Assembly: GCA_951406725.2 (NCBI GenBank)
Contig: OX597827.1
Span: forward strand, 71,796,001 to 71,860,000
DNA from: Octopus vulgaris
Lineage: Eukaryota
Direction of reading: 5' to 3'
DNA length: 64,000 nt
Part shown: positions 1 to 64,000 of the stretch, piece after piece
Layout of the letters: each line of letters opens with the position of its first letter
How positions within the stretch are numbered: the first letter of the stretch is position 1
Position numbers and translations under genes: made by a program
The notes under the pieces: model-generated
Told to the model about the DNA's origin: nothing
The model's input: the letters and a program-made list of their open reading frames with translations, nothing else
The model's database searches: none

Positions 1-100
1 TATCGGAGACTAATCCTACATGTCATTTAGTTTTGTTTTTTTCTTTTTGTTTGTTTTTTTTTATATTTTCCTTTCCAAAACGATTTGTGGCTATTTCCCT

Positions 101-314
101 CTTTTACTTGTTTCAGTCATTTGACTGTGGCCATGCTGGAACACCGCCTTTAGTCGAGCAAATCAACCCCAGAGCTTATTCATTTGTAAGCCTAGTACTT
201 ATTCTATCGGTTTCTTTTGCCGAACCGCTAAGTTACGAGGACGTAAACACACGAACATCGGTTGTCAAGCGGTGTTGGGAGGACAAACACATACATACAC
301 ACAAACATAGATAC

Positions 315-347
<33 letters not shown>

Positions 348-511
348 CGACGGGCTTCTTTCAGTTTCCGTCTACCAAATCCACTCACAAGGCTTTGGTC
401 GGTCCGAGGCTATAGTAGAAGACACTTGCCCAAGGTGCCACGTAGTGGGACTGAACCTGGAACCATGTGGTTCGTAAGCAAGCTACTAACCACACAGCCA
501 CTCCTGCACCT
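101..511 (-). mobile_element. tRNA-derived SINE family A, full length, with internal (TA)/(CA) microsatellite
   Basis: Minus-strand tRNA-like head (A/B-box-like TGGCTGTGTGG...GGTTCAGTCCC), CORE-like CACCTTGGGCAAGTG and AGTAAAAG tail. About 15 similar copies occur in the window. Confidence 0.85.
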
Positions 512-748
512 ATTTCTTGTAGATTCCCTCAATGTTGTTCTTGCTGCTGTTGTTTGTGAGGGCGGCAGCAGTGGTGGTGGCAATGGTATTAGTAATGATA
601 GAGTTATAGTTGTTGTTGCTTGTGAAGGTGGTGGCGGTGGTGGTGTTTGTAGCTGTGTTGTTGCTGTGGACGGTGGACATGCTTATTGGTGAAGGTGCTA
701 TTTGTTTTTGTCCACCGTCCACAGCATGTCCACCGTCTACAGCAACCT

Positions 749-984
749 ATTTCTTTACTACCCACCAAGGGGCTAAACACAGAGAGGACAAACAAGGACA
801 GACAAACGGATTAAGTCAATTATATCGACCACAGTGCGTAACTGGTACTTAATTTAATCGATCCCGAAAGGATGAAAGGCAAAGTCGACCTCGGCGGAAT
901 TTGAACTCAGAACGTAGCGGCAGACGAAATACTGCTAAGCATTTCGCCCGGCGTGCTAACGTTTCTGCAAACTCGTCCCGCCTT
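749..984 (-). mobile_element. tRNA-derived SINE family B
   Basis: Matches the repeated consensus GGCGGCGAGCTGGCAGAAACG...GCCTTTCATCCTTTCGGGGTCGAT...AAAGAAATA, seen about 20 times in the window. Confidence 0.85.
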
Positions 985-1573
985 CTTGGCAGCGGTAGCA
1001 GCAACAACGGCGACAGCGGCAGGTGTAGCGACGGCAGCGGTGTCAGTGGCAGGAGTGAGTGGAACAGCGGCAGCAGTGGCAGCAGTAGCAACGGTGGTAG
1101 CACTTGTAGCGACGGCAGCGGTGGCTGAGGCGGCGGCGCCGGCGCCGGCAGCAGCAGCAGCAGCAGCAATAACAGTCAAAACAGAAGCTTCGCCTCCAAT
1201 GCCTCTGTTACTACTACCACCACCACTTAACAACACTATAACAACAACACAAATACCATCAGAGCATCAATAACAATAATAACACCACCGCCAACACTAC
1301 ATCCGTTACCACCACTACCACCACCACCACCACCACCACCACCACCACCACCAACAACAACAATAACAACGCCACCGACACGGCCAACAGCATTAACAAC
1401 GCAATGATCGAGCTCTACGGTAACAACAACGCCATGACCATCACCAGTAACAACAACAGCAGCAATAACAGTTACAATATAATGCTGAAAACACCAATTG
1501 CGGCAAATACAAAGAAAAACTCAATCAGAAACCGAAAAAGCCATCTCATTATATTTCTACTTCTTTCACACCT

Positions 1574-1674
<101 letters not shown>

Positions 1675-1756
1675 TGTATGTATGTATGTAAGTATGTATA
1701 TATGCATGCATGCATGTATGTATGCATGTATTTATATATATATATACATATGTATT

Positions 1757-1825
<69 letters not shown>

Positions 1826-1885
1826 TGTATGTATGTATGTATGTATGTATATATGCATGTGTGTGTATATATTCTTCCCTTAATC

Positions 1886-1924
<39 letters not shown>

Positions 1925-1968
1925 CTCTCCCACTTTCTTTCTCTCCCTTTCTCTTTTTCTTTCTCTGC

Positions 1969-2013
<45 letters not shown>

Positions 2014-3022
2014 TCAGTTTGATGTTTCAAATTCTCTCAAAGGTATTAACATTCATGGACGGCTGAGAAATTCGGTGAGAATCTGGTCTAATTCATATAT
2101 TGTGTTACGAGGCAAACTAGCTTCGCCCATTACATTACCCTCAGGAACGAAGAGCGTAGTTTGGCCTCGATCTGAAACAAGCCACAAGTTAGCCTCGTTC
2201 TGGTACATGCCAACTCTGCACAAATCCGTCCATTTTAAGCAGTGGTTCTTGCGTTTTATTTTTCCGTTATTTATTCATTTATTTTTAGTTTTATCCTTCT
2301 TTCTTTCTCCCTTTATATTTCGTTGTATGTTTTATATTGTTATTTTCCCATTTAAGTATTATTTCGTTTCTCCCTGTATGTTTTAGCATTAATGCCAAAT
2401 ACAGCATACGACAACGCTGTCAATATTTGACTATTTTGTTTTCTGCTACTCTCTCTTCCTGCACTCCTCTCACACACTCCCTTAATCTTTTATTCAATAC
2501 AATTTCTCCCTCCTACACCCTTTCTATCTAACAGTCTGTCTGTATCACAGTTATTTATCTCATTCTTTTATTTATGTTTTTATTACTATCATTTCACTCC
2601 TTTCCACCGTATTACGATAGATATCAGATATTCCAGCGAGACTGACAGTTTTAACCAATCCCCATCCCCCCACCGTTCTCATTAAATAACTAATATGGCT
2701 CTAAGTTTACTCACCTCATCTATGCTAGAACAACGAACGGTTCGCTGAAATGTCCCCTAACGTGGTAGACATGCAAATATATCAAAGACACATACATGTT
2801 AATACATTAATTCATATCCATGCATGTATGTACGCTTGTACTTACATATGTATCTAGGAATGTATGCATGTATATGCATATTATACTATATATATATATA
2901 TATATATATATATGCATACAAGTACATGAATATATATATATATGTATACATGGCTGTATACAGAGATGTACTTAGAATTTACCTTGTTTCAAAAGCATCC
3001 CTCCACACGTACATACGCACAC

Positions 3023-3066
<44 letters not shown>

Positions 3067-3280
3067 ATATATATGTAGATATACATAATACATATATATA
3101 CATACATATATATATACATTATATATGTATATATATATATTATATATATACATATATATATTATATATATATACATATATATAATATATTATGTATATAT
3201 ATATACATATATATATAATATTATATATGTATATATATATATATATTATATATATATGTATATATATTATATATATATAT

Positions 3281-3321
<41 letters not shown>

Positions 3322-3558
3322 CAGACAGACATGTATGTATGTATGTGTATGTATGTATGTATGTATGTATGTATGTATGTATGTATGTATGTATCATTGT
3401 TCCTGTCGTTTAGAGCGATGGGATGTTTGCGAAATGAGGAAATTGTGCTTAAAATTGTGCTTTCTAGATAATCTCACCTAATGAGGAAATTACACTCCAG
3501 GGAAATGATAACAACGGGAAAGCAACAAGCAATCAACAGCAGCAGCAGCAGCAGTGGC

Positions 3559-3601
<43 letters not shown>

Positions 3602-4094
3602 AGGTTTGCTTTGTATCTGAGTGGTGTGAGCCTATCTGTTTTTGTCAACTATTTGTTGTTGTTTTTTTTCGTTGCTTTATTTTTATAATTTCATTTTATT
3701 TACGTTTTTTTTGTCTTTTATTTTTTATTTTTGCTGCTTGTAGTGTTCCCGGTAACACTTGGAAAGGATTTCTCAAACGGCACAAATTTATACAGACGTA
3801 CATGTGTGTATATTAATGTGTATTTGTGTGTGTGTGCGTGCGTGTCTGTGTGTTGTGCTGTTTGTGTTTGGGGAGGTGTCGTCTAATGGTCGCGTAAGTT
3901 ATATCTCACTCTTCCGCTTACTACCTTCGGAAAGGGGTTTTTAAACCGAAATATTAGTAACAAATAATTTAAAGTTAACATTCAATATCTTCGCTATGAT
4001 CTATATTTTACATTCACTCTTCAACCCGCATAGCTATCTCCAATAGCGGCAATACACACACACGCACACACACACACACATATATATATATATA

Positions 4095-4300
4095 ACTGCA
4101 TGTTATTGTTAGCGATTTTTTTTCTCTTTCGTCTTAGACTTTCCTGATTCTTCCTATTTCCGAAGAAGAGCCTATGCTCGAAACATAAAACTTCAACTCT
4201 TTTCCTTCTCTGAGCGTCTTATTAATACATTGCTTATGCCACGTCCAACATTTGTTAGTATTTTTCTTTTTCCTTGTGTTTTTTTAATTGATTATACATA
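4095..4300 (+). mobile_element. Small hammerhead-like element, subfamily E1 (Penelope pLTR-like), degenerate
   Basis: CCGAAGA-A-GAGC-CTAT-GCTC-GAAAC near 4160-4185 and a 3' part shared with the copies at 7855, 23050 and 57861. Flanked by microsatellites. Confidence 0.6.
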
Positions 4301-4415
4301 CACATACACTCATATGTGTATATATGTGTATATAACTCTTATTATGTATATACATTTATATATATATGCGTGTGTCTGTGTGTGTATGTATTATGTATGT
4401 ATGTATGTATGTATG

Positions 4416-4473
<58 letters not shown>

Positions 4474-4476
<3 letters not shown>

Positions 4477-4650
4477 CGGAAAGATTTACGAAAATAAACA
4501 AAAGATGAAGGCAGGTGGAGTACAAACAAACAAATGTATTAGTAAGTCTTTTACGTTTCGAGCCTACGCTCTTCGACAGAAAGATACACAGAAAAAAACA
4601 AGGAGAGAAAAAAAATGTGTGTAGGAGCTAACGATCTATCATGGCGTCCT
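4474..4650 (-). mobile_element. Small hammerhead-like element, subfamily E2
   Basis: Minus strand TCTTT-CTGTCGA-A-GAGC-GTAG-GCTC-GAAA-CG-TA-AAAGA, similar to 57480-57690. Flanked by (TA)n. Confidence 0.55.
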
Positions 4651-4948
4651 GTATATATATATGGTATTAATACCGTGATTTGATATTTTCCCCCAGTTAA
4701 ACGCGGATGTCCTGTTAGAACGGGAGTTTCTCTCATGGTAACTACCGCAGTATAGTTTGTTCTGACAGAACATCCACTTTTAAGAGGGAATGAATATTAT
4801 CTCTCGATATGTGTTGTGTCTGTGTGTGCGTGTGTATGCATGCATATATGAATGCATGTAAGTGTCTATGCGTCTAAATGTATGTGCATGTGCGTTTCTC
4901 TCGGTATGCAAATGTATAAACATACATACATACATACAATATATCGTG

Positions 4949-5015
<67 letters not shown>

Positions 5016-5120
5016 ATATGTATGTATGTGTATATATATATATATATATATGTGTGTTGTGTCTGTATGTGTGTGTTATATATTGAATACAATAGTAGAA
5101 AAGCGACTTACGTATATAAC

Positions 5121-5208
<88 letters not shown>

Positions 5209-5597
5209 CAAACAGATTGATTGATAAAACAGACAGACAGGTAAGCAGACAGACAGGCTGAGAGATCAATCGATCAAAGCTATGTGATCGATAATATTAG
5301 ATTGATACAAACTAGCGGTGCGCATTGGTTCTACTACGATTTTTAGAAATATTGTGAAAGAGATAGATTTGTTCTCCACGTTTTGAAAGAGGGTGCACAG
5401 TTTGACACTGGTGGCACCTGTTTGTTTCGGTTGAATTGGTATGAAATGATGTGGAGCGAGGTTCTTTTCACTTTCACTCATAGAAAGTGATTTTGTTGCT
5501 CGGTCTGTAACTGATACATGTATTAAAGTCATGTTATATTGTAGAGCTGAGGATTATGTTTACATTAGTTCATAGTCTAAAAGATATTGTAAATGTA

Positions 5598-6164
5598 TTG
5601 GGTTGTCCGGAAAGTTCGTGCCGATTTATAGTAGCTTACCTTTTCGACTTATTTTAGAACATGGTTGAGTCCATGAAATAGGATTTGACTACACCTCCAT
5701 TTAGAACACAGTTTAAGCTATCTTTTCGTGGAAGAAGGTTTATCTTCCTATAAACTGTGTTAATTCTGTAACCTTTTAAAGTGGAAGATAAGAAAGTTCA
5801 TTTTCGGCATTTGATGCTTTAGGAACCAGACAAAAATTGCTGCAGCTCGGCTGGGATGTGTTACCCCACCTTCCATATTCACCAGATATTGCTCCTTCGG
5901 ATTTCCACTTATTCAGGTCTCTACAGAATAGACTTAATGGTAAATATTTCAATTCCTTGGATGACGTAAAAAGACACCTTGATGAATTCTTTGCCATGAA
6001 ACCACCTCAGTTCTGGGAAGAGGATATTTTCAAGTTAAAGGAAAGATGGAGACGCATTGTGCAACAAAATGGTTCATATTTGGTTGATTAAAAATGTAAT
6101 GGCAAGTGTTTATTGACCTTTTTCTTTCCTTTAAAAATCGACACGAACTTTCCGGACAACCCAG
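5598..6164 (+). mobile_element. Non-autonomous internally deleted mariner element
   Basis: TIRs TTGGGTTGTCCGGAAAGTTCGTGCCGATTT with TA target duplication. The transposase N-terminus (EDKKVHFRHLML) is joined to the C-terminus containing WDVLPHLPYSPDIAPSDFHLF. Confidence 0.92.
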
Positions 6165-6300
6165 TAGTATATTCTGAGTCATTGACGGTGCCTCTGTGTG
6201 GTCCGCGATATCTTATCAGAAATAGCAGACAATTTTTCCTTCTAAATTCAATCTACCCTTCTAAAATGATAATAAGTCTTTCCAAAACACTTGTGAAGTA

Positions 6301-6564
6301 TATTTGCCGCTTAGATGTGGCTAACCGTTAAGGGTTGATGCTACTGTAGCTTGTAGCCCCAGGAGGACACCTCCTCCAGCTGGCTATTGATACACTTTCT
6401 GTGCCCTATCAGTATTTGCAAAGGAACGTCATCCTTCCCATCTCCAGGCTGACGTGATACAAACGGACCCGGATTTCTGGCCACTTAAATGTAGCTAACC
6501 CTTGAGGGTTACCCACTTAAATATGGCTAACCCTTAAGGGTTAGCCACTTCTAAGGGGCAAATA
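6301..6564. mobile_element. MITE with ~35-bp terminal inverted repeats
   Basis: TATTTGCCGCTTAGATGTGGCTAACCGTTAAGGG matches the reverse complement of the right end with 3 mismatches. The palindromic GCTAACCCTTAAGGGTTAGC motif is repeated subterminally. Confidence 0.7.
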
Positions 6565-7005
6565 TAGTTGACAATGTCGTGCAGCTACTGTTTATACCTC
6601 ACTCAGAGATTTATTATTGCTCTTTTACTTGTTTCAGTAATTTGACTGTAGCCATGCTGGAGCACCGCCTTTTAGTCGAGCAAATCGACCCCAGGACTTA
6701 TTCTTTGTAAGCCTAGTACTTATTCTATCGGTCTCTAAGATTATCTCTCCTACAAGACCAGTGTCTTACCCCCTTACCTTTTCACCATCACCCTTAAACG
6801 TTTACCTTTTTATTTTCCCTCTTCCCCTTACCATCCTTTTCTGCCATTACCTTGTCTATTGCTTTTCCTCCCCACATACTAATCTTCGCCTACACAATTA
6901 TACTGTCCGTAACGATACATCATTACATTCCACGATAGTACACCATTTTACTACACTACTTTGCCAGCACATTGCTACATCCACCAGACGAACCAAAAGT
7001 ACTTT

Positions 7006-7049
7006 ACAGTCTGACGAAGGCTACTAAACCGAAACTTCGATATCATTGT
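7006..7049 (+). ncRNA. Degenerate minimal type I hammerhead ribozyme in a Penelope-like 3' end
   Basis: ACAGT-CTGACGA-AGG...CC-GAAA-CTTCGATA-TC-ATTGT. Stem I ACAGU/AUUGU pairs, while stems II and III are weak. Confidence 0.55.
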
Positions 7050-7142
7050 CAACCTTTTCCTTGTAAACATTATGTAAATATACAAGTGTGTGTGTGTGTG
7101 AACAACAAAACGCCATAAATTAGAAACTCCTAAACAAGTATT

Positions 7143-7533
7143 GGATGGATGGAAACACTCCGTCGGTTACGACGACGAGGGTTCCGGTTGATCCGAATCA
7201 ACGGAACAGCCTGCTCGTGAAATTAACGTGTAAGTGGCTGAGCACCCCACAGACACGTGTACCCTTAACGCAGTTCCCGGGGATATTCAGCGTGACACAG
7301 AGAGTGACAAGGCCGGCCCTTTGAAATACAGGTACAACAGAAACAGGAAGTAAGAGTGAGAGAAAGTTGTGGCGAAAGAGTACAGCAGGGATCACCACCA
7401 TCCCTGCCGGAGCCTCGTGGAGCTTTTAGGTGTTTTCGCTCAATAAACACTCACAACGCCCGGTCTGGGAATCGAAACCGCGATCCTACGACCGCGAGTC
7501 CGCTGCCCTAACCACTGGGCCATTGCGCCTCCA
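7143..7533 (-). mobile_element. tRNA-derived SINE family C, full length
   Basis: Head GGAGGCGCAATGGCCCAGTGGTTAGG...GGTTTCGATTCCC, (TCCA)n tail and 13-bp TSD CTAAACAAGTATT. Confidence 0.9.
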
Positions 7534-7778
7534 CTAAACAAGTATTACTCTTACCGGAATTAGAATCCTGTGAAGGATAAAAATGCAACATCAATGCGTA
7601 ATAAAATATATGCAGCAAAACCGCTATAAACTAAGAAACCAAGAACGCTTACACAAATTTCAAAGATTTATAGTCAACAAGCACATCAAATGTATACATC
7701 CATCATCAGCTGGTTACCGGATATCATTATTGTTTCGATACTTGCGCGGTATCATTCAACCTGGTGGCGTCAACCTTG

Positions 7779-7843
<65 letters not shown>

Positions 7844-7854
7844 ATCTCTTTCAA

Positions 7855-8064
7855 CATGTGATCTCTTGAGCACCACCAGCAAAAATATTTTTTTCCTCTG
7901 TCTTCCCTTCTCGGGATCTTTCCTTCTCCTTTGTTTCCGACGAAGAGCTCCGCTCGAAACGTTAAACCCTCCTTCCCTTCTTTCCTGAGCGTCAAATAAT
8001 ACTTTAATTGTTCCACGTCCTCGCGTTGCTGTGTTTTTTTTTCTGTGTTTTCTTGTTTGGATTA

Positions 8065-8068
<4 letters not shown>
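7855..8068 (+). mobile_element. Small hammerhead-like element, subfamily E1
   Basis: GTTT-CCGACGA-A-GAGC-TCC-GCTC-GAAA-CG-TT-AAAC at about 7933-7967. The element ends in (TA)n. Confidence 0.65.
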
Positions 8069-8150
<82 letters not shown>

Positions 8151-8162
<12 letters not shown>

Positions 8163-8489
8163 AATGAGGTAATCAGATCAGATGGTTCATATTTGTAGAT
8201 ATTTATTTATATATTACATTTTTTACATATATATCATATCATTCAGATCATATCATTCGGATTTCGGATTAGCGCTTTCTCCCAATCTAGTGGGCTTTTC
8301 AAATCGTTTTGAAAAGCCCACTAGATTGGGAGAAAGCGCTAATCCGAAATCCGAATGATATGATCTGAATGATATGATATATATGTAAAAAATGTAATAT
8401 ATAAATAAATATCTACAAATATGAGCCATCTGATCTGATTACCTCATTTTTTCTAATATATAATACCTGTACATCATCTCCAAACCTTC

Positions 8490-8491
<2 letters not shown>
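8151..8491. mobile_element. Fold-back element in (TA)n with 153-bp inverted arms and a hammerhead-like core
   Basis: Arms 8151-8303 and 8308-8460 with one mismatch noted, a 4-nt loop, a 31-nt tail and (TA)n on both sides. Confidence 0.85.
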
Positions 8492-8567
<76 letters not shown>

Positions 8568-8640
8568 ATATGTATATATGGTAGATTAGCTTATAATGAC
8601 GCATTGTGGGATGCAAACACAACGAAAATCTTGTACTTAC

Positions 8641-8793
8641 GTGCATTGCCTAAAGAGAAGCTGTCCGTGTCATCAATATCTTCACTGACGGCGTTCAGCT
8701 TTATCTGTGTTGAGCTTTCCATTGTGTTAAAACGGCCAACAGCAAAACGAAACGCCGTTTTTATCTTCTCCGATTCAATATCAAACACAGAGC
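8641..8793 (-). CDS. Internal coding exon of an ionotropic glutamate receptor (AMPA/kainate-like), start of the amino-terminal domain
   Basis: Acceptor ttcgcAG|GC and donor C|GTAAGT, 153 nt, phase 1-1. Translation (G)[50 protein letters not shown] resembles the vertebrate GRIA exon-2 segment GGLF...SAFR...NSFAVTNA, with equivalent intron positions from memory. Confidence 0.85.
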
Positions 8794-8880
8794 CTGCGAA
8801 TGAAGGTAAGTAAAGAAAGAAGGTAAATGAATGGAACATGAGTGTGCGTGTGTGTATGGGGTGGGGGAAGATGAGTGAAG

Positions 8881-8922
<42 letters not shown>

Positions 8923-8947
8923 GTAGGTAGGTAGGTAGGTAGGTAGG

Positions 8948-9041
<94 letters not shown>

Positions 9042-9052
9042 GATAGATAGAT

Positions 9053-9680
9053 ATGTTTCTTTATTAGCCACACAGGGCTGCACACAGATAGAACAAATTA
9101 CAAGGTAGAGCTTTTCTTTTGAAGGTTAAAAAAAAAAAGGAAAGAAAGAGGGGGGGAGTTTCGATCAAAAGGGATCGTAAAAGGAGAGAAAGAGGACAAA
9201 TAAAAGGGGGGGTTAAAAAAAGGGGGAGAGGAAAAAAAAATTGATCAATAGGTATCGTTATCACAGAAATGTCAATATGAAGTGTAAAGGGGAGGACAGG
9301 TGAGGTTTACCCGTGGAAAGAAAAGCCTACGGAAAAGACCACGGTAACCTCGGTCAATGAAGTCACATGTTATATTTCTTTTTTTTTTTCTTTTTTTTTG
9401 CAAATAAGCAACTCTCTGTATTAATTTTTATGGTTCATAGAAACATAGTCAAGGTGGCTTCGTCATTCATACGTGCCATCCTTGCTACATTCACCCATCT
9501 TTTTTTAAAACATTCACTAGACAAAACTTGCCTCTCTACTCTCACTTTCCTCTTCAAGTGATACTTGAAGAAGTTGATGAGAGATTGACCAGAGAGGAAA
9601 GTGTTTGTCTCTAATCCTTTCAGGCGCGTCCACCAGATACATTCTTTCGCCATAGCCACAAGTATGATAAAAATAGCTCT

Positions 9681-9681
<1 letters not shown>
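9053..9681 (-). mobile_element. 5'-truncated Tx1/L1-like LINE (ORF2 C-terminus plus 3' UTR) inserted in (GATA)n
   Basis: Minus-strand peptide [10 protein letters not shown]...FKKRW, stop at about 9435, 3' UTR ending AATAAAGAAACAT. GATA repeats lie on both sides. Confidence 0.7.
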
Positions 9682-9715
<34 letters not shown>

Positions 9716-9729
9716 GTAGGTAGGTAGAT

Positions 9730-9815
<86 letters not shown>

Positions 9816-9826
9816 GGTAGGTAGGT

Positions 9827-9914
<88 letters not shown>

Positions 9915-9915
<1 letters not shown>

Positions 9916-10285
9916 TGTTTCTTTATTAGCCACACAGGGCTGCACACAGACAGGACAAATTACAAGGTAGATCTTTTCTTTTTTGGGAGAAAAAAAGGGG
10001 GTAGGTTTTCGATCAAAAGGGATCGTAAAAAGGAAAGAAAAGGGAAAGAGAAAGAGGAAAGAAAGAAAAAGAAAAAAAGAAAAGAGAGAGGAAAAAATCG
10101 ATCAATAGGGATCGTGTATCACAAAAATGTCATGATATAAAGTGCAAAGGGGGAAACAGATGAGGTTTATCCGTGGAAAGAAAAGCCTACGGAAAAGACC
10201 ACGGTAACCTCGGTCATTAATGTCACATGTTAACACATTTATTTAACATGTGACATTATTGACCGAGGTTACCGTGGTCTTTTCC
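9915..10285 (-). mobile_element. Second, shorter copy of the same LINE 3' UTR with a fold-back at its 5' end
   Basis: Homologous to 9053-9370. It has 43-bp inverted arms at 10191-10233 and 10243-10285 and is flanked by (GATA)n. Confidence 0.75.
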
Positions 10286-10374
<89 letters not shown>

Positions 10375-11306
10375 TACAAGAAGATTTTTTCGACATCTTC
10401 TGTTTGCATAAAACGGAGTCAACAGTTTAAGAGATGGTATGCACCCAGAACAGTCCAATCTGTTTTCACCACTGTTCCCTATCTTTGGAAAGACCAAACA
10501 GCTACGCTAAGTCTAATATTACATCTGGCTAGACCCTAATTAATTTGTGAAATTTCTGTCTTTTATGAAGCTCCTTAAATATGATAAAACTCCAGAGATT
10601 TATTCTTATGATTCAAAAGAGTTATCAGTGAGTGATATTTGTTTGATGTTCTCCGAGCATGTTCACTCAGAATTAATTATTTTGAACGTGAGCTGCTATC
10701 GGCTGAGAAAGTCTGCTCGCCTGCAATTAGCGTTCATTATATTTACGTTTTATGGCAAATGAACACACAAGTGTAAACCTTAAGAGAAAAACAAGATAAC
10801 TACAAAAATAAAAAGCTTTTAGACAAAGATGCCAATTAACTAGGGTGGCGTTGCAGCACGTAAAAATTTGTTATATTTGGAATTTCAGTCTGTGATAGAA
10901 TTAAAATGCTGTGTTTTCAAAGAAGTCTTTGAAACGGTTCCGCTGAATAGTAAAGAGAGGTGGACAACACAGAAATGCTAACACTAAGTTGATACAGCAC
11001 AACCCATGCCATCACCACCCCAACACTAAAACACATACCACTAAATACCACTGATCAAACAGCAGATACAAAGCTCAAACAACTATCCAGCGAAATAACA
11101 CAAACTCACGCTTAAAAGTATTCTGTAAAACAGACGAAATGATAACATGACAAGAATAAGACAGACCCTCTCACAACAAAGCGAATCTGATGCAGTATAG
11201 TAGCCATGTGACAAAGACACGGTTACACATATTCCCCAAAAGGCACAGAGATGCACAGCCAGCAGGAAATTGGTGCTAGAGTAGAAATTCGTATAAAGTT
11301 CTAGGG

Positions 11307-11895
<589 letters not shown>

Positions 11896-12075
11896 GTGCC
11901 ATTGTTACCAAGTGACCGATATTTCGGCATCTATCGTGCCTTCCACAGCATTTTGCCCGGCGCGGTCACGAAAAACCCACAAAAAACCACGGGTGCTTCA
12001 CCGACAGGGAAAGAGCCCTTCTCCTTTAATTTCCTTTTTTTTTTACAGGTGTATGGTCAGAATTGCTCCTTTCCC

Positions 12076-12110
<35 letters not shown>

Positions 12111-12112
<2 letters not shown>

Positions 12113-12666
12113 GCTCTGATGCAGTACCAGGCAGTGGCTCTCATGGCTTCGGATCTTAACTGATTGGAAGTGTTATCATGTACATTGTTTTGTCTTGGTA
12201 TAAAAGATGGGCTACAGCAAATATTCTGCTCAATACCACAGATTTGCTTGTCAGTTGTTTGACTTTAACCAGTTGAGCATGTCCCTTAGTGGCTGACGAT
12301 ATGTGCATCTCTGATCACGAGCAGAAGTAGTGGGGGAGCATCATAGCCATGTGTTGAGAGGGATTCTTTGGGGTTTGAATAATTCACCTCTGGAAACATG
12401 GGTGTGTCGTTCAACATCCTTAAGCAACCCTTATTCATGGGCCTTTTGAGCGGGATGGGCTACTCAACCTGAAGAAAATTCTAACTGGGCCCCACCTGCA
12501 AGGTCATGTGCTGTTTATCTTGATATGAGATCACCATGTCGCGCACATATGGTTGTGATGCATGTGCCTGGTGTACCTTTATCAGACGGGTAGTCATGAT
12601 GGGTATATTGGGCTTCGTATATTTTACCCCAGTGTCACTTTGATGGCATGCACTGCTCTCTCACTC
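12111..12666 (+). mobile_element. (TAA)n-embedded retroelement 3' segment, probably an R4/Dong-type 3' UTR or non-autonomous derivative
   Basis: Nearly identical to 32784-33256, with the same 3' end (CTCTCTCACTC) and different 5' starts. (AAT)n lies on both sides. Confidence 0.7.
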
Positions 12667-12731
<65 letters not shown>

Positions 12732-12732
<1 letters not shown>

Positions 12733-13185
12733 CCAATGAAATCAATGAAACCATTGATCATGTTGTCTCCAAATGCAGTTTTCTAGCGACTACAGAGTTT
12801 CTCAACAGGCATGATAGAGCTGCACAATATATTCCCTGGGTAATTTGCAAAAACCTGGATTTGCCCCATGAAAAAAACTGGTGGGAACACAAACCACCTC
12901 CAGTGCTTTAAAATGACCACATCTCACTTCTCTGGAACTTCACCATTCAAACTGACAGAAAGATAGACACGAATAGGTCAGACATCATAGTAAAAGACTT
13001 CAGACAAAGAACGTGCTTCCTCATTGAAAGAAGACGAGAAACAAAATACAACCCCTTAACATTTAAAATTTCAAGAATTTGGAAAATGAAAACTGTAAAG
13101 GTTGTGCCCATAATAATTGGTGCATTGGGTCTGTAAATGGAAATATAGACAAATGGCTAAAGGAGATTGGAATAGAATCTCCTCT
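12732..13185 (+). pseudogene. R4/Dong-like LINE fragment: CCHC knuckle and restriction-like endonuclease
   Basis: ETIDHVVSKC...RHDRAAQYIPW...WWEHKP...LLWNFTIQTDRKIDTNRSDII...VVPIIIGALG, with a stop codon and a deletion. Begins directly after (AAT)n. Confidence 0.8.
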
Positions 13186-13194
13186 TAGGAACAA

Positions 13195-13259
13195 TAAACA
13201 CACCAACATCGGTTGTCAAGCGATGTTGGGGGGACAAACAGAGACACACAAACACACAC

Positions 13260-13305
<46 letters not shown>

Positions 13306-13613
13306 CAACGACGGGTTTCTTTCAGTTTCCGTCTACCAAATCCACTCACAAAACTTTGGTCGACGCGAGCAATGCTAGAGGGACAATGCTAGAGGGACAA
13401 ACACAGACACACAAACATATACATACACATACATACATATATATGCATATATACGACAGGCTTCTTTCAGTTTCCGTCTACCAAATCCACTCACAAAACT
13501 TTGGTCGACGCGAGGCTATAGCAGAAGACACCTTGCTCAAGGTGCCACGCAGTGGGACTGAACCCGGAACCATGTGGGTTTGTAAGCAAGCTACTTACCA
13601 CACAGCCACTCCT
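13195..13613 (-). mobile_element. SINE family A with an internal duplication
   Basis: The family A middle segment occurs twice, followed by the head. Confidence 0.75.
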
Positions 13614-13918
13614 ATATGCACGTGCGTTTGTTTACACGAACACATAAGCGTGTTTGTGCTGGAGCACGTGTGCATATATGTGCATATAGAAATAAATGAA
13701 GGCGTAAGCAAGGCAGACAGATCAATATATATGTTTTATACGTTGGTTCGTTTAACTTGCTTATCCCTACACATTTACCTCTATACCCGCTCGAGTTTAA
13801 ATCTCTTGAGCACTACTTACTGTATTCTCTACGGAGAATATCTGATTCTCATCTATGAACTACATAGGTGCATGTATGTGTGTGGTAAGTGAAGAATGGA
13901 GTGGCGGGTATTACAACG

Positions 13919-14334
13919 CGGCGGGCTGGCAGAAACGTTAGCACGCCGGGCGAAATGCTTAGCGGTATTTTCGTCTGCCGTTACGTTCCGAGTTCAAATT
14001 CCGCCGAGGTCCACTTTGCCTTTCGTCCTTTCGGAGGTCGAATAAATAAGTACCAGTTACGCACTGGGGTCGATATAATGGATTTAATACCTATGTCTGT
14101 CCTTGTTTTTCCCCTCTGTGTTTAGCCCCTTGTGGGTAGTAAAGAAATAGGTATTTCGTCTGCCGCTATGTTCTGAGTTCAAATTCTGCCGAGGTCGACT
14201 TTGCCTTTCGTCCTTTCGGGGTCGATTAAATAAGTACCAGTTACGCACTGGGGTCGATGTAATCGACTTAATCCGTTTGTCTGTCCTTGTTTGTCTCCTC
14301 TGTGTTTAGCCCCTTGTGGGTAGTAAAGAAATAG
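13919..14334 (+). mobile_element. SINE B tandem dimer
   Basis: One full copy plus a headless copy joined at AAAGAAATA|GGTATTTCG. TSD-like GGTATTACA. Confidence 0.85.
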
Positions 14335-14454
14335 GTATTACATTTAGTGTATGTTTTACAATTATGCCAACTATATGTGGATGACAAATCAAACATTACC
14401 TACGAAGACACAGATGAAAACAATGATATAGTCATGACCACTATGTAATGTAAA

Positions 14455-14511
<57 letters not shown>

Positions 14512-14659
14512 TGTGTTAGAAGAAATAAGGAACTCAGAAATCTGGATGGTTTTATATTTACAGATTTTTATTAATATGTCACATGTTTTTATAAATCGTA
14601 TATTAGCGGTTGCGTCCACTCTAGTAGACTCTCCAGATTCAAATATATATATATATATA

Positions 14660-15076
14660 TATTTCGTTATTGTCCACAGGGGGCTAAACATAGAGGAGAC
14701 AAACAAGGACAGACAAAGGGATTAAGTTGATTACATCGACCCCAGTGCGTAACTGGTACTTATTTAATCGACCCCGAAAGGATGAAAGGTAAAGTCGAGC
14801 TCGGTGGAATTTGAACTCAGAACGTAATGGCAGACGAAATACCTATTTCTTTACTACCCACAAGGGGCTAAATACAGAAAGGACAAACAAGGACAGACAA
14901 ACGGATTAAGTCGATTATATCGACCTCAGTGCGTTACTGGTACTTATTTAATCGAACCCGAAAGGATGAAAGGCAAAGTCGACCTCGGCGGAATTTGAAC
15001 TCAGAACGTAGCAGCAAACGAAATACCGCTAAGCATTCTGCCCGGCGTGCTGACGATTCTGCCAGCTCGCCGCCTT
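14660..15076 (-). mobile_element. SINE B tandem dimer
   Basis: The same junction on the minus strand (plus strand CGAAATACC|TATTTCTTT at about 14844). Confidence 0.85.
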
Positions 15077-15704
15077 ATGCACACTATATAATAGACTGTG
15101 CAGTCATGTAATCATAACCGGACGAACGAATTCAATGCAAAAACAAATTGGTCGATTCCCTTAGATACGAAAAAATTCACATTACAGAAGGAATTCCTGG
15201 ATTCAAGTAGAAGGGACCAAATGTAGAATCTCAGCAAAATATTTATATTCTTTTCTACTCTAGGCACATGGCCCGAAAGTTTTGGGGAGGCGGGCAGTCG
15301 ATTAGATCGACCCCCAGGACGCAACTGGTACTTATTTTAACGATCCCCGAAAGGATGAAAGGCAAAGTTGAACTCGCTGGAATTTGAACTCAGAACATGA
15401 AGACAGACGAAATGCTGCTAAGCATTTCGCCCCGCGTGCTAACGCGGATTACTCAGCCATTTACAAGTTAATTTGACGAGCAGGCTATTCCGTTGATCGG
15501 ATCAACTGGAACCCTCGTCGTCGTAACCGACGGACTGCCACGTCATATATGTATATATGTGTGTATACATACGCACATACGCATATATATATATATATAT
15601 ATATATCACATATGTATACTTACTCAAACACACGTATATATGCGTGTTTGCATACAGATACAAACCTATATATATGTGGGGGAATGTATGTATGTATGTA
15701 TGTA

Positions 15705-15936
15705 TATTTCTTTACTACCCACAAGGGGCTAAACACAGACGGGACAAACAAGGACAGACGAACGGATTAAGTCGATTATATCGACCCCAGTGTGTAACTG
15801 GTACTTAATTTATCGACCCCGAAAGGATGAAAGGCAAAGTCGACCTCGGCGGAATTTGAACTCGGAACGTGACGACAGACGAAATACAGCTACGCATTTC
15901 GCCTGGCGTGCTAACGTTTCTGCCAGCTCGCCGCCT
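15705..15936 (-). mobile_element. SINE B
   Basis: Full-length family match within (TATG)n. Confidence 0.85.
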
Positions 15937-16386
15937 TTTAAATGTATGTATGTATGTATGTATGTATGTATGTATGTATGTATGTATGTATATGTATGTA
16001 TGTATGTATGTGTGTGTGTATGTATGTATGTATGTATGTATGTATGTATGTATGTATGTATGTGTGTATGGGTGTCTCCTTGGATGCATAGATATATGTA
16101 TGTGTGCATGCATTCATATATGTATGCATGTGTGCATGTATGTAGCTATGTATGTATGAATGTATAAACGTATGTATGTATGTATTATGTATGTATGTAT
16201 GTATGTATATGCGTGCGTGCGTGTATATGTGTGCGCGCGCGTGTGCATAAAACCCCCTTGCAGAAAATATTTTGGGGGATGCATAGGAAGAATAGGAGTT
16301 GTTAGAGGGTGGGAGAAAGAGAGAGAGAGAGTGAGGAAAGAAAGTGTGTGTGTTTGTGTGTGTGTGTGTGTGTGTTTCTGTGTGTA

Positions 16387-16428
<42 letters not shown>

Positions 16429-16566
16429 GTGAACGCATCTTTGAACTAAAGATTTTGTCAGGTAAATTTGGTGAGGCAGGCTGCCAGTTCTTGTCTAACA
16501 ACAATATTTATTTACATCATTTGATTTCAAATCTTTTGTAGCTTAAAGTCGACCATTGAAATAATG

Positions 16567-16650
<84 letters not shown>

Positions 16651-17249
16651 TTTTTTTTTCTGTGTTTATTGATGCTGTTGTTTGGCCTGTGTATGTATAC
16701 TTGTGAATTTCGAAAATAACATTTCCGCCTGCAAGCTTGCTTTGAAGTCGTTTCTAAGAATTCGGCAGGTTTACCGTTAGAAATAAACAACATGGGGGGA
16801 AAAAAACAAAAAAAAAACTAAAAAAAAAACTAAAAACAAAAAACTAAAAAAAAAAAAAAACTACAAAGAGTTTGAACTCATGACCTTCGTGCAAGTTGTC
16901 CAATATTTTATCATTTTGGCTTCCAGATCTCCTTTGCTGTAAATATCGTTGAGCTGATAAAACTTGGTGGCTTAACCCTTCTGTTACCATATCATGTCTG
17001 GCATACACTCCCATTATTTCAATTCATTCGGAAAATAACGAATTTAATAAAAATAAACTTTATCCTTATTAATCTAGAATTTGAAACATAAATCAGGGTG
17101 AAATTTTGATAGTAGATTTTAATTTAGATCATACTAAACAGGAAATTTATATCACAGAAGTCGTGGTTTTTGGACAGTCAAAAATAAGAGAGGAGCGAAT
17201 AATAAGCAAATAAGCCTGTATGAGCACGGCTGTATATATGTATGTGTGC

Positions 17250-17285
<36 letters not shown>

Positions 17286-17399
17286 AAGGGGGTGAGTGAG
17301 AGAGAGTAAATAGAAATTTCGGAATAAGTTTTTCACTTCTTTTCGGGTATGGCCGACAGTTACTGTGTGTCTATCACCGCTATTTTCTCTCCTTTAACT

Positions 17400-17870
17400 G
17401 GTACTCTGTCGGTTACAACGACGTGGGTCCCGGCTGATCCGGTCAGCTCGTGAAATTAACATGCAAGTGGCTGAGTCCTCCACAGACACGCGTAATCCTT
17501 AACACTTTAGTGTTCAGATTACTCTGTTAAATATAATACTTTTTCACTCAAATTGTTTTGAATTAATCATGCATTATCTTATAGCTTTGAGGTTTCAGTG
17601 ATGTGATTGTTTATTTTTAGCATGACATTGTAGGTTAAGTGTGAGAGGCTAGATATCGCCAGTTTGAATATAAAACATTTAGAATATTTGGGCCGGATAT
17701 AGCCGGTTTAAACACTAGTTCTCGGGAGATTCACCGTGGCACAGAGTGTGACAAGGCTGGCCCTTTGAAATACAGGTACTACTCATTTTTGCCAGTTGAG
17801 TGGACTGGAGTAACGTGAAAATGAAGTGTCTGGCATACAGCGAACCGCCGGGAATCGAACTCACGATCTT
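17400..17870 (-). mobile_element. SINE sharing the family C 3' half, interrupted by a TTAA-site MITE at about 17499-17718
   Basis: The SINE sequence breaks at CCTTAA and resumes at TAGTTCTCGGGAG. Confidence 0.6.
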
Positions 17871-18059
17871 AAGCCAAATGCACCTTCACAAACTGTCTTT
17901 TATTAAAAACAGCATACGTACATCTGGTAGGCTCCTGATATCTTTTTAAGGCGGCGAGCTGGCAGAAACGTTAGCACGCCGGGCGAAATGCTTTGTGGTA
18001 TTTCGTCTGCCGCTACGTTCTGAGTTCAAATTCCGCCGGGGTCGACTTTGTCTTCCAAC

Positions 18060-18269
18060 GTGGCCATGTTGGAGCACCGACTTGAAAGATTTAGTTGGGA
18101 AAATCAAACCCGGTATTTTTAAAGCCTGGTAATTATTCTAGAAGTCTCTTTTGCCGAACTACTAATGTTACGTGGATATAAACACACCAACACCGGTTGT
18201 CAAATGTTGGTGAGAGACAAACGCAGACACACTCAAAGACATACGCTCACACACACACACATACATATA

Positions 18270-18351
<82 letters not shown>

Positions 18352-18548
18352 TGTACATATATATACATTTATATACATATGTATATATTTATATACATAC
18401 TTCTTTCAGTCTCCACCTCCCAAATCCACTCACAAGGCTTTGGTCGACCCGAGGACCGACCAAAGACACTTCTCCAAGGTGCCACGCAGACGGACTGAAC
18501 CCAAAATCATGTGGTTGGGAAGCAAGCTTCTTACCACACAGTCACGCA
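18060..18548 (-). mobile_element. Degraded SINE family A
   Basis: Diverged family match. Confidence 0.7.
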
Positions 18549-18592
18549 TTCACTGTTATTTTCTCTCTCTCTCTCCCTCCCTCTCTCTCTTT

Positions 18593-18636
<44 letters not shown>

Positions 18637-18641
<5 letters not shown>

Positions 18642-19003
18642 TTAGGGAATAAATCCAAATTTACAGGGAAAAAATCAGATTTAGGATTAAATCCAATTTT
18701 ATAGTAAAATATTATAAAATATTATTAGAGACAAAACCACTATTTTGCAAAACAAACAAGGAAAGACTTAATCAATACATAAAATTTTAATAAATAGTCA
18801 AAAAAACCGCCACTACAATTGTTTCTTGTCTTGATCGACAATCTTCAGGTGGACTTCCAATAAGTCAGTTTCAAATTATGAAGATTGTCGATCAAGACAA
18901 GAAACAATTGTAGTGGCGGTTTTTTTGACTATTTATTAAAATTTTATGTATTGATTAAGTCTTTCCTTGTTTGTTTTGCAAAATAGTGGTTTTGTCTCTA
19001 ATA

Positions 19004-19013
<10 letters not shown>
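18637..19013 (-). mobile_element. Fold-back element in (TA)n carrying a hammerhead ribozyme
   Basis: Arms 18713-18847 and 18879-19013 of about 135 bp, a 31-nt spacer and a tail on the left. Confidence 0.85.
18810..18852 (-). ncRNA. Minimal type I hammerhead ribozyme with canonical core
   Basis: CCAC-CUGAAGA-UUGUC-GAUCAA-GACAA-GAAA-CAAUUG-UA-GUGG. Stem I has 4 bp, stem II 5 bp, stem III is palindromic (ACAAUUGU) and the cleavage triplet is GUA. Confidence 0.85.
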
Positions 19014-19056
<43 letters not shown>

Positions 19057-19190
19057 GGGGGAATTGAACAGCCGAAATTTGCTATGATGATTCGGTGTCT
19101 GACTGAAGATTGAAGGCTTCGAATGATTTGTCTGTGTTCCGTGTTTGTCCCTTCCTGTATTTCACGTTCTTTATATATAAAACATTTATT

Positions 19191-19245
<55 letters not shown>

Positions 19246-19795
19246 CTTTCCTCCTCTCTCTACACACACAACTATCTTTCTACCTATCTCTTTGTCTCTA
19301 TTCAAATCCATCTCTTAATAAACGGCTTTGCTTTAAATGTCTTTTCCACACAATTTAATAACTCTTCGTTTACTCTTGGTCTCTCACACGCGCTCGCGCT
19401 TTCCCTTGGCTTAACCTCCACGACGCAGACTAATAATTAGATTTCCCAGATTCTAGATTTTGTCTTTATCCATATAACTATGCTTCGATGTATTGATTTT
19501 TTTCTTCCCTTTTCTGATCTTGCTGATCACGTTGGCCAAACAACAATGACATTATCCCGGGGTCTGACGATGCATTTCAAATAGCGCTCGGCTCGCACGA
19601 AGGTAAATAAATATTATATTGCATTAACTAAAAAGAATAGTAAAAATATTTCCGAACAATACTGAAATTATAGATATGTATATACTAAAACACAAACACA
19701 CAGAATTATCGCAGAATCATTATTTACAATACAATTTCGGCCTCATACCTCGTATATGGTTGTTGGGGGGAGTGTTTGATATTGTTGTTGTTGTT

Positions 19796-19796
<1 letters not shown>

Positions 19797-19870
<74 letters not shown>

Positions 19871-19882
19871 CGGATGATGATA

Positions 19883-19969
<87 letters not shown>

Positions 19970-19982
19970 GTGATGATGATGG

Positions 19983-20014
<32 letters not shown>

Positions 20015-20066
20015 GTGATGATGATGGTGATGATGATGATGATGATGACGATGATGATGATGATGG

Positions 20067-20098
<32 letters not shown>

Positions 20099-20111
20099 GT
20101 GATGATGATGG

Positions 20112-20172
<61 letters not shown>

Positions 20173-20204
20173 GATGATGAGGAGGAGGAGGAGGAGGAGG
20201 AGGA
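19797..20204. repeat. (GAT)n microsatellite grading into (GAG)n
   Basis: Read directly from the sequence. Confidence 0.95.
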
Positions 20205-20639
20205 GAATATTTTTTTGGCACTAGGTCAACCCTAACAACGCTGCTGCATATCTTCCGCCACAAATATGAGCATTTGCAGTGTGCTGGGAAGGGTACGATC
20301 TCTGGTGTGGTGTTTGTCGTACCCTTCCGAGAGTTGACCGTCCATCATTGGCCCCACTAACAGCCTGCCCTCACCTGTCGCTCCATTTAAGCTGTTAGCA
20401 TGCGACAGCCTTCATACCCCGGGCAGCGGTTTCGACAGGCTGGCTTAACCAGGCGGGAGTAGCCGATGGTGAATCAGGGACCCGTCTATCCCAACGAAGA
20501 TTAAATGAAGATTAAAAGTTAAGAAGATGGTGTCAGCAAACGACGAGCATTGCTCGATGCATAGAAAGAGGAGGAGGGTGCCTTGGTCTTCCACTGCGCC
20601 TGGCCTCGCCTCTAGCCGTCTCGATGTCTGTCTTGCACT

Positions 20640-22178
<1,539 letters not shown>

Positions 22179-22225
22179 CATACATACATACATACATACA
22201 TACATACATACATACATACATACAT

Positions 22226-22972
22226 ACAACTTATAAACAAGGGCAAAAGAAAAATTCAATGCCAAATATGCCGAAAATACACAAAATCATCAATAACCCT
22301 ATAATTCATCACTTGCTTCGTGACGCGAGCTTATAGTGATAAATTATATGGTTATTGACGATTTTGTCTATTTCCGGCATATTTGGCATTGGAATTTTTT
22401 CTTTTGCCCTTGTTTATAAGTTGTTTATAAATTTAACCATTAAAGGTATTTTTTTAATATGCTGGCCATTGATAAAATTTTTTCCGAAAAATTTTATCCT
22501 ATATTAGATAATGTTCACTTCCGGACTCTCTCACTCGATGAGAGTTTTCAGTCCGATCGCACGTGTCTCGAGGTGTGCTGGAGAATTTCTATTTTGGATA
22601 TATTTGGGGTACTTAATTGTGCTCATGACTTAGTGTTTGCTTCTTCCATGGGTATAAGTAAGTATTTCCTTTATTTCTTACCGCATTTATCGCTGACGAG
22701 GAGAAAATTCTTATGAATTAACTCTGAAATCGGGGCCGATATGATAATAACGGAATTTTTCAGAAATTTCTGTCGACTTCCTTCAAGACGCGTGCTTATA
22801 GTGATGAATTATATTGTTATTGACGATTTTGTCTATTTTTGGCATATTTGGCATGGGAATTTTTTTCTTTTGTCCTTGTTTATAAGTTGTTTATAGATTT
22901 AACCTTTAAAGGTATTTTTAATATGCTGGCCATTGATAGAATTTTTTTCGAAAAATTTTATCCTATATTAGA

Positions 22973-22973
<1 letters not shown>
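22226..22973 (+). mobile_element. Non-coding pLTR/retrozyme-like element: inverted arm plus about 1.4 tandem monomers with a hammerhead
   Basis: Direct repeats 22322-22509 and 22787-22973 (period 465 bp), inverted arms 22226-22313 and 22335-22424, and microsatellite flanks. Confidence 0.8.
22687..22747 (+). ncRNA. Type I hammerhead ribozyme with canonical core and extended stem II
   Basis: UUAUCG-CUGACGA-GGAG..AAUUC-UUAU-GAAUU..CUCU-GAAA-UCGGGGCCGA-UA-UGAUAA. Confidence 0.85.
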
Positions 22974-23036
<63 letters not shown>

Positions 23037-23049
23037 TACACACACACAT

Positions 23050-23249
23050 ATTGTTGGTGATGCTTTTCCCCTTCTTACTTTTACTTTTCTTTTGGACTTT
23101 CCTATGTCTCCTGTTTCCGAAGAAGAGCTATGCTTGAAACGTAAAACACCACTCTTTCCTTCCTTGAGCGTCTTATTAATACTTTGTATGCGCTACGTCC
23201 TCGCATTGTTGTTTTTTATGCTGTCTTTATTCTCCGTTTTTAATCAACT

Positions 23250-23250
<1 letters not shown>
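23050..23250 (+). mobile_element. Small hammerhead-like element, subfamily E1
   Basis: GTTT-CCGAAGA-A-GAGC-TAT-GCTT-GAAA-CG-TA-AAAC at about 23113-23147. Confidence 0.65.
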
Positions 23251-23319
<69 letters not shown>

Positions 23320-23619
23320 ATTTATGTATATCTGTATATGTGTGTGTTTGTACACGTTTGTGTGTGTGAGATGGATGGCCGCGTGAGTGTATGATAGTAG
23401 GTAGGTAGGTAGATAGGTAGGTAGATAGGTAGGTAGGTAGGTTGTTAGAATGACATCAAGGAATCAAGGATAGTGTATGAAGCAACTGAAGAAGGAAAAC
23501 GTAGATGAATGATCTGTCACGATAAAAGGATATCGCCATATTGGATCGGTTGATCGGTTGTTGACAGCCTATTGTAGAGAATATCAACATCGTTGATATG
23601 ATATATTATTTCCATTAAA

Positions 23620-24426
23620 GGTGAAGAGTTTGGTATTGAGAAATGGAGAAATAATAAGGATAATAATGAGAACGAAGGAGGGTGAGGAGAAAGAAAGGGG
23701 AAAAAGAACAAAGCAATGTGTAAGATTGTAGCGACTATGCTGAATATAATGAAAAGTGGAGGGAGAAGGAGGTGGAGGAGTGAGAGGAGGAGTAAGGAGA
23801 AAGAGCAGAAGTGGACGTAGGAAAAGAAAACAAAGTAGAAAAACGAGGAGGAGGAGGAGGAGGAGGAGGAGGAGGCGGAGGAGGAGGAGGATGAGGAAGT
23901 GGGAAAGGAAAAAGGAGTAGGGGACGGAGAAGAGAAAAGCAAGGAGGAGGAGATGATAATGATGAGGATGATAATGATGATGATGTTGACGACGAGAAGG
24001 AGGAGGAGGGGAGGAGAAGAAGAGAACGAGAGACAGAGGGGTCAGTGAAGGAGAGAGGAAGAGCAAGAGGGTAAAGAGAAAGGGGAGACGGAGAAGAAAA
24101 AGTGAAGGAGGAAAACAGCAATAAAAAAACAAAGAAGAAGAAGAAGGAGGAGGAGGAGGAGGAGGAGGATGAGAAGGAGAAGGAGGAGGAGAAGAAGGAG
24201 AAGAAGAAGAAGAAGAAGAAGAAGAAGAAGAAGAAGAAGAAGAAGAGGAGGAGAAGGAGGAGAAGGAGAAGAAGAAGAAGAAGAAGAAGAAGAAGAAGAA
24301 GAAGAAGAAGAAGAAAAAGACGACGACGACGACGACGACGATGATGATGATGATGATTTAAGAGAGTGGGGAAACGAGGAAGAGAGAGAGAACCAAAAGT
24401 CAGGAGACATATGAAGGAAGTGAAAA

Positions 24427-24458
<32 letters not shown>

Positions 24459-24480
24459 AGGAAAGAAAGAAAAGAATAAA
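23620..24480. repeat. Purine-rich (GAG/AAG/GAAA) low-complexity tract
   Basis: Read directly from the sequence. Confidence 0.9.
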
Positions 24481-24835
24481 TAATGAATAATAAAAACAAA
24501 TTATAAAATAAACGCTATAAAATGTTAGTAGGCTTATAAATTGTTTTTGAAACAATGTTGGGTTAGCTAAATCGATCATTTAACATTACGAGACGTGAGT
24601 AATCGATGACTTTACTTTATGGCAGACTAACAGACAGACAGGCAGGCTGGCAGACATAATAAGTCGATAGTGTAATGTTGTGTCGTTTTATAAAGCTGAC
24701 AAGTAGCTTACGTGTGGTTTTTACTATGGCCGACCGATCGACAATCTAACATTAAAAATGATTAACTGTAAAAAAGCCGAGGCTGGCCTTTTTCTATCTG
24801 TTTGCTTTATTTTGCGTGATCGATATTCTGAGAAG

Positions 24836-24868
24836 TTGCTATTGCTGCTGCTGCTGCTGCTGCAGTTA

Positions 24869-24947
<79 letters not shown>

Positions 24948-24982
24948 CATCATCATTATCATCATCATCATCATTATTATTA

Positions 24983-25043
<61 letters not shown>

Positions 25044-25044
25044 C

Positions 25045-25076
<32 letters not shown>

Positions 25077-25079
25077 TAC

Positions 25080-25115
<36 letters not shown>

Positions 25116-25219
25116 CATTATTATTATTATTATTATTATCATTATTATCATCATCATTATTATTATTATTATCATTATTATTATTATCATCATTATTATC
25201 ATCATCATCATCATCATCA

Positions 25220-25274
<55 letters not shown>

Positions 25275-25391
25275 TATTATTATCATTACTATTATTATTA
25301 TTATCATCATTATCATTATTATTATTATCATTATCATCATCATCATCATCATCATTATTATTATTATTTTTATTATTGTTATTATTATTAT
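24836..25391. repeat. (CTG)n-(TTA/TCA)n compound microsatellite
   Basis: Read directly from the sequence. Confidence 0.95.
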
Positions 25392-25439
25392 AGTCCATAC
25401 TTTTTGCACGCCCCCCCCCCCCAGTCTATTCGCATTACT

Positions 25440-26260
25440 ATTTAGTCATGGCGTTTTTTGTACTCCTTTTGGGCCGGTTTTTGAACATCCGCTAATCATA
25501 TGACTAAACTGTCTCAGATGGTTTCTCACATAATCTACACAAAGGTGGTGCTGCTGTCTTATCAACGCTACACTGGATTGGGTTGGTCCGTAATGCCAGT
25601 TCTTCAGCAGCAAGAAACAATCCTTCTGTCTCTTTCTTCAAAAATCCGTACCTTAACCATCTCCGAGATTCTTCATCAGCTTCATCCGATGTTTGATGGA
25701 AAAGCTCCCCCTGTATGATTTTTCTCTTTCCAGTTGATGATATTCTCTTTATTAGTCCTCAATTTGTGTTCCTGGGGGGGGGGTCTCGTCATTGTCACTG
25801 ATCCCCTTCTCGATCACTGCAGCCTGCAACATTCTTCCATCGCTATTTCTCAGATAGGCATGCAAAGATTTTGATCTCCTTCACAACACTATCCTCCATT
25901 CCAACCAGTCCTCTTCCACCTTCCTTCCGAGGTAAGTAAAGCCCCGCCGCCTCACTTCTTGTATGAAGGCACCCATGCATAGCCATTATCGTCCTCGTTT
26001 TTCCGTTCTACGCGTTGATGCCTCTAATCAGGTTTTCTCCATTCAGCCTGGATCTACATAGCTTCTTAACTCTTCTGGTATATTCAAAAGAAATCTTTTC
26101 CTTCATCTTGGTGTTCAACATTTGGCCTAATTGTAAATCACCCATACACGTGTAACCTTCTCTGTTCATTTCTCTTGTGCGCTCATCATCAGGAAGTTGT
26201 ACTCCGCTACTGTCTACCTTTCACCCTCTCCTCAGTTCATCTTGGCCAAATATCATCTAG
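25440..26260 (-). pseudogene. Degraded R4/Dong-like LINE fragment (post-RT region and CCHC knuckle)
   Basis: Minus strand MHGCLHTRSEAAGLYLPRKEGGRGL and CRLCEKPSETV...SGCSK...EYKKRHD, with frameshifts. Confidence 0.75.
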
Positions 26261-26415
26261 GTGTCATGTGAGGAAATACGCGGCTTAATGAAAGTGGATG
26301 TACCGAAGTTTTGTGACTTTCTACAGTGTATCCACGTTAAGTAAGGTATACAGATTGTCATTTTAAAAGATTCATTGTTTTCGAAATTAAGTGATGGTAA
26401 TTTATTCGAGCAAGA

Positions 26416-27015
26416 GCGGCGAGCTGGCAGAAACGTTAGCATGCCGGGCGAAATGCGTAGCCGTATTTCGTCTGCCGTATTTCGTTCTGAGTTCAAATTC
26501 CGCCGAGGTCGACTTTGCCTTTCATCTTTTCCGGGTTGATTAAATAAGTACCAGTTATGCACTGGGGTCGATATAATCGACTTAATCCGTTTGTCTGTCC
26601 TTATTTGTCCCCTCTGTGTTTAGCCCCTTGTGGGTAGTAAAGAAATAGGTATTTCGTCTGCCGTTACGTTCTGAGTTCAAATTCCGCCGAGGTCGACTTT
26701 ACCTTTCATCCTTTCCGGGTTGATTAAATAAGTACCAGTTATGCACTGGGGTCGATATAATCGACTTAATCCGTTTGTCTGTCCTTGTTTGTCCCCTCTG
26801 TGTTTAGCCCCTTGTGGGTAGTAAAGAAATAGGTATTTCGTCTGCCGTTACGTTCTGAGTTCAAATTCCGCCGAGGTCGACTTTGCCTTTCATCCTTTCC
26901 GGGTTGATTAAATAAGTACCAGTTACGCACTGGGGTCGATATAATCGACTTAATCCGTTTGTCTGTCCTTGTTTGTCCCCTCTGTGTTTAGCCCCTTGTG
27001 GATAGTAAAGAAATA
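26416..27015 (+). mobile_element. SINE B tandem trimer
   Basis: One head and three bodies. An 18-bp TSD GGTAATTTATTCGAGCAA flanks the whole array. Confidence 0.9.
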
Positions 27016-27289
27016 GGTAATTTATTCGAGCAAAGATATGGTAGCCAAACAATCAAAGCGATCAGCTACTCCACAGCAGGAATTTTTAGTAAAGATTAGG
27101 TTAATCCATGAACATTGCTTGGTGCATTTACTGAATGAAACCCCGCCTGCTCCTCGATCGTCTGCTGGTTTGAACGATCGACCAATCAGAATTGACGGGA
27201 TCTGAACTTGTCACCGAGCCCAGTCGTTTCACATCTCTTAAACCAATAAGGAGGCGTATTGACCTCGTAAATATCGAATGAGTTCGATT

Positions 27290-27917
27290 ACAATAAGGAA
27301 GAGAAGGAAGAGGAGGAGGAGGAGAAGAAGAAGAAGAAGAAGGAGGAGGAGGAGGAGGAGGAGGAGGAAGAAGAAGAAGAAGAAGAAGAAGAAGAAGAAG
27401 AAGGAGGAGGAGGAGGAGGAGGAAGAAGAAGAAGAAGAAGAAGAAGAAGGAGGAGGAGGAGAAGAAGAAGAAGAAGAAGAAGAAGAAGAAATTGATGATG
27501 ACGACGACAGCGGCGGCGGCGATGGTGGTGGTGATGATGGCGCCGGTGGCGATGGTGATGGTTATGGTGGTGGTGGTGGTGATGGTAGTGGTGGTGGTAT
27601 ACGGGTGTGTAGTAAAGAAAAAGACGAGTAGGGGGAGAAGGAGGAGAAAGAAGATGAAGAAAAAAAACAACTGAATACTACAATAATAAGATGGCGGAGA
27701 AAAGAAAGAGAAACAGGAGGGAGGAGGAGGAGGAGGAGGAGGAGGAGGAGGAAGAAGAAGAAGAAGAAGAAGAAGAAGAAGAAGATATAAAGGAATGACT
27801 CTAATAATACAATCCCAAAATTAAAAAAAATATAAACAAAAACAAATAGATTAATAACGGTTTAGGTATTTTAGTCGATTAAAAACGTTTGTAATTGAAA
27901 ATCGAATAATAATAATG

Positions 27918-27959
<42 letters not shown>

Positions 27960-28063
27960 TTAATAATAATAATAATAACACCAAAAGCAACAACGGCATT
28001 AACAGTAATAATAAGGATAATGACTATAAAATAAAAATACTTAAAAGACTAATAACAATAATA

Positions 28064-28116
<53 letters not shown>

Positions 28117-28199
28117 AATAATAATAATGATAATGATAATAATAATAAAAATAATAATTATGATAATAATAATAATAATAAATGATTCTAATAATAATG

Positions 28200-28249
<50 letters not shown>

Positions 28250-28309
28250 TATAACGATAATAATAATAAAAATAATAATAATGATAATAATAATAATAAT
28301 AAATGATTC

Positions 28310-28344
<35 letters not shown>

Positions 28345-28370
28345 TTAATGATGATAATAATAAATGATTC

Positions 28371-28426
<56 letters not shown>

Positions 28427-29220
28427 GCAATAACAATAACGATAAGGAATATAATAAGAAAGACAGTAATGACTATACTAACAATAACAACAACAATATT
28501 ATTAAAAACAATAATGATAATGACTATAAAAGAAATAATAAAGTAATAGTAATAATGAAATATTAATAACAACAATAACAAAAACAGTAATGATGATGAT
28601 GATGATGATGATGATAAGTAAAAATTACAAAGTATTGATAAATATTACAAAAACGAATATGATGATTTATTTTTTTCTGAATTTAATCAATAATATTATG
28701 TCTTGGAGTGGTGGTATGGCGTAGTGGGGGCGGTGGATGCTAGCGATGGATGGTGGTGGTGGTGGTGGTGGTGGTGGTGGTGGTGGTGGTGGTGGTGGTG
28801 GTGGTGGTGGTGGTGGAGGAGGAGAGGGTGGTGGTGGTGGTGGTGGAGGAGGAGAGGGTGGTGGTGGTGGAGAGGGTGGTGCTGGTGGTGGAGGTGGATG
28901 GTGACGGTGGATGGTAGAGGTGGATGGTGGCGATGGATGGTGGCGGTGGAATGACTCTAATGGTGGTGGTGGTGGAGAGGGTAGTGGTGGTGATGGTGTG
29001 GATGGTGGTGGTGATGGTGGTGGATGGTGGTGATAGTGGTGGTGGTGGTGGTTGTTGTTGGTGGTGGTGGTGGCGGTGATGGTGGTGGATGGTGGTGATG
29101 GTGGTGGTTATATCGTGGTGGATGGTGGTGGTGGTGGCGGTGGTGGTGGTGGCGTATGATATGGCGAAGTGGATGGTGGCGATGGATGGTGGCGATGGGT
29201 GGTGGTGGTGGTGGTGGTTG
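27290..29220. repeat. Low-complexity block of (GAG/AAG), (AAT/GAT) and (GGT) repeats
   Basis: Read directly from the sequence. Confidence 0.9.
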
Positions 29221-29623
29221 TACGTTATAGAATATATGTAAATACCAAGGTGGAAATTTCTCCTGAATTAAAATCGATTAACCCAGTTCGTGGTTTAATA
29301 ATCTTCCCTGAATAATGTCAATTTTTTTTAAAATTCTGTTTTAAATGACATTATCCGAAGCAAGAATTTAGAGCAATATAAATTAACATAATGTTATGTA
29401 GATTGGCTGAATTTTAAAAACAAAAATACTTCGTTTTATGGAGCTCTGTGAGAGATTTTACTTAGAAACTGCATTCTTTGTCTAGTTTATGAAATATTCA
29501 TTTTTACATAGCCAAATATTATTTTCTACTCCAGGCACAAGGCCCGTACATAACCAAATATTATATCGGGTTGGAGAAAGAAGGTCATACCGGTTTTCAA
29601 TTGGCGGTGTTTAAACACGTTAA

Positions 29624-30391
29624 GGCGGCGAGCTGGCAGAAACGTTAGCACGCCGGACGAAATGCTTAGCAGTATTTCGTCTGCCGTTACGTTCTGAGTT
29701 CAAATTCCGCCGAGGTCGACTTTGCCTTTCATCCTTTCGGGGTCGATAAATTAAGTACCAGTTACGCACTGGGGTCGATGTAATCGACTTAATACCTATG
29801 TCTGTCCTTGTTTGTCCCCTCTATGTTTAGCCCATTGTGGGTAATAAAGAAATAGGTATTTCGTCTGCCGTTACGTTCTGAGTTCAATTTCCGCCGAGGT
29901 CGACTTTGCCTTTCATCCTTTCGGGGTCGTTTAAATAAGTAACAGTCACGCACTGGGGTCTATATAATCGACTTAATCTGTTTGTCCTCTCTGTGTTTAG
30001 CCCCTTGTGAGCAGTAAAGAAATAGGTATTTCGTCTGCCGCTACGTTCTGAGTTCAAATTCCGCCGAGGTCGACTTTGCCTTTCAACCTTTCGGGATCGA
30101 TAAATTAAGTACCAGTTACGCACTGGGGTCGATGTAATCGACTTAATCCGTTTGTCTATCCTTGTTTGTCCCCTCTATGTTTAGCCCATTGTGGCTAATA
30201 AAGAAATAGGTATTTCGTCTGCCGTTACGTTCTGAGTTCAATTTCCGCCGAGGTCGACTTTGCCTTTCATCCGTTCGGGGTCGATTAAATAAGTACCAGT
30301 TACGCACTGGTGTCGATATAATCGAGTTAATCTGTGTGTCTGTCCTTGTTTGTCCTCTCTGTGTTTAGCCCCTTGAGGGTAGTAAAGAAAT
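29624..30391 (+). mobile_element. SINE B tandem tetramer
   Basis: One head and four bodies with constant junction AAAGAAATA|GGTATTTCG. TSD GGTRTTTARACACGTTA. Confidence 0.9.
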
Positions 30392-30758
30392 ATAAATAGG
30401 TATTTAGACACGTTACCTCGCTTTTCACATGATAGAAGCGTATGGCGTACTTCTATTTTCTTAGAGATGACATTCAACACTTCTTTTTGTGCGATTATTG
30501 TACAGATGGTTTATTTCTACCATTTTTGCATTAAAAGTAAAAATGGTAAGAAATGGAATACGTTTTCGTTACTTGATGCTCTTTTGTTTTCAGAAAGGAA
30601 AAAATGCAATACAAACATCAGAAAAAAAAACTTGTGTAGTTTAAGGAGATGGTTGCCATAGCTGAGAAGACTGTTCCTAAGTTGTTCGGTATGTTCTGGA
30701 GCGAAAATTTTGATCTGGAAGACTGTGAAAGTTCCGGTAGACATCCAGTTAGTAACGA

Positions 30759-31063
30759 TTTGCTTGTTCCTTCTCGAACCACGCCTGGCTCATTAGGGCC
30801 GGTTTCCCGGTTTCCTTGGCGTATAGGTTCCCCACCTGGACGGGACGCCGGTCCGTCGCAGGTGAGCTGCAAGATGCAGGAGGAAAGAGTGAGAGAAAGT
30901 TGTGGTGAAAGAGTTAGCAGAAGTTCGCCATTACCTTCTGCCGGAGCCGCGTGCAGCTTAGGTGTTTCGCTCATAAACACACACATCGCCCGGTCTGAGA
31001 TTCGAACCCGTGATCCCTCGACCGCGAGTTCGCTGCTCTAACCACTAGGCCATATGGCTCCAC
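30759..31063 (-). mobile_element. tRNA-derived SINE family D
   Basis: Shares its head with family C but has a different 3' half. TSD CAGTTAGTAA. Confidence 0.85.
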
Positions 31064-31654
31064 CAGTTAGTAATGACTAACCAAATCGAAACGCTAATCA
31101 AAAATAAACCAGGTCACACGACACGAGACAACGCAGAGATACTCCACATACCTCGTATAAGCGTTATAAGACATTTGAAAACACTTGGCACCGTGAATTG
31201 CAATGAAAAACATTTAATGGACCGCATTTCCTTTTATGATTCTCTGCTCAAATGCAACAAAAAATAACCATTTTTGAAAAGAACGATCACGGGTTATGAA
31301 AAGGGGGTTGTTTACAACAATGTGACGCGATAGAGGCCCTGGAGAAAACGAAATGAACCATTTTTAACCACTTTAAAAACCGATCGCTGTTTGAAGGTGA
31401 TGCATTGTATCTGGTGGCATTGGAATGGTATTGCGTATTTCGAGCTCCCTCTGCAAAATCAAACATTGAATTCAGACAGATATTGTTCCCAATTAGACTG
31501 ATTGAAGAGGCAAGCGATGAAAGACGTTCAGAAGTGGCCAATCGGAAGGATGCCGTCTACACCTCGTGCTTCCTTGCAGACCCGGCAGAAATTGATACAG
31601 CTTGGCTAGGATCCTCTACCACACCCACCGTACTCTTCTGATCTTGCCTTGATT

Positions 31655-31712
31655 AGCGACCAATGCCTTGTGAGTGGATTTGGTAGACGGAAACTGAAAG
31701 AAGCCTGTCGTA

Positions 31713-31763
<51 letters not shown>

Positions 31764-31970
31764 ATATGTTTGTGTGTCCGTGTTTGTTCCCCTAGCATTG
31801 CTTGACAACCGATGCTGGTGTGTTTACGTCCCCGTCACTTAGCGGTTCGGCAAAAAGAGACCGATAGAATAAGTACTGGGCTTACAAAAAGAATAAGTCC
31901 CGGGGTCGAGCTGCTCGACTAAAAGGCGGTGCTCCAGCATGGCCGCAGTCAAATGACTGAAACAAGTAAA
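31655..31970 (+). mobile_element. 5'-truncated SINE family A
   Basis: Family match ending in an A-rich tail. Confidence 0.8.
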
Positions 31971-32488
31971 AAAAAAAAAATCAAAATATTGCTTTTGAAT
32001 TTTACTTAAAAGAACATTCTGGACTTTCGTTCCGACCCAATTTATTTATTTAGGTATGATGTCATCACATTCATTTCTCATCGCCTTATTTTTCTCCTTG
32101 TCTTCCTCCTTCTCCTCCTCTTCCTTCTTCCTTCTTCTTCTCCTCCTCCCCCTCCTCCTCTATCATCATCTTCATCATCTTTTCTCGTTCTTCTCCTACG
32201 CTTTCTTCCTCATTTTTTTCTTCATCATCATCATCATTATCTTCTTGTTCTCCTTCCTTTGATCGAACTCAATCAATAATAAAGACAATACGATAATGAA
32301 AGTAGAAAAATCGAACCGAACGGGGGTTACTTGAGATCTGATCATTAAATACTACAAGGAATTCTATTTGGCACCCTACAGATACGGCTATGCTCCAAAA
32401 TAATTACTACTACTACTACTACTACTATTACTACTTCTACTACTACAACTACTACTACTACTACTAACAATAATAATAATAATAATAA

Positions 32489-32710
32489 TCCTTTCTACTA
32501 TAGTACTATACGCACATGGTCTGAAATTTGGGGGCAGGGGGATAGTTGATTATATTGACCCAAGTGTTTCACTGGTACTTATTTTAAAGACCCCGAAAGG
32601 ATGAAAGGCAAAGTTGACTTCGGTGGAATTTGAACTCTGAACGTAAAGACGTACGAAATGTCACTAAGCATTTCGCCCGGTGTGCTAACGATTCTGCCAG
32701 CTCACCGCCT
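32489..32710 (-). mobile_element. SINE B variant with alternative 3' tail (B2)
   Basis: B head and body, but the tail is ...ATTTCAG...TATAGTAGAAAGG followed by (ATT)n. Similar copies lie at about 15260, 39793, 43210 and 44067. Confidence 0.7.
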
Positions 32711-32712
32711 TA

Positions 32713-32783
<71 letters not shown>

Positions 32784-32784
<1 letters not shown>

Positions 32785-33256
32785 CTTGGTATAAAAGATG
32801 GGCTACAGCAAATATTCTGCTCAATACCACAGATTTGCTTGTCAGTTGTTTGACCTTAACCAGTTGAGCATGTCCCTTAGTGGCTGACGATACGTGCATC
32901 TCTGATCACGAGCAGAAGTAGTGGGGGAGCATCATAGCCATGTGTTGAGAGGATTCTTTGGGGTTTGAATAATTCACCTCTGGAAACATGGGTGTTTCGT
33001 TCAACATCCTAAAGCAACCCTTATTCAGGGACCTTTTGAGCAGGATGGGCTACTCAACCTGAAGAAAATTCTAACTGGGCCCCACCTGCAAGGTCATGTG
33101 CTGTTTATCTTGATATGAGATCACCATGTCGCGCACATATGGTTGTGATGCATGTGCCTGGTGTACCTTTATCAGACGGGTAGTCATGATGGGTATATTG
33201 GGCTTCGTATATTTTACCCCAGTGTCACTTTGATGGCATGAACTGCTCTCTCACTC
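32784..33256 (+). mobile_element. Second copy of the (TAA)n-embedded element
   Basis: Near-identical to 12193-12666. Confidence 0.75.
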
Positions 33257-33270
33257 AATAATAATAATAA

Positions 33271-33301
<31 letters not shown>

Positions 33302-33913
33302 AAGAAGAAGAAGAAGAAGAAGAAGAAGAAGAAGAAGAATCCTGAAATTTTGAGGGAGAGAGTTACTCGATAACATCGAACCAAGTGCGTAACTGGTACT
33401 TATTTCATCGACCCTGAAAGGATGAAAGACAAGGTCGACCACGACGGAACTTGAGCTCAGAGCGTTAAGACGGAAGCAAAGCTTCTAAGCGTAACGAAAA
33501 TAGTCTAATAACGGAGCATATAAACTCTTGACAGAAAAAAGTAGGTTTTTCCCACACGAATCCCATTATTAGACTATTTTTCGTAGTCGTTACGCGGTGA
33601 TCGCTATAAGCTTTAGTCTTATAAAATACTTTTATTATTATTTACAGAATTGTAAAAGTCGATGCTGCTTAACAAAACCATTCGTAGTGAAAGCACGTGA
33701 AAGTTGCTTGCAAAAACAACTACGAACTAATATAGTTCGGATGTTAGTCGTATAAACCAAAGGGTTGTGAGTTCGAGTCTCACGCGTACGGGAAAAACCT
33801 ACTTTTTTTTTTGTCAGGGTAGGGGAGACTTATACGCCCCATTATTAGACTATTTTCCTTAGTCATTACACGGTGATTGCTATAAGTTTTAAGCATATAA
33901 AATACTAATGCAT

Positions 33914-34305
33914 GGTGGAGGCGCAATGGCCCAGTGGTTAGGGCAGCGGACTCGCGGTCGTAGGATCGCGGTTTCGATTCCCAGACCGGGCGTTGTGAGT
34001 GTTTATTGAGCGAAAACACCTAAAAGTTCCACGAGGCTCCGTCCGGCAGGGGATGGTGGTGATCCCTGCTGTACTCTTTCACCACAACTTTCTCTCTCAC
34101 TCTTACTTCCTGTTTCTGTTGTACCTGTATTTCAAAGGGCCGGCCTTGTCACTCTCTGTGTCACGCTGAATATCCCCGAGAACTACGTTAAGGGTACACG
34201 TGTCTGTGGAGTGCTCAGCCACTTACACGTTAATTTCACGAGCAGGCTGTTCCATTGATCGGATCAACCGGAATCCTCGTCGTCGTAACCGACGGAGTGC
34301 TTCCA
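33914..34305 (+). mobile_element. SINE family C, full length
   Basis: Family match with TSD-like CTAATGCAT. Confidence 0.9.
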
Positions 34306-34587
34306 CAAAAGGCTAATGCATGTTTGATACAGGAGCTCTTACATTAAACATGCATTCATACATGCATCAGACAGACACCCTGTTTGCCTTTTCTCTCTTC
34401 ATTCAGAGGAACATACAAGATGTTACGGGTGGACGAGGAGATCACGACACTGGCACACAATTGGTACTCCTTTCAGCTGAGTAGAATAAAGGGCCATTGC
34501 TAATCTCCATGCAAAGAACCATCACAATTACTCCCTCTCCCTCTCATGCTCTTTCAATATACAGACACGCGCGCGAGCATATATATA

Positions 34588-34819
34588 TATTTCTTTATTG
34601 CCCACAAGGGGCTAAACATAGAGGGGACAAACAAGGACAGACATAGGTATTAAGTCGATTACATCGACCCCAGTGCGTAACTGGTACTTTATTTATCGAC
34701 CCCGAAAGGATGTAAGGCAAAGTCGATCTCGGCGGAATTTGAACTCAGAACGTAACGGCGGACGAAATACGGCTACGCATTTCGCCCGGCGTGCTAACGT
34801 TTCTGCCAGCTCGCCGCCT
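34588..34819 (-). mobile_element. SINE B
   Basis: Full-length family match. Confidence 0.85.
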
Positions 34820-34937
34820 TATATATATGCTCGCGAGCATATATATATATGCATATAAATATATATGAATCTTTCTATCTTTTTATCTATTATCTATCCC
34901 TTTTATGCATACACACACACATACATACATATACACT

Positions 34938-35253
34938 TTTACTCTTTTACTTGTTTCAGTCATTTGATATTGCGGCCATGCTGGAACACCGCCTTTTAGT
35001 CGGGGAAAGCGACCCCAGGACTTATTCTTTGTAAGCCTAGTACTTATTCTATCGGTCTCTTTTGCCGAACCGCTAAGTTACGGGGACGTAAACACACCAG
35101 CATCGGTTGTTAAACGACAGGCTTCTTTCTGTTTCTGTCTACCAAATCCACTCACAAGGCTTTGTTCGGCCAGGCTATAGAGGAAGACACTTCAGTGGGA
35201 CTAAACCCGGAACCATGTGGTTGGTAAGCAAGCTACTTTCCACACAGCCACTA
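34938..35253 (-). mobile_element. SINE family A with internal deletions
   Basis: Family match. Confidence 0.75.
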
Positions 35254-35399
35254 TATATGTGTGTGTGTGTGTGTGTGTGTATAATCAGAACATGGAGAAA
35301 ACCTCAGATTAACACACACATCGATTGGACCACATCTATAGCTTATTTTTTAATATAAAGCATGGCATAACATAAAGGTGACGTAACGAATCTAGATTT

Positions 35400-35872
35400 G
35401 TTACGTCACCTACTATGAGCAGCTTGAGCGGCTTAAGTCAGCGCAAGTAGAAAAACGGCCATCTTTGGTTTCAAGATGGAAGGTGCTCTTCCATCAGAAT
35501 AATACTCAGCTACATACAGCGAGGATGGCATTCCAAAGGTTAAAGCAGTTTGAATGGGAAACGATGCCCCACCTACCATATTCGCCGGACATTGCCCCTA
35601 TTTCATTATCATTTATTCTGCAGTCTTCAAAATCATTTGGACGGAAAAAATATGAATTCTGTAGACGAGGTCAGAATAGTACTGGAGAAGTATTTTTCGT
35701 CATAGACAAGTGAATTTTGGAGGAGGGGGTCTTGCAAGTCTACCAGACAGATGGAAGAGCATTGTAGAACATGAAGGAGAGTATATTCTAGATTAAAAAA
35801 GAAATTTGTTTATCTTAATTTTGAAAAATAAAAGTATAAAAAAATCCTCATTATTTATGGGATAACCCAATA
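35400..35872 (+). pseudogene. Mariner transposase C-terminal fragment with probable right TIR
   Basis: VLFHQNN...HTA...WETMPHLPYSPDIAP, ending ...GGGATAACCCAATA. Confidence 0.8.
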
Positions 35873-36121
35873 CATCTGTCAATATACACAGTGTTGCTTA
35901 AAAATCTATAGATAGCAGAGTGTATAATGTATGTATGTATGTATGTGTGTATGTATGTATGTATGTATGTATGTATGTATGTATGTATGTATGTATGCAT
36001 ATGTGTGTGTATATGTATGTATATACGTATGTATATACGTATGTATGTGTTTATGTATATATATCTATATATGTATATATATATATGTAAGTATATATGT
36101 ATGTATATATATATGTGTATG

Positions 36122-36152
<31 letters not shown>

Positions 36153-36313
36153 GTATATATGTGTATGTACACGTGTGCTTAGGGGTGTACATTTACACAA
36201 ACACATATATATATATATAATACATATACATGTAATACGTGTGTGTGCGTGTGTATGTGTGTGTGCGTGTGTATGTGTGTGTGCGTGTGTATGTGTATGT
36301 GTGTGTGCGTGCG

Positions 36314-36390
<77 letters not shown>

Positions 36391-37272
36391 GGAAAATAAG
36401 AGAGGTGAGGGTCGTTCCATGTCTCAAGTGCAAAATCATTAAAAACGGTCCATTATGCACCTGCAGGGATGTGTGTGGTGTCTCGTGGTGTTCAGTCGAT
36501 GTATTTATTTTTGCGTCTTAATCATTAACTCTGAACTATAGTTTATCGTCCGTATCTGATGAATATTAATCCGAGCTTCATATCGAATTACATGTGTGCA
36601 ATCGTGCGCGAATGAATGCGCATGCGTGGCCCTGTGTACAGAGGAGTGTGTGCGTTCGTGCATGTGTAATTAAATAGCGGTAGCTTCCTATGAATACATA
36701 TGCAATTCAGGAAGCAGACGGAACGTTTGTTAACCATTTTAATATTGCAGTGTGCATATTTTCTAACGAGCCGTTCATCTAATTAGCGAACGTGTAGGAA
36801 GGACTTATTTGTTCAGAATGTAAAATACAGTATAGCCTAGTTCTCCATTTTATAACATAATTCGTATTTAATTATCGAAAAATCGTGAAGTCGGAAATAT
36901 TTCCCCCCAGAGCAAGGGAAATCAGTCTAAGGCGTCCCAGTTAACGTCCACTTACAGGTAGCAGCTTGGTTTGTTGAACTGAAGCCTATACGACGGTGAC
37001 GAGCAGGCGAGGCTGGGGTGTTGCCAGCCTCGCTCTGGGTCAATATAATTTGGCCTTTGGCTCTGTTACAAACATTAATTCACACGGAGATCGTTTGTGG
37101 GGGCAGCAAATATTGAAACGAGCGCAAATTTTGAATAAGTTATACAAATCACATTTATTTTATATATAGACCTTTATGGCACAGAAATTAACGAGAGTAT
37201 AGTACACACTTTAGAAAGTTTCTAATGCTTTTAATGCGTAAAAGCAAAATAAAGAAGTTACTGTAAACTATG

Positions 37273-37575
37273 TGGATGCACATGGCCTAGTGGTTAGAGC
37301 AGCGGGACTCGCGGTCGAGGGATCGCGGGTTCAAATCTCAGACCGGGCGATGTGTGTGTTTATGAGCGAAACACCTAAGCTCCACGCGGCTCCGGCAGAA
37401 GGTAATGGCAAACTTCTGCTGACTCTTTCGCCACAACTTTCTCTCACTCTTTCCTCCTGCATCTTGCAGCTCACCTGCGACGGACCGACGTCCTGCCCAG
37501 GTGGGGAACCTATACGCCAAGGAAACCGGGAAACCGGCCCTAATGAGCCAGGCGTGGCTCGAGAAGGAACAGACA
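37273..37575 (+). mobile_element. SINE family D
   Basis: Homologous to 30759-31063. TSD ACTGTAAAYTATG. Confidence 0.85.
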
Positions 37576-38045
37576 AACTGTAAATTATGATTAGAAATAC
37601 AACAAAATAACGACCATATTGTTTATTATGTTAAATGAACAATAATTTAGCCATATATATTTTTAGATTAAAAAAGAGCAACCATTTTAAAAATGCAAGA
37701 AAGCAAACGCTTTCCAAAGTGCCGTTAGCTTGCGTATTTCCATTATTCAGGATGCCGTTATTTCGAGAGTTTACTGTATAAATTTTTTTTCTTTTATAAC
37801 TTATGTTTCTCTTTTAAAGTCGGTTCCTTCTTAACGAATAAGCTGTCATTAATCGCATTACCTCAAATCGATATATTCATAGATTTTATCAACCGTAGCG
37901 TTCCTGTGAGATAAACATCTTCGAAAAGAGAAATAATGCTCTCTGCGAGTATATAAAAGTGTGTTTATGTGTGTGTGTGTAAAAGTATGTGTGTGCATGT
38001 ACATGTGTGTAGGTCTGAATGACTGAATATGTATGTACTATCTAT

Positions 38046-38099
<54 letters not shown>

Positions 38100-38172
38100 A
38101 TACATACATACATACATACATACAGTAGTACTTCGGTTTTCGAACAACTCTGATCGCGAATAAATTGCGCTT

Positions 38173-38205
<33 letters not shown>

Positions 38206-38222
38206 CTAGCTAGCTAGCTAGC

Positions 38223-38624
<402 letters not shown>

Positions 38625-38649
38625 ATATATATATGCCCTTAATTATAAG

Positions 38650-38680
<31 letters not shown>

Positions 38681-38924
38681 TGTGTATGTATGTGGCTGTG
38701 TGTTAAGAAGCTTGCTTCCCGATCAGATGATTCCAGGATCAGTCCCACTGCGTGTCACCTTGAACGAGTATCTTCTACTATAGCCTTGTGAGCGAATTTG
38801 ATACACGAAAACTGAAAGAGACCCGTCGTATATAAGTGGGTGTGTTTGTGCGTCTGTCTGTTTGGCGGTTTGTCTGTCTGTCTGTCTGTTTGGCGGTTTG
38901 TCTGTCTGTCTGTCTGTATATATA

Positions 38925-39254
38925 TACATATAAGAGGGATGACCACTAAGTGGACATCCATCATGCTGGAGGTAGACCCCATATGGTCTGACCAGTAAGA
39001 AAAGATTGTTCTCAAGCTTGTTCTCTTTTTATTTGTCTTACTCGCTTGCGTTCTGGCTTTTGCTGAATTTTCTTGAGAACCATCTTTTCTTAGTGATCAA
39101 ACCATATGAGGTCTACCTCTAGCATAATGGATGTCCACTTATTGGTTACCCCCTCTTATATGTATGTAATATAATTTTCTGAATCTTCAGATTTTTCAAA
39201 ATGCTAGGCCACTGGTTTTGAATTAATATTCAATTTTTCACCCTTATTATTTAA

Positions 39255-39258
<4 letters not shown>
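38925..39258. mobile_element. Older fold-back element in (TA)n
   Basis: Imperfect arms of about 92 bp at 38925-39016 and 39072-39164. The tail ends TTCACCCTTATTATT, like 41439-41682. Confidence 0.7.
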
Positions 39259-39327
<69 letters not shown>

Positions 39328-39368
39328 TGTATGTATGTATGTATGTATGTATATATATATGTATATAT

Positions 39369-39404
<36 letters not shown>

Positions 39405-39432
39405 TATATATACATATATATATATATACACC

Positions 39433-39474
<42 letters not shown>

Positions 39475-39495
39475 CATATATATACACACACACAA

Positions 39496-39565
<70 letters not shown>

Positions 39566-39633
39566 CGTTTTAAATCAATTTTTATGAAGTCAAAACAATG
39601 AATAGAGGTCGATGGTTTGTAGTTTTACCTTGT

Positions 39634-39673
39634 ATTTCAATATTTCAGGGTCAGGACCCCTTCTTCAGAAAAT
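39634..39673 (-). ncRNA. Minimal type I hammerhead ribozyme with canonical core
   Basis: AUUUU-CUGAAGA-AGGG-GUCCUGA-CCCU-GAAA-UA-UU-GAAAU with palindromic AAUAUU stem III. A partial inverted copy lies at about 39706-39740. Confidence 0.7.
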
Positions 39674-40129
39674 CTTCAGAAATGGTATTGTTAGCTGACT
39701 TCTCTAAATATTGAAAATTGAAAAAGAAAACAAGGTAAAAGTACTTATTGACACAGAGAGGAGAACCAGCTCGTGTGAATGCTTCTTAATAATCCTTTCT
39801 ACTATAGGCACAAATTTGGGGGATGGGGTTAAGTCGAATACATCGACTCCCCAGGGTTTCACTGGTACTTAATTCACCGATCCCGAAAAAGGATGAAATG
39901 CAAAGTCGACCTAGGCGGAATTTGAACTCAGGTCGTTGAGACAGGCGAAATGCTGCTATGTATTTCGCCCGACATGTTAACGATTCTACCAGATTACTGC
40001 CTTATGATGCCTCTTGATAATATTACGGAGACCATCATGAGTGAACTTCTGGGAGACATTTATTACTCCAGCTGAACATTACACTTGTACATACAGTATC
40101 TCTCTGTTAACTGTCTCTCTGTCTGTTTG

Positions 40130-40218
<89 letters not shown>

Positions 40219-40237
40219 TTATCTATCTATCTATTTA

Positions 40238-40289
<52 letters not shown>

Positions 40290-40498
40290 GGCGCAGAAGT
40301 GGCTGTGAGGTAAGTAGCTTGCTTACCAACCAGATGATTCCGGGTTCAGTCCCACTGCGTGGCACCTTGGGCAAGTGTCTTCTATTATAGCCTCAGGCCG
40401 ACAAAAGCCTTGTGAGTGGATTTGGTAGATGGAAACTGAAAGAAGCCCGTCGTATATATACATGTATGTGTGTGTATGAATGTATGTATGTATGTATG

Positions 40499-40530
<32 letters not shown>

Positions 40531-40731
40531 AATTATTTGCAGGACCCAGTAGAATCCAGGTATTTTAATAACAAGGACACTAAGATAGAGTCAAGGACAA
40601 CATACCTGTGTATGAACAGTGAATATGGCTACTCCTTACTACCAAAGTATATACGGATTTGTCTTTCAGTTACACATATATCCACAAGTATAGACCAAAT
40701 ACACTCAACATATACGTAAAATCACACAAGA

Positions 40732-40783
<52 letters not shown>

Positions 40784-40784
40784 T

Positions 40785-40824
40785 TTTGTCTGACGAACGG
40801 GAACGTGAAACTCCGAGTAACAGG
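40785..40824 (+). ncRNA. Minimal type I hammerhead ribozyme with canonical core, at the very start of a 145-bp (TA)n insert (40783-40927)
   Basis: UUUGU-CUGACGA-ACG-GGAA-CGU-GAAA-CUCCGAG-UA-ACAGG, with a GNRA-capped stem II and GUA triplet. AATAAA follows downstream. Confidence 0.82.
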
Positions 40825-40927
40825 TTTTGTTGAATTTCTACTGCCTTTAAATAAAGCATATTACTCTACCCCTAGTATTTGAGTACTCTTTTTTCTACCT
40901 TGTTTCACATTTATGTGTTTACTCCGG

Positions 40928-41714
<787 letters not shown>

Positions 41715-41878
41715 AGAGAAAAGATAAGAGAAAAAAATCTATCAGAAAGGAACTCTATCTCTCTTTAAAAAATATCTTTTGATAAGCATAACAAATGCGC
41801 AACCGGTAAAAAGAACTTTCACCTAATTAAGTACACTCTCTCTTACTTAAATTATTTTGTCAGCATTTTCTTCATTTC

Positions 41879-41971
<93 letters not shown>

Positions 41972-42764
41972 TGTGTGGCATGTCTATGTGTCTGAACATA
42001 GCCGTAAACATGCCATGCCGTTCGTATTGATATCTACTTATAAATCAAATGATTCAACTCGAAACAAGAACGTCGTGTCACTCACTTCTTGGCCGCCGGG
42101 TTTTGTTAAGTGATAACCTTAAAGCGATTTTAAGAAGAGATAATAATAGATGATATCTACTAGCGCGGTAAACCTGCTTTATGAGAATAAACTATATACG
42201 AATATGACAGACTTGAAATAATTGTATAAATCTTCGAATATAAATCTACAGGTAATTTCCTTTCCAGTCTGATCACGAAGGAAAGGAAGTGGATTTCATG
42301 GGGCATAACTTACCCCGAAAGGATGAAAGGCGAAGTTGAGCTCTGTGTACCCTTCCACTATAGGCACAAGGCCTGAAATTTCGGGGGTTCATGACTATTC
42401 AACTGGTACTTAATTTATCGACCCTGAAAGGATGAAAGGCAATGTCAACCTGGTGTCTCAAACCGAAGTGGCTACGACATCCTGGGTATCTTGGCTCTGG
42501 GGTACCTTGACCGCACAGGAAGGTGCAAGTGAACCATAAGCAACAGCACAAACTGTGATAGTAGAGGGATATCCAGGAGTTAGGGGACGCAATACTTGCG
42601 TAAGGAGCGGGGGGTGGGTCGTCTCTGAAGAGCTTCTGCTGTCAACTCTCCCTGAACTACACCGACCCCTGTTTAACACGGGTGTTAGTTTTGGATAGAA
42701 TTTTTTTTAAAAAACCAATACCGTGTTAAGTGAATCAGTAATAATTCTTTTATTCTTTTATTCG

Positions 42765-43154
42765 TTTACTTGTTTCAGACAGTTTTGACTGTGGACATGC
42801 TGGAGCACCGCCTATTTAGTCGAAGAAATCGACCCCAGGATTTACTCTTTGTAAGCTTGGTACTTTTTCTTTCGGTCTTTTTTGCCGAACCGCTAATTTA
42901 CGGGGACGTAAACACACCAACATCGGTTGTCAAACGATGGTAGGGGGACAAACACAGACACACACACACATATATATATATTTACTTATTTATATACGAC
43001 CGGCTTCTTTCAGTTTCCGTCTACAAAATCCACTCACAAGGCTTTGGTCTTCCCAAGACCATAGTAAATGACACTTGCCCAAGGTGCCACGCAGTAGGAC
43101 TGAACCCAGAACCACACGGTTGGGAAGCAAGCTTCTTACCCCACAGCTACACCT
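42765..43154 (-). mobile_element. SINE family A
   Basis: Family match. Confidence 0.8.
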
Positions 43155-43451
43155 ATGAATATATTGATCCCCGGAAGGATGAAAGGCGAAGTTGGGCTCT
43201 GTATACCTTGCCACTATAGGCACAAGCCTGAAATTTTGTGGTTCATGACTAGTTGATTACATCGACCCCAGTACTCAACTGGTACTTAATTTGTCGACTT
43301 CTGAAATGATGAAAGGCAAAGTCAACCTCGGCGGAATTTGAACTCAGAACGTAGCGACGGGCGAAAAATCGCTAAACATTTCGTCCGGGGCGCTAACGAT
43401 TCTGCCAGCACGCCGCCTTCTATAATGATAATAATAATATTAATAATAATG

Positions 43452-43513
<62 letters not shown>

Positions 43514-43622
43514 CCTTTCTTCTATAGACACAAGGCTAAAATTTGGGTGAGGTGGGTAAGTCGTTAGTAGTAGTAATAGTAGTAGTAGCAGCAGCAACAG
43601 TAGCAGTAGCAGTAGTAGCAGC

Positions 43623-43680
<58 letters not shown>

Positions 43681-43689
43681 ACGATCTGA

Positions 43690-44042
43690 TAGTATTTATC
43701 TCTAGCCATACCAAATGACATGATCGTTGTGAGTAAAAAGGTGAAAGAAAATCCCCCAAATACTCCGGAATGAAATTGGAAATGGCAAGACTGTATGGAA
43801 CGGGAGAGGGTAATGTAAAAGTGATACCAGTGGTGATCGGAGCGTTGGGCTCAATCCCACTGAAACTTCAAGACTTCTTAAGGCAACTGCAAATCCCATG
43901 CAAGATTGATGTCTTGCAAAAAGCAGCCTTATTGGGCGCAGCGCACATCTTAAGGAAAGTATTATCTGTCTGAGGTCCTCGTTGCGACTTGACAGATGAC
44001 TAAAGACTGCGGTGCATTTTTACCTACACTGTGTTACGAAGG
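43690..44042 (+). pseudogene. R4/Dong-like LINE 3' end
   Basis: VKVIPVVIGALGSIP...LQKAALLGAAHILRKVL* followed by a short UTR and (AAT)n. Confidence 0.8.
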
Positions 44043-44553
44043 AATAATAACAATAATAATAATAATCCTTTCTACTATAGGCACATAGTCTAAAATTGGC
44101 GGGGTGGGGGTGATGACTATTCAATTACATAAGACCCCAGTGTTCAACAGGTACTCATTTTATCGGCCCCATTCTCCCCCAAGCCCACCCACCGAAATGA
44201 TGAAAGGAAAAAAAAATCTAGCTTCGGTGGAATTTAAACTCAGAACATAAAGCCGGGGAAAATGCGGTTAAGCAGTTTGTCCGACGCGCCAACGGAAATT
44301 GCCAGCTCGCCGCCCTGACGAGAAACGATAATCACCACAATACTGACATCAAATACAATCGGATTAACGCAAATGCATCGAAAAACTATAGAGGGCAACA
44401 CACTGCGTCTACTGTTCTGTCTTTGAATCCGTTAGAATTGGAAGATTTACGTATTATATTTAACTTGGCTAATTCATCTTAATTCTTGTTTATTGCACAC
44501 TGGAAGAAAAAAGACCTCATCACTCCGTTAATGGTTGCCATCATCATCAATAC

Positions 44554-44608
<55 letters not shown>

Positions 44609-44939
44609 ATTATTATTATTACATTTTTTTCATATCTTCGAAATAAATATAAAATTGGAAATAATTTTCAAAGAGACAGTAATCTTTGGTGGAATAACAG
44701 TAAGAGTGAAGTGTCTCTTAGATACCATTATTTAATTCTTAGACAAGCTTAGATGAAATGAAATAAACCACTATACGTACACACACACACACACACATTG
44801 ATGCATAGAAATACTTCTATCCATACATATGACTACATACATATATGCATACATATAAATACACCGAACACACATGAACACACATGTATATACATACATG
44901 TATGCATATATATGTGTGTATACGTATATATATATACAT

Positions 44940-44998
<59 letters not shown>

Positions 44999-45156
44999 TA
45001 GATATATATATATACATATATATATTCATGTATACATATATATAATATATAAACATGTATATATATATATATATTTGTATATATATATATATACTAATAT
45101 AAACATGTTTATATATTATATATATATATACATATGTACACATGCATACATACATG

Positions 45157-45204
<48 letters not shown>

Positions 45205-45628
45205 CTCACACATATATGTGTGTATATCTATATATGTACGTATGTGTGTCTGTGTGCGTGTCCCGGTGTGTGTGTATGTATTTATACATATATTCGCACA
45301 CAGCATGACTTAAGGCTGTTTCCAACAAACATTGGTGACGCCAAGCTTGGGAATAAAAACAGACGACCATTAGTGTACACCCGCGCGCGTACACACACAC
45401 ACATACACACACACACAAGCACACACACACAAGCACACACACACAAGCACACACACACACGCGCGCACGCTTAACCATAACAAGCAACAAACTGATGCGC
45501 AAATAAACAACATATTTTTAAAAGATGATTTAGGGTTCTCTCTCTCACTCTCTCTCTCTCTCTTCCCAACAACATTCTTGGCGCCAATTGAACTTCTGAG
45601 GACTGAGACTGATTCGATTCAGATAAAT

Positions 45629-45668
<40 letters not shown>

Positions 45669-45752
45669 ACATACACACACACATACACCACAACACACGG
45701 GCATACATGTATGTGCGTATATATCAATATCAATACATACATATATATATAT

Positions 45753-46045
45753 ACTCTTTTACTCTTTGGTTTCAGTCATTTGACTGTGGCCATGCTGGAG
45801 CACCGCCTTTAGTCGAGCAATTCGACCCCAGGATTTTTCTTTGTAAGCCTAGTACTTATTCTATCGGTGTCTTTTGCCGAACCGCTACGGGTTTCTTTCA
45901 GTTTCCGTCTACCAAATCCACTCACAAGGCTTTAGACGGCCCGAGGCTATAGTAGAAGACACTTGGCCAAGGTGCCATACAGCGGGACTGAACCTGGAAC
46001 CATGTGGTTGGTAAGCAAGCTACTTACCTCACAGTCACTCCTACT
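45753..46045 (-). mobile_element. SINE family A lacking the central microsatellite segment
   Basis: Family match with an internal deletion. Confidence 0.8.
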
Positions 46046-46046
46046 A

Positions 46047-46089
<43 letters not shown>

Positions 46090-46096
46090 GAAGGAG

Positions 46097-46143
46097 CTTC
46101 TACAGGACTAGAACTGTTTCATTCAAGAGAAATCTTCAGGAAG
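46097..46143 (-). ncRNA. Type I hammerhead ribozyme (left arm copy)
   Basis: CUUC-CUGAAGA-UUUC-UCUU-GAAU-GAAA-CAG-UUCUAGUC-CUG-UA-GAAG. Confidence 0.7.
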
Positions 46144-46243
46144 AAAATATGTTGTTTATTTGCGCATCAGTTTGTTGCTTGTTATGGTTAAGCGTGCGCG
46201 CGTGTGTGTGTGTGCTTGTGTGTGTGTGCTTGTGTGTGTGTGC

Positions 46244-46287
<44 letters not shown>

Positions 46288-46328
46288 AGTGTGTGTGTAT
46301 GTGTGTGTGTGTACACTAATGGTCGTCT

Positions 46329-46377
46329 GCTTCCTGAAGATTTCTCTTGAATGAAACAGTTCTAGCCCTGTAGAAGC
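46329..46377 (+). ncRNA. Type I hammerhead ribozyme (right arm copy)
   Basis: GCUUC-CUGAAGA-UUUC-UCUU-GAAU-GAAA-CAG-UUCUAGCC-CUG-UA-GAAGC. Stem II is weak. Confidence 0.72.
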
Positions 46378-46461
46378 TCCTTCTATATAATAAATTAATT
46401 TTACTCTGCTATGTATTGAGTACCTTATTTACTGTGGTTAACCCCGAATCAACCCGGGACC

Positions 46462-46545
<84 letters not shown>

Positions 46546-46566
46546 CATATATATATGTATATGTAT

Positions 46567-46657
<91 letters not shown>

Positions 46658-46723
46658 TAATATACATATTCACACTCACATATATTAATATAATGTTTGC
46701 ATATAATATATATATATATATTA

Positions 46724-46932
46724 AGGCGGCGAACTGGCAGAAACGTTAGCAGCATTTCGTCGGTATTCACGTTCTGAGTTCAAATGCTACCTAAGTCGAC
46801 CTTACCTTTCATCCTTTCGGGGTCGATTGAATAAGTATCAGTTACGCACTGAGGTCGATGTTATCAACTTAATCCCATGTCTGTCCTTGTTTGTGCCCTC
46901 TTTGTTTATCCCCCTGTGGGCAATAAAGAAAT
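46724..46932 (+). mobile_element. SINE B, diverged
   Basis: Family match. Confidence 0.75.
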
Positions 46933-47019
46933 ATATATATATATATGCATGTATATATGTGTGTGTGTGCCGTTTATCTTTTACTTGTTTCAGTCATTGG
47001 ACTGCAGCTCAAAAGAATA

Positions 47020-47390
47020 TTTGAGGAAAAGTTCAAATACAACCAGCCAGATATTGTTTTGTAGGAGCACAAGGAAAAGACATGTCCTGTTGTGGAAATC
47101 AGTCGCCCACTGGACACCAGTTTGGTTAGAAAAACACAAGAGAAAGACGACATCTGTAGACCTTTCATGAGGCGTTTTCAAATCCAGTACCCAAGATACA
47201 TTTTCATCGTCATACCTATCATTATTAGAGCAACATGAGACAAAGCAACCCACCTGGAGCAAATTATGGCTGAACTTGGGAAATTTTGAGGGGAGAGCGC
47301 GGATCCTTTATTCATACGCTACAACAGATCACGATATGATGGACTATAAAAGTCTGCAAGTCCCCTCTTAAGACTTAAAGGATGAGGCAC
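47020..47390 (+). pseudogene. Restriction-like-endonuclease LINE C-terminal fragment
   Basis: KYNQPDIVL*EHKEKTCPVVEISRPLD...QYPRYIFIVIPIII. Confidence 0.65.
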
Positions 47391-47422
47391 AAAACAAGAC
47401 GTTTTCCTTCACAACGTTTCTT

Positions 47423-47633
47423 ATTTCTTTATTGCCCACAAGGCGCTAAACATAGAGGAGACAAACAAGGACAGACAAAGGGATTGCCCCAGTGCGTAAC
47501 TGGTACTTAATTTATCGACCCCGAAAGGATGAAAGGCAAAGTCGACCTCGGCGGAATTTGAACTCAGAACGCAAAGTCGAAATACCGCTAAGAATTTCGC
47601 CGGGCGTGCTAGCGATTCTGACAGCTCGCCGCC
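47423..47633 (-). mobile_element. SINE B
   Basis: Family match with TSD TCACAACGTTTCT. Confidence 0.8.
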
Positions 47634-47732
47634 TTTCCATCACAACGTTTCTACCAAGTAAGTGGTCGGCTAAACTTCATTATAAATTAAAACCAGAAAG
47701 CGAACATACATACATACATACATACATACATA

Positions 47733-47788
<56 letters not shown>

Positions 47789-48108
47789 CGTGCGGATATA
47801 TATATAAATATAGAAAGCATATTCGGTATTTTACGTTTTACAAAACACACGCGTTTTGGCAGGCTGACTGCCAAGATTACATAATTGCTTGTTGAAACAT
47901 TATATAAAATGATTATCTCACCTCTTCAGGAAATGAATTAATAACATGATACAATTTTCCAGCAAGTAGTTATATTATTCTGGCAATCGGTTTATCGAAA
48001 CGTACGAATGTCTTATAAAACATAAAATATTAATAATCATTTCTACATTTTATTGATACTTCTAGGTGACTCATATTCTGTACACCATGCTTTGGTACTC
48101 CATCTATA

Positions 48109-48446
48109 GGAGGTGCAATGGCTCAGTGGTTAGAGCAGCGGACTCGCGGTTGTAGGATCGCGGTTTTGATTCCCAGACCGGGCGTTGTGAGTGTCTATTG
48201 AGCGAAAACACCTAAAGCTCCACGAGACTCCGGCAGGGGATGGTGGCGAACCCTACTGTACACTTTCACCACAACTTTCTCTCACACTTTCTTCCTGTTT
48301 CTGTTGTACCTGTATTTCACACTCTGTGTCACGCTTAATCTCACCGAGAACTACGTTAAGGGTGCACGTGTCTGCGGAATGCTCAGCCACTTACACGTTA
48401 ATTTCACGAGCAGGCTGTTCCGTTAATCGGATCAACGGAGCTCCAC
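48109..48446 (+). mobile_element. SINE family C
   Basis: Family match with small deletions. Confidence 0.8.
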
Positions 48447-48589
48447 AATATATATATATGTGTGTGTGTGTATATGTATGTATATGTGTGTGTGTTTGTG
48501 TGTGTATGTACGTACGTACGTATGTATGTATGTATGTATGTATGTATGTATGTATGTATGTATGTATGTATGTATGTATGTATGTATGT

Positions 48590-48788
48590 TAGGACTTAAA
48601 CGACATGCAAAGGTACATAAAGCCCAGTTACAACTACAGCCGGCTATTACCAGTAAAGGTTTTAGTTGCCAATTTTGTACAAGACATTGTAGATCTTTAG
48701 CTGAGCTAAAAAGTCACATTCGATCACAGCACCAGTAACAGTTAAGCTTCGTGCAATGGCCATACTCGATAACGAGGGGCAGCCATAA
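48590..48788 (+). pseudogene. RTE-like LINE 3' end (terminal C2H2 finger and short UTR) within (TATG)n
   Basis: FSCQFCTRHCRSLAELKSHIRSQH*, then GGCCATACTCGATAACGAGGGGCAGCC. Confidence 0.65.
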
Positions 48789-49139
48789 TGTATGTATGTA
48801 TGTATGTATGTATGTATGTATGTATGTATGTATGTATGTATGTATGTATGTATGTATGTATGTATAATTAATGTGAAAAGCAGGTTACAATGTTTCAACA
48901 AAAAGGAGAGATATAACTTTCACTAAATGTGACTATGGTGTTAAAACACCCAATTAGGTTGTTCCGAAAATAATGGCCGCTCTAAGTGTTTTTGTTTTGA
49001 AGCGCAATTTTATCATAGTGTTTTAATTATATTAGGTCATACACTTTCGTATATATACGAGGGGTCGGGGTGAGAGGTTCCTGGCTTTGGGTAAAATACA
49101 ATACTGGGGGATCAGTCGACTGGCACTCCACCAGGGTTC

Positions 49140-49710
49140 GTGAAATTAACGTGCAACTGGCTGAGTATACCTATTTCTTTATTACCCACAAGGGGCTAAA
49201 CACAGAGGGGACAAACAAGGACAGACATAGGTATTAAGTCGATTACATCGACCCCAGTGCGTAACTGGTACTTATTTAATCGACCCCGAAAGGATGAAAG
49301 GCAAAGTCGACCTCGGCGGAATTTGAACTCACAACGTAACACAGACGAAATACCGCTAAGCATTTCGCCCGGCGTGCTAACGTTTCTGCCAGCTCACCGC
49401 CTGGCTGAGTATACCACAGACTGAGTATACTGGCTGAGTATACTGAGTATACAGGCTGAGTATACTGGCTGAGTATACCACAGACACGCGTACCCTTAAT
49501 GTAGTTCTTAGGGAGATTCAGCGTGACACAGAATGTGACAAGGCTGGCTCCTTCGAAGCACAAGTACTACTCATTTTTTGCCAGCTGAGTAGATTGGAGC
49601 GACGTGAGATAAAGTGTCTTGCTCAAGGGCAAAGTGCGCTGCCGGGAACCGAACTCACAACGTTACGACCGTGAGCCGATTGCCCTATCCACTAAGGCAT
49701 TCTCCTTCAC
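49140..49710 (-). mobile_element. C-tailed SINE interrupted by SINE B (49172-49401)
   Basis: TSD TGGCTGAGTATACC. The host SINE continues on both sides. Confidence 0.75.
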
Positions 49711-49768
49711 AGAGAAACAGTTAATTATGATTTTATTCAACATGTTCCCTTCTCAGATTCACATATAT

Positions 49769-49934
49769 AGGCGCAGGAGTGGCTGTGTGGTAAGTAGCTT
49801 GCCAACCAGCCACATGGTTCCGGGTTCAGTCCCACTGCGTGGCATCTTGGGCAAGTGTCTTCTGCTATAGCCCCGGGCCGACCAATGCCTTGTGAGTGGA
49901 TTTGGTAGATGGAAACTGAAAGAAGCCTGTCGTA

Positions 49935-50028
<94 letters not shown>

Positions 50029-50221
50029 TGTGTCTGTGTTTGTCCCCCTAGCATTGCTTGACAACCGATGCTGGTATGTTTACGTCCCCGTCACTTAGCG
50101 GTTCGGCAAAAGAGACCGATAGAATAAGCACTGGGCTTACAAAGAATAAGTCCCGGGGTCGATTTGCTCGACTAAAGGCAGTGCTCCAGCATGGCCGCAG
50201 TCAAATGACTGAAACAAGTAA
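49769..50221 (+). mobile_element. SINE family A, full length
   Basis: Family match. Confidence 0.88.
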
Positions 50222-50558
50222 AACAGAGAAAGAGATACTTACTGTAGGGGTCCTTCAGTTTCTTTAAACCCTGTAAAAGAAACCGGAAGATTGGGCCTCA
50301 AATAAGGCTTTTCGCTATACCCTTCAAGCCAGGAACTTTTCAGCACTTGTGTGTGTGTGTGTGTGTGTGTGTGTTATGGGTGGGGTGGGGAAAAGTTCCT
50401 GGCTTGAAGGGTATCGCGAAGGGCCTGGTTGGAAACCCAACTTTCCGAGTTCTTTTACAGGGCTTAGAAAAAACTGAAGGACGGCTGAATTACGTGTGTG
50501 AACCCGAGAGGGGAATATGCTGAATAAAATCATGATTAACTCTGGTCCTCCTGTCGCG

Positions 50559-50628
<70 letters not shown>

Positions 50629-50650
50629 AAAATATTCTAATCAGGTATTC

Positions 50651-51058
50651 TTTTACTCTTTTTACTTGTTTCAGTCATTTGACTGCGGCCATGCTGGAGC
50701 ACCGCCTTTACTCGAGCAAATCGACCCCGGGACTTATTCTTTGTAAGCCCAGTACTTATTCTATCGGTCACTTTTGCCGAACCGCTAAGTTACGGGGACG
50801 TAAACACACCAGCATCGGTTGTCAAGCAATGCTAGGGGGACAAACACAGACACACAAATATACACACACACACATATATATATATACATATATACGACAG
50901 GCTTCTTTCAGTTTCCGTCTACTAAATCCACTCACAAAGCATTGGTCGGCCCGGGGCTATAGCAGAAGACACTAGCCCAAGATGCCACGCAGTGGGACTG
51001 AACCCGAACCATGTGGTTGGTAAGCAAGCTACTTACTACACGGCCACTCCTGCGCCTA
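50651..51058 (-). mobile_element. SINE family A, full length
   Basis: Family match, inverted relative to 49769-50221. Confidence 0.88.
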
Positions 51059-51466
51059 TATTGAGTACTCTTTTATGGAAATCTCTTCTTCAACACAAGA
51101 ATATATTCATGAACGTATTGTGCTTTCACATATGTCTGTAGGCTTGTATGTCTTCCTTTTCCTTTACGAATATGAGTATTTTTATATGTATGTATGTGCG
51201 TGTGTTTGTGTATATATGTATGTGTGCATGCATGTGTGTATGTTTGTATGTATATGTGTGCGCGTGTGTTTGTGTATGTGTGTGTGTGTGTGTGTGCGTA
51301 GGCACGCGTCCCTGCGGTCGTTGTCCTGACCTTATTCTTCCAAATTACTGTTCCGGATAGAGAGAACCGGTCTCCAAGGCCGAAAAACACGTACAATACA
51401 GACGCACACGCATATATACATATGTGTGTCTACTTGGCTGAACGCATCTATGTAAGCGCGTATGTG

Positions 51467-51501
<35 letters not shown>

Positions 51502-51517
51502 GTGCACACGTAAACAA

Positions 51518-51588
<71 letters not shown>

Positions 51589-51605
51589 TAGATAGACAGA
51601 TAGAC

Positions 51606-51636
<31 letters not shown>

Positions 51637-51637
51637 C

Positions 51638-51676
<39 letters not shown>

Positions 51677-51677
51677 C

Positions 51678-51750
<73 letters not shown>

Positions 51751-51757
51751 CATACAT

Positions 51758-51794
<37 letters not shown>

Positions 51795-52232
51795 TTAACT
51801 AGTAGATCGGAATGGCACAGTCGATACCAGCGGGGTGTCAGTAGAGTTCCTATTCGTATTTACTCTATATCCAGTGTATTGGAAACAAATATTTTATATA
51901 CATATGTATGTGTTTACACAACACACACACATACACACACACACACACATGCACATATATATACACACACATACATACATATATGTGTACGCTTGGGTAT
52001 AGAAACCTACAGATATAAACATATAAACAAAACGCTCGCACAGACAGCATACACATGCACAAACATATACATATAAATAAATGTATATATATATATATAC
52101 ATATATGTGTGTTGTGTGTGAATGTGTGCGTGTGTATGTATATGCATCTATGTATGTGTGAGTGTATGTGAATGTATGTATGTATTTTGAGAGGAAGAGG
52201 TGGGGGAGAGATAGAAAGAAGTATAGAAATCG

Positions 52233-52263
<31 letters not shown>

Positions 52264-52345
52264 TGTATATATATACATATATATACATATATAAATATAC
52301 ATATATATATATGTGTGTGTGTGTGTGAGTATATATATATATATG

Positions 52346-52445
<100 letters not shown>

Positions 52446-52941
52446 TGTGTGTATATATATATATGTGTGTGTGTGTATGTATGTAAGTAGAGAGAGTTCT
52501 ATCTATCTGAGTTACATACACTTTACCCCCGAGGCAACAAAATATTTGCAAAGTGGGGATGTGATCGATTGACACGATTCTGTGTTTTCAACTGTTACGT
52601 ATGAATGACAAGGTCGACAACTGCTGCGTCTCAACTGACTTCCAGAAGAACCCATTTGCGTTCCCCAAGGCCGGCCTAAGTAATCTTCACATACACACAT
52701 ACACATACATACATACATTCATACATACATACATACATACATACATACATACATACATGCATGTATATATATGTGTGTGGGCGGGGGATTTCGTTTTGGG
52801 ATTTTGTTTGCAAGATTCTTTATGTGAGTTCGTGTGTTGAAGCATATTTTGTTGTGTCTGGGGAGAGCCATTCTCTTTTAGTGCCTTATTATTTAACACA
52901 CTCACCGATAAAATGCTCACTCTTTTATTTATTTTTCTGGA

Positions 52942-53096
52942 AGCTGTGTGGTAAGTAGCTTGCTAACCAACCACATGGTTCCGGGTTCAGTCCCACTGCG
53001 TGGCATCTTGGGCAAGTGTCTTATGCTATAGCCCCAGGCCAACCAATGCCTTGTGAGTGGATTTGGTAGACGGAAACTGAAAGAAGCTTGTCGTAA

Positions 53097-53172
<76 letters not shown>

Positions 53173-53270
53173 GCGTGTGTGTTTGCGTGTCTGTGTTTGT
53201 CCCCCTAGCATTGCTTGACAACCGATGCTGGTGTGTTTACGTCCCCGTCACTTAACGGTTCGGCAAAAAA
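52942..53270 (+). mobile_element. SINE family A, 3'-truncated
   Basis: Family match. Confidence 0.8.
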
Positions 53271-53689
53271 AGAGGCATGTATATATGTGTATATATATGT
53301 GTACATATTACATGTACATCTATATATATACATCTACACATAAAATGCAAAATACAAAGTTATATCTTGATATCGCTAGTGATATCAATACTCAAAATAT
53401 ATAACAGACTAGAATTGTTAGCTCTTCTTTTTCTCTACATTGTATACTTTATAGACAATAGTCTTTTCTTTAATTTAATTTTTTATTATCCATCTGGACT
53501 ATTCCATTTCTGCACACTAATTTTATTTTTAATTTATTCCCATTCATGTGAAACCACTTATTCAAGTTCAAATCATTGATGCTGTTTTATACCAATTGCT
53601 ATTTTTACTTATATTATACTTTAGTTTGATTTTAATTATTACTTACTACATATAATTCAATTGTTATTATTATTTTTATTGTTAAAGTG

Positions 53690-53937
53690 AAAGCATCTGA
53701 CATAAAATAGAGAAATGTTTTTGTTTCACTTTTAACACGTAATACTGAAATAGTGGAGAAGATATGATATTGCTATGGGCTCGCTCTAGGCAAGAAGTTG
53801 AACATTTTTTTCGCCCATGAAACTACATGGACCCTAAGTAAGGCATGTGTAAAATTTGAATGAAATTGGTTGTGTAGTTCTCAAGCTTTAGGGAAACACA
53901 CAGACAGACACACATTCTCAGTTTTATATATATAGAT
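53690..53937 (-). mobile_element. Possible non-autonomous Helitron-like 5' segment
   Basis: The minus strand starts TCTATATATATAAAACTGAGAATGTGTGTCTGTCTG...CAACCAATTTCATTCAAATTT, a pattern typical of invertebrate non-autonomous Helitrons. No 3' end located. Confidence 0.4.
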
Positions 53938-53979
53938 ATATATATATAAAGATATATATATATATAGATATATATATAT

Positions 53980-54054
<75 letters not shown>

Positions 54055-54067
54055 TATATATATAGAT

Positions 54068-54117
<50 letters not shown>

Positions 54118-54525
54118 CCGCACACATGGATGTGTAGTAAGAGGCTTGTTTTCAAACCACATGATGCTGGTTTCAATCCTACTGCATGTAGACAAAGGCC
54201 TTATGAGTGAATTAGGTAGACGGAAACTGAAAGAAGCCTGTTCTATATGTGTGCGTATGTGTCAATGTGTATGTGTGTGTGTGTCTTTGTGTATGATTGT
54301 CCCGCACCACCGCTTAACAACCGGTGATGGTTTATTTACGTCCTTGAAACCTAGCGGTTCAAAATAATAACCTATATAATAAGTACCAGCCTTAAAAAAA
54401 AATAACTGGAGTCCATTTGTTCGACCAAAGCCATCAAAGTGGATCTCCCAGCAAGGCCACAGTCCAATGAATGAAAATATAAAAGAAAACATACACACAC
54501 ACACACACACATACGCATCTAAGTA

Positions 54526-54571
<46 letters not shown>

Positions 54572-54989
54572 AGCGGTGGCCTGCCCTTGGGCAGTTCCTG
54601 AGCGTGTGAAACTTTTCCCTCACTCTCTGTAAGACCTGGGTGGGCCCATACCCTCCTCTGCCGCCGTTAAGAAGATGACTGGAACTTTGACTACCATGGA
54701 CAGGTTTGGGAAGAAGATTAGAAGGATTTCACGTTGCGCTCTCCAGGCAGGTGGTGATTTGAACTCAGAATGTAGCGAACCGGAAGATATGCCATAAAGT
54801 ATTTCTGCCGATGCGCCAATGATTCTGCCGCTCTGCCACGCGCAGAGCAAAAGCGAAATGAAATGTTTTGCTCAAGAACACGACGCGTCGCGCGGTTCGG
54901 GAATCGAACCCACGATCTAGCGATCGTGAGTGCAACACCCTAGCCGCTAGGTCACGCCTATAAAAAACGTATTATCTTCGAAGATATGT

Positions 54990-56370
54990 TTTGAAACAAG
55001 AAGTAATTTCCTGACCCTAAATCCCAAGTAGAAAAATTCGGCGGAACGAAAGACTACTTCTTACACGTTTGAAGTAAATCGGGATTTGAAGTATGACGAA
55101 GATCTTTAGCCAAAGGCAGAGCCTTGGGTTGGAAATTATTCTCAAAATAATGTTTGACAGCGGAACAAATGTTTTACGAACAATTCGCTAAAATAAATCG
55201 TGTGTAACACGAGTTTTTCTATCAGATTAGATTTTTCTATTAGACTTCTTTCAATAGTCTTGGTCTGTTACGATAACAAACAAGCAACGGCGCTGAGTTT
55301 CAAGTCTCTAGCGACATTTGCTCCGAGCAACATTGTGAAACGATCTTTTCCTACTCTGTATTTTGGTGCCCACTTTTTTCTCAGTTGAGATAAAAGTCTT
55401 AGAGGATAAGCATATCCAAAAGTAGTCCACATTCGCCTCCATTAAAAACTATTGGGTTGTCCGGAAAGTTCGTGCCGATTTTTAAAGGAAAGTAAAAGGT
55501 CAATAAATACTTGCCATTACGTTTTTAAACAAACAAATATGAACCATTTTGTTGCACAATGCGTCTCCATCTTTTCTTTAACTTAAAAATACCCTCTTCC
55601 CAGAATTGAGGTGGTTTCATGGCAAAGAATTCATCAAGGTATCTTTTTACGTCATCCAAGGAATTGAAATTTTTACCATTAAGACTATTCTGCAGAGACC
55701 TGAATAAGTGGAAATCCGAAGGAGCAATATCTGGTTAATATGGAGGGTTGGGTAACACATCCCAGCCGAGCTGCAGCAATTTTTGTCTGGTTCCCAAAGC
55801 ATCAAGTGCCGAAAATGAACTTTCTTATCTTCTACTTTAAAGGGTTACAGAATTAACACAGGTTATAGGAACATGAACCTTCTTCCACGAAAAGATAGCT
55901 TAAACTGTACTCTAAATGGAGGTGTAGTCATATCTTATTTCATGAACTCAACCATGTTCTAAAATAAGTCGAAAGGTAAGATACTATAAAGCGGCACGAA
56001 CTTTCCGGACAACCTAATAGATTTGATGGATATTTTTGTACCATTTTCTTTCCAGTTGTGCTGGACATTCCAATGTTAGCACTTACTGATTCCACTGTTA
56101 ATCGAATGCTAAAATCGTTTCCTCAACTTCACAAATCCACGAGAAGCAACAGCAGACGTTTCAATGACTTGTTCAGCTTCTTGTTTCAAATGATTAAATA
56201 AATTTAACACTTTTCACTGAATAATAAACTTGGAAAATCAGCCAGCGATCCGAACAATTAACAATTCTCCATGTTAACCATAATTTTACTACGAGTCCAT
56301 CATAGCGTAGAAATGTTACGGGCACATGAATTTCTCGTGGCAGTTTTTATTTCGTCGGATCAATTCATTG
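54990..56370 (-). pseudogene. Decayed pogo/Tigger transposase interrupted by the mariner element
   Basis: Minus strand KDRFTMLLGANVARDLKL and FVPLSNII...PKAL-like fragments. Confidence 0.65.
55452..56017 (-). mobile_element. Second copy of the non-autonomous mariner
   Basis: Same TIRs, TA TSD and internal deletion breakpoint as 5598-6164, in opposite orientation. Confidence 0.92.
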
Positions 56371-56917
56371 TGGATCGGTTTTATTTCTTAAAATTTGACA
56401 GTACAAATTTTTAAAATGATTCCCCAAGCAACACGTTATTATTATTATTATTATTATTATTATTGCTTCTCTTTTCTGTCTCTTTTCTCCTCCTTTTACT
56501 CATTCCATAATCTTTTAGTTGGGCATCTAATGGTATCGATTTACGCTTCCTTTGCATTATAAGGAGAATGGATTAATTTTTTCTTCTTTTTCTTCTTTTT
56601 ATCAATGCACTTTAAGAAATTACGAAATTGCAACAGAAATGGTAGGATGCGTCACCACGAAAACCAAACATCTAGAACGTAAAAGCAAGTCAAGTGTGAC
56701 TGAATGGTTGCTTTTTTTATATTTTTTTTTTTGTACGTGAAAATAAAACTACGACATAGTTCCTTATAAAGATGTCAAAATTTGAACGGGAAATTCCAAG
56801 GATGGTCAAGCAGCGAGAAAAGTTCTTTTGCATTTTTTTTTTGTTTTGTCTAGTTTGTAGGGTTGTTTCTTTTTCTAGATTTTTTTCTGTTGAATTACTT
56901 CAATGTTGGTTTCAAAT

Positions 56918-57120
56918 TTTGGCACAAGGCCAGCAATTTCAGAGGAAGGGATAAATCAATAACATCGAACTCAGTGCTCAACTGGTACTTATTTTATCGA
57001 CCTCGAACGGATGAAAGGCAAAGTCAACCTCGGCAGAATTCGAACTCAGAAACGTAAAGTAGGACGAAATGCCGCTAAGCATTTTGTCCGGCGTGCTAAC
57101 GATTCTGCCGGCTCGCCGCC
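56918..57120 (-). mobile_element. SINE B variant
   Basis: Family match with a B2-like tail. Confidence 0.7.
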
Positions 57121-57438
57121 CTCAAATTGCTTCGATATTAAGATAGTATAAGTGCGTGTGTCACACCATCACAATATATGCAGATACGCGCAACACGCAT
57201 AAACAAAGATAACTTTCGCCCACAAACATACACTCTGCACATGCACACTATTTTGTCACACACACACACATATGCACACTCTACCTGAACAAGCACGTAT
57301 CAACTGCTACACACAACACACACGTTAAACTCACTCGCACCCATTCACACATACACACTCACACACCATTCTCACATACACACACACGCTTGCGCACCTT
57401 AGTTCGTTGGAGGTCACCGTTACCGTTAATATTATTAA

Positions 57439-57473
<35 letters not shown>

Positions 57474-57479
57474 CCCCCT

Positions 57480-57690
57480 TTCATTCAACCTCTTTTTTCC
57501 AGTCAACTCACCGTTATTTTCATTCTCTCTTACATTTTTTCCTCTTAATCCTTTCAGTCGGAGAGCGTAGGCTCGAAACCTAAAAGACTATTCCATTCTT
57601 CCCAAAACGCTTTTCCATTCTTCCTAATACACCTGCTTGTTGTTCCTACACTTGTCTTCGTCTTTTGTTTTCTGTATATCTGAACTATAC
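57480..57690 (+). mobile_element. Small hammerhead-like element, subfamily E2, degenerate
   Basis: CTTT-CAGTCGG-A-GAGC-GTAG-GCTC-GAAA-CC-TA-AAAG. Confidence 0.55.
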
Positions 57691-57808
57691 ACACACACAC
57701 ACACACAAATGTGTATGCATGGTGTGTATATGTGCATGCATGCATATACACATGTGCAAATAGCATACACGCATGCACGCGTACTTAAATATGTACTTAC
57801 ATACACAC

Positions 57809-57860
<52 letters not shown>

Positions 57861-57952
57861 AGTCAATCCAAAAACAAACGAAGAACAAAGAACAGCGCGA
57901 GGACGTGGTACATGGGAAGTATTAACAGACGCTCAGGGAAGGAAAAAAAGCG

Positions 57953-57987
57953 GTTTAACGTTTCGAGCAAAGCTCTTCTTCAGAAAC
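57953..57987 (-). ncRNA. Minimal hammerhead ribozyme with canonical core, in E1 element 57861-58062
   Basis: GUUU-CUGAAGA-A-GAGC-UUU-GCUC-GAAA-CG-UU-AAAC with palindromic AACGUU stem III. Confidence 0.72.
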
Positions 57988-58057
57988 AGAGTAAAGTCCA
58001 ATAGAAAAGGAAGACGGAGGGGAAGAAATCACCAACGATTCACGTGTGGTTACATTT

Positions 58058-58113
<56 letters not shown>

Positions 58114-58288
58114 CACACATATACATATATATTCGTACACGCACATTAGATAACATAAGGTGTCCGTATATTATCTTTACAATTTGATACAATAAGTTGT
58201 GGAAGTTGTAAACATAATTATGAACACTTCGTGCTTATATAGGGATATACACATACAACATAGAGTATGTCGTATGTGTATATATGTA

Positions 58289-58319
<31 letters not shown>

Positions 58320-58722
58320 AAAGAGCATGTAAACATGTTACCTTAGAGACAGCCGTATCCGAGTTTATATATTTTTAGAATGTTCCGTATTTCCCACATT
58401 GGTTGTGCTTCAGGTGAAGTTTGGATACAACAGCTATGGTTCCAAATTAAACGTCAATGCCAAATATGGAATATGAGAAAAATCCTAATAAAAGGAAGGT
58501 TTACCTTCAACGCAATCCCGTCTTTAATATACCTTGTTTCATAGGAGCGCGCTGTTCCCTCTTTACACACGCACACATATATATCGAATTATTTTTATAA
58601 AAACAATTTCACATTAAACTGAGGAATTACTCTATATTTTTCAGTGGAATACATGATGCTTATTCAACTCTTACGAGGAAAAGGCTGACGGACATATATC
58701 TACGCATACATGTATCATATCG

Positions 58723-58760
<38 letters not shown>

Positions 58761-58877
58761 ACTATTGATCTATATATCTATCTATCTGTCGTCTGTCTTT
58801 CTGTCAATACATCCACCCACCCATCCATCCATCCATCCATCCATCTGTCGTCTGCCTTTCTTTCTGTCGTCTGTTTT

Positions 58878-58945
<68 letters not shown>

Positions 58946-58948
58946 CCA

Positions 58949-59002
<54 letters not shown>

Positions 59003-59292
59003 TTGTCTGTCTGTTTGTTTGCCTATGTATCTATTTATCCCTCTTTTTATCTATATATCTATCTATCTATCTATCTATCCCAATTACTATTACTATATGT
59101 TATCTATTTTAATAACTACTGATATTTTTATATTTTATATATTATATATGTAAAGCATAATATGTTTTACATGTATGTATATTGTTATAATTGTCCTTTT
59201 AGTAAATAAATAAACTGGCATAATATAATGCCTAAAAGTTGATGAATATCACCTATTGATCCCCTCCATTTTCTTATTTAATATATATATAT

Positions 59293-59587
59293 AACAATTG
59301 CAGCGTGGAAGGTGTTTGTAAGCCATTTAAGAAACACACAAAAGCCGTTCGATTCACTTCAACATTTAAGTTTAATTTGTCTGAGATGCAGCACGGATTT
59401 TTGTCAGTGAACAGGTCGCGGATTTTAGCGACGAAAATATTTTGACAAATTAAACTTAAATGTTGAAGTGAATCGAACGGCTTTTGTGTGTTTCTTAAAT
59501 GGCTTACAAACACCTTCCACGCTGCAATTGTTTTCGTTCCAGCACACGATCTCAGATCAAATCACTTGCTATGCGAGTACATCTCCG

Positions 59588-59588
<1 letters not shown>
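59293..59588 (+). mobile_element. Fold-back element in (TA)n with a variant hammerhead
   Basis: 89-bp arms at 59293-59381 and 59444-59532, plus a tail. Confidence 0.85.
59400..59449 (+). ncRNA. Hammerhead ribozyme variant with G3-C8 swap
   Basis: UUUGUCA-GUGAACA-G-GUCGC-GGAUUUUA-GCGAC-GAAA-AUAU-UU-UGACAAA, with 7-bp stem I and 5-bp stem II. Confidence 0.7.
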
Positions 59589-59631
<43 letters not shown>

Positions 59632-60149
59632 CATTCAGCATACTTGGTCGGTTCTTTATTTGCCATATATTTTTCATTTATATATATATATGCACACATG
59701 CATATGTATACACATATATATGTATATGTATGTGTGTGTGTGTGTGTGTGTAATGTATGTATCTCAATTCAGTTTGGTTATTAACCTTGAAGTTTGCTGT
59801 AGAAAGCCAGTCCACGCATATCGAACATCAGATTCGAATTTACAGTAAATATTGATCATTTCATAGAAGATCCATCTTAAAATCCGCGAATATCCGTCGA
59901 ATTGATATAAATATTAACAAGGAGATTGGAGTTAACGTCACATTTTATATTCCTGAAGAATTGACTTTTTCCAGTAATGCTGAAATAATACTTGTACCGT
60001 TACATTATTTCGTATATTATATAATAATACTCCAGCAATAATTCTTCTGGTAAAGTGACGAGTGAAACGTTTGTAGTATTGTGCAATAAAACATGTTGCT
60101 CAATCGAAGAGAGAAAGAGGAAGAGAGAGAGAAATGGAGAAAGACAGAC

Positions 60150-60219
<70 letters not shown>

Positions 60220-60224
60220 CAACC

Positions 60225-60291
<67 letters not shown>

Positions 60292-60300
60292 CAGATAGAC

Positions 60301-60369
<69 letters not shown>

Positions 60370-60450
60370 TTAGCCATCTTGCTTCTCATGAGCACATCAA
60401 ATATGTTTATATAGCTTATAAGTAAAAACTTAATATGCGTTTTCATACAA

Positions 60451-60524
<74 letters not shown>

Positions 60525-60689
60525 CTATATATATATGCATTTACATATGTGTTCGTGTGTGTGTGTTCTTTATTGCGGGATTAATCCTGTTTCGATTCTA
60601 CGTGAGTCGATTCGAAACGAGATTACCTCAGCAAACTATTCACCAAAGTAAAGAATGTTGCACACTACATTCTCAAAGTGTAATGCTTT

Positions 60690-60856
<167 letters not shown>

Positions 60857-60917
60857 AAAGGCTTCCAAATAAGGAAGCGTAGTGCTAGAAACACAAAGAG
60901 GGATAAATTCATGAAAG

Positions 60918-61003
<86 letters not shown>

Positions 61004-61104
61004 GCATATATATATATATATATATATGCACGCATATGTTTATATAAAGCCGTACATATTAGTGTGCGTGTGTATCTATGAGTCTGCGTGCGTATGTGCG
61101 TGTG

Positions 61105-61169
<65 letters not shown>

Positions 61170-61515
61170 GTGTGTGTGTGAACTCAGTCGGAAACGGCTT
61201 TAGAGTAAAACAGCGATAAGTATATCATTCATAATGTTCCCGTTTTGCATGCCTTAGCAACGATACACAAGCATCACCACCACCACCACCACCATCGCCA
61301 CCGCCACCGCCACCACCCTCCAACCCCCACATACGTATATATGTGCGCGTGCGCGCGCGTTTGTGTCTGTACGCGTAAAGGTTATCCCTTACATTTCTGC
61401 AGTAAGCGACTTTAATCTGCGATAGTATTTTGTTAACCGAGAGACTTCATGAAAAGTGTCAAAATAACATTTGAATATTACAGATATAGCATTATATTCC
61501 TTGTTGTTATATACT

Positions 61516-61745
61516 TATTTCTTTATTACTCACAAGGGGCTAAACAAAGAGGGGACAAACAAGGACAGACATAGGTATTAAGTCGATTACATCGACCCTA
61601 GTGCGTAACTGGTACTTAATTTATCGACCCCGATAGGATGAAAGGCAAAGTCGACCTCGGCGGAATTTGAACTCACAACGTAACGCAGACGAAATACCGC
61701 TAAGCATTTCGCCCGGCGTGCTAACGTTTCTGCCAGCTCGCCGCC
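61516..61745 (-). mobile_element. SINE B
   Basis: Family match with TSD TTGTTGTTATATACT. Confidence 0.88.
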
Positions 61746-61879
61746 TTGTTGTTATATACTGCAGCACCGGAACTTTTATCCGGCTTCCAGATATCCGGAA
61801 ATACTATGAAATAATAGGTAAAAAAAAACAAAAACCACCCCTTCGGTAATGATTGATCATGAAATTGCATCTAGAAGGT

Positions 61880-62152
61880 TACCCTCCGAGGCACAAGTCT
61901 GGGCAAGGTTGTTTATGGAAGACCAACAGTCGCCCATGCTTATCGACTTCTCTTACCCCTGCCACCGATGTTAGCCAAGGGAAAGGCAAAGGAGTTTGGC
62001 ACCAGTGACCTTGCAACTCATCAGCTGAGTGAACTGGAGCAACGTGAAATAAAGTGTCTTGCTCAAGAACATAACACAGCTCGGTCCGGGAATCGAACTC
62101 GCTACCTCATGATTGTGAGCCTGATGCTCTAACCACTGGGCCATGCGCCTTC
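61880..62152 (-). mobile_element. tRNA-derived SINE with CORE-like segment and a distinct 3' end
   Basis: Head GAAGGCGCATGGCCCAGTGGTTAGAG...GAGTTCGATTCCC followed by TTCTTGAGCAAGACACTTT. Confidence 0.65.
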
Positions 62153-62154
62153 AC

Positions 62155-62579
62155 ACTCTTTACTCTTTACTCTTTTACTCTTTTACTTGTTTCAGTCATT
62201 TGACTGCGGCCATGCTGGAGCACCGCCTTTAGTCGAGCAGCTCGACCCCGGGACTTATTCTTTTTGTAAGCCCAGTACTTATTCTATCGGTCTCTTTTTG
62301 CCGAACCGCTAAGTTACGGGGACGTAAACATACCAGCATCGGTTGTCAAGCAATGCTTGGGGAACAGACACACAAACACACACACATACATACATATATA
62401 TATATACATATATACGACAGGCTTCTTTCAGTTTCCGTCTACCAAATCCACTCACAAGGCATTGGTCGGCCCGGGGCTATAGCAGAAGACACTTGCCCAA
62501 GATGCCACGCAGTGGGACTGAACCCGGAACCATGTGGTCGGTTAGCAAGCTACTTACCACACAGCCACTCCTGCGCCTA
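62155..62579 (-). mobile_element. SINE family A, full length
   Basis: Family match with (AGTAAAAG)n tail. Confidence 0.88.
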
Positions 62580-62745
62580 TGCAATATCATACAATATTCT
62601 GTACCCTGTATTGGGTAAACCGACCCTGATTTTGAAGTTGGTTAATTTGCATCCAGTGTCTTAAAATTGAGTTTGTTCTTTTCTTTTTTATGCGAATTAA
62701 TAAAGATTAAGCATAATCTACTTTAGAACTGTATTAATTTCTACC

Positions 62746-63058
62746 ACCGTGATCACCGTGACTGACCAGGATATCAGATGTTGCTACACATCGCTGGTCA
62801 CAATGCGCTTCGCATTGTTTTAGCCTTCAAATGACGCCACCCCACTGGCTAAGCGAGCAGGCCAACAGAAGAAAGAGTGAGAGAAAGTTGTGGCGAAAGA
62901 GTACAGTAGGGATCACCACCACCACCCCCTGCCGGAGCCTCGTAGAGCTTTAGGTGTTTTCGCTCAATAAACACTCACAACGCCCGGTCTGGGAATCGAA
63001 ATCGCAATCCTACGACCGCGAGTCCGCTGCCCTAACCACTGGGCCATTGCGCCTCCAC
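62746..63058 (-). mobile_element. SINE with the family C head and a third type of 3' end
   Basis: The C head is followed by an unrelated 3' half. TSD AATTTCTACC. Confidence 0.8.
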
Positions 63059-63063
63059 AATTT

Positions 63064-63270
63064 CTACCGGTATTTGTTAAATAGCATAGGTGCCAAGATG
63101 CATCCTTGTTTTAGTTCGCGCATGATTTGAAATTCTTCTGACAACTTGTTTTGGTGGAATACACGTCCAGACATATTGCCATGCATTGCTTGGACCAGAG
63201 AGATAAAGTGATCAGGATATCCAAAATGATGAGTAAACCTTCCACATATCAGCTCTTGGGACGCTATCAA
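63064..63270 (-). pseudogene. RTE-clade reverse transcriptase fragment
   Basis: HFGYPDHFISLVQAMH...SEEF...LKQGCILAPMLFN. Confidence 0.8.
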
Positions 63271-63489
63271 GGGCCTTTTATTTTAGTAATAGAGAACAAG
63301 GAAAATGAATTTTTGTTGTTCCCTCTTTCTCTTTCTCTTTTCTCTTTTACTTGTTTCAGTCATTTGAACTGTGGCCATGCTGGAGCACCGCCTTTAATCG
63401 AGCAACTCGACCCCTGCTTTTTTTTCTTTTTTTTTTTTTATCTTGGAGTTACCTTGCACTGAAAATCATGTCAGTCGTGCCACGAGAGG

Positions 63490-63822
63490 CACGGACTGCA
63501 ATGCTTCACGAAGTTCCTCCAGACAATCCAGGAGTTGACATCAGATATATGGATATGATGAAGGACTTTTTAATCTTAGTAGATTTCGATCTAAACATCT
63601 AACACACATGCAACGCATCTCAGAACTTCGATATGCTGATGACAATGCTGCCCTCTGTCGTTCAAAGGAAGAACTCCAACAGTTTGTGACCAACTTTGCT
63701 ATGGCCTACCGTCGCTTTGGCCTTACAGTAAACACCAAGAAAACCAAGGTCCTTGCACAACCATCTTACCAGATTTTGATGTTACCATCTCCGATACACC
63801 TCTGGGAAAAGTAGAGCATTTT
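63490..63822 (+). pseudogene. RTE-clade reverse transcriptase fragment (continuation, inverted)
   Basis: AMLHE...GVDIRY...ELRYADD...FGLTVNTKKTKVLAQP. Confidence 0.8.
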
Positions 63823-63826
63823 CCAT

Positions 63827-64000
63827 AGGCACAGGAGTGGCTGTGTGGTAAGTACCTTTCTTACCAACCACATGGTTCCGGGTTCATTCCCTCTGCGTGG
63901 CACCTTGGGCAAGTGTCTTCTACTATAGCCTCGGGCCGACCAAAGCCTTGTGAGTGGATTTGGTAGACGGAAACTGAAAGAAGTTCGTCGTACATATGTA
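63827..64000 (+). mobile_element. SINE family A head, running off the window
   Basis: Family match. Confidence 0.8.

What the first reader, a model, noticed from the sequence alone, without database searches (positions are those of the whole stretch)
45360..46463. Two divergent hammerheads bracket an inverted copy of DNA from about 630 bp upstream
Seen: both arms start at the same base (CTTC of stem I, 4 nt before CUGAAGA) and point outward. The 186-nt spacer 46144-46329 is the reverse complement of 45360-45518 and differs mainly in CA-repeat length. Inference: the gap between two cDNA ends was bridged by templated synthesis from the local locus (DNA or nascent pre-mRNA). A transcript of either strand would have one ribozyme next to the captured segment, and the capture creates a long-range intronic duplex.
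Basis: partly seen in the sequence, partly recalled or inferred. Interest (0 to 1): 0.85.

Follow-up and report, generated by a model that had tools for sequence, protein, structure and literature searches.

The report
Retrotransposon junction patched with nearby DNA
A jumping gene sits here as two back-to-back ribozyme-like ends with a copy of DNA from about 625 bases away between them; nine other copies of the same element also hold copies of their own neighbourhood, likely patches made while the insertion was being sealed.

Summary
Two hammerhead-like arms (46082-46143 minus, 46330-46465 plus) start at the same base and enclose a 186-nt inverted copy of 45360-45518, found nowhere else in the genome. 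The arms are the ends of an abundant Penelope-like retrotransposon with Hydra-clade motifs: 7,926 arm hits, 1,256 head-to-head pairs, a 5.2-kb RT + GIY-YIG partner. Head-to-head pairing is therefore routine; only the spacer is unusual. It recurs: nine other loci hold 42-244-nt copies of DNA 0.2-4.3 kb away, in both orientations; two hold DNA from other chromosomes; eight hold the element's own ORF or leader. Many arm ends carry an extra non-genomic G before AG|CTTCC, suggesting the shared start is the RNA's 5' end. Best reading: two target-primed cDNAs meet and are occasionally bridged by templated synthesis from nearby DNA. Not shown: which polymerase, DNA versus RNA template, ribozyme activity, or any host intron. 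No function is indicated. Local templated patches are known for LINE-1; I found no report for Penelope-like elements.

The parts
45360..45518 (+). Source segment, single-copy host DNA with CA repeats; still intact, so it was copied, not moved
46050..46081 (.). Left half of the (TA)n target site; no target-site duplication can be read
46082..46143 (-). Left, tail-less pLTR arm with type I hammerhead-like motif (core starts at 46139 on minus)
46144..46329 (-). 186-nt spacer, inverted templated copy of 45360-45518; 0 nt microhomology at the left junction, 1 nt (G) at the right
46330..46395 (+). Right pLTR arm with type I hammerhead-like motif (core 46334; predicted GUA cleavage after 46372)
46396..46465 (+). 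About 70-nt 'tail' present on one arm only; in the full element it is followed 44 nt later by the ORF start
46466..46560 (.). Right half of the (TA)n target site
45766..46045 (.). High-copy SINE-like repeat between source and insertion; bystander
   Evidence: very high depth; SINE label recalled, from no call

Best explanation
This is a head-to-head pair of truncated ends of a Penelope-like retrotransposon with a copy of nearby host DNA between them, likely laid down while the insertion was being sealed. Inferred steps: (1) the element's endonuclease cuts a (TA)n run and both target strands prime reverse transcription, from two start sites about 70 nt apart (tail and tail-less arm); (2) both cDNAs run to the 5' end of a short template RNA that begins at AGCUUC, the 5' strand of hammerhead helix I, and often gain an extra C (cap-templated or non-templated); (3) the two identical 3' tails usually join at the AGCU palindrome or another short microhomology; (4) in roughly 1-2% of events one tail first primes on DNA near the break, here 625 nt upstream, copies about 160 nt with slippage in the CA tract, and is then end-joined to the other tail. 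The polymerase (element RT or a host end-joining polymerase such as Pol theta) is undetermined. The product is most likely a neutral scar.
For: Family: 7,926 exact arm hits; 1,256 loci with both arm starts within 400 nt (first 50 listed, counted by hand: 21 perfect joins, 20 fillers of 1-40 nt, 9 arms extended into the UTR). Partner element: 5,193-bp tandem unit with RT and GIY-YIG motifs directly downstream of the arm. Independent cDNAs: in L066/L067 one arm has the tail, the other has UTR the first lacks, so neither is a fold-back copy of the other. Local copies at 10 loci including this one, 42-244 nt, 93-100% identical, 3 inverted and 7 direct, 9 of 10 within 1.6 kb; 9 of 10 have no comparable hit in 84-86 other 10-kb loci. 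Timing at insertion: 8 fillers come from the ORF or leader beyond the RT start sites (L065, L112, L118, L134, L136, L138, L141, L236), with no local copy for L065 in about 40 kb; foreign fillers abut untrimmed ends (L129, L137, L148) or keep the central C and G on both sides (L108, L113), which a cut perfect palindrome would not give. Extra G: 971 arms; 0 of 92 UTR-extended arms have G there; 19 of 21 informative ends in the list. Both strands are cut and extended from two RT start sites in vitro (PMC11167929).
Against: At this locus the arms end exactly on the axis of the commonest perfect palindrome, so timing cannot be read here. L174 has a local copy inside an arm rather than at the junction, which fits later break repair. 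Two host fillers come from other chromosomes, so proximity is not required. Priming microhomology here is 0-1 nt. Many extra-G cases can also be read as a base of the opposite arm (about 16 of 30), and the 59 of 76 figure is inflated by how loci were chosen. L137 fails the specificity control because it is mostly (GAA)n. Reads did not confirm the assembly here.
Confidence: 0.6

Rival explanations
1. The element first inserted as the common perfect palindrome; later the palindrome broke at its axis (hairpin or cruciform cutting) and host repair filled the break with a templated copy of nearby DNA.
For: Both arms here stop on the axis with no loss; perfect palindromes are 21 of the first 50 loci; L174 shows a local copy away from the junction; templated and inverted insertions at ordinary breaks are known (PMC11724301 abstract; PMC2895639 passages).
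Against: ORF-derived fillers and fillers next to untrimmed or doubly extended ends at other loci need free cDNA ends.
Confidence: 0.22
2. The element's RT jumped from the 5' end of its own RNA onto a nascent host transcript crossing the site, so the template was RNA.
For: The RT evidently jumps onto other parts of its own RNA at this junction (ORF-derived fillers); two fillers from other chromosomes contain SINE-like sequence that could be transcribed. Either arm can be the one extended, so orientation cannot exclude it.
Against: No host exon found in about 84 kb; sources cluster within 1.6 kb on both sides, more like exposed DNA near a break than a long pre-mRNA; no spliced filler seen.
Confidence: 0.13
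3. The spacer is an assembly or read chimera.
For: Palindromes and microsatellites are hard to assemble; no contig spanned the locus in four runs.
Against: Spacer and source differ in a structured way; nine other loci show the same pattern at 93-100% identity, that is of different ages; one such locus was later tandemly duplicated with its filler.
Confidence: 0.05

Closest known systems
Hydra-clade Penelope-like elements (Craig et al. 2021, PMC8557442; passages and section 11 read)
   Same: C-terminal GIY-YIG, RWx, DKT, CxCX5C, CxxC and CxH motifs, (TA)n target, hammerhead in the pLTR, inverted 5'-truncated copy, one-sided tail.
   Different: Unit is 5.2 kb with a 2.9-kb microsatellite-rich UTR (described as <3 kb); tail about 70 nt (30-40 described for PLEs); thousands of tiny head-to-head pairs; host-DNA fillers not described in what I read.
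Minimal hammerheads of metazoan PLEs (Cervera and De la Pena 2014, PMC4209133; parts 1-2 of 4 read)
   Same: Type I motif in the pLTR with a palindromic loop 3; dual motifs about 100-700 bp apart on opposite strands already noted in Schistosoma; in D. virilis an intron ends at the 5' end of helix I, and here a YAG sits at that place.
   Different: Here U-U replaces G10.1-C11.1 and helix III has 3-4 bp; the paper does not trace what lies between opposite-strand pairs.
Host DNA between pLTRs in Adineta vaga Penelope (Arkhipova et al. 2013, PMC3846280; parts 1-3 of 5 read)
   Same: Unrelated host sequence between pLTRs; microhomology-mediated 5' junctions; inverted pLTRs.
   Different: There the captured DNA lies between direct pLTRs or was moved from elsewhere; a copy of the insertion site's own neighbourhood is not reported.
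LINE-1 twin priming and locally templated insertions (PMC11702581, passages read)
   Same: [quoted passage not shown]
   Different: L1's two cDNAs cover adjacent parts of one RNA; here both cover the same ribozyme region, giving a palindrome, and the events are fixed in a germline genome.
Templated insertions of theta-mediated or alternative end joining (PMC2895639 passages; PMC11724301 abstract)
   Same: Short microhomology, iterated short copies of the ends, local inverted copies and distant inserts.
   Different: Those local copies are mostly tens of nt from beside the break; here 42-244 nt from 0.2-4.3 kb. The enzyme was not tested.

Membership tests
Penelope-like elements (EN+) | RT followed by GIY-YIG endonuclease, linked to the arm | tested here: met
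   L151, L089-L091: ORF starts 44 nt after the arm; LYRDD and YIG motifs. Pfam and PDB gave no RT hit; BLASTP to another PLE ORF E 5e-4; Atlas neighbours carry HTH_animal and RVT_1. The ORF is in two frames in most copies seen.
Penelope-like elements (EN+) | pLTRs in tandem and inverted arrangement, optional tail | tested here: met
   5,193-bp tandem in L151, inverted pLTRs in L077-L082, tail on one arm.
Hydra clade | RWK-like, DKT, CxCX5C, CxxC and CxH motifs; GxKF/Y not conserved | tested here: met
   RWR, DKT, CNCHDKTTC, CDLC, CMH present, GxKF/Y absent.
Hydra clade | (TA)n targeting | tested here: met
   130 of 151 tail ends run into a TA repeat, 8 into the ORF leader, 13 other.
Hydra clade | Short element (<3 kb, 'generally') | tested here: not met
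   Unit 5,193 bp; a tendency in the paper, not a strict definition.
Hydra clade | Phylogenetic placement of RT | not tested
   No reference Hydra sequences were in hand.
Type I hammerhead ribozyme | Conserved core and three helices | tested here: met
   In 206 arms core positions are >=98% fixed while N7 (65%) and loop 2 vary (helix I columns were anchors); fold -5.7 versus MFE -6.9 kcal/mol.
Type I hammerhead ribozyme | G10.1-C11.1 pair; Rfam model match | tested here: not met
   U-U in 206 of 206; no hammerhead hit at E<=10.
Type I hammerhead ribozyme | Self-cleavage | not testable with these tools
   Needs an in vitro assay.
Non-LTR retrozyme | Head-to-tail tandem units each with a hammerhead | tested here: not met
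   This locus is a head-to-head pair; definition from 10.64898/2026.07.22.740005, part 1 of 5 read.
Theta-mediated end joining product | Dependence on Pol theta | not testable with these tools
   Only the junction signature is compatible.

The most novel reading that the evidence does not exclude
The Penelope-like RT itself finishes insertion by jumping from the capped 5' end of a short RNA that starts at hammerhead helix I onto whatever template is at hand: its own ORF RNA, DNA within a few kb of the cut, or sequence from other chromosomes. This one family then records thousands of natural end-joining events that explain how inverted pLTRs form, and it is a steady source of local inverted duplications able to make long double-stranded RNA beside a ribozyme.
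Probability: 0.3. Interest if true: 0.72.

Novelty: new variant of a known kind. Interest (0 to 1): 0.5.

Why it matters
How Penelope-like elements make their inverted ends is an open question named in the field (PMC8557442, PMC11167929). This family offers over a thousand young junctions with a fixed stop point, an extra-G signature and traceable fillers, so two-ended priming, the RNA's 5' end and the joining step become testable from genome data alone. It also shows a route by which these elements duplicate 40-250 nt of neighbouring DNA, sometimes inverted. The single locus in the window is most likely a by-product with no function.

Tried and rejected
Spacer as dispersed repeat or constant family part: rejected. 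The 899-aa ORF in L084 as the partner element: rejected; other long copies share its UTR only up to an inverted junction and carry a different ORF. One cDNA folding back to make the second arm: rejected as the general route by L066/L067, not excluded here. Splicing as the reason for the shared start: the YAG fits a 3' splice site, but no common upstream exon precedes GAG in 30 of 30 loci and no donor-like site in the UTR ends in AG; the window's source has no GT at the junction. Host gene: Pfam scan of 110 of 163 repeat-poor window frames and 14 of 18 flank frames gave only transposon domains or hits under the cut-off; small exons could be missed. Rfam: only microsatellite-driven miRNA noise in the 150 of 277 rows shown, no hammerhead. 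Contigs of four runs laid on 45250-46520 were swamped by repeats and none spanned the locus, so the assembly is unchecked by reads. Empty sites: no relatives of G000 are held. Fillers left untraced: L113, L200, L209, L210, L107; L146 has only a 28-nt, 93% hit in repeat-like DNA. Earlier findings: three look-ups returned nothing.

Full report
Observation. The spacer 46144-46329 is the reverse complement of 45360-45518. Its non-repetitive ends match 57/57 and 21/21; the middle has a longer CA tract and lacks a short CG-rich block lying between two GTACAC repeats. A genome search found this DNA only at source and spacer. Both arms start at CTTC before CUGAAGA and point outward; the left is about 62 nt, the right 136 nt, and both run into (TA)n. 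The genome has 2.8 Gb in 227 contigs; from recalled SINE motifs it is probably an octopus, which no call confirms.

The arms are ends of a Penelope-like element. A 28-nt arm pattern has 7,926 exact hits, control 0, and 1,256 loci have both arm starts head to head within 400 nt. Of the first 50 listed I counted by hand 21 perfect joins, 20 with 1-40-nt fillers and 9 with arms extended into the UTR. The full element is a 5,193-bp tandem unit (L151): arm, 44-nt leader, ORF with RT and C-terminal GIY-YIG motifs, 2.9-kb microsatellite-rich UTR. It has the Hydra-clade motifs listed by Craig et al.: RWR, DKT, CxCX5C, CxxC, CxH, no GxKF/Y, and 130 of 151 tail ends meet a TA repeat. Pfam and PDB did not recognise the RT; BLASTP against another PLE ORF gave E 5e-4 and Atlas neighbours carry HTH_animal and RVT_1. 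So divergent hammerhead pairs are the default here, and such pairs 100-700 bp apart were already noted in Schistosoma.

The hammerhead. In 206 arms the core is at least 98% fixed while N7 and loop 2 vary, as expected under selection on the ribozyme; all 206 have U-U in place of G10.1-C11.1. Rfam gives no hit. The fold is marginal, -5.7 kcal/mol, against -104 for the arm-arm duplex and -294 for source-spacer. RNA of the insertion alone folds as an arm-arm hairpin that hides the ribozyme; RNA that includes the source folds as the source-spacer duplex in a nested model. Neither matters unless the region is transcribed, and no host exon was found in 124 frames scanned from about 84 kb.

The spacer is unusual but recurrent. 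Targeted patterns gave 10, 25 and 22 rows with non-standard junctions, and 234 loci have long spacers. Tracing fillers in 10-40 kb of flank found local copies at nine other loci: L137 (inverted, 355 nt away), L192 (inverted, 289), L148 (direct, 311), L150 (370), L191 (656), C1:74.01 Mb (1,503), L125 (1,515), L108 (4,330) and L174 (223; inside an arm, not at the junction); lengths 42-244 nt, identity 93-100%, junction microhomology 0-8 nt, sources intact. For 9 of these 10 loci, window included, no hit reached 80% of the cognate score in 84-86 other 10-kb loci; L137, mostly (GAA)n, failed. L013 has a further 23-nt local copy, not put through the control. Two fillers come from other chromosomes (L129 from C26, 164/166; L069 from C2), eight from the element's own ORF or leader, five stayed untraced. 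In the unbiased first 50 of the 234 loci, 6 loci (5 events) hold local copies; extrapolated, about 28 loci or 1-2% of pairs.

Why both arms start at one base. Arms that continue into the UTR have T, C or A before AG|CTTCC, never G (0 of 92), yet 971 arms have G there, as do 19 of 21 informative ends in the list, and nothing common lies upstream of it in 30 of 30 loci. I infer that the template RNA begins at AGCUUC, the 5' strand of helix I, and that run-off cDNAs gain a C from the cap or by non-templated or snap-back addition; an extra cap G is invoked for L1. About half of these cases can also be read as a base of the other arm, so this is likely, not shown. The site also looks like a 3' splice site, as in D. 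virilis Penelope, but no upstream exon appears.

Mechanism. An anole PLE protein cuts AT-rich DNA on both strands and extends both from two RT start sites that define the tail. That fits tail and tail-less arms here, and L066/L067 show the arms are independent cDNAs. Two identical 3' tails can pair only at short palindromes or microhomologies, which is what the junctions show. ORF-derived fillers and fillers beside untrimmed ends place filler synthesis at insertion for the family. For this locus I give 0.6 to bridging from nearby DNA at insertion, 0.22 to later repair of a broken palindrome, 0.13 to a nascent RNA template and 0.05 to misassembly; contigs of four runs did not settle the last.

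Novelty. Inverted pLTRs, host DNA between pLTRs and locally templated DNA in L1 insertions are known. Paper searches (listings seen; 57 and 77 for analogues) turned up no report of local templated copies at Penelope-like junctions; the library lacks most subscription journals and Repbase, and supplements of PMC8557442 and PMC11702581 were not seen. PMC12016303 was searched and has no passage on templated inserts. Verdict: a real new variant of a known kind, useful as a window on PLE integration, with no sign of function. Interest 0.5.

Noticed in passing
window 22693 (+), 40790 (+), 18848 (-): Three more hammerhead-like motifs of other sequence families; the first lies near RT and GIY-YIG fragments at 20756-21925 on minus, probably another Penelope-like element.
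   Followed up: no
window 8170-8440: A near-perfect palindrome about 270 nt long with almost no spacer, possibly another fold-back insertion.
   Followed up: no
L151 5814-5853 (minus), also L081, L088-L091: The element's ORF changes frame at the same place between RT and endonuclease in all these copies but reads on in L002: a shared lesion, an assembly effect or a programmed frameshift.
   Followed up: no
L084 4752-7090 (minus): A different PLE ORF with a Neptune-like cysteine linker (label recalled) sits between long inverted pLTRs of this family, joined at an inverted junction: nested insertion or mobilisation in trans.
   Followed up: partly
G000 C3:65480934 and C3:65484646 (L108, L110): A 3.7-kb tandem duplication that includes the element with its captured filler.
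   Followed up: partly
L118, L134, L136, L010: Junctions holding whole extra arm-plus-tail units with leader sequence, that is mini-tandems and three-arm forms.
   Followed up: partly
L174 (C1:51312628): A 54-59-nt local copy replaces a G-rich stretch inside one arm, perhaps repair at a G-quadruplex-prone site (inference).
   Followed up: partly
G000 C31:2674265-2677437, C3:71784647-71785430: SINE-like sequence in tandem arrays with a 184-nt period.
   Followed up: no
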